Of a stretch of 64,000 bases of DNA, positions 1-64,000 are shown piece by piece. Positions within the stretch are counted from its first letter, which is position 1. Each line of letters opens with the position of its first letter. Under the pieces are notes generated by a model. That model was not told the origin of the DNA, ran no database searches, and worked only from the letters and a program-made list of their open reading frames with translations. The stretch spans positions 1,280,001-1,344,000 of the forward strand of contig CP084167.1 of assembly GCA_021513715.1 (NCBI GenBank), in the 5' to 3' direction. The DNA comes from Candidatus Heimdallarchaeum endolithica. GTDB taxonomy: Archaea; Asgardarchaeota; Heimdallarchaeia; Heimdallarchaeales; Heimdallarchaeaceae. The position numbers and the translations under genes were made by a program.

Positions 1-1
1 A

Positions 2-190
2 GAAATGTTCAAGATCTCTCAAAGAATCTATGGCGCAGCAGGTCCTCAAGGAGCACCTGGAGCAGGTCCTACAGGATTTCCTGGTTATGGCGCTCCAAGT
101 GAAGCAGCAGGAACACAAACTGGTTCAGATGTTGATGAAGAAAGCGTAATTGATGTTGACTATGAACCAGTTGACGAAGACGAAAAATAA
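2..190 (+). CDS. dnaK: Molecular chaperone DnaK, C-terminal end (5'-truncated by window)
   Basis: Gly/Ala/Pro-rich tail ending VIDVDYEPVDEDEK, typical of DnaK C-termini; directly upstream of dnaJ. Confidence 0.85.
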   Translation, partial: EMFKISQRIYGAAGPQGAPGAGPTGFPGYGAPSEAAGTQTGSDVDEESVIDVDYEPVDEDEK

Positions 191-255
191 TACTCGTTAA
201 AAGATAAATTTAATATTAATTCTTTTTCTTCTTTCTACCGTTAGGAAGTGACCCT

Positions 256-1404
256 ATGTCAGAGAAACGAGATTACTATGAAGTCTTGGGAGTTAGTCGA
301 GACGCCTCAGAAAGTGAAATAAAAAAAGCGTTTAGAAAGAAAGCTATGCAATATCATCCTGATCGAAATCCTGACGACCCAGAAGCTGCTGAAAAGTTCA
401 AAGAAGTTTCTGAAGCTTTTGAAGTCCTTTCTGATCCAGAGAAACGTGCAGCATATGACAGATTTGGTTTTGCAGGAGTAGATTCAAGTTTTTCTCATGT
501 TAGTGCTAGTGATTTTTCCTCATTCAGTGACTTATTTTCTTCATTATTTGGCGAGGATCTCTTTAGCGAATTTTTTGGAGGACACAGGAGAAGAGCTAGT
601 GGGCCTAGGAAGGGCTCTGATTTAGTAATGAATTACTCTATTTCTTTTTACGATGCTATTTTTGGTACGAAAAGAGTGGTTGAAGTTCCAATAAAGAAAG
701 TTTGTCCAACATGCAATGGTTCAGGGACAAAAAAAGGTTCATCTCCTAGGATTTGTCCCACATGCCAAGGATCTGGAGTAGAAACACTAACACAAAGAAG
801 CGGCTTCACTATATTTCAAAGACAGATTCAATGTCGTCAATGTAATGGAAAAGGGCAGATTATTGATAACCCTTGCCCTACTTGTAAAGGAACTGGCCGT
901 GCTAAAGAGAACGAAAAAATCAGGTTAGAGATTCCTCCAGGAGTAGATAGCGGTTTTAGACTTAGAATAAAAGGAAAAGGAGAAGAAGGTCGTTTAGGAG
1001 GTCCCAGAGGAGACTTATATATTCGAATAATTGTCGATGAACATCCTTTCTTCAAACGTAGAGGAGATGATCTAGCTGCAGAAATAGCAATCCCCTATCC
1101 AATAGCCGTTTTAGGAGGAGAAATAACTATTCCTACCCCTTATGGTCCAGAGAAAGTAAATATACCAAAGAATACTAAAGATGGGGATATTATTAGACTT
1201 GCTAAAAAAGGAGTGCAACGACAAACTAGATATGGTGTCAATCGTGGAGACTTCCATGTAGTCGTAAGAATAGATATTCCCAAAAAATTGACAAATGAAG
1301 AAAAAGAGTTACTTATTAAATTGTCTAAAATAATGCAAATGCCAGAGAAACAACAAAAATTGTTTAATAAACTATTTGAAGAAATTAAGAAAAATAAGAA
1401 ATAG
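256..1404 (+). CDS. dnaJ: Chaperone DnaJ
   Basis: J-domain with HPD motif, G/F-rich region, four CxxCxGxG zinc-finger repeats, C-terminal domain. Confidence 0.97.
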
Positions 1405-1467
1405 TTATTCCCTAACTTCTTTTTATTTTCAGATACTTTTTTATTAGGTAAATGTGATTTATTATAT

Positions 1468-2394
1468 ATGAGTGATGAAGATTTTGTTCGCTGTCCCAAC
1501 TGTGGAAATCTAAACATTAAAGGTTCAACCAAATGCCTTTTCTGTGATCAAGAATTAGAAGTTTCAGAAGAAGATAAGGGTAAAGTAGTAGAAACTTTTC
1601 CTTGTCCTAGCTGTTCTACAGATTTACCTGTAGGTGTAAAATCATGTCCTATTTGTGGATGGAGTGAAGAAGGAGCTTCACAGGTAGAAGAAGGACCAAC
1701 AGATAAAGGTGAATCGCTAGGTATTCCTCAAGTAGGAGAGAGTGCACCCCCTGCACCTACTATTCCAAAAATGCCTGAAACAGAAGAAGAAGGAGAAGAA
1801 GTTCTTACACCTAAAATTCCAGATATGTTAGTTGAAGAAGTAGAAAAGGTAGAAGAGGAAATAATTATCGAAGAAGAGCTTGTTCAACCAGAAAAAGTTT
1901 CATTTAAATTCACTATTGCATTCATATGTTTATCATTGTTACTCTCAATATTTCATTATGGTTTCAGTTTCTTAATAGCCCTTCCATCAGTTAAAGTCAT
2001 AGACCCTGAAGTTCAAGTTATTCCTTTACAAGGGGATCTATCTACCGCAGTTAAAATTAGTGCTATTGCCTTTTATCTATCAGTAGTTGTATCTATTACT
2101 TCAGGATACATTATTTCGTTGTTTATTAGAAAAAGAATCAAAGAGTTAAAAAATATCATTTTGTGGTTGGGGATTTTCATATTTATAGATCTGATTGTCC
2201 ATATAGCTATTCCAGCTCTAGCTACAATAATATTCTATCCACGAGAGATTCTATTTATCAATCTATCTGGAGCTACTTTGGTCTTCTTAGTTACAAATAT
2301 AGTTCTAATGTTCACACCCTTTATTGTAGGAGGACACTGGTTATTTACAAAACTTGATAAGCTTTATTTTCCTAAAAAACATGCCCAAAACTGA
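1468..2394 (+). CDS. Double zinc-ribbon membrane protein
   Basis: Four CxxC pairs at N-terminus, acidic Pro/Glu linker, about four hydrophobic TM segments at C-terminus. Confidence 0.7.
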   Translation: MSDEDFVRCPNCGNLNIKGSTKCLFCDQELEVSEEDKGKVVETFPCPSCSTDLPVGVKSCPICGWSEEGASQVEEGPTDKGESLGIPQVGESAPPAPTIPKMPETEEEGEEVLTPKIPDMLVEEVEKVEEEIIIEEELVQPEKVSFKFTIAFICLSLLLSIFHYGFSFLIALPSVKVIDPEVQVIPLQGDLSTAVKISAIAFYLSVVVSITSGYIISLFIRKRIKELKNIILWLGIFIFIDLIVHIAIPALATIIFYPREILFINLSGATLVFLVTNIVLMFTPFIVGGHWLFTKLDKLYFPKKHAQN

Positions 2395-2396
2395 AG

Positions 2397-2840
2397 ATGT
2401 GTCATATAATGGATGGGAAAAAACTTGAGAATTTCTTAAAATATGAATTAGAAAACATTAACAAACATTTGCCAAGAAAGAGAATACCGCTAAATAAAGG
2501 AATGAAAGAAAATACTTATGTAAGCAAAGGTAATGATAAAATTTCTATTGACCCTCGAGAAATACAATTCTTACAATCTTTATGTCCCAAGGATAAACTT
2601 AATTCTGTTTATCTTCCGATAATTATTGTTAGAAGAAGAGATCTTGGAGAAGGAGCATATATAATAAGTGGTGAATCTATTGAAGAGTTCTTAGTTTTAA
2701 AAGCAATTAATAAATGGGAAGGTGACTGGAGCGAATTTCTTAAGGAAAAGGAAAAAAGACACTATTTTTATCTATATAAACCAGACTTATTAGAAATAAG
2801 AAAAAAACTTTCCACATGCACTGTTATTGCTTTTAGTTAA
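2397..2840 (+). CDS. DUF61/UPF0216 family protein
   Basis: INKHLPRKR, LPIII, YLYKPDL..IRKKL motifs of archaeal DUF61 proteins. Confidence 0.75.
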   Translation: MCHIMDGKKLENFLKYELENINKHLPRKRIPLNKGMKENTYVSKGNDKISIDPREIQFLQSLCPKDKLNSVYLPIIIVRRRDLGEGAYIISGESIEEFLVLKAINKWEGDWSEFLKEKEKRHYFYLYKPDLLEIRKKLSTCTVIAFS

Positions 2841-2891
2841 ATAGAATAGAGAAACTTTATTTATTTCTATTCTTTTTTTTCTTGATAAAAA

Positions 2892-4076
2892 ATGAATTCT
2901 TTTACAATTTCAAAAGAAACTCACAAAAAAAGAATGGAAAAAATTAGAAGTTGGTTAGAAAAAGAAAATTTATCTGCAATGATTTTCTTTAGCCCTATGT
3001 CAATTTATTATCTAACAGGATATCGTTTTATTCCTACAGAAAGACCTATTTCTTTTGTTTTTCCCACTTTTGGTGAACCTTGGTTTTATGTTCCGAGATT
3101 AGAAGTCGAACACATTAGAGAAAAAATACCTTGGATAACATATGAGTACTATTTTGAATATCCAGATCTAAAGCACCCTGCAAAAATTTTTGTAGAATTA
3201 ATAAAAAGAAAAAAACTTATAACAGACCCCATAGGCCTTGAGTCTCCCAATTTTTCTGCTCACTGGGGATATAAAGGGACATTAATTACTGATTTATTAA
3301 AAGATGATGTCCAAACTAAACTTTTTCCTTACCTTATTATGGAAATGAGAAAAATAAAAGATGAAGAAGAGCTCAAACTTATTCGAGAATCTGCAAAATG
3401 GGGGCATTTAGCACACAAATTATTACAAGAATATACTGAAATAGGAAAAGATGAAGTTGAAGTTAGTTTAAAAGCTTCTTGGGATGCAACAAAAGAAATG
3501 TTAAGAGAACTGCAAGATTTTGTTCCAAGTGGTACATTATCAGCTTATGCTGGGTATAGAGGGCAAATCGGTGAGTGGAGCGCAATCCCCCATTCTGTTT
3601 TACAAAAAACAAAATTTGAACAAGGTCAAACACTTGTAACAGGAGCTTCAGCTAATGTTTCTGGTTATTTGTCTGAACTTGAAAGAACTATGTTTATTGG
3701 TAAGCCAAATGAGAAACAGGGAAGATACTTCCAAATAATGAAAAAAGCTCAAGATGCTGCTTTAGAGACCTTTTCTCCTGGAATCCCATGTAGCAAAGTA
3801 GACAAAGCTGCAAGAAAAGTTTTCAAAGACGAAGGAGTTTTCCATTTAGTTCAGCACCATACAGGACATGCTATTGGTTTAGAAGGTCACGAACCTCCTT
3901 TTCTTGACATTGGAATAGATGAAATCATTAAACCTGGAATGGTTTTCACTTGCGAACCTGGAATTTATGAGTATAAATTTGCAGGTTTTCGTCATTCTGA
4001 CACTGTTATTATCAACGAAGATGGAGCAGAAAGAATAACGCCATATCCTCGAGATATTGATGATTTAACTATTTGA
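2892..4076 (+). CDS. Xaa-Pro aminopeptidase/dipeptidase (M24 family)
   Basis: Creatinase-like N-domain, HHTGHAIGLEGHEPP, TCEPGIY, GFRHSDTV. Confidence 0.92.
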   Translation: MNSFTISKETHKKRMEKIRSWLEKENLSAMIFFSPMSIYYLTGYRFIPTERPISFVFPTFGEPWFYVPRLEVEHIREKIPWITYEYYFEYPDLKHPAKIFVELIKRKKLITDPIGLESPNFSAHWGYKGTLITDLLKDDVQTKLFPYLIMEMRKIKDEEELKLIRESAKWGHLAHKLLQEYTEIGKDEVEVSLKASWDATKEMLRELQDFVPSGTLSAYAGYRGQIGEWSAIPHSVLQKTKFEQGQTLVTGASANVSGYLSELERTMFIGKPNEKQGRYFQIMKKAQDAALETFSPGIPCSKVDKAARKVFKDEGVFHLVQHHTGHAIGLEGHEPPFLDIGIDEIIKPGMVFTCEPGIYEYKFAGFRHSDTVIINEDGAERITPYPRDIDDLTI

Positions 4077-4991
4077 AACTTTTTTTCTTGTTAATATAAC
4101 TTTTTTTCCATTTTCTTTAAGGAATATAGTATCTTCTGCTTGAGCTACAGGTTTGTTAGTTATTTCCTTTAAAACTGAATATCCGTGTAAAACATGTTGT
4201 TCTGTTAACTCTTCTAATGCCTGTTCGATCTGTTTTTTACTGAACTTTTCAACTAACCAACGTGGAGAGAAAGGTAATCCATAGAAGTGCTTTTTTATAT
4301 AAACAAAGACTTCTCTGGCTTGAGGACTTGGAGTATTTCTTAACTGTGAGTAATGTATGAATATCGTTTCCAAATCATCATCAATTACTATACCTTTTCC
4401 TGTTGTTGAAAATGGTTCTATTGCATAGGCATTGTTCTTATGAAAAACATCTTTAGGTTTCCACAGCTTTTTATTTTTTCCGTAATTAGGAATAGATAAC
4501 CCATCATGGAGAGAATATTGTCCTAGAGAATGTCCAGACAAATTTGTTATAGGTTTGAAACCTTCTTTTCTGATTGTTTTTTCTACTACTGCCCCAACTT
4601 CATAAACATTTACTTTATCATTTATCTTCTTTAAAGCTGCAAAAAGTGCATGTTCAGCTGAAGTTTTTAACTTTTCAAATTTAGAATCAAATATTTTCAT
4701 CCTCGCTGCATCAGTAATAAAACCATCTACAGCTACACCAAGATCTATTTTAACAATTGAATGATCAGGTATTTCACTAGTATCATCAATTATTGGTGAA
4801 TAATGAGCAGCTACTTCATTAATAGAAATATTTACAGGAAAAGCAGGTATTGCTCCTTGTTTTCTGATAAAATTTTCTGTTCTTTCTGCTATTTCAAGTA
4901 AAGAACTCCCTGGTTCACATAAACTCAAAGCTAGTTCCATGGCTTTTACATGTACTTGACCACTCAATTTGTATTTTTTTTCCGTTTCCAT
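4065..4991 (-). CDS. map: Type II methionine aminopeptidase
   Basis: AFPVNISINEVAAHYSP, KIDLGVAVDG, NLSGHSL, AIEPFST, AQAEDT; archaeal/eukaryotic-type insertion. Confidence 0.95.
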   Translation of the reverse strand: METEKKYKLSGQVHVKAMELALSLCEPGSSLLEIAERTENFIRKQGAIPAFPVNISINEVAAHYSPIIDDTSEIPDHSIVKIDLGVAVDGFITDAARMKIFDSKFEKLKTSAEHALFAALKKINDKVNVYEVGAVVEKTIRKEGFKPITNLSGHSLGQYSLHDGLSIPNYGKNKKLWKPKDVFHKNNAYAIEPFSTTGKGIVIDDDLETIFIHYSQLRNTPSPQAREVFVYIKKHFYGLPFSPRWLVEKFSKKQIEQALEELTEQHVLHGYSVLKEITNKPVAQAEDTIFLKENGKKVILTRKKVSNS

Positions 4992-5054
4992 TTTAATCCT
5001 TTCTTCAGTATAATCAAAAATGTATATTCTGTTTTTTATTTGTTTTCTTAATAC

Positions 5055-6064
5055 TGTTTACTCAATAGACTTGGGTTACACTTTTGGGTACTAGAGAAAC
5101 ATAGGGGTGATTCATAAATCTTTCTCCTGGGGTGAGGAAGTTAAGAGATTGGTGAGGACGACTAAAATTGTAGTAAGAGCGGTAGTAGGAGAGATCTGCG
5201 TTGCAGTATTTTAGACCTAATCTTTCCATCTCACGGATGATTGTCCCATGTAGTCTTTCTACTTTTCCACATGTTTCGGGGTGAAAAACTCTAGCTCTGA
5301 TGTGTTTTATTCCTTCTGTTTGACACCAACGGGAGAAGGTACTTGTTCCTCCTCCAACGGAAGAGAAGAGTGCTCCATTGTCCGTGAGGATAGACTCGGG
5401 GTAACCGTACTCTTTTATTGCTTCCTCTAGTAGATTTATTATCTGCTCTTTTTTTGGTGCAAAAGGGTGGAATTTAGCTCCCAGACAGAATCGTGAGTGG
5501 TCGTCTATCAAGGTTATGAGATGGAGATGTTGTCCCTGTTCTTCTACCCAGAATGGTCCTTTCACATCTATTTACCAGAGTTCGTTAGGTTTTTGACGTT
5601 CAAAACTCTTGTATCGAGGTCTCTTCCTCTTTTTTCTATTGACCCATAAAGGAAGACCTAACTCTTTTATTACTTTCGTCACTGTCGTCTGAGAGAGTGC
5701 TTTTCCTTCTCTCTTCAACAAATAAGCTATCTTCTCCACATTCATTCCTTGTTTTATTCTTAACTCCCTTATCCTCTCTTTTAACTCCTCATCCACTTTC
5801 CTGTGTATAGTTTTTGGTCTGGAGGATCTATCTTTCCACCATTCTCCTTCAGGGTTCTCTCTGAACCTCTTCAACCACTTATACACAAACTTCCTACTCA
5901 CCATATACTTGTGAGCTATCTCTTTTATCTTCTCTCCATCCAAAGCTTTTTTAACTACAATTTTTCTTAGTTTCTCCAGGTTACGTTCGGTCTTATTCAT
6001 ATTTAATCACTTACCCACGTAACCCACTTCTATTTATTTGTTACCAATGTGAGTGGAGTATACA
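5055..6064 (-). mobile_element. IS481-family-like insertion sequence (1010 bp)
   Basis: TGT...ACA ends; imperfect 26-bp terminal IRs (tgtttactcaatagacttgggttaca vs tgtatactccactcacattggtaaca, 18/26); flanked by identical 17-bp direct repeats atttgttttcttaatac at 5038-5054 and 6065-6081. Confidence 0.88.
5062..6000 (-). pseudogene. IS481-family DDE transposase interrupted by an in-frame TAA
   Basis: ORFs 5572-6000 (HTH) and 5062-5565 (rve core: IDDHSR, TDNG, GKVER) are in frame: PNELW*IDVKGPF; TAA at 5572-5574 probably replaces CAA (WQID motif). Confidence 0.88.
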
Positions 6065-6226
6065 ATTTGTTTTCTTAATACCGAAAAAGAAAAAAATTGA
6101 AAATAATGAACCTAAATTATGATTTTTTTCAATAATATGAAACTTTGAAAACCAACGATAATATTAAAATAGAATAAATGATAAAGTAACAAGTAACTAA
6201 ACCTTACTTATTTAGGAGAAAGAAAC

Positions 6227-7978
6227 ATGCCACTTGAGACAAATAACTACTTTAAACCTGTTGAACCAAAAAAATACATTGGACAGCAAGAAATCATTAA
6301 AAGTTTTAATGAACTTATAAATAAGTTCAAAGTTGGAGAAACAGAAAAAAGGTCAGTATTGATAATTGGTAATAATGGTACTGGAAAATCTTCACTTCTT
6401 TTAAAATTAGCAGAATATATTAGCGGGAGAAGAGATACAAAGACTATTTACGACATTAAACCAATAAAGGAGCAAGTTGAAGGATTTTTTAGAAATTGGT
6501 TAAATGATATTGATAAGCTTACTCCAAATTGGGGAGGTATCTTCGAAAAGATTCCTGAACTTCCTCTTCTTAAAGATGATAACAGAATCACTGATGAGAT
6601 AGAATATGTACAAGAATTTACGAATAAATTCTTTGAAAAAATGGACAAAATCGATAAAAAGCTAAAAAATGAGAAAATTAGATTATATTTCTTCATAGAC
6701 AATACTTCCATTTTTAGAATGATGAGATATTCTATTTTCTACAAAATATTCGCACAAATTGTTGAAGAAATAACAAAAAAAGGTTACAATCTTTTTGTCG
6801 TGACGACAATAGATGAACTCTTCCTTTCAGAAATTGACATTGAAAAGAAACTTACTTTCAACTCAGACATTTATAAATTGAAGCCTTTAACAGAAGCAGA
6901 AGCTCAAATATTCATAAAAGAAAAATCTCCAGAACTTAAGTTGTCTGATGTCCTAGAACTTCTAGAAAATAGTGAAAGAACATACTTTGATCTTATCTTA
7001 GCAATATTCTTTATAGAGAAAAAGCTTTCTGTGACAGATTATGTAGAAAAGAACATAGTAAAATTACTAGATATTTCTGAAGAAGAACATGAAGCTCTTC
7101 AAGAAATGGGTACGTATTCTGAGAACCTATTTCCTGAAGAAAGGTTACTTAAGTTCATTCAAAAAGAAACTTTAGATAGTTTAGAGAAAAAAGGTTTAAT
7201 CGAATATTTTGGAGATTACATCCGTTTTACACAAAATGCACTTTTAGATGTAGTTAAATTTAATGAGAAATTATATTCTACATTAACAATTATAATGATA
7301 AAGTTAGATAAAATTCTACATGATCTAGAGAGTGACATAATACCTACTGACATTGAATTCCAAGAACTAAGAAAGATAACTTCCCGTATTCATGATGGTT
7401 TGTCATATAATGTAGTTGGAGCAAAAGTAAACCAAATAATTAAAATGCTGATTAAGAAAAAAGAGTTCCAAAAAGCTTATGATTTTGCTTTACTAAACAT
7501 TAACAATTTTGATCAACTTCATGATTTTGTAAGAGCTGCAACTATTGCAGAGAAAGTAGGAAGAGATTTAGAGGAAAAACATTACGCTTTTGCAGGAAAA
7601 TTATATTATAGAGCAGGTACTTTCTATGAGACTATGAAAGAAGACTCAAAAGCTAAACGTGCATTTATACGTGCAGCAGATCAGTTTGAGAAACAGTTTT
7701 CTTCATTAGATGCCAAAACTAGTCCTTATTTATTAAGAGCGCATATTAAATCATGCTTAGATTGTTATAGAAAAGCTAAAGACGAAGCTAGATTTAGAAG
7801 AATCAAAGAAAAAGCAATCAAGATCTTCCCTGAGGAATCAATACATCATCGCTATGTTAGTGAGATTAATTATAAGAAAACAGAGACTATACAAGCCACT
7901 CCGATTATAGAAGAAACAAAAGAAGAAGAAAAGAAACCAATAGATATCGATGATTTAGAAAAAGAATTAGAATTTTAG
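6227..7978 (+). CDS. P-loop (archaeal AAA/STAND-like) ATPase with C-terminal TPR/SNAP-like helical repeats
   Basis: YIGQQE, Walker A GNNGTGKS, Walker B-like FFIDN; C-terminal repeats such as AGKLYYRAGTFY/AKRAFIRAADQF. Confidence 0.7.
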   Translation: MPLETNNYFKPVEPKKYIGQQEIIKSFNELINKFKVGETEKRSVLIIGNNGTGKSSLLLKLAEYISGRRDTKTIYDIKPIKEQVEGFFRNWLNDIDKLTPNWGGIFEKIPELPLLKDDNRITDEIEYVQEFTNKFFEKMDKIDKKLKNEKIRLYFFIDNTSIFRMMRYSIFYKIFAQIVEEITKKGYNLFVVTTIDELFLSEIDIEKKLTFNSDIYKLKPLTEAEAQIFIKEKSPELKLSDVLELLENSERTYFDLILAIFFIEKKLSVTDYVEKNIVKLLDISEEEHEALQEMGTYSENLFPEERLLKFIQKETLDSLEKKGLIEYFGDYIRFTQNALLDVVKFNEKLYSTLTIIMIKLDKILHDLESDIIPTDIEFQELRKITSRIHDGLSYNVVGAKVNQIIKMLIKKKEFQKAYDFALLNINNFDQLHDFVRAATIAEKVGRDLEEKHYAFAGKLYYRAGTFYETMKEDSKAKRAFIRAADQFEKQFSSLDAKTSPYLLRAHIKSCLDCYRKAKDEARFRRIKEKAIKIFPEESIHHRYVSEINYKKTETIQATPIIEETKEEEKKPIDIDDLEKELEF

Positions 7979-7988
7979 GTGAAATAAG

Positions 7989-9428
7989 GTGTCAGAAAAA
8001 GAAATTAGTAAATTTAGTAAAGAAATAGAAAATTTAGAAAATGAGATTTTTGCTTTAAATAGTTCTTTAGAAGAACTTCAAGCATTTGATAAGTATTATA
8101 GTGAGCTTTTACAAATAATTCAGAACAAATTATTATCGTTAAATGAAAAGCTTAGAGAGTTACATGACAACTCCCACAAAGAATTAACAAACAATATTGA
8201 AACAATAGAAGAAAAAACGAAAGAGTTAACTCTAAAATGGACTGAAACTAACAAAGAGACAGCGACAACAGAGTTAACAAAAATTGATGAAAAACTAAGT
8301 AATCTAAAAATAAAGTTTGTTGAAAGCTTAAATTCGAACAAAAAAGCAATAGAGAACCTTTCTGAAAAATTTGTAAATGATATAAATAATATCATCAGCG
8401 CACATATTCAAGAACATGAGCGTTTTTCAACCAATCAGGTTAAGACAACAAGAGATAGTTTTTCAGATATGAAAAAAGAGTTATCAGATCTACACTTAAA
8501 CAGTATAAAAGAATTAGAAAAAAATACAGTAGATATAAGATCAAATTTTGACGCCAATATTAAAATCAATGAAGATATTCTAAAAGAAAGTATTCAACAT
8601 TTGAGAACTGAATATAGAGATAAGTTAACTATGAATATGGAAGGAGTTTTTGAAAGTTTTGAGAGAATTAAAGACGAACTAGGAAACATGGTCACAAATA
8701 CTATTCAAAAAATTCAGAATGAACTTTCAGGAATTACAGAAACAATGGATAAATACCTTATTCAAGAAATTTCTAAAATCCAAGATATTTTAGGAGACTA
8801 CGAGGAAGGAATGTTAGATGTAAACAATATTGTTATGAGCAATTTTGATGCTTCTAAAAAAGAATTATTACAAAGATATGATGATCTTACAGAGAAATAT
8901 ATTACTAAATACAAGAATGCCTATGCAGAACTAGAAGAAAACTATATCAAGAAGAATGAGTCGATTTTAGAGGATTTAGTTTCTAAATCTCAAGAAATGG
9001 TTCAAGAAGCAAAAACAGAGTTTAGTCAACAACAAGAAAATATCTCTTCAATTTTGGAAAAAACACATGAGCAAATAACAATAGAAACAGCAGATTTAGA
9101 GAAAAAGTCTCAAGAACAGTTTAGTGAAATGCAACAAAGTATAGAGAGTTCATCTACTAAAATAAAAACTACTATAGAAACTTCGCAAAATGATGTTAAC
9201 TCAGCTCTTGCAGAACAAACTGTTGCTACTAAAGAAAAAATTAATGATTTAATTACCAATATCAAAAAACAGGTTAAAGATTTACAAGATAGTTCTCTAA
9301 AAGCTTTAGATGAAGAAGCGAAACTTAAGATTACAGAAGCAGATAAAGCACAAAAAGAGAAATTAAAAGTAATTAATCAATTAAAAAAGACTAGCAAAAC
9401 AATAGAAAGAATTAAAGAGGAACTTTAG
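7989..9428 (+). CDS. Long alpha-helical/coiled-coil protein
   Basis: 479 aa, E/K/L/I/S/N-rich, no Pro or Cys; 10 bp after ATPase stop, GTG start preceded by aggtga. Confidence 0.75.
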   Translation: MSEKEISKFSKEIENLENEIFALNSSLEELQAFDKYYSELLQIIQNKLLSLNEKLRELHDNSHKELTNNIETIEEKTKELTLKWTETNKETATTELTKIDEKLSNLKIKFVESLNSNKKAIENLSEKFVNDINNIISAHIQEHERFSTNQVKTTRDSFSDMKKELSDLHLNSIKELEKNTVDIRSNFDANIKINEDILKESIQHLRTEYRDKLTMNMEGVFESFERIKDELGNMVTNTIQKIQNELSGITETMDKYLIQEISKIQDILGDYEEGMLDVNNIVMSNFDASKKELLQRYDDLTEKYITKYKNAYAELEENYIKKNESILEDLVSKSQEMVQEAKTEFSQQQENISSILEKTHEQITIETADLEKKSQEQFSEMQQSIESSSTKIKTTIETSQNDVNSALAEQTVATKEKINDLITNIKKQVKDLQDSSLKALDEEAKLKITEADKAQKEKLKVINQLKKTSKTIERIKEEL

Positions 9429-9439
9429 GAAGTGAAAAA

Positions 9440-12400
9440 ATGGAATCCACATTAGAGAAAATGGGTTTATCAAAGGAAGAAATTGAAGTTTATGCTAATA
9501 TTGTTCAATTTGGCTTTAGAACTATAGGACAGATTCAAATTTATACAAAAACAGATACTGAAACTATTGTACAAGCCTTAAATAAATTAGTAGAAAAAGG
9601 ATACATTAAAGAAATAAAACCAAGAAAACCAGAGGGTACTTCAATATTCATCCCTCTTCCACCTCAAATTAAACTTACAGAAGATGTTGCTAAAAGATTG
9701 GATGACGAACTATCTGCTCTCAGTAGAGAAGTAAACGAGGATTGGAACAATACTATTACATTGCTACGCAAAGAATTACTTGCTTTTCATGAGAATATGT
9801 CTTCAAATCTTGGAGAACATAAAAATCAAATTTCTGATGAAGCTAACAAATTTCACTCTGAGATGAATGATCTCATCAATAAAAAGAAAACAGAATTAGA
9901 AAATTCAATTTCAAAAATCAATCAAGAAATAAAAACTCTCCTGGATACAGATGAAGAAAATCTTCAAAAATCTTCTGAGAGAGTCAAAGAGACAATAAAT
10001 ACTAGTTTTGATACCACCATTCACAAGATAGGTGAGTTTCACGATAATTTCAAATCAAAAATTGAAGAAACATATAAGAAACTAGAAGAAGAACATAAAG
10101 AAAAAATTTCCAAACAAAAAGAGAATATTCAAAATAAACTTCAAGAGATTATAGATTTAGCAAAAAGTAATCTAGATAAGAATTTCTCTGTTTTAGATGA
10201 AAACCAAGAAATTGTTAAAGGAAAAACGTCCGATGTTTTTTCTGATTTAGCTGAAAAGAGTAATAGTGTGGGAAATAATAGTATTGAGTCTACAAAGAAT
10301 ACAATTAACTCGATTATTGAGAAATATAAAGAAAAGATTAATCAATACCAATCAAACGTTAAAGACATTTTAAGTTCTCTAAACGAAGAATTAACAGCTC
10401 TTGAGAATTCAACAAATGACAATATTGTTCAAACAATTACTCAAGCAAAAGATATTGCTATTTCTGTATTGAATGATAATGAAAAGCAATTTATTAAGCT
10501 TGTAGAAGATACAAAAACAAATGCTGTCCAAAAACTAAGTCAACTTATTTCTGAAACAGGAGAGAAGAATAACAATGCAAAAGAAGAACTAATCTCTGCA
10601 TTAAAGGATTATCTTTCCCAATTTGAAGAGAACAGTCAAAATCTTCTTGCTTTACTGAAAGATGGAATAAAGGCTGGTTTCACTAATTTACAAGAAGGAT
10701 TAGAAAATTCAATTACTAAACTCAATGAACAGATAACAACTATGCAAGAAGACATTGAAGAATTTGTTGAATCATATATTGGTTCTTTATTTGAAGATAT
10801 TGAAAATATTAAACAGACCATATTAACAAAATTGAATACCAATATTGAAAAGTTTTCAAAAGATACAACTAACAAACATAATAAGAACAAGGAACTAATC
10901 TCGAAAATAGAGAATGATTTCACTCAAGCTACCACTGATATTATTCAAAAATCAAGTGAAATGATAGTAAACGAAACAGAGAAAATTTCTTCTGAAATAA
11001 AAGAAAGCAAAGAAAAACTAAAAGAAGAAAATACCTCTTTCCTTACAAAACATCATGATGAAATTGAGAATTACAAGGAAACCCTTTCTGAAACAATAAA
11101 ACAACTTTTTGAAAATAAAGAAGAGTTTAATTCATTCTTTGTAGAACATCTAGATAACTTAAAAACTGAAGCAAAGGAAAAAATAGAAACTAATAAAGAG
11201 ACAAACATCAAAAATGTTAAAGAAAAGTTAAATTCAAAGAATGAGGAATATACAAAAAGGATCAATGATTTCGTAGAAGAATATCTACGCGAGTCTAGAA
11301 ACATAAGAGATGAAACACCTAACCTTGTTGAGCTAGAATATACTAAAGCTTCAAACAAAATTAATGAAATAAGTTCCAATCTTTCAGAGCTTATCAGTGC
11401 CTTCACCACAATGGTTAATGAAATTTATGATAAAATAGATGAAAAAGCAGCTAACAAATTATTTGGTAAAGGTGAAGGATTAAACTTCATTGATAGGTTA
11501 GAAAAAATCAAGAATGATAATCAAAACATATCTGAAAAAGTGAAAACTGATCTTGACTCTCTTTATCGTACTTTTGAAAGTTCTAAAGAAAAATTGAGTG
11601 AAGACATTTTCGATAAAATGAATAAACACATTGAACTATTTACAGATTACAACGAAGAGAACATTACTCAGTTTAATGAATTTATTGAAAATACAAAGAA
11701 GGAAATTGAAGAAAGCTTAGATTCTGCAATAGAAGACCTAAAAGCTAAAATTGATAATGAGATATCAGAATATAAAACGGCTTTTGACACCCAAATAAAT
11801 GATAAATTCATAATATTGTCTTCTCTAATTGGTGAAGAAATAGAAAAGACAAAGGATATGCCTGAAATCGATACTTTAGAAGAGTTTTTCACAAAGGTTA
11901 AAAACGAAACTAGTACAAAAATTAAAGAATTTGTTAAAATGCTTGATTCTTCGTTTACTAAACAGGAAAAATCTTCTGGTTCTTTACATAAATCTTTAGT
12001 TAAAAAACTTGATGAATTACAGAAACAATCTTTGAAGACACTAAATAAGGCTAAAGTAGAGTTAGAAAAAGTAAATGATGAAATTACTACTGAGTCGAAT
12101 TCTCTTCTTCAGACAACTGTTGAAAATATGGAACAAGATATTGAAAACACAATTACAGAGAGTAAGGAAAAAGCAAATGAAAAGGTGGCTGAAAAGAAAG
12201 AAGAACTAACCAAAATTGTCACAGAGAGTATTGATGGTTTGGTGGAATCAAAGAATAGAATTCAAGCTGAAATTGAGAAAAGTAATAATGATGTTCTCGC
12301 CAATTTAGATGATTCAATTGTTAAAAATATTGAGTCTCATTCAGAGTTAGTAGACTCATTATCTAACAAGATGGATAATTCAATGGTAAGTTTGCAAGCA

Positions 12401-13762
12401 GAACTTGACGAAGCAAAGAAAGCTTTAGACACAGAAGTCAGTGATACTTTAGATAAAGCTTCTAAAGATTATAGTACTCATACTAACAATGTCAACAACG
12501 AAATAGAAGAAAAGATTAAGGAAAAAATAAATGAATTTAAAGAGCAATTTAGAGAAATTACTACAGAGATTTCAGTTGATCCTGAGAAGGAATCACCTTT
12601 AGATGAAACTACTGCAGAGATTATTGCTCAATTAGAGAAAATAACAGAACATTATCCTTCTCAAATGAAGAAAGAGAGAGATGAATATGTAGAGAAGATT
12701 AAAGAAACATTGTCTCAATTCCAAGAATCTTCTCAAAGTAAAATCGATTCAATTATATCAAGTGTAAAGAAGGATGTGCAAAATGTTTTCGATTCTTCAT
12801 CAGAGTTCCTTGGCAAAAGTATTAATGAAATAGAACAAAGTTTTGAAAAGGAAGTAAACGATTATACTTTAGCAGTAAATCATGATGTCAATACACTTGT
12901 GAGTTCATCTGACAGCAATTCAGGAGCTCTGGTTACCAATATTCAAAGTACAAGAGACTCACTAGTAGACACAATTGATGTAGCAAGCAAATCCATTTCA
13001 TCGAATTTAGATACTATAGAAAAATCAACTAAAGATGCTCTATCTGTTTTTCTGTCATCCACTTTAGAGCAATTGAAAGAAATTTCTCAAGGAACAGAGA
13101 TGATACTCAACCATAAAGATGCTTATCTAAAAGCAATAGATGAGTTTAGAGATCAATTTATTGAAACAAATACTAGCATTATCAACGATGTCGAAAAAGA
13201 TGCTTCTAAGACCCTAAAAGCCATTCCAGAAAAGATCAAGAATGTTTTAGAAGCAACAGCTGATGCTATGGAATTAATGCGTAAGGTATTATCTTTAGGA
13301 GCTGGAATAGAGCCTAAACCTGTTGAAGAGACATGGGTAGTCTATGGTAAAGAGCAAGTAGATTCAGCTATTATGTCAATGTTTTCACGAACAAAACGTT
13401 CATCAACCACTGTAACACCTTATTTGAATTGGATGGATATTGAGACATTAGAGCAAGACACTAACATTTCAAGAAAAAGGATAGAAATTATTTCTGACAT
13501 GGCTTCCCACACTGATAATGATAAGAAAGTAATAACTAAAATAATGAGTATAAACAAAGAAATTGGAAATATAATACTAAAAGACAAAACTGGATTAGAT
13601 ATTATTTTAGGAACAAGAGATGGAACAGAGGAAGGAATTATCGGTTATCCAACTACTACTAGTGGAGAACCAGTGCTTATCGTTACTTTCAATGAATTGC
13701 TTGTTAAAGAAATTTCTAGATTACAGGCAGAATACAAAAGTACAAGACCTTTCACTGGTTAA
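9440..13762 (+). CDS. Giant TrmB-like protein: N-terminal wHTH, ~1200-aa helical rod, C-terminal TrmB effector-type domain
   Basis: LEKMGLSKEEIEVY...ALNKLVEKGYI...FIPLPP matches the TrmB wHTH; TWVVYGKEQVDSAIMSMFSRTKRS matches the start of the TrmB C-terminal domain. Confidence 0.72.
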   Translation: MESTLEKMGLSKEEIEVYANIVQFGFRTIGQIQIYTKTDTETIVQALNKLVEKGYIKEIKPRKPEGTSIFIPLPPQIKLTEDVAKRLDDELSALSREVNEDWNNTITLLRKELLAFHENMSSNLGEHKNQISDEANKFHSEMNDLINKKKTELENSISKINQEIKTLLDTDEENLQKSSERVKETINTSFDTTIHKIGEFHDNFKSKIEETYKKLEEEHKEKISKQKENIQNKLQEIIDLAKSNLDKNFSVLDENQEIVKGKTSDVFSDLAEKSNSVGNNSIESTKNTINSIIEKYKEKINQYQSNVKDILSSLNEELTALENSTNDNIVQTITQAKDIAISVLNDNEKQFIKLVEDTKTNAVQKLSQLISETGEKNNNAKEELISALKDYLSQFEENSQNLLALLKDGIKAGFTNLQEGLENSITKLNEQITTMQEDIEEFVESYIGSLFEDIENIKQTILTKLNTNIEKFSKDTTNKHNKNKELISKIENDFTQATTDIIQKSSEMIVNETEKISSEIKESKEKLKEENTSFLTKHHDEIENYKETLSETIKQLFENKEEFNSFFVEHLDNLKTEAKEKIETNKETNIKNVKEKLNSKNEEYTKRINDFVEEYLRESRNIRDETPNLVELEYTKASNKINEISSNLSELISAFTTMVNEIYDKIDEKAANKLFGKGEGLNFIDRLEKIKNDNQNISEKVKTDLDSLYRTFESSKEKLSEDIFDKMNKHIELFTDYNEENITQFNEFIENTKKEIEESLDSAIEDLKAKIDNEISEYKTAFDTQINDKFIILSSLIGEEIEKTKDMPEIDTLEEFFTKVKNETSTKIKEFVKMLDSSFTKQEKSSGSLHKSLVKKLDELQKQSLKTLNKAKVELEKVNDEITTESNSLLQTTVENMEQDIENTITESKEKANEKVAEKKEELTKIVTESIDGLVESKNRIQAEIEKSNNDVLANLDDSIVKNIESHSELVDSLSNKMDNSMVSLQAELDEAKKALDTEVSDTLDKASKDYSTHTNNVNNEIEEKIKEKINEFKEQFREITTEISVDPEKESPLDETTAEIIAQLEKITEHYPSQMKKERDEYVEKIKETLSQFQESSQSKIDSIISSVKKDVQNVFDSSSEFLGKSINEIEQSFEKEVNDYTLAVNHDVNTLVSSSDSNSGALVTNIQSTRDSLVDTIDVASKSISSNLDTIEKSTKDALSVFLSSTLEQLKEISQGTEMILNHKDAYLKAIDEFRDQFIETNTSIINDVEKDASKTLKAIPEKIKNVLEATADAMELMRKVLSLGAGIEPKPVEETWVVYGKEQVDSAIMSMFSRTKRSSTTVTPYLNWMDIETLEQDTNISRKRIEIISDMASHTDNDKKVITKIMSINKEIGNIILKDKTGLDIILGTRDGTEEGIIGYPTTTSGEPVLIVTFNELLVKEISRLQAEYKSTRPFTG

Positions 13763-13783
13763 TACTCTTTTTCTTTTTTTTTT
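13763..13783 (+). terminator. Oligo-T archaeal terminator candidate
   Basis: tactctttttctttttttttt immediately after the stop codon of the 1440-aa gene. Confidence 0.5.
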
Positions 13784-13831
13784 GAAAAATATTAAAATAG
13801 TCGATAGAGTATATTATTCTCTAAGAGACTC

Positions 13832-14233
13832 GTGTCAAAAATGTGGATTAGACAACCATGCCCTATGGCTAGAATCTTAGAAGAAAAAGTTTACTGTATT
13901 TTAGATGGAGATTTTGAAGAAGTAATGCCTGTAAAATTTAGTGATATCAGTATGATAACTAAAGAGATTTTAAATAAGTTAGACTCTCCTCTATATTGTA
14001 CCAACTCTGTTGTTGAAAGTAAAAACCATTATATTTGCTGTCCAACAAAAAAAGAGATAATCGAAATAAAAGAAAACAAAATAGAAAAAGAATTGTATGA
14101 AAGTGTTCTTTCAGCATTGTTATTTTTAGACCCTTCCCAAGACATGTGTTCTGAGTGCTTATACAAAGCTTTTTCAACTTTAGATTATGAAGAACAAAGG
14201 AGAAATTTGCTTAATTCTCCTTCTTTGAAATGA
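13832..14233 (+). CDS. Cys-rich hypothetical protein
   Basis: 133-aa ORF with host-like codon use and several Cys including CSEC. Confidence 0.6.
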   Translation: MSKMWIRQPCPMARILEEKVYCILDGDFEEVMPVKFSDISMITKEILNKLDSPLYCTNSVVESKNHYICCPTKKEIIEIKENKIEKELYESVLSALLFLDPSQDMCSECLYKAFSTLDYEEQRRNLLNSPSLK

Positions 14234-15218
14234 ATTCTACTAAATCAATCATTCTGTTACTATAACCTGTTTCGTTATCGTACCAAGCAACAACTTTGAT
14301 TTGATTACCATTTGCAAAGATGTAACCAAAATCAACAATTGCAGAGTGTGGACTACCATTATAATCTATTGAAACAAGTGGTTCTTCTGAAATAGCTAGA
14401 ATTCCTTTCATTTTACCATTCGTTGCTTCCCTAAAGGCATCTAATATTTCCTCTTTTCTTACTTTATTCTTCAAAGTATATACTGCATCAATTAGTGAAA
14501 CATTTGGACTGGGAACACGAATCGACATTGCTTCTAGTTTTCCTTCCAGATGTGGAAGAACTTTTCCTACTGCTATAGCGGCTCCTGTTGAAGTTGGTAT
14601 GATGTTCATTGCAGCTGAACGAGCTCTTCTTAAGTCACCATGTGGAGCATCTAGAATTCTTTGATCACTAGTGTAACTATGAACTGTTGTCATGAAACCG
14701 CCCTCTACTCCAAAGTTATCATCTATTACTTTTGTAACTGGAGCATAGCAATTTGTTGTACAACTTGCATTAGAAATTATTTTATCTTCTTCTGGATTAA
14801 ATAAATGCTCATTAACTCCAAGAACAAAAGTTTTTACTGGCCCTCCTTTTCCAGGAGCTGAAATTAAAACTCTTTTAACATTGCCTGAAAGATGTTTTGA
14901 AGCCAAATCATATTTTCGAAATAGTCCTGTAGATTCTATCACATAATCTACTTCCCACTTATTCCAAGGAATATTTGCAGGGTCTCTTTCTGCAGAAACA
15001 GGGATGTATTTTCCATCTACCTCAAGTCCCTCATCTACAGCTTTAACTGAATAAGGAAAGCTTCCATGAGCTGAATCATACTTAAGCAAATGAGCCAGAG
15101 TTTTTGAATTTGTAATATCATTAATTCCTACAAACTCTATATCCTTTCTCTTGAATCCAGCTCTAAAAACTCCTCGACCAATTCTTCCAAAACCGTTAAT
15201 ACCAATTCTAATAGTCAT
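14211..15218 (-). CDS. gap: Class I (bacterial/eukaryotic-type) glyceraldehyde-3-phosphate dehydrogenase
   Basis: GINGFGRIGR, ESTG, SNASCTTNC, WYDNE. Confidence 0.97.
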   Translation of the reverse strand: MTIRIGINGFGRIGRGVFRAGFKRKDIEFVGINDITNSKTLAHLLKYDSAHGSFPYSVKAVDEGLEVDGKYIPVSAERDPANIPWNKWEVDYVIESTGLFRKYDLASKHLSGNVKRVLISAPGKGGPVKTFVLGVNEHLFNPEEDKIISNASCTTNCYAPVTKVIDDNFGVEGGFMTTVHSYTSDQRILDAPHGDLRRARSAAMNIIPTSTGAAIAVGKVLPHLEGKLEAMSIRVPSPNVSLIDAVYTLKNKVRKEEILDAFREATNGKMKGILAISEEPLVSIDYNGSPHSAIVDFGYIFANGNQIKVVAWYDNETGYSNRMIDLVEFISKKEN

Positions 15219-15343
15219 AAAGCCAATTTAGCATTTACAAATTTAAATTTTACTCAATAAAGATAATATGTATTAAATATACATATTAATTTATTAAAAA
15301 AAAGATTAAGTAATTTATTCAAAAAAAGAAAAAAGAAAAAGAT

Positions 15344-16348
15344 TTATGTCTTTATAGCATACCTATCTGAGCCTTTCACACTTACACCTAGGATACGGAT
15401 AAAGAACCAAGTTGAGAAGAGTCCTATGAAAAGAAAATCAATAAGTGAAACAAACACTCCAAATTTCAAAGATTCTGCTCCAGACCAGTAGTCAGTAGCA
15501 TAACGTATAATTCCCACAATGAGCATTGCAAGTGTGAAAACTAAGGCTAAACTCATTTCTACTAAGACCACACCCCAGAAAAAGTTTTTGGACATATTCT
15601 CTACATATTTCTTTCCTACAAGATAGTCAAGAACAAAGTGTCTAATTTTGTTGTGAATATTGACAAAGAATTGTGCAATTTTCTTTGGAAATTCTCCGAT
15701 ATACTTAAAGAAGTTTCTGACAGCTCTAACAGCTTTTTGCATGAATGTAGCATGAAACAGCAAAAATCCTAGTCCTGCTAAGATAATTAAAGCAAATAGT
15801 AATATCATTGCAGAAATCCAGTCATGACCAGCTAAAAGATCTCCTAATGGTTGAACTAGTCCTTTCCAAATTCCTTTAACAAAAATAGCTTCAATAACAA
15901 TCCAGATTCCTTTACCTATAGCTATAAATATATTTCCTAAAGCCTTCCAAAAACCAATGTTTGCAAACCACTGCCACAATGCTTTGAAAACATCAAAGTA
16001 AACTAATATGAAAATTATACTAATACATAGACTCATCATAAAGAATAGTGTTGGAATGAGAGAAAGGAACTTTTTATCTTCCTCTGTTAGTGCATGATCT
16101 CCTCTTTCTTTCAAGAATCTAACTATGTACACGACAAGAAGACCTGTATACCAAAACGGTGCAAAAACTACTTTAAGAACAGCATATATAATTCTCCAGA
16201 TAATTAAGAAGAATTTCTTAACATCCCCCCATGTGATTAATCCTCCTTCGATTCTTTTTGCTTTTCGTTCTTCTCGTTTAGCTTGTTTTTCTTCTTTTTT
16301 GGACTTTTTCTGAGCTTCATTATTTTTTTTTGCGTCTTCCTTTTTCAT
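15344..16348 (-). CDS. Multi-pass membrane protein of unknown function
   Basis: Basic N-terminus, several hydrophobic and amphipathic helices. Confidence 0.75.
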   Translation of the reverse strand: MKKEDAKKNNEAQKKSKKEEKQAKREERKAKRIEGGLITWGDVKKFFLIIWRIIYAVLKVVFAPFWYTGLLVVYIVRFLKERGDHALTEEDKKFLSLIPTLFFMMSLCISIIFILVYFDVFKALWQWFANIGFWKALGNIFIAIGKGIWIVIEAIFVKGIWKGLVQPLGDLLAGHDWISAMILLFALIILAGLGFLLFHATFMQKAVRAVRNFFKYIGEFPKKIAQFFVNIHNKIRHFVLDYLVGKKYVENMSKNFFWGVVLVEMSLALVFTLAMLIVGIIRYATDYWSGAESLKFGVFVSLIDFLFIGLFSTWFFIRILGVSVKGSDRYAIKT

Positions 16349-16511
16349 AATTGTGAATTGGTGTGCTAAAATATAAGGTTTCTGTAAAAAGGTCAGTTAT
16401 TTAAGTTCGATGCAATTCTAGACTTTTTTAGAACTAATCATAATTACTATACAAAATCTTGGAACAAAGAAAAAAATATATTTATGTAAGAGTAAATGAA
16501 TTTGAATAATA

Positions 16512-17519
16512 ATGCGAATAAAAAAGATTTTAACTTTATTCTTAATTTTAATTGTTTTCACAGTAAGTAATTTCAATCCAAAATTGACAAAAGCAAGTTT
16601 TTATTTAGGTTCTATTGAGAAAGAAGATGATTGGTTTATCGAATCCAAAAAAGTAGATTTTAATGATAGTTTTAAAGCAAACATTAATTTTGCTTTTGGC
16701 AATACTAGTTTAGGCTTTGCTACTTATCTTTCTTTTAACTCAGAGATCAATGCTCCTTTAAATATTACAGGTTACTTAAATCGAAAAATAAAGAAAGACA
16801 GTTCTACCATTGGACTTAATGTTAAAGGAGATAAAGGAAATATCATTATTGGTTTAAATGGGACTGTTTTAGTTGCTATAAATGATACCATTCTACCTTT
16901 TGAATTTAATCAGGATTTACAAAATTCTTACACTAACTTTTCTTCTTTATTTGGAGAAAATATAAGTATCCCAATTAATGTTAATCCAATCACTTTTGAA
17001 ATTCCTACAGAAGACTTTTTACCCAATTTTCTAATTACAGAAATAAAAGTCAAAGTTCAACCTGTTCTTCTATTTACTGGCTCAATATCTCTTTCTTTAG
17101 AAGTTATAAATGAAACTTTAACTTGGAATACTGGCGAAGAGATCTATTTTACTGATGTACAAATCTCTAAAGATCAAACAGACTATTCTATTTACTTAAA
17201 AAACATTAATTATAATTTTTCAAACACAACAATCAAAATAACTGCAATAAAATCAACTGTAACTTTTTCTAGTGACACATTTGGCGATTTGTATAGTACT
17301 GAATTTGAGATAGAACTTGATACTATAAACAATAGTTCTAATGACCAATTAGTTAACGATTTAGCTGTCTTTTTGCTTGACAATCTTGTTGAGTTGGAAG
17401 ATGAAACATTAACTATTTCTATTGCAGATACACCTTTCAACCTATCAAGTGTATTTATTGCAATAATTGTAATGCTTATTACAACCAGAAAAATTAAACT
17501 TAAAAAATCAAAAACTTAA
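16512..17519 (+). CDS. Secreted/surface protein with C-terminal TM anchor
   Basis: Signal peptide MRIKKILTLFLILIVF, many NxS/T sequons, C-terminal TPF + hydrophobic helix + basic tail. Confidence 0.75.
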   Translation: MRIKKILTLFLILIVFTVSNFNPKLTKASFYLGSIEKEDDWFIESKKVDFNDSFKANINFAFGNTSLGFATYLSFNSEINAPLNITGYLNRKIKKDSSTIGLNVKGDKGNIIIGLNGTVLVAINDTILPFEFNQDLQNSYTNFSSLFGENISIPINVNPITFEIPTEDFLPNFLITEIKVKVQPVLLFTGSISLSLEVINETLTWNTGEEIYFTDVQISKDQTDYSIYLKNINYNFSNTTIKITAIKSTVTFSSDTFGDLYSTEFEIELDTINNSSNDQLVNDLAVFLLDNLVELEDETLTISIADTPFNLSSVFIAIIVMLITTRKIKLKKSKT

Positions 17520-17595
17520 TTTTCTTTTTCTTTTACCTAAAATTTTATAAAAAATCCTCAAATCCATTCCTTGAAAACGAATTGGAGGATTTAAA

Positions 17596-18822
17596 ATGGA
17601 TAACTCAAATTCAAAAACAAAATACTTCTTAGATCTAGATAAAAAAAATACTGCACACAATTACAAACCAATTCCTGTTGTTATTAAAAAAGCAAAAGGC
17701 ATCTGGGTTTGGGATGTTGACGGAAAGAAATACCTTGATTGTCTTTCAGCTTATTCATCACAAAATTTTGGTCATCGTCATCCTAAGCTTGTTAATGCAT
17801 TGAAAAAACAACTGAATAAGGTAATCTTAACTTCTCGAGCTTTTTGTAATGATAGTATGGGTAAAGCAGCTAAGAAACTTTGTGAACTTACAGGGTATGA
17901 AGTTTTTTTGCCCATGAACACTGGAGCAGAAGCTGTTGAATCTGCTCTTAAAATTGCTAGAAAATGGGGTTATGAGAAAAAAAATGTAGAAGAAAATAAA
18001 GCAGAAATCATTGTTTGTGAGAATAATTTTCATGGTCGAACTATAACTATTGTTGGTTTCTCTACAGATCCTGATTGTTATAGTGGATTCGGCCCAAAGA
18101 CACCAGGGTTCAAGATTATCCCTTATGGAGATATTGAAGCTTTAAAAAAAGCAATAACAAAGAATACAGTAGGCTTCCTTGTTGAACCAATTCAAGGAGA
18201 AGCAGGAGTAATTGTTCCACCTGAAGGATACTTAAAAGAAGCTTATGAATTATGCAAAGAAAAAAATGTTCTATTTATTGCAGATGAAATTCAAACTGGT
18301 TTCTGTAGAACAGGTAAACTTTTTGCTTCTGAGTATGAAGATATTAAACCAGACATGACTCTTGTTGCTAAAGCAGTAGGAGGAGGAGTATGGCCAGTAT
18401 CTGGTGTTCTTTCATCTTGGGAAATTATGGATGTTTTGACTCCAGGCACACATGGTTCAACTTGGGGAGGAAATAGCGCAGGAATGGCTGTTTTGGAAGC
18501 AGTCTGTGATTTGGTTAAAGAACAAGACTTTTCAGGAAGAGCTAGAGAACTGGGCCAATTTTTCATGGATGGACTGAAAAAGATACAAAAGAAATATCCT
18601 GACAAAATTAAAGAAGTAAGAGGAAAAGGGTTACTTGTTGCAATTGAACTAAAAGTAAAGGCAAGACCTTACACTGAAGCTTTAAAAAATAATGAACCTG
18701 TTGGAGTTCTAGCTAAAGAAACACATTCTTATTCTATTCGATTTGCTCCACCTCTCACAATATCAGAGAAGGATCTTACATGGGCACTAGAAGTAATAGA
18801 CAAAGTTTTTGGTGAAATATAA
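17596..18822 (+). CDS. rocD: Ornithine--oxo-acid aminotransferase
   Basis: AHNYKPIP, DCLSAYSSQNFGH, PMNTGAEAVE, EPIQGEAG, ADEIQTG, HGSTWGGN. Confidence 0.93.
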   Translation: MDNSNSKTKYFLDLDKKNTAHNYKPIPVVIKKAKGIWVWDVDGKKYLDCLSAYSSQNFGHRHPKLVNALKKQLNKVILTSRAFCNDSMGKAAKKLCELTGYEVFLPMNTGAEAVESALKIARKWGYEKKNVEENKAEIIVCENNFHGRTITIVGFSTDPDCYSGFGPKTPGFKIIPYGDIEALKKAITKNTVGFLVEPIQGEAGVIVPPEGYLKEAYELCKEKNVLFIADEIQTGFCRTGKLFASEYEDIKPDMTLVAKAVGGGVWPVSGVLSSWEIMDVLTPGTHGSTWGGNSAGMAVLEAVCDLVKEQDFSGRARELGQFFMDGLKKIQKKYPDKIKEVRGKGLLVAIELKVKARPYTEALKNNEPVGVLAKETHSYSIRFAPPLTISEKDLTWALEVIDKVFGEI

Positions 18823-18869
18823 TTTTTCTTTTTTTCTAACTTTCTTTTTATATTAAAAAAAAATAATAT

Positions 18870-20081
18870 TTACTCGAAGATTGAAATATCCTCGAATAAA
18901 ATGACAAAAATCAAGACCTGTATTAGAATAATCATTACAGCCTCAAAAGTATCAAATTTTCCATCATGAATACATCTTTTTACGAACCATAAGACACCTG
19001 CAATTGCTGCTAGTTGCAAAACTATAAATGGATGCAAAGTAATGGAAATGATCATTCCTAGTACACCAAAAATGAGAAGAGATGACTGAAGTATACCCCC
19101 TATGGAGTTTCCTAGAGCAACATCAATATCATGATTAATAGCGCTAACTATTGCTATACCATGCTCTGGAACTGCTCCTGCTGCTCCTAAAATAAGAGCT
19201 ATTGCTATAGGAGACAATTCGATTGAAGTTGTTCCATGCATCAATTCTTCAACACACCATGTGAGAGCTTCTCCACCAAAGAATATACCTGTAAAACCCA
19301 TAAGAAGCATCAAAATTGTCATAGGTTTTGATAGACGTTTCTCATGTTCTTGACTATGAGATTTTGTATCATTTTTCTCAATAGTTTCATTATTTTCTTG
19401 TTGTTCTATATCATCTGAAACTGATAGTTTGTCTTTTTTCACATCTTTTCTTCCAATGATAAACACTAAGTAAATTACATAACTTAAAGCTAACAAACTA
19501 GCTACTGGTTTTGTGAGTTGTGCATCAGATAAAACAAAAATTTCTGAATTGAGAGCGTGGATATATTCGATTATTGCAAAAACTGTAGTCATTAGGAGAG
19601 CTACAATTGCCCATCTAATTAGAGGAGATTCTTTTTTTTCTAAATCTGCAGGCACTTTTATTTCCCATTTTTTCCATGTAGCAACTAAAATTGCGAATCC
19701 TAGAATTAATGTGTTAAATCCTGCTGCAGAAAGAACTGTGATTACAGCTATTAACTCTTGACCTTTTAGTAACAACATAATAGCTATTACTGCTTCAGGA
19801 AGATTTGAAGCTAAACTTGAGAATATCCCTGCTACATATTCTGACAGACCAACGTATTTTGCACTACTATTCAACCCTTCCACTGCCCATTCAGAAGGTC
19901 TAAAAGCTAACCAAGTTCCTACGATGAATCCTAAGATGACAAGTGGAAGAGGAATTTGTTCCAGACAATATCGTAAAATGAAAAACACAGTAATAACAGC
20001 CAAAGCGATTATTGCTTCCCAAAAGCTAATATGAAAAGTCTTCTTAAACTGTTTTAGGAAATTCATAAATCTATTTTTCAA
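18870..20081 (-). CDS. Na+/Ca2+ (CaCA family) exchanger
   Basis: Two alpha-repeats (SLASNLPE; AAGAVPEH..GNSIG), about 11 TM helices with central hydrophilic loop. Confidence 0.85.
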   Translation of the reverse strand: MKNRFMNFLKQFKKTFHISFWEAIIALAVITVFFILRYCLEQIPLPLVILGFIVGTWLAFRPSEWAVEGLNSSAKYVGLSEYVAGIFSSLASNLPEAVIAIMLLLKGQELIAVITVLSAAGFNTLILGFAILVATWKKWEIKVPADLEKKESPLIRWAIVALLMTTVFAIIEYIHALNSEIFVLSDAQLTKPVASLLALSYVIYLVFIIGRKDVKKDKLSVSDDIEQQENNETIEKNDTKSHSQEHEKRLSKPMTILMLLMGFTGIFFGGEALTWCVEELMHGTTSIELSPIAIALILGAAGAVPEHGIAIVSAINHDIDVALGNSIGGILQSSLLIFGVLGMIISITLHPFIVLQLAAIAGVLWFVKRCIHDGKFDTFEAVMIILIQVLIFVILFEDISIFE

Positions 20082-20214
20082 AACGAGTATAAAATTCTAT
20101 TCATTTATTTTTTCTTTACAATCTTACGTTAAAAAGAATGTTTTTATAACCTACTAGATAATATTGCCTAATCTTACTTTTTAGTATAAAGATCACCAAT
20201 ACAAGGTTCCAACT

Positions 20215-22062
20215 ATGAAAATACAAACAGAGAATGACATTAGAGGAGAATTTTATAACCCAATAATGGATAAATTCAACAAAAAAACTCATTTCAAATG
20301 GATATTAAGTCACCTTTTCGCTCACAAGAAGTTAGTTTTTTCATTTTTACTCTTTTCTACCATGAGCGCTCTAATCGCTGCTATTATTCCTGTATTAACG
20401 GGGAATGTTGTTAATGCGATATTGGAGAAAGAGAATTGGGAAATTATTAAAAAAACAGCCTTAATTATTTTATTTCTAACCATCATTAGTGGAATTGTAA
20501 GATTTTTTTCAGGATTAATTATTGAAATCGTTAGCCAAAGGTTGGAAAAAGATATTAGAGATGAGTATTATGCTTCAATGCTTTCCAAATCTATGACTTT
20601 TCATGATGAAGTAAAAGCTGGAGATGTTATGGCAAGAGCTACTTTTGATACAAGGATGGTAAACTTTATTGCTAACCCGATACTTAGTTTGCTTTATTCT
20701 GCTTTAGTAAACACATCATTTTCAATAGTTACAATGATTGTTATTAGCCCATATTGGAACTATATGCCAGTTCTTCTTCTTATTCCTTTAGTAATTGCTT
20801 TCCCAATTTATATTACAGCAAAAAGGTACTTTAAAAAAGTAGGACCTATTTCTATGGAAATACAGGAATCATTTTCTAATTTATCTTCATATTTACAAGA
20901 GAAATTGTTAGGGATAATTGTTGTAAAATCTTTTGCTAAGGAAAATTATGAACGAGAGGCATTTAATCAAAAAAACAATTTACTCTCCGATCAAATAATT
21001 ATAAGAGGTAAATTACGTTCTAAATATTATCCTGCTTTAATTATAGGGATAGGAGTCGGATTATCTATAATATGGGGTTCCTTGCTCATTCAATGGGGAT
21101 TATTTAATATTGGAGAACTCATCACTTACTCCCTTCTAGTAGGCAACCTTACTTTTCCAATATGGGTTTTAAGTTGGACACTTGTTTTTATACAAATGAG
21201 TTTTGCAGGAGCAGATAGAATTGTTTCTATTCTCAACAAAGAAACAATTGTTCCTGAATCTCCAGATGCTATTGATTTAGAAATTAAAGGAGATGTAGAA
21301 TTCAAAAATGTTAGTTTTTCCTATGATAACGAAGTAAAAGTTCTGAAAGATATCTCGTTCAAAATTCCTGCAGGAAAAAGATGTGCAATAGTTGGCCCTG
21401 CAGGTTGTGGTAAAACCACAATAATGAAATTACTGACACGACTCTACGATGTTAGTGAAGGAGAAATCTTAATTGACGGTATAAATATTAAGGATTTATC
21501 TTTCAAAACACTAAGAAAAAATATCGGTGTAATTGAACAAGATATTGTATTATTTTCAGCGAGTATTCGAGAAAATATTTCCTATGGAAAACCAGAAGCA
21601 ACAGAGGAAGAGATTATTGAAGCAGCAAAAATGGCTCAAGCACACGAATTCATTATGAAGTTTGATAAACAATATGACACTATTATCGGAGAAAGAGGAA
21701 CTACATTAAGTGGGGGGCAAAAACAGAGAATTGCTATTGCTCGTATGTTATTGTCTAATCCTCAAATTTTAGTTTTTGATGATGCAAGCTCTGCTGTAGA
21801 TTCAGAAACAGAGGATCAAATCAACAGAGCTATTAACAGAGTTCTTGCAAATAGAACTAGTTTTACCATTACTCATAGATTATCAGTTATACGTAACTCT
21901 GATATTATAATAGTTTTGAAAAACGGTGAAATAAAAGCTATAGGCTCTCACGAGCAGTTGTTAAAAAGTTCTGTTGATTATTGGAGAGTTTTTGCACGAT
22001 TTTCTGAAATAAGGAAGATGATGCCCAAGGCAATGCAACATGAACATAAATTAGGTGATTAA
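20215..22062 (+). CDS. ABC exporter, fused TMD-NBD (heterodimer subunit A)
   Basis: TM domain + GPAGCGKT, LSGGQKQR, degenerate Walker B FDD. Confidence 0.93.
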   Translation: MKIQTENDIRGEFYNPIMDKFNKKTHFKWILSHLFAHKKLVFSFLLFSTMSALIAAIIPVLTGNVVNAILEKENWEIIKKTALIILFLTIISGIVRFFSGLIIEIVSQRLEKDIRDEYYASMLSKSMTFHDEVKAGDVMARATFDTRMVNFIANPILSLLYSALVNTSFSIVTMIVISPYWNYMPVLLLIPLVIAFPIYITAKRYFKKVGPISMEIQESFSNLSSYLQEKLLGIIVVKSFAKENYEREAFNQKNNLLSDQIIIRGKLRSKYYPALIIGIGVGLSIIWGSLLIQWGLFNIGELITYSLLVGNLTFPIWVLSWTLVFIQMSFAGADRIVSILNKETIVPESPDAIDLEIKGDVEFKNVSFSYDNEVKVLKDISFKIPAGKRCAIVGPAGCGKTTIMKLLTRLYDVSEGEILIDGINIKDLSFKTLRKNIGVIEQDIVLFSASIRENISYGKPEATEEEIIEAAKMAQAHEFIMKFDKQYDTIIGERGTTLSGGQKQRIAIARMLLSNPQILVFDDASSAVDSETEDQINRAINRVLANRTSFTITHRLSVIRNSDIIIVLKNGEIKAIGSHEQLLKSSVDYWRVFARFSEIRKMMPKAMQHEHKLGD

Positions 22063-23881
22063 AATGGGTTTTATCCGTGAATTACCAGATGAAAAATATG
22101 ATAGAAAATATGGGGATTTTTATCTCTTTAAACGCCTTTTTGGATATATTGGAAAACATAGACCAAAGACCTTTTTCATAATTATTTTTTGGTTAATTAT
22201 TCAAACATCCACTAACATTGCAATTCCTTATTTTGTAAAATTTGTTATTCAAGGAGCCCAAAATGAAATTTTTGATTTTCTTTTCTATGTTAAAGCTAGT
22301 CTAGTTGTTGTTTTTTATTCAATTTCATGGTTTGCTCAATTTAGAGCAATGTATCATTCTTCAATTTTAACAGGAGAAATGATTAGAAAGATAAGATACG
22401 ATTGTTTTGAAACTCTATTACACAATGATATGAAATTCTATGATGAACATAAAAGTGGAAAACTTGTGAGTAGAGTTACCTCAGACACAGATAATGTTAG
22501 TCAAATGGCCCAAATAACTACTTCATTCCTTATTAATATTCTCGTTATGATCGTAGTTATTGTTTTGTTATTCATCACAAATATCCAATTATCACTTATT
22601 ACCCTCGGGATTGTACCATTCTTAATTATACTAGCTCTTGGGATAAGATCCTTTTCTAGAAAAACATCAAAAAACTGGAGAAAAACCATTGCAATACTTA
22701 ACGCTAACGTCGCTGAATCAATATCAGGAATTGAAGTTACAAAAAGCTTCAACCAAGAAAAAGAAGCTTTTGAACGATTTAAAGAGATTAATAGAAATAA
22801 TTATCGCGCTGCGATTACGAGAGCTTGGGGAATGAGTATCTTTTTTCCAGTAATTGAATCTTTATTTGGTGTTGGTTCCTTTCTTGTGCTGTTTTTTGGA
22901 GGCAAATTAGCCCTAGAGATTGGAAGTATTGATGTTGCAACCTTATATTTCTTTATACTTATGTTAAATAGATTTTTCTTGCCTTTACTTGAAATAACAA
23001 GGTTCTATAACCAATTTGAAGCAGGGCTAGCTGCTGTAGAGCGCATTTTCAGTCTAATGGATAGTAAACCAGAAGTTGTTGAAGACCCTCATCCTGTTTC
23101 TGTTCCAGAGTTTAAAGGAGAAATTCAATTCAAGAACATGTCTTTTTATTATAACCCTCAAGAACCTCTATACGAGAATTTTAATTTAAAGATAGTTCCA
23201 GGAGAGATGATTGCTTTTGTAGGAAAAACAGGAGCAGGAAAAAGTACATTAGTTTCTCTTATAGCCAGATTTTATGATGTAAAGGAAGGAGCTATTCTAG
23301 TAGACGGTGTAGATATTCGCAAATACAAATTACATGATTATAGAAGTAAAATTGGAATTGTACTTCAAGATAATATTTTGTTTAGTGGGACAGTTGAAGA
23401 CAATATTAAATATAGCCGACCAGAAGCTACAAGAGAAGAAGTAATAAAAGCAGCAAAAAATGTTTATGCTTGGGAGTTTATTCAAACACTTCCTAAAGGA
23501 TTAGATACACTTGTGGGAGAGCGAGGTACTAAATTAAGTGCAGGACAAAAACAACTTATTGCTTTTGCTCGAGCATTATTAGCCAATCCTAGAATTTTAA
23601 TTCTAGATGAAGCTACTGCTGCGATAGATGCTTATACTGAATCTCTAATACAAGAAGCATTAAAGGTTCTATTAAAAGGAAGAACAGCAATAGTTATTGC
23701 TCACCGTTTAACTACTGTAGAAACTGCAGATAGAATTATAGTAATTGAAGATGCCAAAATTGTTGAAGAAGGTAACCATGAAGAACTAATGAAAAAAAGA
23801 GGAGTTTATTGGAGACTTTACGATATATACTTTAGACATCAAAGCCTAGAATATATAGAAAAATCCTCTAAACTTGTTTAA
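22055..23881 (+). CDS. ABC exporter, fused TMD-NBD (heterodimer subunit B)
   Basis: GKTGAGKS, LSAGQKQ, ILDEAT, IAHRL; overlaps partner gene. Confidence 0.93.
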   Translation: MIKMGFIRELPDEKYDRKYGDFYLFKRLFGYIGKHRPKTFFIIIFWLIIQTSTNIAIPYFVKFVIQGAQNEIFDFLFYVKASLVVVFYSISWFAQFRAMYHSSILTGEMIRKIRYDCFETLLHNDMKFYDEHKSGKLVSRVTSDTDNVSQMAQITTSFLINILVMIVVIVLLFITNIQLSLITLGIVPFLIILALGIRSFSRKTSKNWRKTIAILNANVAESISGIEVTKSFNQEKEAFERFKEINRNNYRAAITRAWGMSIFFPVIESLFGVGSFLVLFFGGKLALEIGSIDVATLYFFILMLNRFFLPLLEITRFYNQFEAGLAAVERIFSLMDSKPEVVEDPHPVSVPEFKGEIQFKNMSFYYNPQEPLYENFNLKIVPGEMIAFVGKTGAGKSTLVSLIARFYDVKEGAILVDGVDIRKYKLHDYRSKIGIVLQDNILFSGTVEDNIKYSRPEATREEVIKAAKNVYAWEFIQTLPKGLDTLVGERGTKLSAGQKQLIAFARALLANPRILILDEATAAIDAYTESLIQEALKVLLKGRTAIVIAHRLTTVETADRIIVIEDAKIVEEGNHEELMKKRGVYWRLYDIYFRHQSLEYIEKSSKLV

Positions 23882-24033
23882 ATTCTTTTTTATTCTTAAC
23901 CTAGATGCCCCCTAAGTAAGAAAATTTTCTTTAACAAGATTAAAAAAATAAATATAGGAGTTTTAATACACTTCTATTATCTGTTCGTACTTTGATTAAT
24001 TTTATAAAAAATAATTACAATTATATTTTAGTA

Positions 24034-25173
24034 ATGCACTTAGATCAACCAATTATTCTAGATAGCGGGAGTTCATCTACAAAAGTGGGTTTTAAAAGTG
24101 ATTCTATACCTGTAGATGTCTTTCAAACAGTGATAGGTTACACAGAAGATCTAAGTTCATTAAGACATTCTGATCTTCTCATATATGATTTAGAGTATTA
24201 TATTGGAGAGAGAGCATTGAGTTCAAAAAGAGTAAAAAAATTACTCTACCCAGTTTGGAATCTAGTTATAGATTGGGAAAGTATTGAAAAACTGTGGCAT
24301 TACGCTTTCTTTGACAGATTGCATGTTAATCCAAACTACAACCCAATAATGGTGGTAGAATCATTTTATAGTACTAGAGGACAACAAGAAAAAATAGCTG
24401 AAATTATGTTTGAAGTTTTTTGCGTACCACAGTTGTTATTAAGCAAAAGCCCACTTTTATGCCTATATGCAGCAGGAAAAACAACAGGAGTTATAGTAGA
24501 ATCAAGTGCTTCAATAACTATAGTCGTTCCCATTTATAAAGGAACAATTATTCGCCATGCAATAACTTATTCAAGTATAGGAGGATATTCCATTACTAAA
24601 TATTTACAAAAAATGCTTGGAAATAAATATGCACAGTTAAAACGCCAAAAATTCTCACATCTTATCGATGAACTAAAGAAAAAGCATTGTTATGTTTCTC
24701 TAAATGCAGAAAGAGAAAAGAAGGTTTTTATGAAAACGAAGAAATTTAACAAAGAATTTATTTTGCCTAGTGGTGATATTGGCATAATGGAAGAAGAAAG
24801 ATTTCGAGCTCCTGAACTATTATTTGACCCTTTACTCAATGGACATAATGATGAGCCAATTCAAAATTTAATATTAGAATCAATAAAAAAATGTGATTTA
24901 ACTATACGAAAGGAACTATTAGACAACCTCATTCTTTGTGGAGGAAATACTCTTCTTCATGGTTTTAGGGAAAGATTAGACAAAGAATTAAATCTCCTAT
25001 TTGAAGAAAAATTAGGATTCAAGATTAAATCTTTTGAAAATCGAGAATTCTTTCCTTGGATTGGTGGCAGGATTCTGTGTGAGTATGCTGAAAAAACAGA
25101 TTTATGGCTATCCAGAAAAAAATACTTAGAAACAGGAATAGATTCAGCTCCTTTTCTTAGTTACTTTCTTTAG
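24034..25173 (+). CDS. Divergent actin-family (actin-related) protein
   Basis: IILDSGSSSTKVGF, YYIGERA, DWESIEKLWHY, IAEIMFEVF, LYAAGKTTG, ERFRAPELLF, CDLTIRKELLDNLILCGG, WIGG; likely start ATG 24034 rather than TTG 23992. Confidence 0.92.
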   Translation: MHLDQPIILDSGSSSTKVGFKSDSIPVDVFQTVIGYTEDLSSLRHSDLLIYDLEYYIGERALSSKRVKKLLYPVWNLVIDWESIEKLWHYAFFDRLHVNPNYNPIMVVESFYSTRGQQEKIAEIMFEVFCVPQLLLSKSPLLCLYAAGKTTGVIVESSASITIVVPIYKGTIIRHAITYSSIGGYSITKYLQKMLGNKYAQLKRQKFSHLIDELKKKHCYVSLNAEREKKVFMKTKKFNKEFILPSGDIGIMEEERFRAPELLFDPLLNGHNDEPIQNLILESIKKCDLTIRKELLDNLILCGGNTLLHGFRERLDKELNLLFEEKLGFKIKSFENREFFPWIGGRILCEYAEKTDLWLSRKKYLETGIDSAPFLSYFL

Positions 25174-25269
25174 TTAAGTACAAAAACATATTCTATATCC
25201 TAAAAAATTACAATTGCAATATTACAATATTTTAAATAGAAAAATTGAGTAATATTATTTGAATTAATT

Positions 25270-25545
25270 ATGGGTTTAACTTTGGAAAGGTCGTCATTAC
25301 GTCACAGAAAAAGCAATTTAATTAATAATGTAAAAGAGCAATTTGCTAATTTTAATATTATTCTTCAATTTCTTGACTCTAACGACTATTTAAACAGAAG
25401 AATCGGTTTTGCACTCTGCATTCCAAAATATGATAAATTTTCAGATGATTTTAAATTAATCATTAAAAGAAAATGGGCAACTGAAACTCTCAGGAATAAG
25501 ATGGGTGAGAGTTTTACTCAACTTTGTAATAGAATATTTGCTTAA
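25270..25545 (+). CDS. Small hypothetical protein
   Basis: 91-aa ORF in an intergenic gap, helical composition. Confidence 0.5.
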   Translation: MGLTLERSSLRHRKSNLINNVKEQFANFNIILQFLDSNDYLNRRIGFALCIPKYDKFSDDFKLIIKRKWATETLRNKMGESFTQLCNRIFA

Positions 25546-25550
25546 TCTAA

Positions 25551-25660
25551 TAGTACTTCCGCAATAAGTTGACCGATTTCTATAGGTTAAAATTATAGAC
25601 GTTCATACTATCATTGGCGTGTTCTCAATTCATACTTTTTGAGATAATTCGGAAGTACTA
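25551..25660. mobile_element. 110-bp MITE (copy 1)
   Basis: Perfect 11-bp terminal IR tagtacttccg/cggaagtacta; flanking direct repeat atctaa (25545-25550, 25661-25666); second copy at 63966. Confidence 0.85.
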
Positions 25661-25704
25661 ATCTAATAAAAAAAACTTAAAAATCAAAGAGAATATTTTT
25701 TCAT

Positions 25705-25887
25705 GTGGATTTTATGTCGATAAAAAGACCAGATGCATACATTTGTATAGATTGTAATCATCGCTTTAATGATGAAGATAAAATAATGGAAAAAGTTCAA
25801 ATTGACGGCATTTTTACTTTAAAAGTAGTTTGTCCTAAATGTCATTCACCAAACATAAAAACAACTATTTCTGGAAAGACAGAATAG
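25705..25887 (+). CDS. Small zinc-ribbon protein
   Basis: CIDCNHRF ... CPKCHS. Confidence 0.7.
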   Translation: MDFMSIKRPDAYICIDCNHRFNDEDKIMEKVQIDGIFTLKVVCPKCHSPNIKTTISGKTE

Positions 25888-25959
25888 AAAAAAAAAGTAA
25901 TACCCCTATATAACCAAGATGATATTTCATTTTTTTAATTATTTAAAGACATTTCACAT

Positions 25960-26133
25960 ATGAAATCTTTGGTAAGTAATGTAGAGATAGACAGTTTAAT
26001 ACTAAGAATGGATGAGGATCTACAGAAATTAGAAAGAGAATTAGAGAGAATAATTAAACAATATCCAAGATATATTGATTCTTCAGCTGAAAAATTATCT
26101 TCTGCTTTAGACAAGTATTATCAAGCTCACTAA
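25960..26133 (+). CDS. Small helical protein (57 aa), not in the supplied ORF track
   Basis: ATG 25960 to TAA 26133: MKSLVSNVEIDSLILRMDEDLQKLERELERIIKQYPRYIDSSAEKLSSALDKYYQAH; host-like codon use, tttaaa box upstream. Confidence 0.6.
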   Translation: MKSLVSNVEIDSLILRMDEDLQKLERELERIIKQYPRYIDSSAEKLSSALDKYYQAH

Positions 26134-26229
26134 ATATTAAATTATTGTTATCTATTAGCTCTTTATTCTCTATTTATTTATAAATTTCCGCAACAAATTT
26201 ATAGAGAATCAAATGTCACTGTACTTACC

Positions 26230-27198
26230 TTGAAAGCTTTAAAAATAATAATTCCATCTGAAAAAGCAGACATTGTTAGAGAGTTACTAACCAATCTTAA
26301 AATTCAATTTTCATCCATAAAAATGGAGAATGAAACACAGATTGAGTTAATTGTTAACCAAGACCAGACTAGCATTTTACTTGAAGAATTAAAAGGAATC
26401 GGTGTAGGAACTGTTTTCGGTCAGATACAGATATTTCCAGTATCCTTATCAGTAGAAAGTAAAGTTTCAAAATTTGTTCAAAAAGGCAAAAGTATTAGCA
26501 TTGATGAGATGATAAGTAACACAAAAGGACTTGGGATTTTAAGTACTCATTTTGTTTTATTGTGCATTTTTGCAGGGTTATTAGCTGCTTTTGGTTTATT
26601 ATTTGATAATGTAATCATTATTATTGCCAGTATGATTATTGCACCTTTGCTTGGACCTATAGCTTTAGCTGTTATTGGGACTTTACTTCCTAAAAATGTT
26701 TACTCTAAAAAGGCATTTCTTGCAGAGTTCATTGGTTTAACAACTTGTTTAGTTATTGGATTGTTAGTGGGATTAATAATACCTCTAGAAAATTTAACAA
26801 ATCAAATCACTATTAGAACATCACCAGGAATCCCTGATATCGTCTTTGCAATAGTTAGCGGTTTAGCAGCAGGAATATTCATTATAAGAGGAGAATCTAC
26901 TAACATTGTAGGAGTTGCAGTAGCTGCATCCTTATGTCCTCCTGCTACTAATGTAGGAGTTTTATTAGCGAAACAAGAATGGTGGATGGCTCTTGGATCT
27001 TTTGTTCTCTTGATTCTAAACGTTTTTTCTATTTATGCAGCTTGTGCTCTTATTTTTTGGATTACTCAATCATTTGTTAGAGGAGGTTCAATCTCAGAAA
27101 GACAATTCAAAAAAATCACTCAAAAATACTATATTCGAATCTTAGCTGCAATCTTTCTTCTAATATTGATTATTGTAATAATCATATTATTCTATTAA
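26230..27198 (+). CDS. DUF389/TIGR00341 family membrane protein
   Basis: IIIASMIIAPLLGP, GVAVAASLCPP. Confidence 0.88.
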   Translation: MKALKIIIPSEKADIVRELLTNLKIQFSSIKMENETQIELIVNQDQTSILLEELKGIGVGTVFGQIQIFPVSLSVESKVSKFVQKGKSISIDEMISNTKGLGILSTHFVLLCIFAGLLAAFGLLFDNVIIIIASMIIAPLLGPIALAVIGTLLPKNVYSKKAFLAEFIGLTTCLVIGLLVGLIIPLENLTNQITIRTSPGIPDIVFAIVSGLAAGIFIIRGESTNIVGVAVAASLCPPATNVGVLLAKQEWWMALGSFVLLILNVFSIYAACALIFWITQSFVRGGSISERQFKKITQKYYIRILAAIFLLILIIVIIILFY

Positions 27199-27208
27199 AA
27201 AAGTGAGG

Positions 27209-30200
27209 TTAACCCTCTAGATATTTTTTAGCTTTATTTATAGCATTAAGAGCTGTTTTTTCGCCTACACCTTTTATTTTTACTAAATCTCCAATTTCTG
27301 CATGTGCTATTTTTTCTAATGAGTTATATCCTGCATTTATAATAGGTTGCACCCTTTTACCAAGGATGGTTATAATACTGGAAACTTCGTTATTTTCTTT
27401 TTTAGGTTGAGTAGGAACTTGTGTAATTTGTTGAGGGGCAGATTCAGTAGAAGGTTGAACTACATGTTCAGTAGAAGGTTGAACTACATGTTCAGTAGAA
27501 GGTTGAACTACATGTTCAGTAGAAGGTTGAACTACATGTTCAGTAGAAGGTTCATCAGGAGATGGTGTAGATGGTTGAACAGAAGGTTTAGCGAACTCTA
27601 TTACTTTTTCTTGTGTAGTTGTCTGTGATTCTGCTATCTTTTCTTTTACAGAAACAGCTTCAATTTCTTGTTCTGCATCAACAACTTGAACTTCTGGTTT
27701 AATTATTGGTGTCTCTACAGCTGTTTTCTGTTTTACTTCTTCCAATGTATCTTGTTTTTCTTGAACGATATACAATCTTTCATTAACAAGTTCTAGTTTA
27801 GCTTTAATTTCACCTTTCATTATCATTTCATATATTAATTTCTCAGCTTTTTCAGTAGTTAATCCTGATTGTTCAGCGAAAATATCTAGGGATATAGATC
27901 CTACTTTGGAAAGGCTACGCTTATATGATTCTTTTATTAACAAAGACTGTACCTCTTTAGGTAACTTCAGACCATGCAAAGCGTTTTTTAACTGTTCAAT
28001 ATTTGTTTCTTGATATGCTTTCATTATATCAAAAACTATATGTTGAAAACCTTGAGTAAAACTTCCACTTTTTATTATAGATGTAAATAAATCAAAATCT
28101 TCCTCTTTAAAGATTTGAACGAGTTCTAGCCCTATAATATGTGCATCTAGCATTGATATCATGGAAACAAGTCTTCTTAATTTCATTTGATTTTTTTCTT
28201 CTTTCTTTAATTCTTCATACAAAATGCTCAAGAGAGTATTACTGATTGCTTTTCTAGTTTTCTCGCTACAAGGAAAGAAATCTCTAACTATTAGCCTCAG
28301 TTTTTCTTCTATATAAAAATCATCAAATTCAATGTACTTCAAAATAAATTCTTTTACTACTTCTTCTCCAACAGGATAGGATTTTCCTATTATAAGAGAA
28401 GCTTTTTCTGATAACTCAATAAAACTTTCATACTCTGCGGAGAATATTGTTTCTTCAAGGAGCTCCTTAAATTTCTCAATATAATATGCTGGCTTGTGAG
28501 CTGCTAAATATGTTATTATATTAGTCAGCTTTGATTCTGTACTAAATTCCATGGATATAGTTAATCTCTCCATTAGTATTTTGTATATTTTATCAACTAG
28601 CATTTCATTGTTTTGAAGCGACAATAAATCAGAGAAAGCTATTTCTACCCCGATATCGTTGGACAAGATTGCTCTATCAATATATGCATTTATAATACTT
28701 TCATCAGCTTCAAGTGAATTAATGTCTTGAAGTTCTGCTTTTTCGATTTCATCAATACCAGGAAGAAAGAATTCTACTCTTTTTTCTTCTTGTTTAACAA
28801 CAGGAATCTCTTCTGGAAATCTTACAAGTTCAGAAGCTGATTTCTCCTTTTTCTCTACAGTTTCTTCACTTCCATCTACTTCCATTTCAAACTGATTAAC
28901 TATATTATCATTAATATCGATAAAATCAACTATTTCAGACAAATCTTCTTTTAGTTCATCCCTCATATCAAAAGAATTACTAGAAACAGCAGTGCTTTTC
29001 ACGCTTTTCTCTTCTTTTCCTTTTTCAGAAATAATAGATTGTTCTTCAATACTTACTTCAGCTTCTTTAATATCGGTACTTTCTCCAATTTCTTTTTCTT
29101 TTTCTTCTTCAGTTTCAGTTTCTATAACTTCTTTATCTTCCTTATCTTGAATAACTGTATCTGTAAAACGGGAACTTAACAAGTTAACTATTTTATCTCC
29201 AAAACCTTCCTTTATTTCAACAGGTTCCATGTAGACTGATTCTGGTTCTATTTCTATTGAACGTAAAATTAGCTCTAAAAACTCATGTGATTGCATTCTT
29301 TCTGAACTTAAATTATCTACTAAAACTGTTATTCCTGCTTCTCTCAATTTTGCTACTTGGGAACTATCTTTTTTATCTATTATTATTGTATCAACGACAT
29401 TCCCAATTAAGTTAACAAAATTAACAAGAGTGGGTTCGAAATTACTCTTTTTCAAAATCGCTTTTTCAAGTTCTAAATTGTTGTTTTCTTCGATAAAAGG
29501 GGATATAATAGCAATCTCACCAGAAGTTTTCTTCAAAGTCTCTCTAAAAGATGAGGATTGAAAAACCAAAAAAAGTGAAATTAAGTCACTAGGCACAATA
29601 ATGATTCCAGGGGCTTGCTCAATTTTCTTTGAAACGATAGGATTGATCTTTAATTTGTTTATTTCATCAATGTCTATAATTCCTGTAATATTGTTAATTA
29701 TTTCTTCATTTATTTTTCCATTTTTTTTCTCTTCCTGTTGTTTGCTATATTTAAGTAATAACTGCCTAACAGGAATCTCAATGTCTCCCTCTTTTACATG
29801 AATCTGCCTAATTTCGTCAAAAAGAGGATAAATAAACTCTTTTTCAAAAATTATTTTTGAAATATTTTTCCAAACTTCAGTTAGGTTTTTAGTTTGCTGA
29901 TTAACATTTGTTGCATATTTTGAGAAAAGATAATTGAGAGTACTTAAGTGAAGAGGGTTATAAAATTCAAAGAATTGGCCTAAAGTTTCAAAAACATTTA
30001 CTGACTCCATGCTTCTTTTTGCTTTTTGAGTAATTATATTGATAAATTCTAGGTGGTAATCAAGAATTTTCGATGGATCAGCATGGTAAATAGAAAAATC
30101 ACAAACTGTATTAGTTATATATGTTACAGCTATATTATCCCTTTCGATCATAGCAGACAAAAAAGGGTGCAATTTTGAACCGATACTTATTACAACTACT

Positions 30201-30217
30201 TCTTGATTCGAAGACAT
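27209..30217 (-). CDS. Multidomain protein: degenerate CofD/UPF0052-like N-domain, acidic linker, helical region, PCI-like winged helix, P/S/T repeat, C-terminal HhH
   Basis: IIIVPSD...RETLKK..IAIISPF (CofD-like); ISLDIFAEQSGLTTEKAEKLIYEMIMKGEIKAKL (PCI-like); AGYNSLEKIA...IKGVGEKTA (HhH). Confidence 0.65.
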   Translation of the reverse strand: MSSNQEVVVISIGSKLHPFLSAMIERDNIAVTYITNTVCDFSIYHADPSKILDYHLEFINIITQKAKRSMESVNVFETLGQFFEFYNPLHLSTLNYLFSKYATNVNQQTKNLTEVWKNISKIIFEKEFIYPLFDEIRQIHVKEGDIEIPVRQLLLKYSKQQEEKKNGKINEEIINNITGIIDIDEINKLKINPIVSKKIEQAPGIIIVPSDLISLFLVFQSSSFRETLKKTSGEIAIISPFIEENNNLELEKAILKKSNFEPTLVNFVNLIGNVVDTIIIDKKDSSQVAKLREAGITVLVDNLSSERMQSHEFLELILRSIEIEPESVYMEPVEIKEGFGDKIVNLLSSRFTDTVIQDKEDKEVIETETEEEKEKEIGESTDIKEAEVSIEEQSIISEKGKEEKSVKSTAVSSNSFDMRDELKEDLSEIVDFIDINDNIVNQFEMEVDGSEETVEKKEKSASELVRFPEEIPVVKQEEKRVEFFLPGIDEIEKAELQDINSLEADESIINAYIDRAILSNDIGVEIAFSDLLSLQNNEMLVDKIYKILMERLTISMEFSTESKLTNIITYLAAHKPAYYIEKFKELLEETIFSAEYESFIELSEKASLIIGKSYPVGEEVVKEFILKYIEFDDFYIEEKLRLIVRDFFPCSEKTRKAISNTLLSILYEELKKEEKNQMKLRRLVSMISMLDAHIIGLELVQIFKEEDFDLFTSIIKSGSFTQGFQHIVFDIMKAYQETNIEQLKNALHGLKLPKEVQSLLIKESYKRSLSKVGSISLDIFAEQSGLTTEKAEKLIYEMIMKGEIKAKLELVNERLYIVQEKQDTLEEVKQKTAVETPIIKPEVQVVDAEQEIEAVSVKEKIAESQTTTQEKVIEFAKPSVQPSTPSPDEPSTEHVVQPSTEHVVQPSTEHVVQPSTEHVVQPSTESAPQQITQVPTQPKKENNEVSSIITILGKRVQPIINAGYNSLEKIAHAEIGDLVKIKGVGEKTALNAINKAKKYLEG
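27443..27552. repeat. Intragenic perfect 24-bp tandem repeat, ~4.6 copies (encodes PSTEHVVQ)
   Basis: ttcagtagaaggttgaactacatg x4 plus 14-bp partial copy. Confidence 0.97.
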
Positions 30218-30346
30218 TCACAAACCTCAATAAAGAACATACACTTTTTTATTATCCCACAAAGATATAAGCCAGTAGTGCTATTAAATTTTTGCATAAA
30301 TAATTTTAAAATTTAATGTCAATTTTGGAGAAATTTCCTACTTTAG

Positions 30347-33031
30347 TTAAATTAAATACTGGCTTTGTATCTTAGTTTCAATTTCTTTTACCTTTCTCAT
30401 TTGTTTTTCATTAGATGAATTTTGTGTATAATCCCAATTCCATAGTAATTGTTGTTTAAGATAATTATAGAATTTTTTAGCTTTAGAATAGTCTCCTTTT
30501 TTTAACAAGAAACTTATTTTTTTAACAAGTAATAAAACCAAACAATCTATATCATCAATCCAATCACAATATTCTATTGTATTGATTAATAGACTTGGTT
30601 CAGAACGTTGTAACTTTTCTCCAATTTTATAGAGAAGACGATTAACTAAAATAATGGATAAGAACCACTTTTGCTTATTTTTTCTTGTGTCCCCAAGTTT
30701 TACTAATTTATCTTTAAGAGAGACTAAAGTGTCATACACCAGTGTTAAATCTTCTTCAGAAAAAGATGTTAGCATTTTTTCTACTATTTTTGCAAAGATT
30801 ATTATATCGTTGATAGTAAGAATTTCTATTTTTCCTTTCTTTAGTTCCTCTATTACAGCTTTTAAGTTATTATTATTAGAAGCAAAAACAGAAACCAATT
30901 GGTCTATTTTTTCCCATTCAACGCTATTTGCAAGCTCAAAAATTCTTTTAAGGGAATCTATCGGATTTTCTTCTAAACTGTTGAAAAAATACGCGATAGT
31001 TTCATATGAAGGAAATCTATTAAAATTAGAATTAGAAAAACGCACAATTTGTTCTTTTGTGGAAGAACCCAAAACATGAGAAGTGTACAATTCAAGAAAT
31101 TGAGCTTCAATCATATTTTCTTTTGATTTTGTTTTTTTAGCAAATTCATAAATTGAAGGAAGTATTTGGTCTATCTTTTCTTTCTTGTTTTCATCAAGAA
31201 TTATATTTATTAGTTCATGTTTTTTATATAGAAAAGCATATTGGTAGAAGTAGTCCTGGTATCTTTCGAAATCTGGGCTTTTAAGTAAATTGGATATAAA
31301 TTCTTGAAAGAAAGAATAAAGTTCTTGTTCAGTTACATCTAATAATAGATAACTATAACACAATTTTGAGAAAGGTGTTAGTTGATTTAAATTTCTTAGA
31401 GACAAATCAAAAATTGTTAAAGGGTCTGATTCAAAAAATCTAATAAATTTACTATTTTTAAGAAAGTTATACTTTGATTTCAACTTGGATACTGTCATTT
31501 TGAATTGTAACTTCATTTTAGAGAAACCATGTTCTTTTTCAAAATAGTGGAAAACTGGAAATAATTTTTGTTTTTTTGGAATAATTAACCTAACTTTTGA
31601 AGTTGGACAAATAATTCCTTTTTGAATTGAAGTCAAAATATCATCAATTTTATCTATTTCAATTACTTCATTACTATTTTCATCTAACAAACCTATTATT
31701 CTATAATAAGGCAATAAACATGAAGACATTCTTGATAAATCTTTGAATTCAGCTTGAAATTCTTCCTTTACCAATAAAGACAAATTTAGCTTATCAAGTT
31801 TTAATGAAATAACAAAGTAATTATTTCCTACATATTTATCTTCAGGGAAGATTTTTAGTTCTCTTTCATCAACTTCTATCGTAGAATCTATTTTTTCTAG
31901 TAGTTCTAGAATAGTAGAATAAGAAATGCAAGGAAATCTGTTTTTTGCGAGTGATATTTTCCTAACAAATTTCTGTTCCTTTTTATTTTTAAAGAGTAAA
32001 GTTATTTTCTCAATATCATAAATGTTTGAAACTGAACTGAAACTTTCAAAATAGAATAATTTACTTAAAATTTCTACCTTCTTAAAATTAAGTTCTTCTT
32101 GAATTTTTTCATATTTCATATCCTTTGAGAATTGTAAAGCATGATTTATCACTTCCAAAGCTTTTTCATTCCTATCAATTTCAACTAAAGTTTCAAGCAG
32201 TTTACTACAAATATATAGAAACTGATCTGGCACAGTCCACCTAGAATTCATTATTAGGGAATCAGTAAAATCATCAATAATCAGAGGTTCAATTAAAGCT
32301 ATTGGTTTTGAGAAAAGAAAAGAGATATAATACAAAATTTCATCATACAAATAATGCATTTTGCTTATATCCTTCAACATTCTAATAATTTCAGTCCTTA
32401 TTTCTTTCTTCTGTGTTTCAGTAAATTTATTTGGTAAGGATTTAATGATGGTTAATAAATAAACAATTGCTATGAAGATAGAAGAAACATCATTACATTC
32501 TTTACTAAGTTCCTTTAACCAGGCAAAGGTAGCAATGACTCCTTCTTTAAATTTGTCTAGTTCCCAGTATATTTTAGCCTTTAACTCCATTATTGTAATT
32601 AGTTTTATATCAAAATTAGCAATGATTTTTTCTATTTTTTTCACTGATTTTAAAGACTTAGAGTACTTTCTTTGTCGATATTGTTCTAGAGCAATTTGAG
32701 TTAATAGACCAAGTTCAAAATCCGTCATTTTATTATTTTTAGCTATTTTAGCTGCTTTTGAAAGATAACCTAGAGGATCTTTATTCTGATGTTGTAACAA
32801 CTGACTAACAAACAAATAATATTTTAACAAAAATTGCTTGTTCTTCCAGATTTGAGTTAATTTAAATAAATATTCTGAAATTTTTTTGGCTTCTTCAATA
32901 TCATTACTAGCTAAAAAGTCTTGACCTTTTAACGCCAATAGACTAAAGAAAATAGATTTAGAGCTTTTTTCATACTTGATTCTATATTTTTTAGCTAAGA
33001 AAAGTGGTAAATTATGTTCATCATCACTCAT
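30347..33031 (-). CDS. Large alpha-helical (TPR-like) hypothetical protein
   Basis: 894 aa; TPR-like helix pairs near both termini, no recognisable catalytic motif. Confidence 0.65.
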   Translation of the reverse strand: MSDDEHNLPLFLAKKYRIKYEKSSKSIFFSLLALKGQDFLASNDIEEAKKISEYLFKLTQIWKNKQFLLKYYLFVSQLLQHQNKDPLGYLSKAAKIAKNNKMTDFELGLLTQIALEQYRQRKYSKSLKSVKKIEKIIANFDIKLITIMELKAKIYWELDKFKEGVIATFAWLKELSKECNDVSSIFIAIVYLLTIIKSLPNKFTETQKKEIRTEIIRMLKDISKMHYLYDEILYYISFLFSKPIALIEPLIIDDFTDSLIMNSRWTVPDQFLYICSKLLETLVEIDRNEKALEVINHALQFSKDMKYEKIQEELNFKKVEILSKLFYFESFSSVSNIYDIEKITLLFKNKKEQKFVRKISLAKNRFPCISYSTILELLEKIDSTIEVDERELKIFPEDKYVGNNYFVISLKLDKLNLSLLVKEEFQAEFKDLSRMSSCLLPYYRIIGLLDENSNEVIEIDKIDDILTSIQKGIICPTSKVRLIIPKKQKLFPVFHYFEKEHGFSKMKLQFKMTVSKLKSKYNFLKNSKFIRFFESDPLTIFDLSLRNLNQLTPFSKLCYSYLLLDVTEQELYSFFQEFISNLLKSPDFERYQDYFYQYAFLYKKHELINIILDENKKEKIDQILPSIYEFAKKTKSKENMIEAQFLELYTSHVLGSSTKEQIVRFSNSNFNRFPSYETIAYFFNSLEENPIDSLKRIFELANSVEWEKIDQLVSVFASNNNNLKAVIEELKKGKIEILTINDIIIFAKIVEKMLTSFSEEDLTLVYDTLVSLKDKLVKLGDTRKNKQKWFLSIILVNRLLYKIGEKLQRSEPSLLINTIEYCDWIDDIDCLVLLLVKKISFLLKKGDYSKAKKFYNYLKQQLLWNWDYTQNSSNEKQMRKVKEIETKIQSQYLI

Positions 33032-33127
33032 AAAATCTCGTTTCCTTAGTATAATCTTTTTATGTTGTAATAAGTTTCTTTTTTTAAAGCATTTTGTTTT
33101 TACAATTTTATTGTTTTATCTATTGTT

Positions 33128-34708
33128 TTATCTATTGTTTAATTTTTCGAGTTCTCTTTTTGCTATTTTTCCTGGTCCGCTTAAAGGTAGTGAGTCTACA
33201 AATTCTATTTCTTTAGGAATTTTGTATGTAGCTATCTTATTTTTTAGGAACTCCGTAATCTGTTCCTTTGATATATTATAACCTTCTTTTTTTACTACAT
33301 AGAGTTTTCCTACTTCTCCATAATATTCATCTGGAATGCCAATCAAGGCAGTATAAGCTATTCCTGGTATTTTAAAGACTAGTTCTTCAACTTCTCTTGG
33401 GTAAATCTTTAATCCTCCAGAAATAATTACTTCTTTTAATCTGTCAACAATGAAAAAGAAACCCTCATCATCTATTGAGGCTAAATCACCAGTTCTCAGC
33501 CATCCATCTGAAGTAAAAGTTTTAATTGATTCTATTCCCTTTTTATAATAACCTAGCATAACCTGAGGACCTTTTATCACTAGTTCTCCTATCTCTCCTT
33601 CTATCATAATGTTTTGCTCTGTTTCTGGATCAATTATTTTCGCTTTTGTATCTGGTAATGGTAAACCGATTGAACCTAGTTTAGGAGAATCAGGTGGATT
33701 TAAGTGGGTTACAGGGCTACATTCTGTTAACCCATATCCTTCACAAATTTTAACACCAGTAAGTCTGTAAAATTTTTCACCTAACTCTTTTGCTAAAGGA
33801 GCTCCTCCAGAAACGCAAATCTCCAGTTTTAAATTCTTTACTGGTATTTTTTCTACAGTCAAAGCCACGTACATTGTTGGAACGGCATAAAGTTCTGTTA
33901 TATTTTCTTTAATTATTATTTCCCATACTTTTTTTGGATCAAATTTAGGTAATACGACAATTTTACTTCCTTTGAATAGTGGGGAAAAAACACAAACCAT
34001 TAGCCCAAAAGAATGATAAAAAGGAAGAACACCTAAAACTATTGTTTTTTCTGGATTTCTTTCTTTTCTATCTAAAGCTGTATTAAATTGAATAGAATTA
34101 GCTAATAAATTATAATGCGAAAGCACGACTGCTTTGGGTAATCCTGTTGTTCCTCCAGTGTATAATAATAGAGCTACTGAATTACTTTGACTTTGATCTT
34201 CAGTATAAAAGTCATTTTTTTCTAATATACTTTCTATCAGCACATAGTCATTTTCAGTTGGTTTAATATAGGCATATGAATCTGTGATTATTTTGATATT
34301 AAATGCATGATGTTTAATAGCTGTAGAAAATTTTTCTTTTAATTCTGATTCTGTGATTAATGCAATAGCATCAGAATCAATGAAATTATTAGATATATCT
34401 TTTTCTGATAATCTTGGGTTTAACAAAACAACTTTTGCTCCTACTTGAAAGCAAGCAAAAAGTGAAATTATAAAATAGTAAGAATTATTAAGTAATATTG
34501 CTACTGTATCTTCTTTTCCAATTCCAGAATAATCAAGAAAGAACGCTAGTTTATTAGAGTCTGTTATAAGTTCTTTATAAGAGTAATTTTTTTGACCTTC
34601 AACTACAGCTATTTTTTCAGGAATCTTATTTGCAACCATTAGAAGATTTTGATAGAGAGAATGATTTGGATAAGATAAAGTATAATTAGATTCATCAGAT
34701 AACTTCAA
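33128..34708 (-). CDS. Long-chain fatty acid--CoA ligase
   Basis: YTGGTTGLPK, EGYGLTE, GWLRTGD, GPGKI. Confidence 0.92.
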   Translation of the reverse strand: MKLSDESNYTLSYPNHSLYQNLLMVANKIPEKIAVVEGQKNYSYKELITDSNKLAFFLDYSGIGKEDTVAILLNNSYYFIISLFACFQVGAKVVLLNPRLSEKDISNNFIDSDAIALITESELKEKFSTAIKHHAFNIKIITDSYAYIKPTENDYVLIESILEKNDFYTEDQSQSNSVALLLYTGGTTGLPKAVVLSHYNLLANSIQFNTALDRKERNPEKTIVLGVLPFYHSFGLMVCVFSPLFKGSKIVVLPKFDPKKVWEIIIKENITELYAVPTMYVALTVEKIPVKNLKLEICVSGGAPLAKELGEKFYRLTGVKICEGYGLTECSPVTHLNPPDSPKLGSIGLPLPDTKAKIIDPETEQNIMIEGEIGELVIKGPQVMLGYYKKGIESIKTFTSDGWLRTGDLASIDDEGFFFIVDRLKEVIISGGLKIYPREVEELVFKIPGIAYTALIGIPDEYYGEVGKLYVVKKEGYNISKEQITEFLKNKIATYKIPKEIEFVDSLPLSGPGKIAKRELEKLNNR

Positions 34709-34799
34709 GATTGTTCATGTTATTTTATTTAATAAGTATAAAAAATGTTACGATTAGAAAACCAAAAAAGATATTTGTATTTTTGCAATTATTATCATA

Positions 34800-35699
34800 A
34801 TGGATGATGATGACAATCAAAATTTAAATCTTGAACTAGCAAAAAAAATGATGGAGCAACAACTTTATGAGGAAGCCCTATCTATTTTGGAAAAAGGATT
34901 AACTGAAAACCCTTCCAACACTGATTTTCTCTGGTTAAAAGCAAAGATTCTCTTTATTACTGGAAAATTCAATCAAACAATTGATGTTCTATCTTCACTC
35001 ATTTTACAAGAAAAAAGTAATGCGAAAGCCTACGAATTAATGGGTGAAACATATAGATGTTTAAACAACCTTGATGTTGCTGAAGAATATTATCAAAAGG
35101 CATTAGAACTTGACTCTAAAAGTTTTCTTTCCTGGTTAGGAAAAGGAAAAATCGCTTATCACAAAGGAGATTTTCAGACAGCTATTCTCTGCTTTAAGAC
35201 ATTCGTACAAGAGCATAAGGAGCGAAGTGACATCTGGCATTTATTAGCTAAAGCTTATAAAGAAGCTAATAATGAACTTGAAGCTATTGATGCTTATAAT
35301 ATGGCTATTGACTTTGATCCACTAAATAAGGAATTGTATGAAGAATTAGGGGATATTTATTTCGAACTAGGACACAAGGATATAGCTAAAGAGAAGTACC
35401 TACAAGCACTACAAGTTGAAGAAAAAACAAGAGAGATGAACGTTTCACTTTATTTAAAAGTAATCAGAATTTTATTAGAAGAAAATCAAAATTTAAGAGC
35501 TTTTAATTTATGTAATGAGATCTTAGTTTTTCAAAAAAACAATGTTGATGCATTGTTTCTTTCAGGTGTTGCACTTATTCAGATGAGTAACATTCACGAA
35601 GGTAAAAAACGAGTAGAAGAGGCATATTCGATTGAAAAAAGAGATGATATCTGGGATTACTTAAATAATTTAGAAAAAGAAATTTATTTTAATAGATAG
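34800..35699 (+). CDS. Tetratricopeptide repeat protein
   Basis: Tandem 34-aa TPR motifs (AYELMGETY...AEEYYQKALELD). Confidence 0.9.
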   Translation: MDDDDNQNLNLELAKKMMEQQLYEEALSILEKGLTENPSNTDFLWLKAKILFITGKFNQTIDVLSSLILQEKSNAKAYELMGETYRCLNNLDVAEEYYQKALELDSKSFLSWLGKGKIAYHKGDFQTAILCFKTFVQEHKERSDIWHLLAKAYKEANNELEAIDAYNMAIDFDPLNKELYEELGDIYFELGHKDIAKEKYLQALQVEEKTREMNVSLYLKVIRILLEENQNLRAFNLCNEILVFQKNNVDALFLSGVALIQMSNIHEGKKRVEEAYSIEKRDDIWDYLNNLEKEIYFNR

Positions 35700-36473
35700 C
35701 TACTTTTTGGTTGGCTCTTTCTCACTAGAGATAATAACAATAGAAAGAAGAAGTAAAAGAATACTGAAAACTATAACTAATAGTACATTAATGATAATCT
35801 CTATGTTTGAGAAACTAAATGAAAATACATTCACAGGTATCTGAAGAAAGTTGTATCTTGCAGCTTCTTCTTGGTTCAGTAAACTTGAGACTAAAGTTAA
35901 ACTAAAGACTACTAAGACACTCACAGCACCAGAACTTAACTGAGATTTGGTAAAAGTTGAGATCAACAGTCCTATGCAAACATACAAAAGTAAGGATAAT
36001 ATAAAAAAACCACTTGCTAAAAGAAAAATTGGTATATCAGGTTTCCCAGCCATTAATATAATTAAGAAAAAAGCAAAAAGAGTACTGAATATATAAGGAA
36101 TAATTACAAGAAGAAAACGCACGATTGTTTTTATTATAATTAAAGAGGAATCTCTAACTGGAGCTGTTTTCAACAGTGTAAAAGTATTTTTTTCACGCTC
36201 TCCAGCAATAGCATCAACACATAAAATAACAGTGATAATACTTAGAATATTGTTAGCATTACTAAAAAATGTTTGACTCAAGACTGTAGGAGTCAACTCT
36301 GGAAATAGTTCAGAAGGGATGTCAGGAACAAGATAGGGTAAAGCGTACATCATTAAAATTGTAAATAAGCTAAAAATGATTATACCTGCAGTTATTGGAA
36401 GAAGTTTGCGTTTTGCATCTTTCCACTCTTTTATAAACAAAGAATAGTTAACACATCTTGAATTAATCTTCAT
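35700..36473 (-). CDS. ABC-2 type transporter permease
   Basis: AIAGEREKNTF motif, six TM helices, adjacent NBD gene. Confidence 0.88.
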   Translation of the reverse strand: MKINSRCVNYSLFIKEWKDAKRKLLPITAGIIIFSLFTILMMYALPYLVPDIPSELFPELTPTVLSQTFFSNANNILSIITVILCVDAIAGEREKNTFTLLKTAPVRDSSLIIIKTIVRFLLVIIPYIFSTLFAFFLIILMAGKPDIPIFLLASGFFILSLLLYVCIGLLISTFTKSQLSSGAVSVLVVFSLTLVSSLLNQEEAARYNFLQIPVNVFSFSFSNIEIIINVLLVIVFSILLLLLSIVIISSEKEPTKK

Positions 36474-37419
36474 TTGAACTCACCATTTTGATAAACAATT
36501 GATCCAAATCAGGCTCATAATAACCAAAAGAAAGAATTGAATGCTTTTCCATTATTTTACTTAAAATTTCATTAAATTCATCAATAACATTTTCAGACTT
36601 TATTTGAAACAAAATCTTATTACCTTCAAATTCTATTTTTTTTATATTAGATACTTTTTTCAGAAAAGAAAAAATTTCTTCATTATCATTTGACTCAATA
36701 TAATAGACGTTTTTTGTTATTTTTTTTATTATATTCAGTGGAGTATCATGCTCCACTAATATTCCATTATTTAAGACGAATACTTCATCACTTAACTTCC
36801 AAATATCTGTTAAAATATGGCTTGAATAAAGAACTATTTTTTCTTTTGAAAGTTCTTTCATCAAATTGCTGACATGAGATCGAACTACAGGATCTAGTCC
36901 GCTCAAACTCTCATCTAAAATCAAGATATCTGGGTCGTGTAATAATATTCCAGCAATCAATAGTAACCTTTTTTGTCCTGTAGAGAGGTATCTTACAATT
37001 TTATTTGGAGAGTACTTTATTCCAACAAAATCTACAACTTCTTTAACTCTCTTTTTTCTTTGTGTTTTAACTAATCCATGTAGTCCTGCTAAAATGTGTA
37101 AAAAATCTCTTGCGCTTAAATTTTCATATAGACCAACATCTTCTGGAATAAATCCATAAATGTTTTTTTGAAATAATAACTTACGATTTACTGCAGTATT
37201 ATTTAGGATAACCTTTCCTTCTGTAGGAGTTAGTAAACCAGTAATACACTTAAACAAAGTTGTCTTTCCTGCTCCATTTGGTCCAATTAAACCATAAAGT
37301 CCAGGTTTATTAATACTCAAACTTATACCTTTTAGAGCAAAAAAAGAGTTAAACTTTTTCTTTAGGTTTTCAACTTTAACTCCAATCATTTGGTTTTCTT
37401 GTTTCTGTAATGGATTCAT
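36463..37419 (-). CDS. ABC transporter ATP-binding protein
   Basis: GPNGAGKT, LSTGQ, ILDE, SSHIL; true start may be ATG 37389. Confidence 0.92.
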   Translation of the reverse strand: MNPLQKQENQMIGVKVENLKKKFNSFFALKGISLSINKPGLYGLIGPNGAGKTTLFKCITGLLTPTEGKVILNNTAVNRKLLFQKNIYGFIPEDVGLYENLSARDFLHILAGLHGLVKTQRKKRVKEVVDFVGIKYSPNKIVRYLSTGQKRLLLIAGILLHDPDILILDESLSGLDPVVRSHVSNLMKELSKEKIVLYSSHILTDIWKLSDEVFVLNNGILVEHDTPLNIIKKITKNVYYIESNDNEEIFSFLKKVSNIKKIEFEGNKILFQIKSENVIDEFNEILSKIMEKHSILSFGYYEPDLDQLFIKMVSSNED

Positions 37420-37621
37420 GTTTAACTCGACCTATAATGAAATATAATATTGCTCCTATAGTACTAATCAACCATATAACTAGAATCCATAAAACAAATT
37501 CTGTTTGTTCTCGATAGGGGTGTGATTTTACTAAATCAATAGTGGCAAAAATCTGCAAACCCATTTGTAATAACACAAGAACAATTATAATGGATATCAT
37601 CAATAAGCTAAAGTTCATCAT
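37376..37621 (-). CDS. PLDc N-terminal-domain small membrane protein
   Basis: Two TM helices ending WILVIWLISTIGAILYFIIGR; precedes ABC genes; start uncertain. Confidence 0.75.
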   Translation of the reverse strand: MMNFSLLMISIIIVLVLLQMGLQIFATIDLVKSHPYREQTEFVLWILVIWLISTIGAILYFIIGRVKHESITETRKPNDWS

Positions 37622-37687
37622 TGTAGATAGACAGTGGATTAACCAATTAATATATTTTTTCAAATTTACTGTAATAATCCAAGAAAA

Positions 37688-39082
37688 TTAAGGTTTAGGA
37701 GAATTGTCCTTCTCTTTTTTTCTTTCTGGAAATTTATATGCAAAATAAATATCAATAGGGAGAAAAGTCAAAGTTATAAGAAAAGGTATAAGAAAAGAAG
37801 TTTTTTCTATTATCAAACCAGCAATTAAAGAGGTAGGTAACCATCCTAAACTCTGTAACCCTGAAACAGTTCCATAAGCTTCAGCTCTTCTTTGTTTATC
37901 AAAACCTGTCATTATTGATTGTATTCCAGGAACCCAAAAAGCTACTGAAGCTCCTAATCCTATCCAAGCTATCCAAATTGCATATTTTCTAAATTCAGGA
38001 GAAGTAAAGAAAGCAATGATATTCAATGTGATAAATAAACTCCCAGACACTTCACTCATAACTAGAATTTCGTTATTTTTGACTTTATCTGCAAATGAAA
38101 CGAAAATCATGAAAACGACAATTGTGCTAAAATTAAAGAAGAAAGTAAATTCTGCTATATCTCCTTCTGTAAAAGAATAAACGAGAATTGTACTTCCATT
38201 AAAAATAGATATACTTAGACCCCAAAGAAAAGAGTCAAAGATGAAGAAAGATAGAGCATATTTAAGTCTAGGTATTTTAAAAATGGAATTATACAATTCT
38301 ACTTCTTTTTCAACTTCTTTAAAGAATTCAGAATCAATGTTTCTTCTTTTAAGAATTTTCGTTCTAAAAAGATAGAATGGAATGGAAACCAATCTTACAA
38401 AACTTGTAAAAAAGGTTTTTATTATTATTGGAATTGATATGATAGATTGAATAAAGTCTTTTTTTAAACTCCATTTTACGTTTTCAATCAACAAAGATTC
38501 TCTTAAGAAAAATAATTGATAAATGTATAGAAAAACAAATCCTCCAAAAAGTAAATAAAAATAGATTCTTAGATCAACTTTTTGTGAAAAAATGCGAATT
38601 ATTAATGGTCCTACAAGACCTGTTGAGTAAAAAGCCAAATTAACAAAAGTAAATGAAGAAGTTTTTTTCTTTTCTTCTGAACTTTCAGCAGTTAATGCTT
38701 GTTTTGCTGGTTCTCTAATCCCAAATGCAAATGAAAATAACAATAGTGCACTTATAACAATGAATAAATTTCTTGATTGACTAAATAGAGCAAAAGCAAG
38801 TATGAACAAAAAAATACTTGATAAGTATGTCACTCTTCTTCCTCTTTTATCACTCACTTTGGCTGTCAGGATTAAAGAAGAAGATTGAATCATTGAACTT
38901 ATAGTTAGAATCAAACCTAATTTCTTCTCTGATTTAATAAATTGAACAATGTAAGGTTGTAATATTACGTTGTAAAAACCATTAATTAATCCCAATATCA
39001 GATTAGCTATGAATACAGTCTTAATATTTGAATATCTAAGTGGGTTAAGCGAAGTTTCAACTACACTATTCAATTTAATCAA
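37688..39082 (-). CDS. MFS transporter
   Basis: KVSDKRGRR motif A, 12 TM helices. Confidence 0.88.
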   Translation of the reverse strand: MIKLNSVVETSLNPLRYSNIKTVFIANLILGLINGFYNVILQPYIVQFIKSEKKLGLILTISSMIQSSSLILTAKVSDKRGRRVTYLSSIFLFILAFALFSQSRNLFIVISALLLFSFAFGIREPAKQALTAESSEEKKKTSSFTFVNLAFYSTGLVGPLIIRIFSQKVDLRIYFYLLFGGFVFLYIYQLFFLRESLLIENVKWSLKKDFIQSIISIPIIIKTFFTSFVRLVSIPFYLFRTKILKRRNIDSEFFKEVEKEVELYNSIFKIPRLKYALSFFIFDSFLWGLSISIFNGSTILVYSFTEGDIAEFTFFFNFSTIVVFMIFVSFADKVKNNEILVMSEVSGSLFITLNIIAFFTSPEFRKYAIWIAWIGLGASVAFWVPGIQSIMTGFDKQRRAEAYGTVSGLQSLGWLPTSLIAGLIIEKTSFLIPFLITLTFLPIDIYFAYKFPERKKEKDNSPKP

Positions 39083-39196
39083 AACCTATTAATCTATTGT
39101 TATTATAAAGTTTCATTTATCAACGGAAAAGGAAGTTAAAAGTTTATTTTTTTTACAACTTTCCTCAATAATTATATTTTTTAATTTGATAGTCTA

Positions 39197-41071
39197 ATGT
39201 ATATTAAGATAAGTATGGATGATTTCGAATCTTTAGTAGCCAATTTGCCCATAGGAGTTGCTGTACTGCAAAATGACAAAATCGTTTATGCCAACACCTA
39301 TCTTTTAATGATGACTGGCTATTCTTATTCTGATGTTGAAAATAAATCAGTATTAAATTTTCTTCATCCAGACGACAAAGAGATTTTTATTAAGAGATTA
39401 GAAAAACGAAAAAAAGGAGAACCACTACGTAATGAAGTAATATATCGGATATTACAGAAAAATGGCTCAATCATCCTTACAAAAGTGGAAACCAAGGATT
39501 TCAAAATTCAGAAAGAGGACCTTATATTATTACTTGTAAAAAATATAGGTTCAAGTATGCTCATTTATCAACCTTTGGAGATCACAAGTTCTTTAATTGA
39601 TAGTTTAGCTTTTAATAATTCTTTTGGAATTTGGATTGATGACTTAAATGATAATACTATATTTGTAAATCAATTTCTTTGTGATGTTCTTGAAGTTACA
39701 CCAATAGAGGTTATAAATCATAAAATTACTGAATTTCTTCATCCTGATTCAAAGAATGTTTACAAAAAAATCCTAAATGAAAGAAAAGAAAATGTCCAAA
39801 CCTCTTCTTATGAACTTTCTTTAGTTAATAAAGAAGGAAAAATATTTCATTTTAGAGTCATTGGTTCTGTTTTATTTGATTTAGAAGGAAATAAAATAGC
39901 TTCAGTTGGACTTTTCTTCAATATTGATGAAATAAAGAAATCGAGCGAAGTTTTAAGTTTGCTCACTGAAATGGCTTTATCTCAAGAAATCCAATCAGAG
40001 AATTTTTGGAAAAATTCTATAACCAAACTACTTTCCATTTTTAATTTTGACTTTGGATTGATTTATTTTGAAGGAGAGATTCTCACTTCTATTCCTGAAA
40101 ATATCAATTTAGATTTTTTTTATGATAACTTTAATGAAATAATTAGAACAAAAGAAAATAGTCTAATATCCCATATTGCTACTGAAGTTTTTGGAAAGAA
40201 ATGCGAATCATCATATTATACACTTATTCCAACAAGAGAAATGTCATCAGGCTTTCTACTTCTAGGTTCAACCAAAACGCGTATGTTTGATGATACAACT
40301 AAAAGACTAGTAGACTTCTTTTCATCTCAAGTGGGATTGTTATATGAAAATAGAAAAAAAACTTTAGAAAAAGCTGAAGAACGTTCTTTCACTAGTCTTC
40401 TTTTAGATATTTTAAGTCATGATTTTGTTAATGCTAATACTTCTGTATTTGGTTATTTAGAATTAATGAGAGAATTTTTGATTAATAAACAATATGATAA
40501 ACTTGGAGACTATTTAGAACGTTCTACTGAGCTTCTTGAAAGGAGTGAAAGAATAGTAGAATCAATTCAACAGCTCACAAAGTTAAGAGCTTTTGATCAA
40601 CCAAAAGAGAGAATTGATTTAAAAAAGATTATAGATAGTGCTATAGAAACTCAAAAGGTTTTACTGCTTCCTAGAAAGTTACATGTGAAAGTTGAATGTC
40701 CTCTGGAAACAAAATTTTTCGGTAATCCCCTAATTAAAGAAGCTTTTGAAAAAATATTCAAACTAATTATTTATTTTAATTCTCAGGAAGAAGTAAAAAT
40801 AGAAATAAAATGTGATTATGTCAAACAAGATCAAAAAAACTATGTAAAATGTGAAATTACAGATAACAGTGAAGGAATCCCCGAAGAGATGCATTTTACT
40901 TTACTACAGAACTTAACAAGAGGAGACTCACGATTAAAGTCAGAAATAGGATTATGTCTTTATATTTCAAATGTAATTGTTAAATCACTTTCGGGAAAAT
41001 TAAATCTAAGACAGATAAAAAAGGATGGTAAGTCAATTGGTACAATCTACGAAATTTTCTTACCTTCTTAA
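39197..41071 (+). CDS. PAS-PAS-(GAF-like) sensor histidine kinase-like protein
   Basis: Two PAS domains (FLHPDD/FLHPDS), H-box ILSHDF, degenerate HATPase (DNSEGIP). Confidence 0.85.
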   Translation: MYIKISMDDFESLVANLPIGVAVLQNDKIVYANTYLLMMTGYSYSDVENKSVLNFLHPDDKEIFIKRLEKRKKGEPLRNEVIYRILQKNGSIILTKVETKDFKIQKEDLILLLVKNIGSSMLIYQPLEITSSLIDSLAFNNSFGIWIDDLNDNTIFVNQFLCDVLEVTPIEVINHKITEFLHPDSKNVYKKILNERKENVQTSSYELSLVNKEGKIFHFRVIGSVLFDLEGNKIASVGLFFNIDEIKKSSEVLSLLTEMALSQEIQSENFWKNSITKLLSIFNFDFGLIYFEGEILTSIPENINLDFFYDNFNEIIRTKENSLISHIATEVFGKKCESSYYTLIPTREMSSGFLLLGSTKTRMFDDTTKRLVDFFSSQVGLLYENRKKTLEKAEERSFTSLLLDILSHDFVNANTSVFGYLELMREFLINKQYDKLGDYLERSTELLERSERIVESIQQLTKLRAFDQPKERIDLKKIIDSAIETQKVLLLPRKLHVKVECPLETKFFGNPLIKEAFEKIFKLIIYFNSQEEVKIEIKCDYVKQDQKNYVKCEITDNSEGIPEEMHFTLLQNLTRGDSRLKSEIGLCLYISNVIVKSLSGKLNLRQIKKDGKSIGTIYEIFLPS

Positions 41072-41082
41072 GAGGGATTAAA

Positions 41083-41442
41083 TTGGCTAAAATATTCATT
41101 GTAGACGATGATGTTGCAATTCAATACCTTTACAGTGAAGGACTGAAGATTAAAGGACATGAGATTTTAGGTGTAGTTAGCGATGGTGTTTCAGCTTTAG
41201 AGAAACTAGAGAATATGAAAGAGCAACCAGACATCATAATCCTTGATCATAAAATGCCATTAAAAAATGGTGTAGAGACATTAATTGAAATTAGAAAAAA
41301 TAACCTCTGTCCCAACGCAAAAATTCTTTTCATTACAGCTGATGGAACAATAAAAGAAACAGTAGAAAAATTCAAAGTTGAAAAATTCATTCAAAAACCA
41401 TTTAGTATTCTCAGTTTATTATCTGTTATTGATTCCATTTAA
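41083..41442 (+). CDS. Single-domain response regulator
   Basis: IVDDD, ILDHKMP, ITA, KPF. Confidence 0.93.
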   Translation: MAKIFIVDDDVAIQYLYSEGLKIKGHEILGVVSDGVSALEKLENMKEQPDIIILDHKMPLKNGVETLIEIRKNNLCPNAKILFITADGTIKETVEKFKVEKFIQKPFSILSLLSVIDSI

Positions 41443-41450
41443 TTACTTTT

Positions 41451-42320
41451 TTAATTTTCTGGAACATTTCTTCTTACTGAATCACGTATCTTTTGAATGG
41501 CTTTCATCACACTTTTTCTTACATACAAATTGTCATCTTTCATCATATCAAATAAAGGATTTAAAGCTAAAAGATTTTTCATTTCACCTAATGCATCTAC
41601 AGCACATTTTCTGATAAACCAATTTTCATCGATGGAAGCAACAAGCAATAGATCCAAAGCTTTTTCTCCTCCGATCAAAGCTATTGCTTGCGACAAAGAA
41701 ACTTGCAGATCTTTGTTATCTGCACTCATAAATAAATCAAAAAGTGGTTGAATTGCTTTTTCCACTTTCATTTTTCCTAAAGTCTCCGCAACACCTTTCA
41801 CAACTTCACAATCCGCATCATATAAAAATTGTAAAAGCAAGTCCTCATCTACTTTTTCTAGTTCAATTATCTCATCCCATTTAAATCTTGCAATATAAAA
41901 TAAGAGCTCTCCTTCAAGAGTTTCAGGTTTCCAGCCTAAAAAGTCTAATATTAAAGCTGCTTCATTTCTGACTTTTGAACTGTCATCTTTTAACGAAGGT
42001 TCAATAAAAGGTATTGCCTCATAAGCTTCAATTCTTCCTAAAGCTGTTATTGCATATAGTCTTACTTCTTCTGCACTATCATGTAAGGATATAACAAGTG
42101 AATCAATAGCTTTTCTACTACCTATTTTTCCTAACGTTTTTGCTGCTTGAGCTCTTACATCCTCATTTGGGTAAGAGAGGAAAGCTATAACTTCATCAAT
42201 TGCTTGATCTCTTTTTGAATTATCAGCAATAATCCCTAAGGTGTATATTTTCACAGCATCATCTTTTTCATGTAACGAAGCAATTAAAGCGTTAATATCA
42301 TCCTCTCTTATTTCAACCAT
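41451..42320 (-). CDS. HEAT/PBS-lyase repeat protein
   Basis: Repeated VRxxAAxxLGxI motifs. Confidence 0.9.
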   Translation of the reverse strand: MVEIREDDINALIASLHEKDDAVKIYTLGIIADNSKRDQAIDEVIAFLSYPNEDVRAQAAKTLGKIGSRKAIDSLVISLHDSAEEVRLYAITALGRIEAYEAIPFIEPSLKDDSSKVRNEAALILDFLGWKPETLEGELLFYIARFKWDEIIELEKVDEDLLLQFLYDADCEVVKGVAETLGKMKVEKAIQPLFDLFMSADNKDLQVSLSQAIALIGGEKALDLLLVASIDENWFIRKCAVDALGEMKNLLALNPLFDMMKDDNLYVRKSVMKAIQKIRDSVRRNVPEN

Positions 42321-42404
42321 TTATTTCATCTAAGCATTTCTTTATAATTATCATCAAAAGTTTTTCGAGAGTCCCAAAAATGAATGAAAAAAAGTGATGG
42401 AAGA

Positions 42405-43388
42405 TTAGCGAATAGCTTCATAAGCTGGTATCCAATCAGATACTTCATCTAATTTTTTTAATTCATCTTGATCAAACTTGATTTCAAGGGCAACCAAATT
42501 AGACTCTAACTGTTCAACACTATTTACTCCAATGATTGGAGCAGTGATAAAGTCTTTTGTTAATATCCAAGCGAGTGCAACTTGAGCAACGGTTACCTCC
42601 TTATTTTCTGCTATTTCTTCCACTGTATCTAATACTTTAAGTCTATGTTCAGTAAAATATCTTTTTTTAACACTTTCACTTCTTGGGCTCTCAGGTAGGG
42701 GAGCGTTGCGAGAATACTTTCCAGATAAAAACCCACCTGCTAAAGGTGAATAGCTTATCACTCCTAAATTATATTTTTTTATAACATTATACATTTGATG
42801 TTCAACTAGCATACGACGTACAATACTATAGGGTGGTTGAACTGTTTCAAAACGCACATAACCATTTTTTTCACTAACCCAAAAAGACTCTACTAGCATC
42901 CAAGGATGTATATTTGATGCCCCAATATAATTTACTAAACCCTTTTCTACAAGTAAATTTAGAGCATGTAGCGTTTCTTCTATTTTAGTATCATTGTCAA
43001 AAGAGTGAATTTGATAAAGATCTATCCATTCTGTTTGTAAACGTTTTAAACTTCCATTTATTGCTTGCCAAATATGCCTTCTACTTAACCCTTGATCGTT
43101 AATATCTTTTGACATTGCTCCTCTAACTTTGGAAGCTAAAATAAGGTCTTCACGAACTGCTCTATCCTTTAGCCATTCGCCTATTATCTTTTCTGTTTTT
43201 CCTGGATAACTATTATCTGCCCAATATGAATATATATCTGCAGTATCAAAACAATTTATCCCAAGTTCAAGTGCTTTATCCATTATTGCAAAACTTTCTT
43301 CCTTTTCTACTCTCCACCCAAATTGCATCGTTCCAAGAACTAAAGGAGAAATTTTTATTCCTGTACTGCCTAATCTTTTATATTCCAT
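42405..43388 (-). CDS. Aldo/keto reductase
   Basis: LGTMQFG, FDTADIY, IDLYQIH, YSPLAGG. Confidence 0.95.
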   Translation of the reverse strand: MEYKRLGSTGIKISPLVLGTMQFGWRVEKEESFAIMDKALELGINCFDTADIYSYWADNSYPGKTEKIIGEWLKDRAVREDLILASKVRGAMSKDINDQGLSRRHIWQAINGSLKRLQTEWIDLYQIHSFDNDTKIEETLHALNLLVEKGLVNYIGASNIHPWMLVESFWVSEKNGYVRFETVQPPYSIVRRMLVEHQMYNVIKKYNLGVISYSPLAGGFLSGKYSRNAPLPESPRSESVKKRYFTEHRLKVLDTVEEIAENKEVTVAQVALAWILTKDFITAPIIGVNSVEQLESNLVALEIKFDQDELKKLDEVSDWIPAYEAIR

Positions 43389-44532
43389 ATGTTAATCTTC
43401 TTTTTTTGAATAAAAACCTTATTGAATTGCAAAATTTTTTTATTCTTACTTTTAAATTTATTTTTAGGGAGAGCGTATTCTGCGCAATTTTAGTTGTTGA
43501 AGTATTTGTCCTAAACTTGAAGGAAATGCCTTTTGCTCTTTCATAAATAAGAATAGGAAACTAGAAACAAATCTCCCTAAGAATGAGATTCCTAATCCAA
43601 TAGTTAAAGCTAGTTCTATCCCATAACTTATTTTCAAATAATCGACCAGATAACCAGAAACTAATGAACCAAAAAACAAGAATAATCCTGTTATCATATT
43701 ATATATTCCAAAATATATTCCTCCTTCTCTTTCTGGAGCAATATCTAACAAATAAGCTTGTACACTAGGCATTCCTAAAGTTACTAGAGAAGAGACAATA
43801 AAATGGATAATATATAGTTGCCATACTGAACTAGCAAATATATACAACAATGGAAAAGTTGCCATTATTATTCGGCTAAAGAAAATCATCTTTGTTCTTC
43901 CAACATTATCACTGATTTTTGCCCCAATATTGATAAATAACAAAGTAGTAACAGAAAATAATATGTTTAATATTGCAATCTCTAAAGCACTAGCTTTAAG
44001 TATTATTACTTGCTTTATAGGGAAAAGAGGCCAAGCAAAAGACCAAAAGAAAGAATAGATCATTGAAAAGAAAACAAAGTTGCGGAAAGGTTTATTTTTA
44101 TAGGAAAGACTAAAGCTTTCTTTCAATTTCCTTGAAACAGGTTGGTCTTCTTTTTTAATTTTCTTCAAAGGTTCTTCAATTGCAATAAAAGGTAGGACAC
44201 CTATTGCAGACAATGCTATTCCCAAAACTACTGGAATAAGAATATATTTCTGATAATCTATATCTCCGAAAACTAAAGTTAAAACTATCCCTGTAAAGAA
44301 TGTAGCAATCATGCTACCAAAAGCGTTATACCAAAAAACTCTACTACTTAACTTCGCTCTAACTCTTGGGGGAAACAACTCATTTTGCAACACTCCCCAT
44401 GAGATACTTTTTTACGTAATAAACTAAATTTTTAGTTTGTGGAGTTATCAGACCAATAACAACCTGAAACACATTTGCAAAAATAAAGAATACATACACG
44501 ATATTAGGGAGTGTCACAACTTTTCAGCTATC

Positions 44533-44545
44533 TTTATATATTTAA
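44533..44545. promoter_or_regulatory. TATA-box-like element inside the insertion (readable in both orientations)
   Basis: tttatatatttaa between a short minus-strand ORF and the plus-strand structured region. Confidence 0.45.
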
Positions 44546-44554
44546 TTCTAATTT

Positions 44555-44750
44555 ATCTAGTGTCTTGAGCTAGATGCTTAAAGACGTAGGTTTCACTCCT
44601 ACGACACCCGGTCTTCCCTTTGGGAGTTATGAGTGCCCGGGATAAGGAGATGAACCCCTTAGAGAACTTAATTAAGACTGTGTCTTTCATGTTCTCTTAA
44701 GCCAGTCTTCACAACTTTCGCTAAGTTTGTTGATTGGTTGGGGAGAGTCC
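44555..44750 (+). ncRNA. Candidate structured ncRNA carried by the insertion element
   Basis: GC-elevated; stems cgtagg/cctacg (44585-44603), cccgg/ccggg (44607-44641), agagaac/gttctct (44661-44697) enclosing aagac/gtctt, agccagtc/gattggtt (44700-44739, G-U pairs favour + strand) enclosing aactt/aagtt. Confidence 0.55.
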
Positions 44751-45257
44751 TGAAGAAATTACGTAAAATTTCAACTCATGAAGAGACACCCAAGCTTCCA
44801 AACAAATTCACTAAAGCCACAATTATGATAATTGATATAGGAGACTTAACCCAATATAAGAAAATATATGGTATCCCCCAAGATACTGTGCTTATTACAA
44901 TAAAAGGTATTCTCCTACGGAGTATGTCACTCATTCTACCAAATATGGGATTTAGAAAAGTTAACAACAAATTTGCTATACTTTGCAACCACCCTAGATC
45001 ACTCCCACTTGCATTCATATTTCTTATAGCGATCATTGACACAAATGGTCCCACAAGCCCTTGCGAAACACTTATAGCTATAGAACGAGAGTAAAGAGCA
45101 AGTTTCTCCTTTTGTCCAATTGTCCCATTCTCATCTAAAATTTCATTTTCTTCTTCTGTGATATCTTCGTTGCCAGATAAAGTTCTCTCGTTCATAGTTT
45201 TCTAATAACGAAAAAAAAAACCAATCATAAATATTATTATTGGACTCTAATTATTTT

Positions 45258-46202
45258 TTAGATACTTGTTGAAGATATGAGAGATTTTAATTCTTTATCT
45301 TTTTCTACCTTAGAAAGCCGTTCTAAGGTAAATTTAGCATCCATATTATCTACTTTTTTTAATGCCAAGATTATTTTTTTTCTAAGTGTCTTATTATGTT
45401 CTTTGAATAGATGCTTACTCAGTCCATATAATACCTCTGAGTCATATACCTTCGTCAATAAAGCATCTATTACAAGCGATCTCATTTCATTGGACAAATT
45501 TGATTTAAGTAGTCTAAGAAAAGCATATTCTACATCTTCATTTTCTATGCAAGATGACAATGCATTAATTATCCACATTTTTATTTGTTTTGAGTTCTCT
45601 GCATATATTAAATGCCTTATAAGAGCTGCTTGAATAGTTTTGTCCTGAATATCGCCCTTTAGAGCCCAAACAACCCATTTTCTAACTTCTTTAGAGCTAT
45701 CTGTTAGTTTTTCTAGAATCAACTCTTTAACGTATCTACTTTGTATTTTATCTGCTAAAATAGATACAGCTTTTGCTCTACAAATATGATATGGGTCTTT
45801 TCTTGCTATTTCAACTAAAGTTTGAATAACTTCATCATGATCTATGTATTCTGAAAGTTTATCAATAGAGGAGAGACGATCGCTCTTTTTTCCATCTCTC
45901 GCTCTTTTAAGGATATTGATTAAGAAGAAGGAGTCATAAGCTTCTTTTTTCGTTTTTATTTTTTCTTCAATAATTTGTTTTTCTTGAGTTTCATTATCTA
46001 ATACTAGCTTATCTTGCTCAAAAACAGTTTCAGAGGGCAGGGTAGTACTTTCTTCTTCAGCTCTATTTTCCAAGTCAGCTACTTCTTGAACTGAAAACTG
46101 ATCATCATTAGATTCTTTTTCAGTTGAAAGAATTTTTTTTTCAATTTCACGTACTCTCTTAAAGTATTCTCTATCGAGTTCCTCCCTTGATTTCCAACTC
46201 AT
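45258..46202 (-). CDS. HEAT repeat protein with acidic N-terminus
   Basis: DPYHICRAKAVSIL, DSSKEVRKWVVWAL and further repeats. Confidence 0.8.
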   Translation of the reverse strand: MSWKSREELDREYFKRVREIEKKILSTEKESNDDQFSVQEVADLENRAEEESTTLPSETVFEQDKLVLDNETQEKQIIEEKIKTKKEAYDSFFLINILKRARDGKKSDRLSSIDKLSEYIDHDEVIQTLVEIARKDPYHICRAKAVSILADKIQSRYVKELILEKLTDSSKEVRKWVVWALKGDIQDKTIQAALIRHLIYAENSKQIKMWIINALSSCIENEDVEYAFLRLLKSNLSNEMRSLVIDALLTKVYDSEVLYGLSKHLFKEHNKTLRKKIILALKKVDNMDAKFTLERLSKVEKDKELKSLISSTSI

Positions 46203-46287
46203 ACTTAGTATTTGGTTAAAGTCATTAAAAAATCTATCATTTCATTCTCATTTATTAAGAAATAAAAAAAGTTAATTTCCATATAAA

Positions 46288-46656
46288 TTAATGATTTGTA
46301 AAATTTTGCACATTACAAATTAAATTTATTTGTTCAACAAGTTTTGACATTTTAATAGGTTTTTCAATTATTCCTTTCAACCCTGCATTAAGAAACTCTT
46401 TAGCTTTTGTTGTTGCATAAGCTGTAAAACCAATGATACAAGTATCAGGCTCCATTTCTGAAATTCTTTTAGTTGCCTCAATTCCATCCATTTCTGGCAT
46501 TTTTAAATCCATCAAAACCACTTTAGGTCTATGTTGGATAAATTTAGTTACGCCTTCTAGTCCATCTTTTGCTGTAATAACTTTATATTTATCTTTTAAA
46601 ATCACAGAGAGAATCTCCCTTAAATCTTCATTGTCATCGCAAATTAGAATACTCAT
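46288..46656 (-). CDS. Single-domain response regulator
   Basis: ICDDN, LMDLKMPEMDG, FTA, KP. Confidence 0.93.
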   Translation of the reverse strand: MSILICDDNEDLREILSVILKDKYKVITAKDGLEGVTKFIQHRPKVVLMDLKMPEMDGIEATKRISEMEPDTCIIGFTAYATTKAKEFLNAGLKGIIEKPIKMSKLVEQINLICNVQNFTNH

Positions 46657-46886
46657 TAAATCCAGCTCTAAAATTTGTTTGTTATTTCAATTAAAAATAT
46701 TTTCTAACTCTAAAAATGAAATGATAAAAATGACATTTTCAAAAAAAGAAATTTTATTCATTATTAACAATACTCTCACTTTATTGAATAGGTTCAATAA
46801 CTTACTTTTATTTTTAAGTTCAATAGGAGAGGATATTAATTCATAAAGATGAGGAAATTGCAAAGATAGAAAATTGTCTTCCTGAG

Positions 46887-47984
46887 GTGAAATTAAAGGA
46901 TGGTCAACCTCTATTTTCTTTCAGAAAAACGATCTCAATTGAAAAGCAATTAAACCAACTAAATGTTCCTGGTCTTTCTTTTTCTATACTAAAAAACTTT
47001 GAAATAATATATACTAAATACTTTGGAGTAAAAGATCTAATATCAAAGAAGAAAGTCGATAATCATACTCTATTCGAAGCTGGATCAACATCAAAACTAG
47101 CCACTGCTGTTGTAACTCTCAAGTTAGTAGAAAAAGGCAAATTAAAATTGGACAAAAATGTTGACAACTACTTAAAAGATTGGAAAATACCTTTTTCAGA
47201 AAAAATAAATAAAAAGGAAATTACATTAAAACAATTACTAACTCACACTTCAGGAATAAATAGACCAGATTCAATGTTTAATGTAGAAGAAGGCAAAAAA
47301 CCTACAATTTTACAAGTCTTAAAAGGAGAACCTCCTGCAATAAATGATCCTGTGAAAGTAGAGTTTACTCCAGGTACCAACCACAAATATTCTAATTTTG
47401 CATATATTATAATTGAAAAAATAATCGAAGATGTATCAGAAACAACATTACCAGATTTAGCCAAGGAATTAATATTTACTCCATTAAAAATGGAAGACAG
47501 TTTCTTTGGTTATCCTACAAATGAAATAAAACAGAGGATTATTTTACCACATAATGAGAAAGGAGAACCAAAGAGAATAGGTCTGCATCCGACTGTTTTT
47601 GGACATGGAGGGTTAATAACAACAACTAATGATTTAGCAAAATTTATGCTAGAATTAATGAATAGCTATAGAGGTTCGTCAGACAAACTATTAAGCCAGT
47701 CAATGATTAAAGAAATGATGTCACCAACTATAAAACTTGATCCATCAAAATACTTCGGTTTCACAGGACAAGGATTAGGGGTATTTCTGATGGAAACAGA
47801 CAAAGAACTGTTTTTTGTCCACCCAGGAACAAATCACCCAGGAGCTGTTTGTATGTTTATTGGAAATCCCACATCAGGGGAAGGATTTATTGCTATGTCA
47901 AATGGAATTCAGGGAGAAATTCTTCACCTACAAATGCTTTTTGCAATAGCAAAAGAATTTAATTGGCCAATATTTAGAATTTAG
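46887..47984 (+). CDS. Beta-lactamase-family serine hydrolase
   Basis: FEAGSTSK (SxxK), LLTHTSG, YSN, HPG. Confidence 0.92.
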   Translation: MKLKDGQPLFSFRKTISIEKQLNQLNVPGLSFSILKNFEIIYTKYFGVKDLISKKKVDNHTLFEAGSTSKLATAVVTLKLVEKGKLKLDKNVDNYLKDWKIPFSEKINKKEITLKQLLTHTSGINRPDSMFNVEEGKKPTILQVLKGEPPAINDPVKVEFTPGTNHKYSNFAYIIIEKIIEDVSETTLPDLAKELIFTPLKMEDSFFGYPTNEIKQRIILPHNEKGEPKRIGLHPTVFGHGGLITTTNDLAKFMLELMNSYRGSSDKLLSQSMIKEMMSPTIKLDPSKYFGFTGQGLGVFLMETDKELFFVHPGTNHPGAVCMFIGNPTSGEGFIAMSNGIQGEILHLQMLFAIAKEFNWPIFRI

Positions 47985-48166
47985 ATCTCTTCTAAAATTA
48001 ATCTATTTCTATTTTTCTATTAATAGATTTAAGTTTCTCTTAAGATTTATAAATGTTCAAAATTCTGTTTTCACATTAGTTAATCCTATTTTACAGTGAA
48101 TAATAGATAAACAACAAAAAATTAAAAGTAATGAAATTGATTTATTCAAGCAAAAAGGGGAACTAA

Positions 48167-48706
48167 ATGTACAAAGGAGAAAAGGTTGTTTTAAGAGCAC
48201 TTGAAATTTCAGATTTGGACGAGATAATGAAATACTGGAATAATATTGATTTAAGAAGAGAATTGGGAGAAGTTATTCCCCATTCAAAAGATCAGCAAAA
48301 AGAGTGGATAGAAAAATGTTGGAAGGAAGCGGAGGAGGGAAAAACATATACTTTTGCGATAGTAGAAAAAGAATCTGGTAAATTTCTAGGAATATGTAGT
48401 TTAAATAATGTTCGACATATAAATCGTTCTGCCAAGGTTAGCATCGCAATTTATGACAAAAACCAACGAGGGAAAGGTTTTGGCACAGATGCAATGAAGA
48501 TTCTACTGAAAATAGGTTTTGATTTCTTAAACTTACATAGAATCGCCCTAAATGTTTTTGAAACAAACAAAGCTGCTATTAGAGTGTATGAAAAAGTCGG
48601 TTTTAAAAAAGTAGGTCTTCACAGAGAAACAGATTTTGTAGACGGGAGATATGTTAACGACGTTGCAATGGACATTTTGGAAAATGAATGGAGAGAGAAA
48701 AAATAA
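48167..48706 (+). CDS. GNAT N-acetyltransferase (RimJ/RimL type)
   Basis: RGKGFGTDAM, LNLHRI, NKAAIRVYEKVGF. Confidence 0.93.
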   Translation: MYKGEKVVLRALEISDLDEIMKYWNNIDLRRELGEVIPHSKDQQKEWIEKCWKEAEEGKTYTFAIVEKESGKFLGICSLNNVRHINRSAKVSIAIYDKNQRGKGFGTDAMKILLKIGFDFLNLHRIALNVFETNKAAIRVYEKVGFKKVGLHRETDFVDGRYVNDVAMDILENEWREKK

Positions 48707-48966
48707 TTTTTTCCTATCTTTACCTGCAGATATTTTCATACAGCTTTTTGCTTTACATATTTAAAACAAAATGAATATTAATCAGTCTTTTTCCATTCGA
48801 AATGAAGGTGGTTTTTTATCATATGTTCCACCTTATTAGATGAGTGCAAGCTTTAGCTGAAAGGTTTAAAACTGAACGAGCAGTCTTTAAGGAGGAATTT
48901 TTGAAAGGGGAGTTCAATAAATATTTCAAAAGATTTATCATAGCTTAGAAAATATACAGTTTACCG

Positions 48967-49620
48967 ATGTCATATACTATTTTCTGTGATTTTGATGGTA
49001 CAATAACGCTTACAGATCTAGGAAAAGCTCTATTAACGAAGTTTAGTAAAGAAGATTGGCAAAAATATGACAAATTAGTACTAAATGGGAAAATAGGAAC
49101 CCGTGAAGCCCTTATCAAACAATGGGATACAGTTAAGGCAAGTAAGGAAGAAATATTAGCTGTTGTTGATCAAATAGAAATAGACCCCTCATTCCAATCT
49201 TTTTTTAATTGGGTTAACAATTGTGATATCCATTTTATTGTTGTTTCTGATGGTTTTCAAGAATTCATTGAAGAAATATTCAAGAAAGAAAAAATAGAAA
49301 GTAGTTTAATAGATATTAGAGCAAACAGTATGAAAATTATAGATAACAAGTTAACTCTCAGCTTCTTAACTGATGAGTGTGAGCATGGATGCGCCAATTG
49401 TAAATATTCACATGTTTTAGAATATAAGAAAAAAGGGAATAAAATTATCTATATCGGAGATGGATTATCAGACATTTTACCTGCTAGAGAACTTGCAGAC
49501 GTCATTTTTGCTAAGGAAAGAGAAGATTTAGCTGAAAAATTGAAAGGTGACCCTAGAGTCATAGAATTTTCAAATTTTTCTGAAATTCAAGCAATACTAA
49601 ATGAAAAATTTATTAATTAA
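48967..49620 (+). CDS. MtnX-like HAD-IB phosphatase
   Basis: CDFDGTIT, VVSDG, CK, YIGDGLSD. Confidence 0.88.
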   Translation: MSYTIFCDFDGTITLTDLGKALLTKFSKEDWQKYDKLVLNGKIGTREALIKQWDTVKASKEEILAVVDQIEIDPSFQSFFNWVNNCDIHFIVVSDGFQEFIEEIFKKEKIESSLIDIRANSMKIIDNKLTLSFLTDECEHGCANCKYSHVLEYKKKGNKIIYIGDGLSDILPARELADVIFAKEREDLAEKLKGDPRVIEFSNFSEIQAILNEKFIN

Positions 49621-50092
49621 AATATTTTTTATAGGTCGCTCTGTGGTAGTTAATATTATTTGCAAAGGATATGACTAGATCCTCTTGCTCTAGAGTTTCT
49701 ATTGAAGGGTTTCTTATATGTCTAACATAGTCAATTGCCTTTACTCCACTAAGATTTTTAAACCAAACTAAGTATAAAGCCAACATTGTTCCTGTTCTTC
49801 CAATACCAGCATAGCAATGTACTAAAACAGGATTTTCAGGCAAGTTTTCTTCTATAAAATTCAAAAAAGAATAAATATCTTTATCATGAGGAACACTAAA
49901 ATCAACAATTGGCAGATGAAGATGCTTAATTTTAAGTTGTTTAATTCTATCCATAAATTGTGGTTTCGAAGCTGTAAGCGTAACTATAGCCCTTATTCCT
50001 TGTTCATAATAGAAATCGATATCACTTTTTAAGTGAGGAAATGCCGAGCCAGCAATTTCATTTTCTATCAACCAACTGAAATTTACTACCAT
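49613..50092 (-). CDS. Dual-specificity protein phosphatase
   Basis: VHCYAGIGRTG (CX5R), IVDFSVP, SIETLEQ. Confidence 0.92.
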   Translation of the reverse strand: MVVNFSWLIENEIAGSAFPHLKSDIDFYYEQGIRAIVTLTASKPQFMDRIKQLKIKHLHLPIVDFSVPHDKDIYSFLNFIEENLPENPVLVHCYAGIGRTGTMLALYLVWFKNLSGVKAIDYVRHIRNPSIETLEQEDLVISFANNINYHRATYKKYFN

Positions 50093-50103
50093 TTTCTTTC
50101 TCC

Positions 50104-50727
50104 TCAGATAATACCTCTTTTTTCTATTCTTCCTAAGGTGTCTTTTTCACCATGTCCTGGATAAACTAGGGTATTTTTTGGTAGAGAATATAGCTTCTTT
50201 ATAGATTGAACTAGCTTTTCATAATTTCCCCCGTACAAATCTGTTCTTCCTATTCCTTCTTTAAATATTACATCTCCAGAGAATAGGATTTGTGATTCTG
50301 GAAAATAAAAGCAAATACTGGCTTTTGTATGACCTGGAGACAATATCAGTTTAAACTCTTCATCTCCTAAATAATATGTTTCTTTATCCTTTAGACATAT
50401 ATCTGGTTCAAGGAAAGAATTTATATCGAAACCAAACATTCTTGCAAAAGGTCCAGAGTGATTTATTGTATCTAATTCTTCTTTGTGGATGCCAATTTTA
50501 GCTTTTGGGAATTCTTTTCTTATGTTCTCGATTCCCATCACATGGTCAAAATGGCCATGAGTAAAAAAGATATATTTAACTTTCAACTCTATTTTTTCAA
50601 TCACTTTTATTAATGAGGTTACATCATCAGCGACATCTAACAGCATTGCTTCCTTACTTTTACTATCATAGATTAAAAAACTGTTAGTATGCAAGGGCCC
50701 AGCTACTTCTCGAATTACTTTTACCAT
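50104..50727 (-). CDS. MBL-fold metallo-hydrolase (glyoxalase II-like)
   Basis: THGHFDH, PGHT, FSGD, PGHG. Confidence 0.93.
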   Translation of the reverse strand: MVKVIREVAGPLHTNSFLIYDSKSKEAMLLDVADDVTSLIKVIEKIELKVKYIFFTHGHFDHVMGIENIRKEFPKAKIGIHKEELDTINHSGPFARMFGFDINSFLEPDICLKDKETYYLGDEEFKLILSPGHTKASICFYFPESQILFSGDVIFKEGIGRTDLYGGNYEKLVQSIKKLYSLPKNTLVYPGHGEKDTLGRIEKRGII

Positions 50728-50812
50728 AAGTATCGAATCTTCTTTTTTTTTTAAATGTTGTGAGTTTTTTTTGGAATCATTTAATAACTAGTATTTTACA
50801 AAGGAACTAAAG

Positions 50813-51970
50813 TTGGTAAAAATGAAAGCAGTTATAACTGGAAAATATGCTGATGGTAAGGATTTTGTAAAGAAAATAGGAAATAACAAACGAACAATTA
50901 ACTTATCAAATAAAAATATAAAAAGTATTGATCTTTCGAATCTTGCCTTATGCGGAAACATAGAGGTTATTGACCTTTCAGCTAATCAATTAGAAGAGAT
51001 AAACCTTACACCTATTGTAAACACTGAACTAGAAACAGTAATCCTTTCAGAAAACAATCTTAAGTCCATTGATTTATCTCCTCTAGCTCAATGTTCTAAT
51101 TTAGAAGAACTAATTTTAGCAGGAAATGAATTTGAAGAAATAGACCTTAGCCCTTTAAGTCATTGTACAAAATTAGAAGAATTAAGTTTATTTGTAAATA
51201 AAATTAGTAAGATAGATTTAACTCCTCTTTCTCAGTGTAAAGAACTTGAAGCATTAATTTTAGCAGGAAATGCAATAGAAGAAATAGATCTTGGTCCATT
51301 GAGTAAGTGTGAAGAACTAGAAGAATTGGACTTGGAATCAAATAAAATTAAGGAGATTGACTTATCACCTCTTGAAAAATGTCAAGAATTAAAAGTATTA
51401 AAATTAGGAATCAATGAATTAGAAAAAATAGATTTAAGCCCACTAAAAGAAAATAGAGAATTATTATTTTTAGACTTAGGTCAAAATAAACTAAAAAATA
51501 TTGATCTTGTTCCTCTTGAGACATGTATTAACTTAAAATGGCTTGATCTTGGACCTAACCTTATCGAAAATATAGATTTAACTCCTTTGAGTAAAACAGA
51601 AAACTTGCTAGAACTTGACTTAGGACCCAATAAATTAACAAAAATAGATTTAACTCCACTTTCAAATTTAAAAAAACTAGAATACATTGATCTTTCATCT
51701 AACCTCCTAAAAGAAATTGATTTAACTCCCTTATCTTCGTGTTCAAGTTTGCAAGAATTAAACTTGGGCGCTAATTTATTACAAAATGTTGACATTTATC
51801 CATTAACTTTCTGCAGATATATTGAAAGAGTAAGCTTAGACGATAAATACGAGTTACTATTTAACGGAGAAAAACTTGAAAATACAGATAATTTACCTAG
51901 AAAGCTGAAAAAAGCACTTATAAGATGGGAAATCAATGAACAACGAAAGGGAAAATTAAAAGCAGACTAA
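50813..51970 (+). CDS. Leucine-rich repeat protein (22-aa repeats)
   Basis: About 14 repeats LxxLxLxxNxLxxIDLxPLxxC. Confidence 0.93.
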   Translation: MVKMKAVITGKYADGKDFVKKIGNNKRTINLSNKNIKSIDLSNLALCGNIEVIDLSANQLEEINLTPIVNTELETVILSENNLKSIDLSPLAQCSNLEELILAGNEFEEIDLSPLSHCTKLEELSLFVNKISKIDLTPLSQCKELEALILAGNAIEEIDLGPLSKCEELEELDLESNKIKEIDLSPLEKCQELKVLKLGINELEKIDLSPLKENRELLFLDLGQNKLKNIDLVPLETCINLKWLDLGPNLIENIDLTPLSKTENLLELDLGPNKLTKIDLTPLSNLKKLEYIDLSSNLLKEIDLTPLSSCSSLQELNLGANLLQNVDIYPLTFCRYIERVSLDDKYELLFNGEKLENTDNLPRKLKKALIRWEINEQRKGKLKAD

Positions 51971-52038
51971 AAGAACAAAGATTAAAGTTGTCTACTAATT
52001 AGTTGTGACTTTAAAAACTCTCATCAATAACTAATAAT

Positions 52039-52428
52039 ATGGAAAATTGTCATTTTTCCCCCTTTTTCATTGATTATTGTTCAGAATTAAAGAAAATAAT
52101 TCAATTTTTACATGATGAAGGATTTACAAGCATAGAAACGGATAATTTTGCAATTAAAGTAAAAAAACAAATAATTGATAGAAAAAATGATGATTGGAGA
52201 ACAGTCATCAAAGAATTCTTATCAGAAAATAAAAGATATTCAAGCAAAATATATGTACTTATTAAAAGTATTAACAAAGAATTTTGTTTAGAGAACTTGC
52301 GAAATAAACATCTTATGAAGCTGTATATGGAAATAATGGAAACTCTGGATAATAATGAGAACTACAAAATAGAGATTGGGAAGAACAACAATGTTTTACT
52401 CTACTCAATTGAGAAAAAAAACAAATAA
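52039..52428 (+). CDS. Hypothetical protein
   Basis: 129-aa ORF with host-like codon use. Confidence 0.55.
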   Translation: MENCHFSPFFIDYCSELKKIIQFLHDEGFTSIETDNFAIKVKKQIIDRKNDDWRTVIKEFLSENKRYSSKIYVLIKSINKEFCLENLRNKHLMKLYMEIMETLDNNENYKIEIGKNNNVLLYSIEKKNK

Positions 52429-52504
52429 GGTTAGCTAAAAAAATAATTTTGACAAAGTGTAATTGATTAGATATATATAGTTATAATATCCAATAATGTA
52501 AAAG

Positions 52505-53878
52505 GTGAACCCTATTCTCGACATTAGCTCTTTCATGTCAAAAATTTCAAAACAAACTAAATATTTAGATCTACGTTACGGTAACATCGAGGAAAGGATC
52601 ATTAATTCCATTAATGGTTCTATAATTAAAGACATTAAATCATCTTATTCAGGATATGGAGTACGATTTTTATCAAAAGGAATTATTAGTTTCACGAGCG
52701 CACCTGAACTAAAAACAGCCTATGAAGATATTAATAAGTTGTTGAAGACATCTAACATAATAGCCACTTGGAAAAGAGGAGTTAGTCAATTATGTGATGC
52801 TCCTGTTGTACAAGCAACATCTACGAAAACACCAAAGAAGGATTGGGAAAATTTAGAAGAAAACGAGATAAAACAAATAATTTCCGTTATTGAGGAATAT
52901 ATAAGAGAGAAATTAAAAGTTAAAGTACGAATAGAAATTGACTTGCAATTCATCAAATGGTCTGAACTTTTTAAAAGCTCAGAAGGAACATCTATTTTTC
53001 AGAGTTACCCTTACACAGTCATGACATTAACAGGGAGATTAAGCGAAAATGGAAACCAAAAAATATATTACAAAAATTTTGGAGGATTAGGAGGGTTAGA
53101 ATTACTCCCCTATAATAATTTAGAAAAACTTGATGAATTCATTCAAATAATTAATAATCTTCCCAATGCTAAAAATATATCCACTGGGAATTATAATATC
53201 GTATTAAATGAAGACATAGCTTGGATACTTACCCATGAGGTTTTGGGACATTCTTTAGAAGCAGATAATGTTCTTTCAGGACATTCTTTTTATGCTGGAT
53301 TACAAGGAATGAAAATTGCTCCATCATATGTAAGCGTCATTGATGACCCATATATAGAAACCATAGGATATTATGAATTTGATTCTGAAGGAATGAAGGG
53401 TAGAGGAACCTTATTGGTAGATGATGGGATTCTAACTGATTTCTTACATAGCAGAGAAACTGCAGCTGCAATGGGAGTTGAATCATCAGCAAATTACAGA
53501 TCTTTCAGTTTCGAACACCTTCCTCAAGTAAGAATGAGTAACACTTTCATTGAACCAAAAGATTTTTCATTTGAAGAATTATTAGAACAAGTAAAAAATG
53601 GCATATATATTTGTGATGGATTTGGTGGCTCTTCTGAACCACAAACAGGGGATTTCAACATTAACTCCCAATTTGCTAGAGAAATAAAAAATGGAGAATT
53701 AGGAGACTATTTTCAAGGTGTCCAACTTACTGGAAAAACCTCACGATCTCTTTCCTTAATAAAAGGAATTGGAGATAGATTACTTGCTCAACCAGGGAGT
53801 TGTGTAAAAAATAATCAACGAATATTTACTGGTTCTGTATCTCCTAAAATAGCTATTTTCGATCAGAGGGTGAGCTAA
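52505..53878 (+). CDS. tldD: TldD-family metalloprotease
   Basis: HEVLGHSLEAD, DSEG, RMSNT, conserved C-terminal Cys (GSCVK). Confidence 0.9.
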   Translation: MNPILDISSFMSKISKQTKYLDLRYGNIEERIINSINGSIIKDIKSSYSGYGVRFLSKGIISFTSAPELKTAYEDINKLLKTSNIIATWKRGVSQLCDAPVVQATSTKTPKKDWENLEENEIKQIISVIEEYIREKLKVKVRIEIDLQFIKWSELFKSSEGTSIFQSYPYTVMTLTGRLSENGNQKIYYKNFGGLGGLELLPYNNLEKLDEFIQIINNLPNAKNISTGNYNIVLNEDIAWILTHEVLGHSLEADNVLSGHSFYAGLQGMKIAPSYVSVIDDPYIETIGYYEFDSEGMKGRGTLLVDDGILTDFLHSRETAAAMGVESSANYRSFSFEHLPQVRMSNTFIEPKDFSFEELLEQVKNGIYICDGFGGSSEPQTGDFNINSQFAREIKNGELGDYFQGVQLTGKTSRSLSLIKGIGDRLLAQPGSCVKNNQRIFTGSVSPKIAIFDQRVS

Positions 53879-53881
53879 AGT

Positions 53882-55243
53882 ATGTATTCTGATGAAGAAC
53901 TAAAAGAACAAGCGATCAGCATTTTGAGTTTCTTAGAAAAAAAATACAATTACGATCAAATTGAAGTTTTTCTCCAATCACTGAAGCAATTACAAGGAGG
54001 AACAGAATTCAAAACACCAAAGACAATACAATCATCAACCAAAGTAGGTTGTGCTATAAGGTTTTTCAAGGACAAAAATCTTTATTTTACTAGTTTCTCT
54101 TTACCAAGAAGCTTTGATGATTTAGAGTCAATTTTCAAGAAAAACATGTTTCCTATTAGATCTAAACATTTTCATTTTCCTGAAATAAGTGGATTACAAA
54201 AAGAAATAAAGAATATCTACGATAAACAGATTTCACAAAAAGAGTATAGTACAATCTTAGAACTCTCTAATCAGATTAGAGAGATAGGTGAAGAAAATAA
54301 GAATCTTATTCTTGATTCATCTATTTTACTTGCTGAAGAACGGAAAATAATAGCTAACACCACTCATACTTTAGCTTTTGAGAGAGGAACATGGTTGAAT
54401 TTAGATTTTCGAGCATTATATAGAACATATGACATGATAATAAGTGGAGAAAAACATTATAGTTCCAGAATTTTACCTAAATCAATTGATAGCATTGTTG
54501 ACTCACTAATTTCAGAAGTTATTCAAAGGTCAAAAAAAAGTCAAAAATTACACAACCTATTGTTACCAGTTATTTTCTCTCCTGAATCATTTTCAAACCT
54601 TCTATCTTTTATATTAATACCCAATATTATTTCTAACTCTAATTATGTCCATGCTGATTTAAGTGAAGGATTCTCCACGGACTTTAATTTAATTGATGAT
54701 GGAACTGTACCTGGTTTACCTAATTCCACAGCCTTTGATGATGAAGGCATTCCACAATCAAAGACTATTATTTTCCAAAATGGAGAATTAAAAAACAAGT
54801 TAAATAATATAGAAGAATCAGATGAAAATGGTGTTAAAACAGGAAATTCATTCAGAATCAAAAAATTTGAGATCTTTCCTCGAAACTATAGGACATATCC
54901 TCGTGTATATCCATCAAATCTAATAATAGAAGAAGGAAACAAAAAATTCGGCAATATAGTAAGCGAATTTGATGAAGCAATATACATCAACGCAATACAA
55001 GGATATATGACAGCAAACTATATTTCTGGTGATTTTGCTATCTCTGCAATAGACAGTTATCTTATTGAAAATGGTTCAATAAAAAGCACATTACCAAGTT
55101 TTAACATGAGAGGAAATTTGTTTGATATTCTTAGAGATGACTGTACCTTTACCAAAGATAGAAAAGTAATAAGACCGTATAACACTCCATACAGCTTTGT
55201 TTCTCCATATTTAATAACAAAAAGTCTAGAAATTTTACCCTGA
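53882..55243 (+). CDS. TldE/PmbA family protein
   Basis: FDDEGIP, SGDF; no HExxH; paired with tldD. Confidence 0.85.
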   Translation: MYSDEELKEQAISILSFLEKKYNYDQIEVFLQSLKQLQGGTEFKTPKTIQSSTKVGCAIRFFKDKNLYFTSFSLPRSFDDLESIFKKNMFPIRSKHFHFPEISGLQKEIKNIYDKQISQKEYSTILELSNQIREIGEENKNLILDSSILLAEERKIIANTTHTLAFERGTWLNLDFRALYRTYDMIISGEKHYSSRILPKSIDSIVDSLISEVIQRSKKSQKLHNLLLPVIFSPESFSNLLSFILIPNIISNSNYVHADLSEGFSTDFNLIDDGTVPGLPNSTAFDDEGIPQSKTIIFQNGELKNKLNNIEESDENGVKTGNSFRIKKFEIFPRNYRTYPRVYPSNLIIEEGNKKFGNIVSEFDEAIYINAIQGYMTANYISGDFAISAIDSYLIENGSIKSTLPSFNMRGNLFDILRDDCTFTKDRKVIRPYNTPYSFVSPYLITKSLEILP

Positions 55244-55342
55244 CAGTCTAATTAAATATATTAGACGCAAATTAAGCAATGATTTATTTGTAAAAATAAA
55301 AAATAAAAGAATTTTTTTGTTATGTCAGTGTAATAACAAAAA

Positions 55343-56346
55343 AAGCATGTCCAAAAATTCTTTTTCACCTACTAAACGGTCCGAAGGAGTAAAAGGTAGT
55401 TGTAACAGAGAAGAGAACTGTACAAGGTAGAGAGGATGGTGGAGGGTAAACGATCAAGGATTGGGGGAAGAGAGAGTTTAAGGAGACCAAAGACGTGTTC
55501 AATACTACTACGATACTCGGGATGATGATTACGACGATACAGACCAGGGTAGAGACGATGAGCTTGAACTATTGGTCCGAGGGGAGGAGGAGAGGGATAA
55601 CGAGCATTACTTTTTGGGGGAATAACAGGAAAAAAGGAATGTTGGCTAAGAAGTCCAACGATATTTTCTGTCCAGTAGGCACAGTCTCCATAAAATCGCA
55701 AGAAAGGTCTCAAGAGTGCAGAAGGAAGTTTCTGCCAGAGTAAACCGAAGACTTTACTATCGTGAGTGTTACTAGCAGAATGAGCGAGAGAGACTATAGC
55801 TCGAGAGGGTAAACCAACTATAAGGTGTATCTTCCAGAAAAGTTTAGAGGTTTTCTTTAGTGTCCCTCTTGACCATTTGAGAAAACGCCAAACAGAAGCT
55901 TGACGGATTTTAAACCCTGAACTATCCACTGCCATAGCTTTCAAGCCTTTTTTCCTCACTATTTCCCTACCTAAATCTATTATCCACTGCTCTAAGATTT
56001 TACTTTCTGTCGCTCTCCACACTGCATGAAAAGTAGATTTAGAAGGAATCTTCTTCATCCACCCCTCTTCTATCAAAAAATCGCATAAAGACAACTTTTC
56101 CTCTAACTTCCTCCAAGCTATCCCTTCTATTCTAGCAATGATTGCTAAAGCCAGTATCACCCATCTTTCTGCTATTCTCTTTCTCCCTCTCTTGCTTTCT
56201 CTCGGTTCCTCTTTCACCAGTTTCTTAAGGAAAGGTTCATTAATGATTATGAATTCTCTTGCTTTGTGGGGGTCTATGATCTGAAAGAAATTCATACTTC
56301 CGACATAAACCCCCACATTAATAAAAATTAATTTTTGGACATGCTT
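55343..56346 (-). mobile_element. IS5-family-like insertion sequence (~1004 bp)
   Basis: Perfect 17-bp terminal IR aagcatgtccaaaaatt/aatttttggacatgctt; 7-bp direct repeat acaaaaa (55336-55342, 56347-56353). Confidence 0.9.
55372..56295 (-). CDS. DDE transposase (IS5/IS4 clan)
   Basis: AVDSSG, WKIH, HDSK, YGDCAY, YRSSIEHVF; true start ATG 56295 because the supplied start at 56409 lies outside the IR. Confidence 0.9.
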   Translation of the reverse strand: MNFFQIIDPHKAREFIIINEPFLKKLVKEEPRESKRGRKRIAERWVILALAIIARIEGIAWRKLEEKLSLCDFLIEEGWMKKIPSKSTFHAVWRATESKILEQWIIDLGREIVRKKGLKAMAVDSSGFKIRQASVWRFLKWSRGTLKKTSKLFWKIHLIVGLPSRAIVSLAHSASNTHDSKVFGLLWQKLPSALLRPFLRFYGDCAYWTENIVGLLSQHSFFPVIPPKSNARYPSPPPLGPIVQAHRLYPGLYRRNHHPEYRSSIEHVFGLLKLSLPPILDRLPSTILSTLYSSLLCYNYLLLLRTV

Positions 56347-56444
56347 ACAAAAAAGATTAAACAAATAAATTCTACTACTAAATGAATTTTTATAGTTTTG
56401 AATAAACATTACAATAATGTCGTCAAAAAAAGAATAAAATCCTC

Positions 56445-57416
56445 TTATCGTTTAATTTTTCTTTGAATAATAAATATAATCATTCCAACAGCACTTACAG
56501 CTCCTATTGATCCTACTATAATTATCCACAGTGGGGTTCCTTCTTCAATGTCAATGTCACCAGGCAATTGTAAAACCATTTCTTGCTTATATATTATCCT
56601 ATTATTAATGTTTTCAAGGATATCTGTATATTGAGAATTAACAGACATTGAATAGAGAACACCTGTTGAAGAATAACAAAGTTGAATTTCCTCTTTAGCT
56701 TTTGACTCAGAAACATCAGTTACCACATTTTCTTCTTCAATAATCAGAGTAAATTTATAGCCATTAATTAAACTTCCATTTAACAAAAAATTTGATCCCA
56801 TTTTCATTTTATATTCTTTTGAATAATAGCCTTTATCTGAAGAGATATGTTCATTATAAGCAGAATAATCAGTTAAAACTTTAAACTCTGGTGATTTTAC
56901 AGGTAAAAACCACCCATTTAACAATCTTGGTCCAAAAAACATTTTTGTAACTAGAACAACTACATCTAATGGTAAAGAGAAGTTTACATAAGTATTACCA
57001 ATATGATCAGCTATACATATCTCTTGTTTCTGTGTCAAATAACTAACAATTATTTCTGAAGTATTGGTCACATTATCAAAATCCCAAGCTTCTTTGAGAT
57101 AATTATCATATTCTTCTGAAGAATTGAATTTTTGTAATCCAAGAAAATATCTGTGGATGTAAGAAGAACGAAAGGTAATATTATTTTCTTGAATTTTAAC
57201 ATCCAATAGTTGCATGTCTCCATCTTCGTATATAGTTACTTCTTTATTAGTTAATACATCAGTAAATGTTTGTTCTGTTGTATAGGTATAATGATAGGTT
57301 GTTTCCCAGCAATTCCACACAGATTGTTGGCTATTTACTATAGAAGATAAGAGGATGCTTAATATAAGGAAATATTGGAAAAATTTTTTTCTCCTCATTT
57401 TTTTCACACTCCACAT
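56445..57416 (-). CDS. Secreted/surface protein with C-terminal TM anchor
   Basis: Signal peptide, C-terminal GTPLW + hydrophobic helix + RKIKR. Confidence 0.75.
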   Translation of the reverse strand: MWSVKKMRRKKFFQYFLILSILLSSIVNSQQSVWNCWETTYHYTYTTEQTFTDVLTNKEVTIYEDGDMQLLDVKIQENNITFRSSYIHRYFLGLQKFNSSEEYDNYLKEAWDFDNVTNTSEIIVSYLTQKQEICIADHIGNTYVNFSLPLDVVVLVTKMFFGPRLLNGWFLPVKSPEFKVLTDYSAYNEHISSDKGYYSKEYKMKMGSNFLLNGSLINGYKFTLIIEEENVVTDVSESKAKEEIQLCYSSTGVLYSMSVNSQYTDILENINNRIIYKQEMVLQLPGDIDIEEGTPLWIIIVGSIGAVSAVGMIIFIIQRKIKR

Positions 57417-57810
57417 TTTGCATCCAATTTATTAGTAAACGTTCATTATAGAAGTTTACTATGTAATTATTGAAATCGCCATATTAATATGTTTAGAAAT
57501 AAAGTTCATTGAAAAAACATTTTTGAAATTATTAAGACTATGTTGCAATCACTTTATTTAATCTTTTTATTATTTAACCTCTAATTAAATTTCCTCTTTC
57601 TCTTCGTAAGTATTTAGCAAATTTGAAAAAAGAATTTATCCATTTCAATTTGACGTACAATTCAGACGACAAAAAACCAAACTTCTCAATTTCTATTAAA
57701 TGATTAATGCTTTTTCTGTAAAAAAAATCAAAACATCATCGAAAAGATTTAAAAGTAGCAACGAACTCTCAAATTCTGAAAAGAAAAGCCCAATTTACTG
57801 GTGATATTTC

Positions 57811-59268
57811 GTGAAAAAGAAACAGTTTATTATTCCATTAGTTATTCTTGTATTATTATTTGGTCAAATTACTGCATCTAATGCCATAAGAATAAATACA
57901 ATTCAATCAGCACAATCAACAAATGCTGTAAGCTCCAAACCTGTTTTTGATACCTCCGATCCAATACCTACCTTTGACAGGGATGATGAGAACCATCAAG
58001 GAGCTTTAATTATAGCAGACCCTAGTAAGAATGTAACAAACGTTACAATCTGGTATAAGCTTGAAGGTGGAGACAATACAACTATTCCTTATCTATTTGG
58101 TGATGATGGTGGATTTAATCTTTCATGGACTGATCCTACACCAATGGTTTATGATGTGGAAAAATCTAATAACTCTGATATTGCATATTATAATTATACT
58201 TTTGATATAAAATCAGATTTCATTATGTTTCGTGCTTGGTATGGTGATTGGGAAGATGAAATGAACATTCCCAATGTCATTACAACAGGAGTAAGAATAG
58301 AAACGTATTTCTTACATTCATTTTATACACAATATGATCAAATTGATATGAATATCTCGTTATACAATTATAACATCACTAGTTATGGTGTAAAATATAG
58401 AGAATACACCCCACAACACGATGAGATTTTTCAAAATAAGACTTTTTCATTAACTGATGAAGGTACTTACACAAATGTTAGTGCAGCAATAACTCATTCA
58501 TTTAGTCCTGGAACTCAGGTCGAGATTCGATCATTTATTGTACAATTTGATAACCTAACAAAAACTGAAAGAATTTATACAGAAAACGTTGCCCACATAA
58601 TTACCCTTTCTGAGGGAACACCAGAAATCTCTCTTAACAGTGATAGATACACAAATAACCTCAATGTTTCAGTAGAATGGAATGCTACTCCTATTACTGG
58701 TGAAATTACAGCTGTTGAGTTTAATTGGGGAGATGGAAATGTTGAGACCTTAGCTAACTTATCCATTCATACAGTTTATCACCTTTATGATGAAGCTAAA
58801 GAATACAACATTACAATAAGAGTAGAAGTTGGAGCTTCATTTGGAAATAAAACAATAACAGTTTTAATTGACCAATTAGATCCTTCAGGAAGCATAACTG
58901 TAATAGACAATGACGATGATCCAACTGATTATAACATAACAATAAATGGACCTAAAAACGTAGAAATTATTTATAATTCCACTGATGAAGGAGGAAGTGG
59001 TGTTCAAAAAGTAAGAATTGAGACTGATGAAGGAAACGCTTATGAGGTCACTTCTGCAAATGGAACCTATATTGTTGAATTCTTGAACTTTGGCTATCAC
59101 ACTGTATATTTGAAAGTTTATGACAATGCTGGGAATGTTTTTACTACAAGCATAACTTTCTTTATTCATGGAGTCACACAACCAAAAGATATTGGTGTTC
59201 CATTCAGTACTTTTGCTGTTGTTGTTGGAATCATTTCTTTAACTATTTTAATTAAAAGAAGAAAGTAA
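57811..59268 (+). CDS. Surface glycoprotein with PKD/Ig-like domains and C-terminal anchor
   Basis: Signal peptide, FNWGDG (PKD), GSGV...VYDNAGN (Ig-like), many NxS/T, GVPF + TM + KRRK. Confidence 0.85.
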   Translation: MKKKQFIIPLVILVLLFGQITASNAIRINTIQSAQSTNAVSSKPVFDTSDPIPTFDRDDENHQGALIIADPSKNVTNVTIWYKLEGGDNTTIPYLFGDDGGFNLSWTDPTPMVYDVEKSNNSDIAYYNYTFDIKSDFIMFRAWYGDWEDEMNIPNVITTGVRIETYFLHSFYTQYDQIDMNISLYNYNITSYGVKYREYTPQHDEIFQNKTFSLTDEGTYTNVSAAITHSFSPGTQVEIRSFIVQFDNLTKTERIYTENVAHIITLSEGTPEISLNSDRYTNNLNVSVEWNATPITGEITAVEFNWGDGNVETLANLSIHTVYHLYDEAKEYNITIRVEVGASFGNKTITVLIDQLDPSGSITVIDNDDDPTDYNITINGPKNVEIIYNSTDEGGSGVQKVRIETDEGNAYEVTSANGTYIVEFLNFGYHTVYLKVYDNAGNVFTTSITFFIHGVTQPKDIGVPFSTFAVVVGIISLTILIKRRK

Positions 59269-59387
59269 AAACACTTCTTTTTCCTTTTTTAACATCTGTT
59301 TTAACTGTAAGTTTAACAGAACTAAAATTAAATTATATCAAAAATTATTTTAACATAGAATCTATTCTTTCTTAATTATTTCAAGAA

Positions 59388-59927
59388 ATGGTTTTGATGA
59401 AGAGTTTAGAAGAAGAATTATTAAACTTACTTAGCAACAATGACTATCAAGAAACACTTTTACAATTATTTGAAAAAACTAAAAATAAAATAAAGTTCTA
59501 CGAGACTCTTTTTCAAATAGTAGATAAAGAGCCATCCCTCAATGTTGTGGAAAAGATATTAAGATTCATGTCTACTATAAGACCAATCCCCTTTGCATAT
59601 GAAGTTTTAATAGAAAAACTTTTTCATAAAAATCAAAAAATACGGATAGCAGCTGCTGAAACTCTTGCTATCTATCGGCCTGATATTTCAGAGATTCTTA
59701 TCGACAAAATGAAGTCATCAACAGATTCAATTGAAAATACAGAAGTTATCTGGCTTCTAGGAAAAATAGGTAAAAAAGAAGATTTGCTATTTCTAAAAAA
59801 TTTACAAGAACAGATCAAAAATTCAAATAGAGAGAGAAAGGAGTTAGAAGCTTTAAATAATGCAATTCAAGATATCACTTTGAGATATGTTGATCTTTGG
59901 TTTGAAAAAAAGGAAAGAAAAAATTGA
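59388..59927 (+). CDS. HEAT repeat protein
   Basis: KIRIAAAETLA, EVIWLLGKIG. Confidence 0.75.
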   Translation: MVLMKSLEEELLNLLSNNDYQETLLQLFEKTKNKIKFYETLFQIVDKEPSLNVVEKILRFMSTIRPIPFAYEVLIEKLFHKNQKIRIAAAETLAIYRPDISEILIDKMKSSTDSIENTEVIWLLGKIGKKEDLLFLKNLQEQIKNSNRERKELEALNNAIQDITLRYVDLWFEKKERKN

Positions 59928-59957
59928 AACTAATAAATTGATAACATTGATTTATTC

Positions 59958-60341
59958 CTATTCTTTGTAAGCAATTGCTTCTATTTCTACATCCACATCT
60001 TTTGGCAATTTAGCTACTTCTATCGCAGCTCGTGCTGGAGGTTTTTCAGTAAAATAGCTTGCATAAACCTCGTTCATTTCTCCAAATTTATTCATGTCTT
60101 TAAGAAAAACTGTACATTTAACTACATCATTTAGAGAAAAACCTGCTTCTTCTAAAATTGCCTTAATATTATTCAAGACCACCTTTGTTGCTGCTGCAAC
60201 ATCTCCTCGAACTATTTCTCCTGTCTCAACATCTGCTGGAATTTGCCCAGAGATAAACAAGAATTGACCAGCTTGTACAGCTTGAGAATAAGGGCCTACT
60301 GGAGCTGGTGCAGCTTCTGTTTTAACTATTTTTTTTGTCAT
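59958..60341 (-). CDS. ridA: RidA/YjgF enamine-imine deaminase
   Basis: GPYSQA, SGQIP, PAR, VEIEAIA. Confidence 0.95.
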
Positions 60342-60397
60342 AAATTTTAAATCAAAATGAAGTAAATAAATATTCTCCTTTGTATTTGTTGAATAAC

Positions 60398-61273
60398 TTA
60401 TTCTTTTTTATCCCAGAAGGAAATAATTTGAAATATTAAAGAACAAATAAGTCTAGCAGTACTATTTTCTGTTCTAGTTATTCGACCTTCAACAATGTCC
60501 ACATATTCTGATTTAGGAACAATCCTTGAAAGAAATTTGATTAACTGGTCAGGATAGAAACCGAAAGGTTCTGGACAACTTACTGTTGGTACAAAACTTT
60601 GTTCTATTACATCTATGTCTAAACTTAGATAGATTCTAGGATATTTAGATAAGAATTGTTCTAATTTTTCAATGCTTTTTTCCATATTTTTGAAAATATT
60701 CTCTGTTCTTATTAGATTAATATTTTTTGACTTCCAATAATCATATTCATCTTGAGAATGTGTAAAACCATGTCCTCCTATAATAAGAACTTGTTCTGGC
60801 AAAAATATTTTTTGTTCAATTAAATTATAAAGAACTGTTGCATGAGAAAAATATGTTTTTTTAGGATATTCTTTTGCCAAGTCCAAATGAGCATCAAACC
60901 ATATTAATCCTACATTTTTTTCTTTTGGAGCTTGGGATACAGTGTAATAAGTGATTAAGTGATCTCCTCCAATAAAAAGTAGTTTAGAGTTAGTTTCTTC
61001 TTGTATTCTCCACAAATTTTTAATGAATTTCTGATTTTTAATTGGGTGAATATCACCTAAATCCACACACCGTTTATTTGAAATATTAAAATTATAATTG
61101 ACTGATATTCCACTAAACAAATAAGAGATCTTTCTTAGTTGAGAAGGAAAACGTTTGGTTCCTCTTTTTGTTTCTTTTTTTCCTTCATAAGGCAATCCAA
61201 CAAGAACAATATTATCTTTTTCAATTTCATTTTCATTTTTAATTGGAAAAAATCCAACAAATGGTTTTTTCAT
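60398..61273 (-). CDS. Arginase/agmatinase (ureohydrolase) family protein
   Basis: DLGD, GGDH, FDAHLD, SLDIDV, PEPFG. Confidence 0.88.
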
Positions 61274-61313
61274 TTTCTTTCCTCAACATTATAAATTTAA
61301 ATATTGGTATCGT

Positions 61314-63800
61314 TTAATTATTATCTTCATTATTTAAGTAATAATCTGGTGATGCAACAAAAGATTCTTCTGATTCTTCTCTTTCTGGCTGTGTTTCTTC
61401 TAGTTTAATTAGATCCTTATCTGTAACATCTATCAGTACTTTGTTATCATCAATTGATATCACTCTCTCTAAAGAAAATTTTGCTGGTTCAAATTTCTCT
61501 ATTGTTTCTATTGTTTCATCATAAGTATTTATTTTTCCTATTAAATTCAGAAAAGCTATTACATTATCTGGCCTTAAAGCAACTTGTGGAGCTAAACTCA
61601 GATATTTCCCGATTGAAATTGCAAGATTATCCACGAAATCTTTTCGTTCTTTTAACAGTTTTACAGGATTATCACTTATAAAAGAAGCAATCAACAGAAG
61701 ATCGATTTTTGACCAAATTAAAAGTGAAGGCTCTTTTTCAATAATAACGGTATAGATTACCCCTATTTCTTTACCTTTCACATTTTCTACAACTTTCCCT
61801 TCTAAATCGAAGATTGAATCAATTGAAAAAGAAGGAACACAAAAGGCCACTTGAATGTTATTCCCTATTATCCTTAAAGTCCCTATTGAAAAAAGAACAT
61901 ATTGCTCATTTTCTACCTCGTGAGGGAGAATCCCAGTGTTTTTTTCAACAAGTATTTTTTTTAACAGAGATGGGTCCTCAATGTCTGCTTCGCTTTTCTC
62001 ATACTCACGTGATAAATTAAGAAGTAATTTCCATTTTTTGTCATCATCAGAAGAATCTGCAAAAGTATAGTCTTCTTCCAAGTTTGATAGAAGATCGTAT
62101 ATTCTAGCATAAAATTCAGTTGGAAGTTGATTTAATTTCACAATTAAAAAGTGTCCTTTTCTAGGATGTGAAATCAAAGAATAAGCTTGCCCTATTTCAT
62201 TGTTAAAAATATCTTGTACAATCACTTTGTCATTTTCTAAAAGAATCTTATTGATATTATTACTCTTTTTTAGATCAAAGTTTGGTAAAATTTCTCCTCC
62301 TTCTTGAACAGTCTCTGTTTTAATGTGAATTTTCCTATCTCCTCTTTCAAATGCATCAATTGGTACAAAAAGTATTTTTTCTGGTTGCTTTAGGTATTTC
62401 AATAAATCTTGTGAAAGATCGAATCCTTTTTTCATGCAATAATTTGTCAAAACATCAGGAACTAAATAATTAAAAGGAACAGTAGGCAAAACAACTGGTA
62501 TTTCATTTAGCAATTCTAACTTTTTTTCTTCATCAGTTTCAACCTTTTTTATAAGAAGATTAGGGGCTACAAAGTAATCATATACTCTTCTTGCTGTAGA
62601 AAGAGAAACTTCAGTTTGTTTATATACTAAAACCCCAAAATCTTCATTAAGTTTTCCTGGACCAATCACAAAACCTATTAGTTCATTATCCTGGCTTACA
62701 GCAGGTGTGTTTATATAGTTCCATAACGAATTTAATTTCTTTATTGCTGCATAATCAAGATTTCTTGTTACAACACTTGAACACACAGTAATTTTTTCTT
62801 CAAATTTCATAGCTCGTACAAAACGATTATATTTTTCCAAATTTTTTAGAACAGATGTATTTAAATCACTGAATAAGGGAGATACCATCTCTTGGTATTC
62901 AAGATGAGATCCATAAACCTCATCTAAAGCTTTTAAATCTATCTCAAAGTCATTTAGGTCTTCTTCTAAAAGAGCAATATATATGTCCAATTGCCTTATT
63001 TTTCTTTTTAATTCATCTTTCTCTTTGTCTGATAAAGCAGAGATATTTTCTTCTTTAAATTTAAGGAATAATTCTTTTTCTTCTTTCACTCGTTCTAGCC
63101 ATTTTTTTGTTTCTTCTATTGCTTTTTGAAGAATAGGCCTATGCCTTAAAACAGAATTATTTATTTCATAAATTATACCTTTAACTTCAAATTTGTCTAA
63201 CTCTTTTCCTCGAAGTCTATTTAGATTTTCAGATAACTCATTTGTAAATAAGAGGAAATTATTGTGTGCTCTTTTAAAAATATGTTTTCTACAAAGTTCT
63301 TCTAATGAATCAGACAATTTATAATAATTTTGAAAGATTTTATGTTGTTTTGTTTCTAGTAAATTTTTTATTTCTAGATACTCTTCATTAGAGATTTTAC
63401 CAGAAATATATTCTTTTTCTGCTTCTAATTCTTCTTGGAAAATTTTAGAAGAAGCATTTAATGCCAAATGCATTACATATCTTATTCTCAATTCTTCTTT
63501 AACAACATCAGGAAGTGATGATAATGTAATTGATGGAATTTTAACTTTAGATATAACAGGACTACTAATTTCATTACTTATTTCTTCTTGAATTTTCGTT
63601 ATCTGCTCAGATTTCTGCTGCTCATCTACTTCTTTTTCTTGAACAATTTGATGAGGAAGACTTTCTAACATTTTTTGATATTTCTGTTTGAGAATTTGGT
63701 AAGTTCTTCTATCAACAGAGCCTTTAATATAACGTATATTTAGATCTCTTATTAATCGCTGAATTTTTTGTCTCTGTGAATCAATAATTACTTCTGGCAT
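61314..63800 (-). CDS. CdvA-like coiled-coil protein with three PRC-barrel-like repeats
   Basis: N-terminal YIKGSVDRRTY and YISGKISNEEY motifs in coiled coil; three PRC-like units (e.g. LEGKVVENVKGKEIGVI...FSLERVISIDDNKVLID). Confidence 0.6.
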   Translation of the reverse strand: MPEVIIDSQRQKIQRLIRDLNIRYIKGSVDRRTYQILKQKYQKMLESLPHQIVQEKEVDEQQKSEQITKIQEEISNEISSPVISKVKIPSITLSSLPDVVKEELRIRYVMHLALNASSKIFQEELEAEKEYISGKISNEEYLEIKNLLETKQHKIFQNYYKLSDSLEELCRKHIFKRAHNNFLLFTNELSENLNRLRGKELDKFEVKGIIYEINNSVLRHRPILQKAIEETKKWLERVKEEKELFLKFKEENISALSDKEKDELKRKIRQLDIYIALLEEDLNDFEIDLKALDEVYGSHLEYQEMVSPLFSDLNTSVLKNLEKYNRFVRAMKFEEKITVCSSVVTRNLDYAAIKKLNSLWNYINTPAVSQDNELIGFVIGPGKLNEDFGVLVYKQTEVSLSTARRVYDYFVAPNLLIKKVETDEEKKLELLNEIPVVLPTVPFNYLVPDVLTNYCMKKGFDLSQDLLKYLKQPEKILFVPIDAFERGDRKIHIKTETVQEGGEILPNFDLKKSNNINKILLENDKVIVQDIFNNEIGQAYSLISHPRKGHFLIVKLNQLPTEFYARIYDLLSNLEEDYTFADSSDDDKKWKLLLNLSREYEKSEADIEDPSLLKKILVEKNTGILPHEVENEQYVLFSIGTLRIIGNNIQVAFCVPSFSIDSIFDLEGKVVENVKGKEIGVIYTVIIEKEPSLLIWSKIDLLLIASFISDNPVKLLKERKDFVDNLAISIGKYLSLAPQVALRPDNVIAFLNLIGKINTYDETIETIEKFEPAKFSLERVISIDDNKVLIDVTDKDLIKLEETQPEREESEESFVASPDYYLNNEDNN

Positions 63801-63965
63801 TAAATACTAATTGTAAGTTGAATTAATTAAGGTTAACTATTCTTAAAAACAATTACAAATTAATCTGCGCATAAGAATTGTTTATCTTTTGGGGTTATCA
63901 ACTTATTCTTTAAAAATCTCTTTAGTTTTTCAAACATCTTTATTTAAACAAGTTTTTACTAAAAT

Positions 63966-64000
63966 TAGTACTTCCGCAATAAGTTGACTGATTTCTATAG
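63966..64000. mobile_element. MITE copy 2 or end of the cognate IS (truncated by window end)
   Basis: 34/35 identity to 25551-25585. Confidence 0.85.

Follow-up and report, generated by a model that had tools for sequence, protein, structure and literature searches.

A transposase-free mobile element with a predicted TnpB omegaRNA in the Asgard archaeon Candidatus Heimdallarchaeum endolithica

An MFS transporter gene in the analysed window, a stretch of 64,000 nucleotides from the Candidatus Heimdallarchaeum endolithica genome, is interrupted by a short element which, judged from its sequence, very probably descends from an Asgard TnpB element as a non-autonomous ('ghost') form, with tnpB lost and both ends, a TATA box and a full omegaRNA kept. 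Translation of the element runs into many stops in all six frames, and its RNA is homologous to the 3' ends of tnpB loci, which upholds the description given in the initial annotation of a transposase-free, RNA-encoding, + strand element that needs to be mobilised in trans. The stand-alone omegaRNA is a kind of locus already known, since trans-acting stand-alone omegaRNAs and Fanzor ghost loci have been published. The host genome (G000) is circular, a single contig of 3.33 Mb, and was compared with that of its same-genus neighbour, the sister species Ca. H. aukensis (G001), and with other genomes of the family Heimdallarchaeaceae. Individual extracted loci are given L numbers.

The insert, its junctions and its copies

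The element spans 377 nt and has AT on both sides, at 44399-44400 and 44778-44779. Excising 379 nt, that is the element and one AT, gives an open MFS frame of ~450 aa, and excising 377 nt does not restore the frame. The orthologous MFS gene of Ca. H. aukensis is uninterrupted, an empty site with exactly 2 nt between the flanks. The splitting of an MFS gene by a 377-bp insert, first proposed from the window itself, is thus borne out by frame restoration and by the empty site. The interrupted gene is surrounded by two HEAT-repeat proteins (window 41083-42320 and 45258-46656), each adjoining a single-domain response regulator. The features are, in window positions:

43464-44400, − strand: MFS transporter gene, interrupted, 3' part (from the reading frame)
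44397-44400, + strand: CCAT, the target motif and predicted TAM (consensus VCAT), whose last two bases are the left AT core
44401-44777, + strand: non-autonomous element with left end, promoter, omegaRNA scaffold and right end, no ORF
44410-44420, + strand: left sub-terminal inverted repeat (IR; T-tract and ACGTAAT), perfect 11 bp, 9 nt in from the end
44533-44540, + strand: archaeal TATA-like box, TTTATATA, 28 nt upstream of the first hairpin of the RNA
44561-44779, + strand: predicted omegaRNA scaffold, ~219 nt (covariance model matches to tnpB 3' ends, E 3e-14)
44562-44585 and 44586-44602, + strand: hairpins of the predicted scaffold
44607-44642, + strand: bulged stem of the predicted scaffold
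44629-44634, + strand: pseudoknot 5' strand AUGAGU, pairing with 44774-44779
44645-44657 with 44740-44751, + strand: closing stem of the predicted scaffold, with a K-turn-like internal loop
44661-44697 and 44702-44737, + strand: arms of the predicted scaffold
44758-44768, + strand: right sub-terminal IR, within the 3' end of the RNA, perfect 11 bp, 9 nt in from the end
44774-44779, + strand: pseudoknot 3' strand ACUCAU, of which 44778-44779 form the right AT core (covariation)
44780-44795, + strand: predicted guide in the host flank, antisense to the MFS gene, its length inferred and its position inferred from TnpB systems
44780-45195, − strand: MFS transporter gene, interrupted, 5' part (empty orthologous site in G001)

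The two perfect 11-bp IRs and the internal TATA box had both been described initially, and both were found again. A BLASTN search with the element, one of the checks suggested at that stage, gave 16 full-length copies in the host genome (86-99.7% identity), which with two divergent 359-bp copies having both ends makes 18. Since all 18 sit in different flanks, the insert is not a product of chance. Several partial copies were found besides these, G001 has eight copies with both ends, and further copies occur in metagenomes.

The left flanks end in CAT in 18/18 copies, and the right flanks start with AT in 18/18, followed by G in 12. A 4-bp CATG target duplication was ruled out because it is absent in 5/18 copies; the constant unit of the junction is therefore the AT core, the only repeat present on both sides of every copy, just as the initial annotation had it. 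From the comparison of copies, the element is mobile, targets CAT(G) and is bordered by AT at each end. Conservation among the copies stops one base past the AT core, and the terminal bases of the ends vary (G, A or C) with the T at position 10 fixed. A palindromic circle junction had also been predicted. This is correct for the focal copy, whose circle junction would read CAACTC-AT-GAGATA, but is not general, as 6/18 copies have A for the outermost base of their left end; for the same reason the supposed 'GAG ends' are not conserved.

Truncated copies with only the last 90-150 nt exist, and several begin at an internal ATG/CATG. Rearranged copies (L201:1779-2000, L198 and L048:193-343) have their junction at the AT within the internal AUGAGU; in L201 the 3' half is inverted with respect to the 5' half, and in L048 it is fused to a left end of another family (family C, below). 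From these rearrangements, the pseudoknot strand AUGAGU may serve as a cryptic recombination end. One copy (L072, G000 925511-925881) lies inside a degenerate IS605 element, in the region of its left end. The tnpB that adjoins it was rejected as a partner and the adjacency read as a nested insertion, because this gene is part of the separate IS605 element with its own ends.

The RNA and its tnpB-linked relatives

The RNA block was said to be elevated in GC, and its value is 45%, compared with 31% for the genome. The + strand folds with −66.8 kcal/mol (z −2.71, 1/200 shuffles as good) and the − strand less well, with −58.7 kcal/mol (z −2.04), in agreement with the strand assigned at the outset. 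A sigma-70 promoter scan was set aside as inapplicable to archaea. A covariance model (CM), R1, was built from the gene-less (MITE) copies alone. It matched the 3' ends of 12 tnpB loci with E 3e-14 to 3e-11, the matches starting in the last tnpB codons, and matched the ends of one resident tnpB family (family A, below) in G000 and G001 more weakly (E 1e-7 to 0.03, ~26-35 bits). The model gave no match to the Thorarchaeota RNA regions, and an Rfam search with the RNA returned no match near threshold, there being no Rfam model for this RNA.

Because MAFFT placed the 5' helices wrongly across lineages, an alignment fitted to the CM was used to assess covariation. In this model-fitted joint alignment, where most changes separate just two lineages, both partners change in 30 of the 56 pairs, and 96% of cells are paired; the covariation exceeds that of all 500 shuffles and of all slid controls. 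Covariance modelling had been put forward as a check on the structure, and the structure does covary. The pseudoknot has compensatory variants, AUAAGU:ACUUAU in L127 and AUGAUU:AAUCAU in 14 family-A ends, and a pseudoknot adjoining the guide is a known feature of TnpB RNAs. The segment at 44631-44649, which had been likened to a motif of IS110 non-coding ends, turned out to be the pseudoknot bulge and adjacent stems of the omegaRNA. In 7/7 divergent copies, conservation is higher in the RNA half than in the left half (0.78-0.94 versus 0.39-0.79). Homology in both sequence and structure to tnpB-linked RNAs identifies the block as a TnpB omegaRNA. Each copy would be likely to transcribe a ~220-nt scaffold together with a guide read from its right flank, the TATA box at 44533-44540 being the predicted driver of transcription.

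Longer relatives with the same ends, which the initial annotation had proposed to look for, proved to be TnpB-only families. The focal left end matched three of these in G000: family A (TnpB ~480 aa, eight intact genes), family B (504 aa, two) and family C (445 aa, three). One family-A TnpB is encoded at G000 1568854-1570314. All three share with the focal element an AT core and a T-tract near position 10; T is found at position 10 in 23/23 half-sites across families, and other positions vary. Families A and B have a rearranged RuvC site, with Gly at the usual Glu and a Glu before the zinc finger, an arrangement known from active TnpB clades (PMC10691335), and family C is canonical. Residues D242, D436 and the shifted E402 show no variation across 18 homologues, and 10 family-A and family-B genes have them intact. 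Family A has VCAT flanks, an ACGT-type IR and a related scaffold, all as in the focal element. The closest tnpB-linked scaffold, the L126 type, has no gene in G000, and the resident family A TnpB is 42-44% identical to this type. No close match to the TnpB or the RNA was found in viral contigs. A related tnpB subgroup (L135-L152) has a long structured region upstream of the gene, with several copies apparently in the same host gene context.

Independent clean deletions of tnpB that retain the promoter were found in the other family genomes G002, G016, G017 and G026, leaving cassettes that run from the left end through the tnpB TATA box and the RNA to the right end. The 28-nt TATA spacing is the same in the independent tnpB-less cassettes L204 and L223 and in the L126 tnpB promoter. 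Gene-less cassettes thus arose repeatedly, with at least three scaffolds. A generic scan for IR pairs gave mostly noise, yet it exposed a second solo omegaRNA family, of ~350 bp, that matches the family-C TnpB and comprises L304 (G000 699976-700325) and five near-identical copies. These elements have TCAT left flanks and a TGAT right junction; their left part is long and may hold an extra RNA.

Mobilisation

No cis transposase was found at the TnpB loci of the family by neighbour clustering and five family-C look-ups, and a tblastn search near 109 TnpB loci, with a Y1 query of unconfirmed frame, gave no serine or Y1 TnpA. The only Y1 gene near TnpB loci was at one distant match (30%). One tyrosine integrase was detected in G000 and none in G001 or G002. 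The element would move by excising as a circle and recombining at its AT core, and we lean slightly towards a serine recombinase acting in trans as the class of enzyme.

A small serine recombinase is present in 20/21 family genomes and 0/179 others, although its co-distribution with the elements is confounded by kinship. Its two paralogues (L022:1201-1950 and L021:1213-1935) are single-copy, syntenic, conserved host genes of the family, sitting in conserved host neighbourhoods and never inside the AT-core, T-tract ends. Fold matches to the recombinase were led by serine integrases and IS607-like TnpA (model pTM 0.46), and from sequence and secondary structure we read its C-terminal part as a recombinase domain. 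The recombinase domain of large serine recombinases (LSRs) reads A-T pairs at positions 9-11 (PMC3783163); the T-tract of the focal ends covers this zone, with T10 invariant. This family-restricted protein is our leading candidate for the mobiliser, tentatively held, and the same tentativeness applies to the genes that we would name in the host, at G000 405351-406097 or, for the paralogue, 316725-317447. Should it prove to mobilise the element, this integrase would be compact and its target just ~4 bp long. Further recombinase paralogues lie in apparently mobile cassettes (L263-L267); as element-borne movers these were rejected, since the cassettes lack the ends described here.

There is an appreciable chance, somewhat below even, that the mobiliser is some other enzyme, either a DDE transposase that has escaped recognition and duplicates 2 bp (AT), or an Asgard Cas1 (aCas1) brought in by a transient element. 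The symmetry of the IRs suits such an enzyme. TnpB homologues in Thorarchaeota and a sister family adjoin a large Cas1-fold protein at 26 loci, and their GTTCACTCA motif resembles the focal right end; Cas1 structures top the fold search of the large protein (prob 0.99 but E 0.03). In PMC10691335, aCas1 is proposed as the transposase of the associated TnpB group. However, aCas1 was not found in 31 family genomes, two of them circular, though copies of the element are 99.7% identical, and the multi-copy DDE families of G000 have other ends and longer duplications. The variation of the terminal bases around a fixed T10 also argues against a transposase of this kind, as do the mismatched cores of two related elements (L143, AT/GT; L225, AC/AT), which later mutation could explain; mismatched cores are allowed in IS607 recombination (10.1101/2023.11.20.567912). 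The Cas1 matches in G000 are strong and to typical Cas1.

Three loci (L260:1-4407, L261:1-4779 and L178:1-2757) encode proteins of >1400 aa, divergent from tnpB, with a Cas1-like N-terminus (invariant E, H and D), a PD-(D/E)XK-like motif and no Pfam match. The Thorarchaeota loci L153, L156, L157 and L159 have a conserved hairpin in the gap between the aCas1-like gene and tnpB, 60-120 nt ahead of the latter. It contains GAGTGAACTC, complementary to the downstream GAGTTCACTC motif, and the pair is possibly a two-part RNA or an end sequence.

Flank bias, retention and comparison with known systems

T is found at −4 in 1/18 left flanks of the focal family, against a background of 34-37%, and in 0/13 sites of families A and B (pooled 1/31, p 3e-5); the right flanks show no mirror bias. 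In family C the left flank is TCAT in 9/10 and the right junction is TGAT (Fisher p 1e-5). The right junction of the focal element reads TCAT and is followed by the guide match, so that a TAM of CAT alone would cut the element itself. The avoidance of TCAT in the flanks predicts a VCAT TAM and TnpB-driven retention, in parallel with the self-discrimination of CboIStron by TGGG versus TCGG (10.1101/2023.11.20.567912). The bias could instead reflect different mobilising enzymes rather than selection by the TAM. None of the guides of the copies has a second match in the genome.

On balance, we favour retention by a TnpB in trans, which would load the RNA and cut the empty site (VCAT plus guide match) after excision, sister-chromosome repair then restoring the element. 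Family A, with its eight intact genes, would be the most likely source because of its matching flanks, IR type and scaffold, and the filled site would be spared by its TCAT junction. A partner may nevertheless be absent or incompatible, since the L126-type gene is missing from G000 and family A is only 42-44% identical to it, with an RNA that scores only ~26-35 bits.

It is rather unlikely, though worth weighing, that the same omegaRNA-derived MITE carries its RNA as a non-functional passenger, kept only since the right end overlaps it and used by no resident TnpB. The missing cognate tnpB type would fit this, as would the truncated copies that keep the last 90-150 nt and the lack of any guide with a second genome match. 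The stronger conservation of the RNA half, the kept TATA spacing, the avoidance of TCAT as in the TnpB-bearing family A, and the repeated origin of gene-less cassettes with at least three scaffolds all point the other way.

Of the published systems, the stand-alone omegaRNAs of OMEGA systems, which work in trans (Altae-Tran 2021, as summarised in PMC10691335), share with the focal element the layout of mobilised, effector-free omegaRNA loci beside effector loci in the same genome. The focal scaffold abuts the right end, its conservation stops at the guide and it has a 3' pseudoknot; the element lacks an effector or transposase gene, is mobile and has its ends in common with effector-bearing elements. 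It differs from those OMEGA loci in its symmetric sub-terminal IRs and AT core in place of IS200/605 hairpins, its high copy number, its Asgard host and an activity that here is predicted. The Ghost Spu-1 elements of SpuFz1, whose omegaRNA is functional (PMC10432273), are likewise IR-flanked, nuclease-less and multi-copy; a conserved CA precedes their left end, and their IRs enclose no transposase. They belong to a eukaryotic Fanzor1 and have a 75-90-nt RNA, 30-nt terminal IRs and a CATA TAM, whereas the focal RNA is 220 nt long, its TATA box is archaeal and the core of the element is AT; the likeness is one of layout and no homology is claimed. The Cas1H-Asgard (aCas1-associated) TnpB group, published in PMC10691335, has homologous TnpBs (30-37% identity) with the shifted RuvC-II Glu and a downstream GTTCACTCA resembling the focal right end, but differs in that aCas1 was not found in the 31 Heimdallarchaeaceae genomes and in that R1 does not match the Thorarchaeota RNA regions.

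In the literature searched, we did not find AT-core, T-tract ends common to two TnpB types and several solo RNAs with no cis transposase. Heimdallarchaeaceae may, speculatively, hold an undescribed group of transposase-free RNA-guided elements with these ends in common, spanning two TnpB types unrelated to each other and three or more families of stand-alone omegaRNA. A mini serine integrase fixed in the chromosome (catalytic and recombinase domain, no zinc domain), having replaced the ancestral aCas1, would mobilise all of them, and the retention of each family would depend on a TAM that rules out its own right junction. The element would be a natural multi-guide TnpB system, with ~18 different guides on one scaffold, in an archaeal group close to eukaryotes, and is reminiscent of the Fanzor ghost loci, here in a prokaryote whose TnpB has the shifted glutamate. 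The predictions are exact for RNA start, guide and TAM (VCAT, against TCAT for family C). It poses the puzzle of recently active elements in two circular genomes without a transposase of their own.

A non-autonomous IS110/IS1111 element with a bridge RNA or seekRNA, the identity first suggested, would share the 11-bp sub-terminal IRs, 2-nt core and structured RNA but is extremely improbable, given that no DEDD recombinase gene (PF01548) was found in circular G000 (control positive in 6/14 genomes), that the IRs are symmetric (9/9) where those of IS1111 lie 7 and 3 bp in (PMC11187229), that the RNA is homologous to tnpB 3' ends, and that the targets share CAT(G)/VCAT(G) only, with no long programmed site. 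The alternative of an IS5-type MITE is also unsupported, as no multi-copy DDE family of G000 has these ends; the four families checked as a source (IS5-like, IS481-like, IS6-like and IS4-like) all have different ends, single-copy DDE genes being covered less than exhaustively.

IS200/IS605 (PATE-like) elements have asymmetric hairpin ends and no repeated core, in contrast to the symmetric IRs and repeated AT seen here, and the resident G000 IS605 has different ends. IS607 elements, compared together with CboIStron and ISXfa1 (10.1101/2023.11.20.567912; 10.1101/2023.08.09.552727), are alike in having the core dinucleotide at both junctions, a scaffold ending in that core (10.1101/2023.11.20.567912), a 3' pseudoknot and a TAM, here predicted, one base off the right junction. 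They differ in core, AT here instead of GG, and the ends here are inverted T-tracts. The best G000 score for IS607 TnpA (NF033518, N-terminal HTH) was 42 bits against a cut-off of 110, with none above the cut-off in G001 and none beside the TnpB loci examined. The IS607 TnpA elements of G002 were rejected as relatives for their GG cores and other ends. Three further loci (L292, L295 and L296) encode a TnpB-like protein of ~650 aa; in L292 a broken IS607 tnpA lies ahead of its gene.
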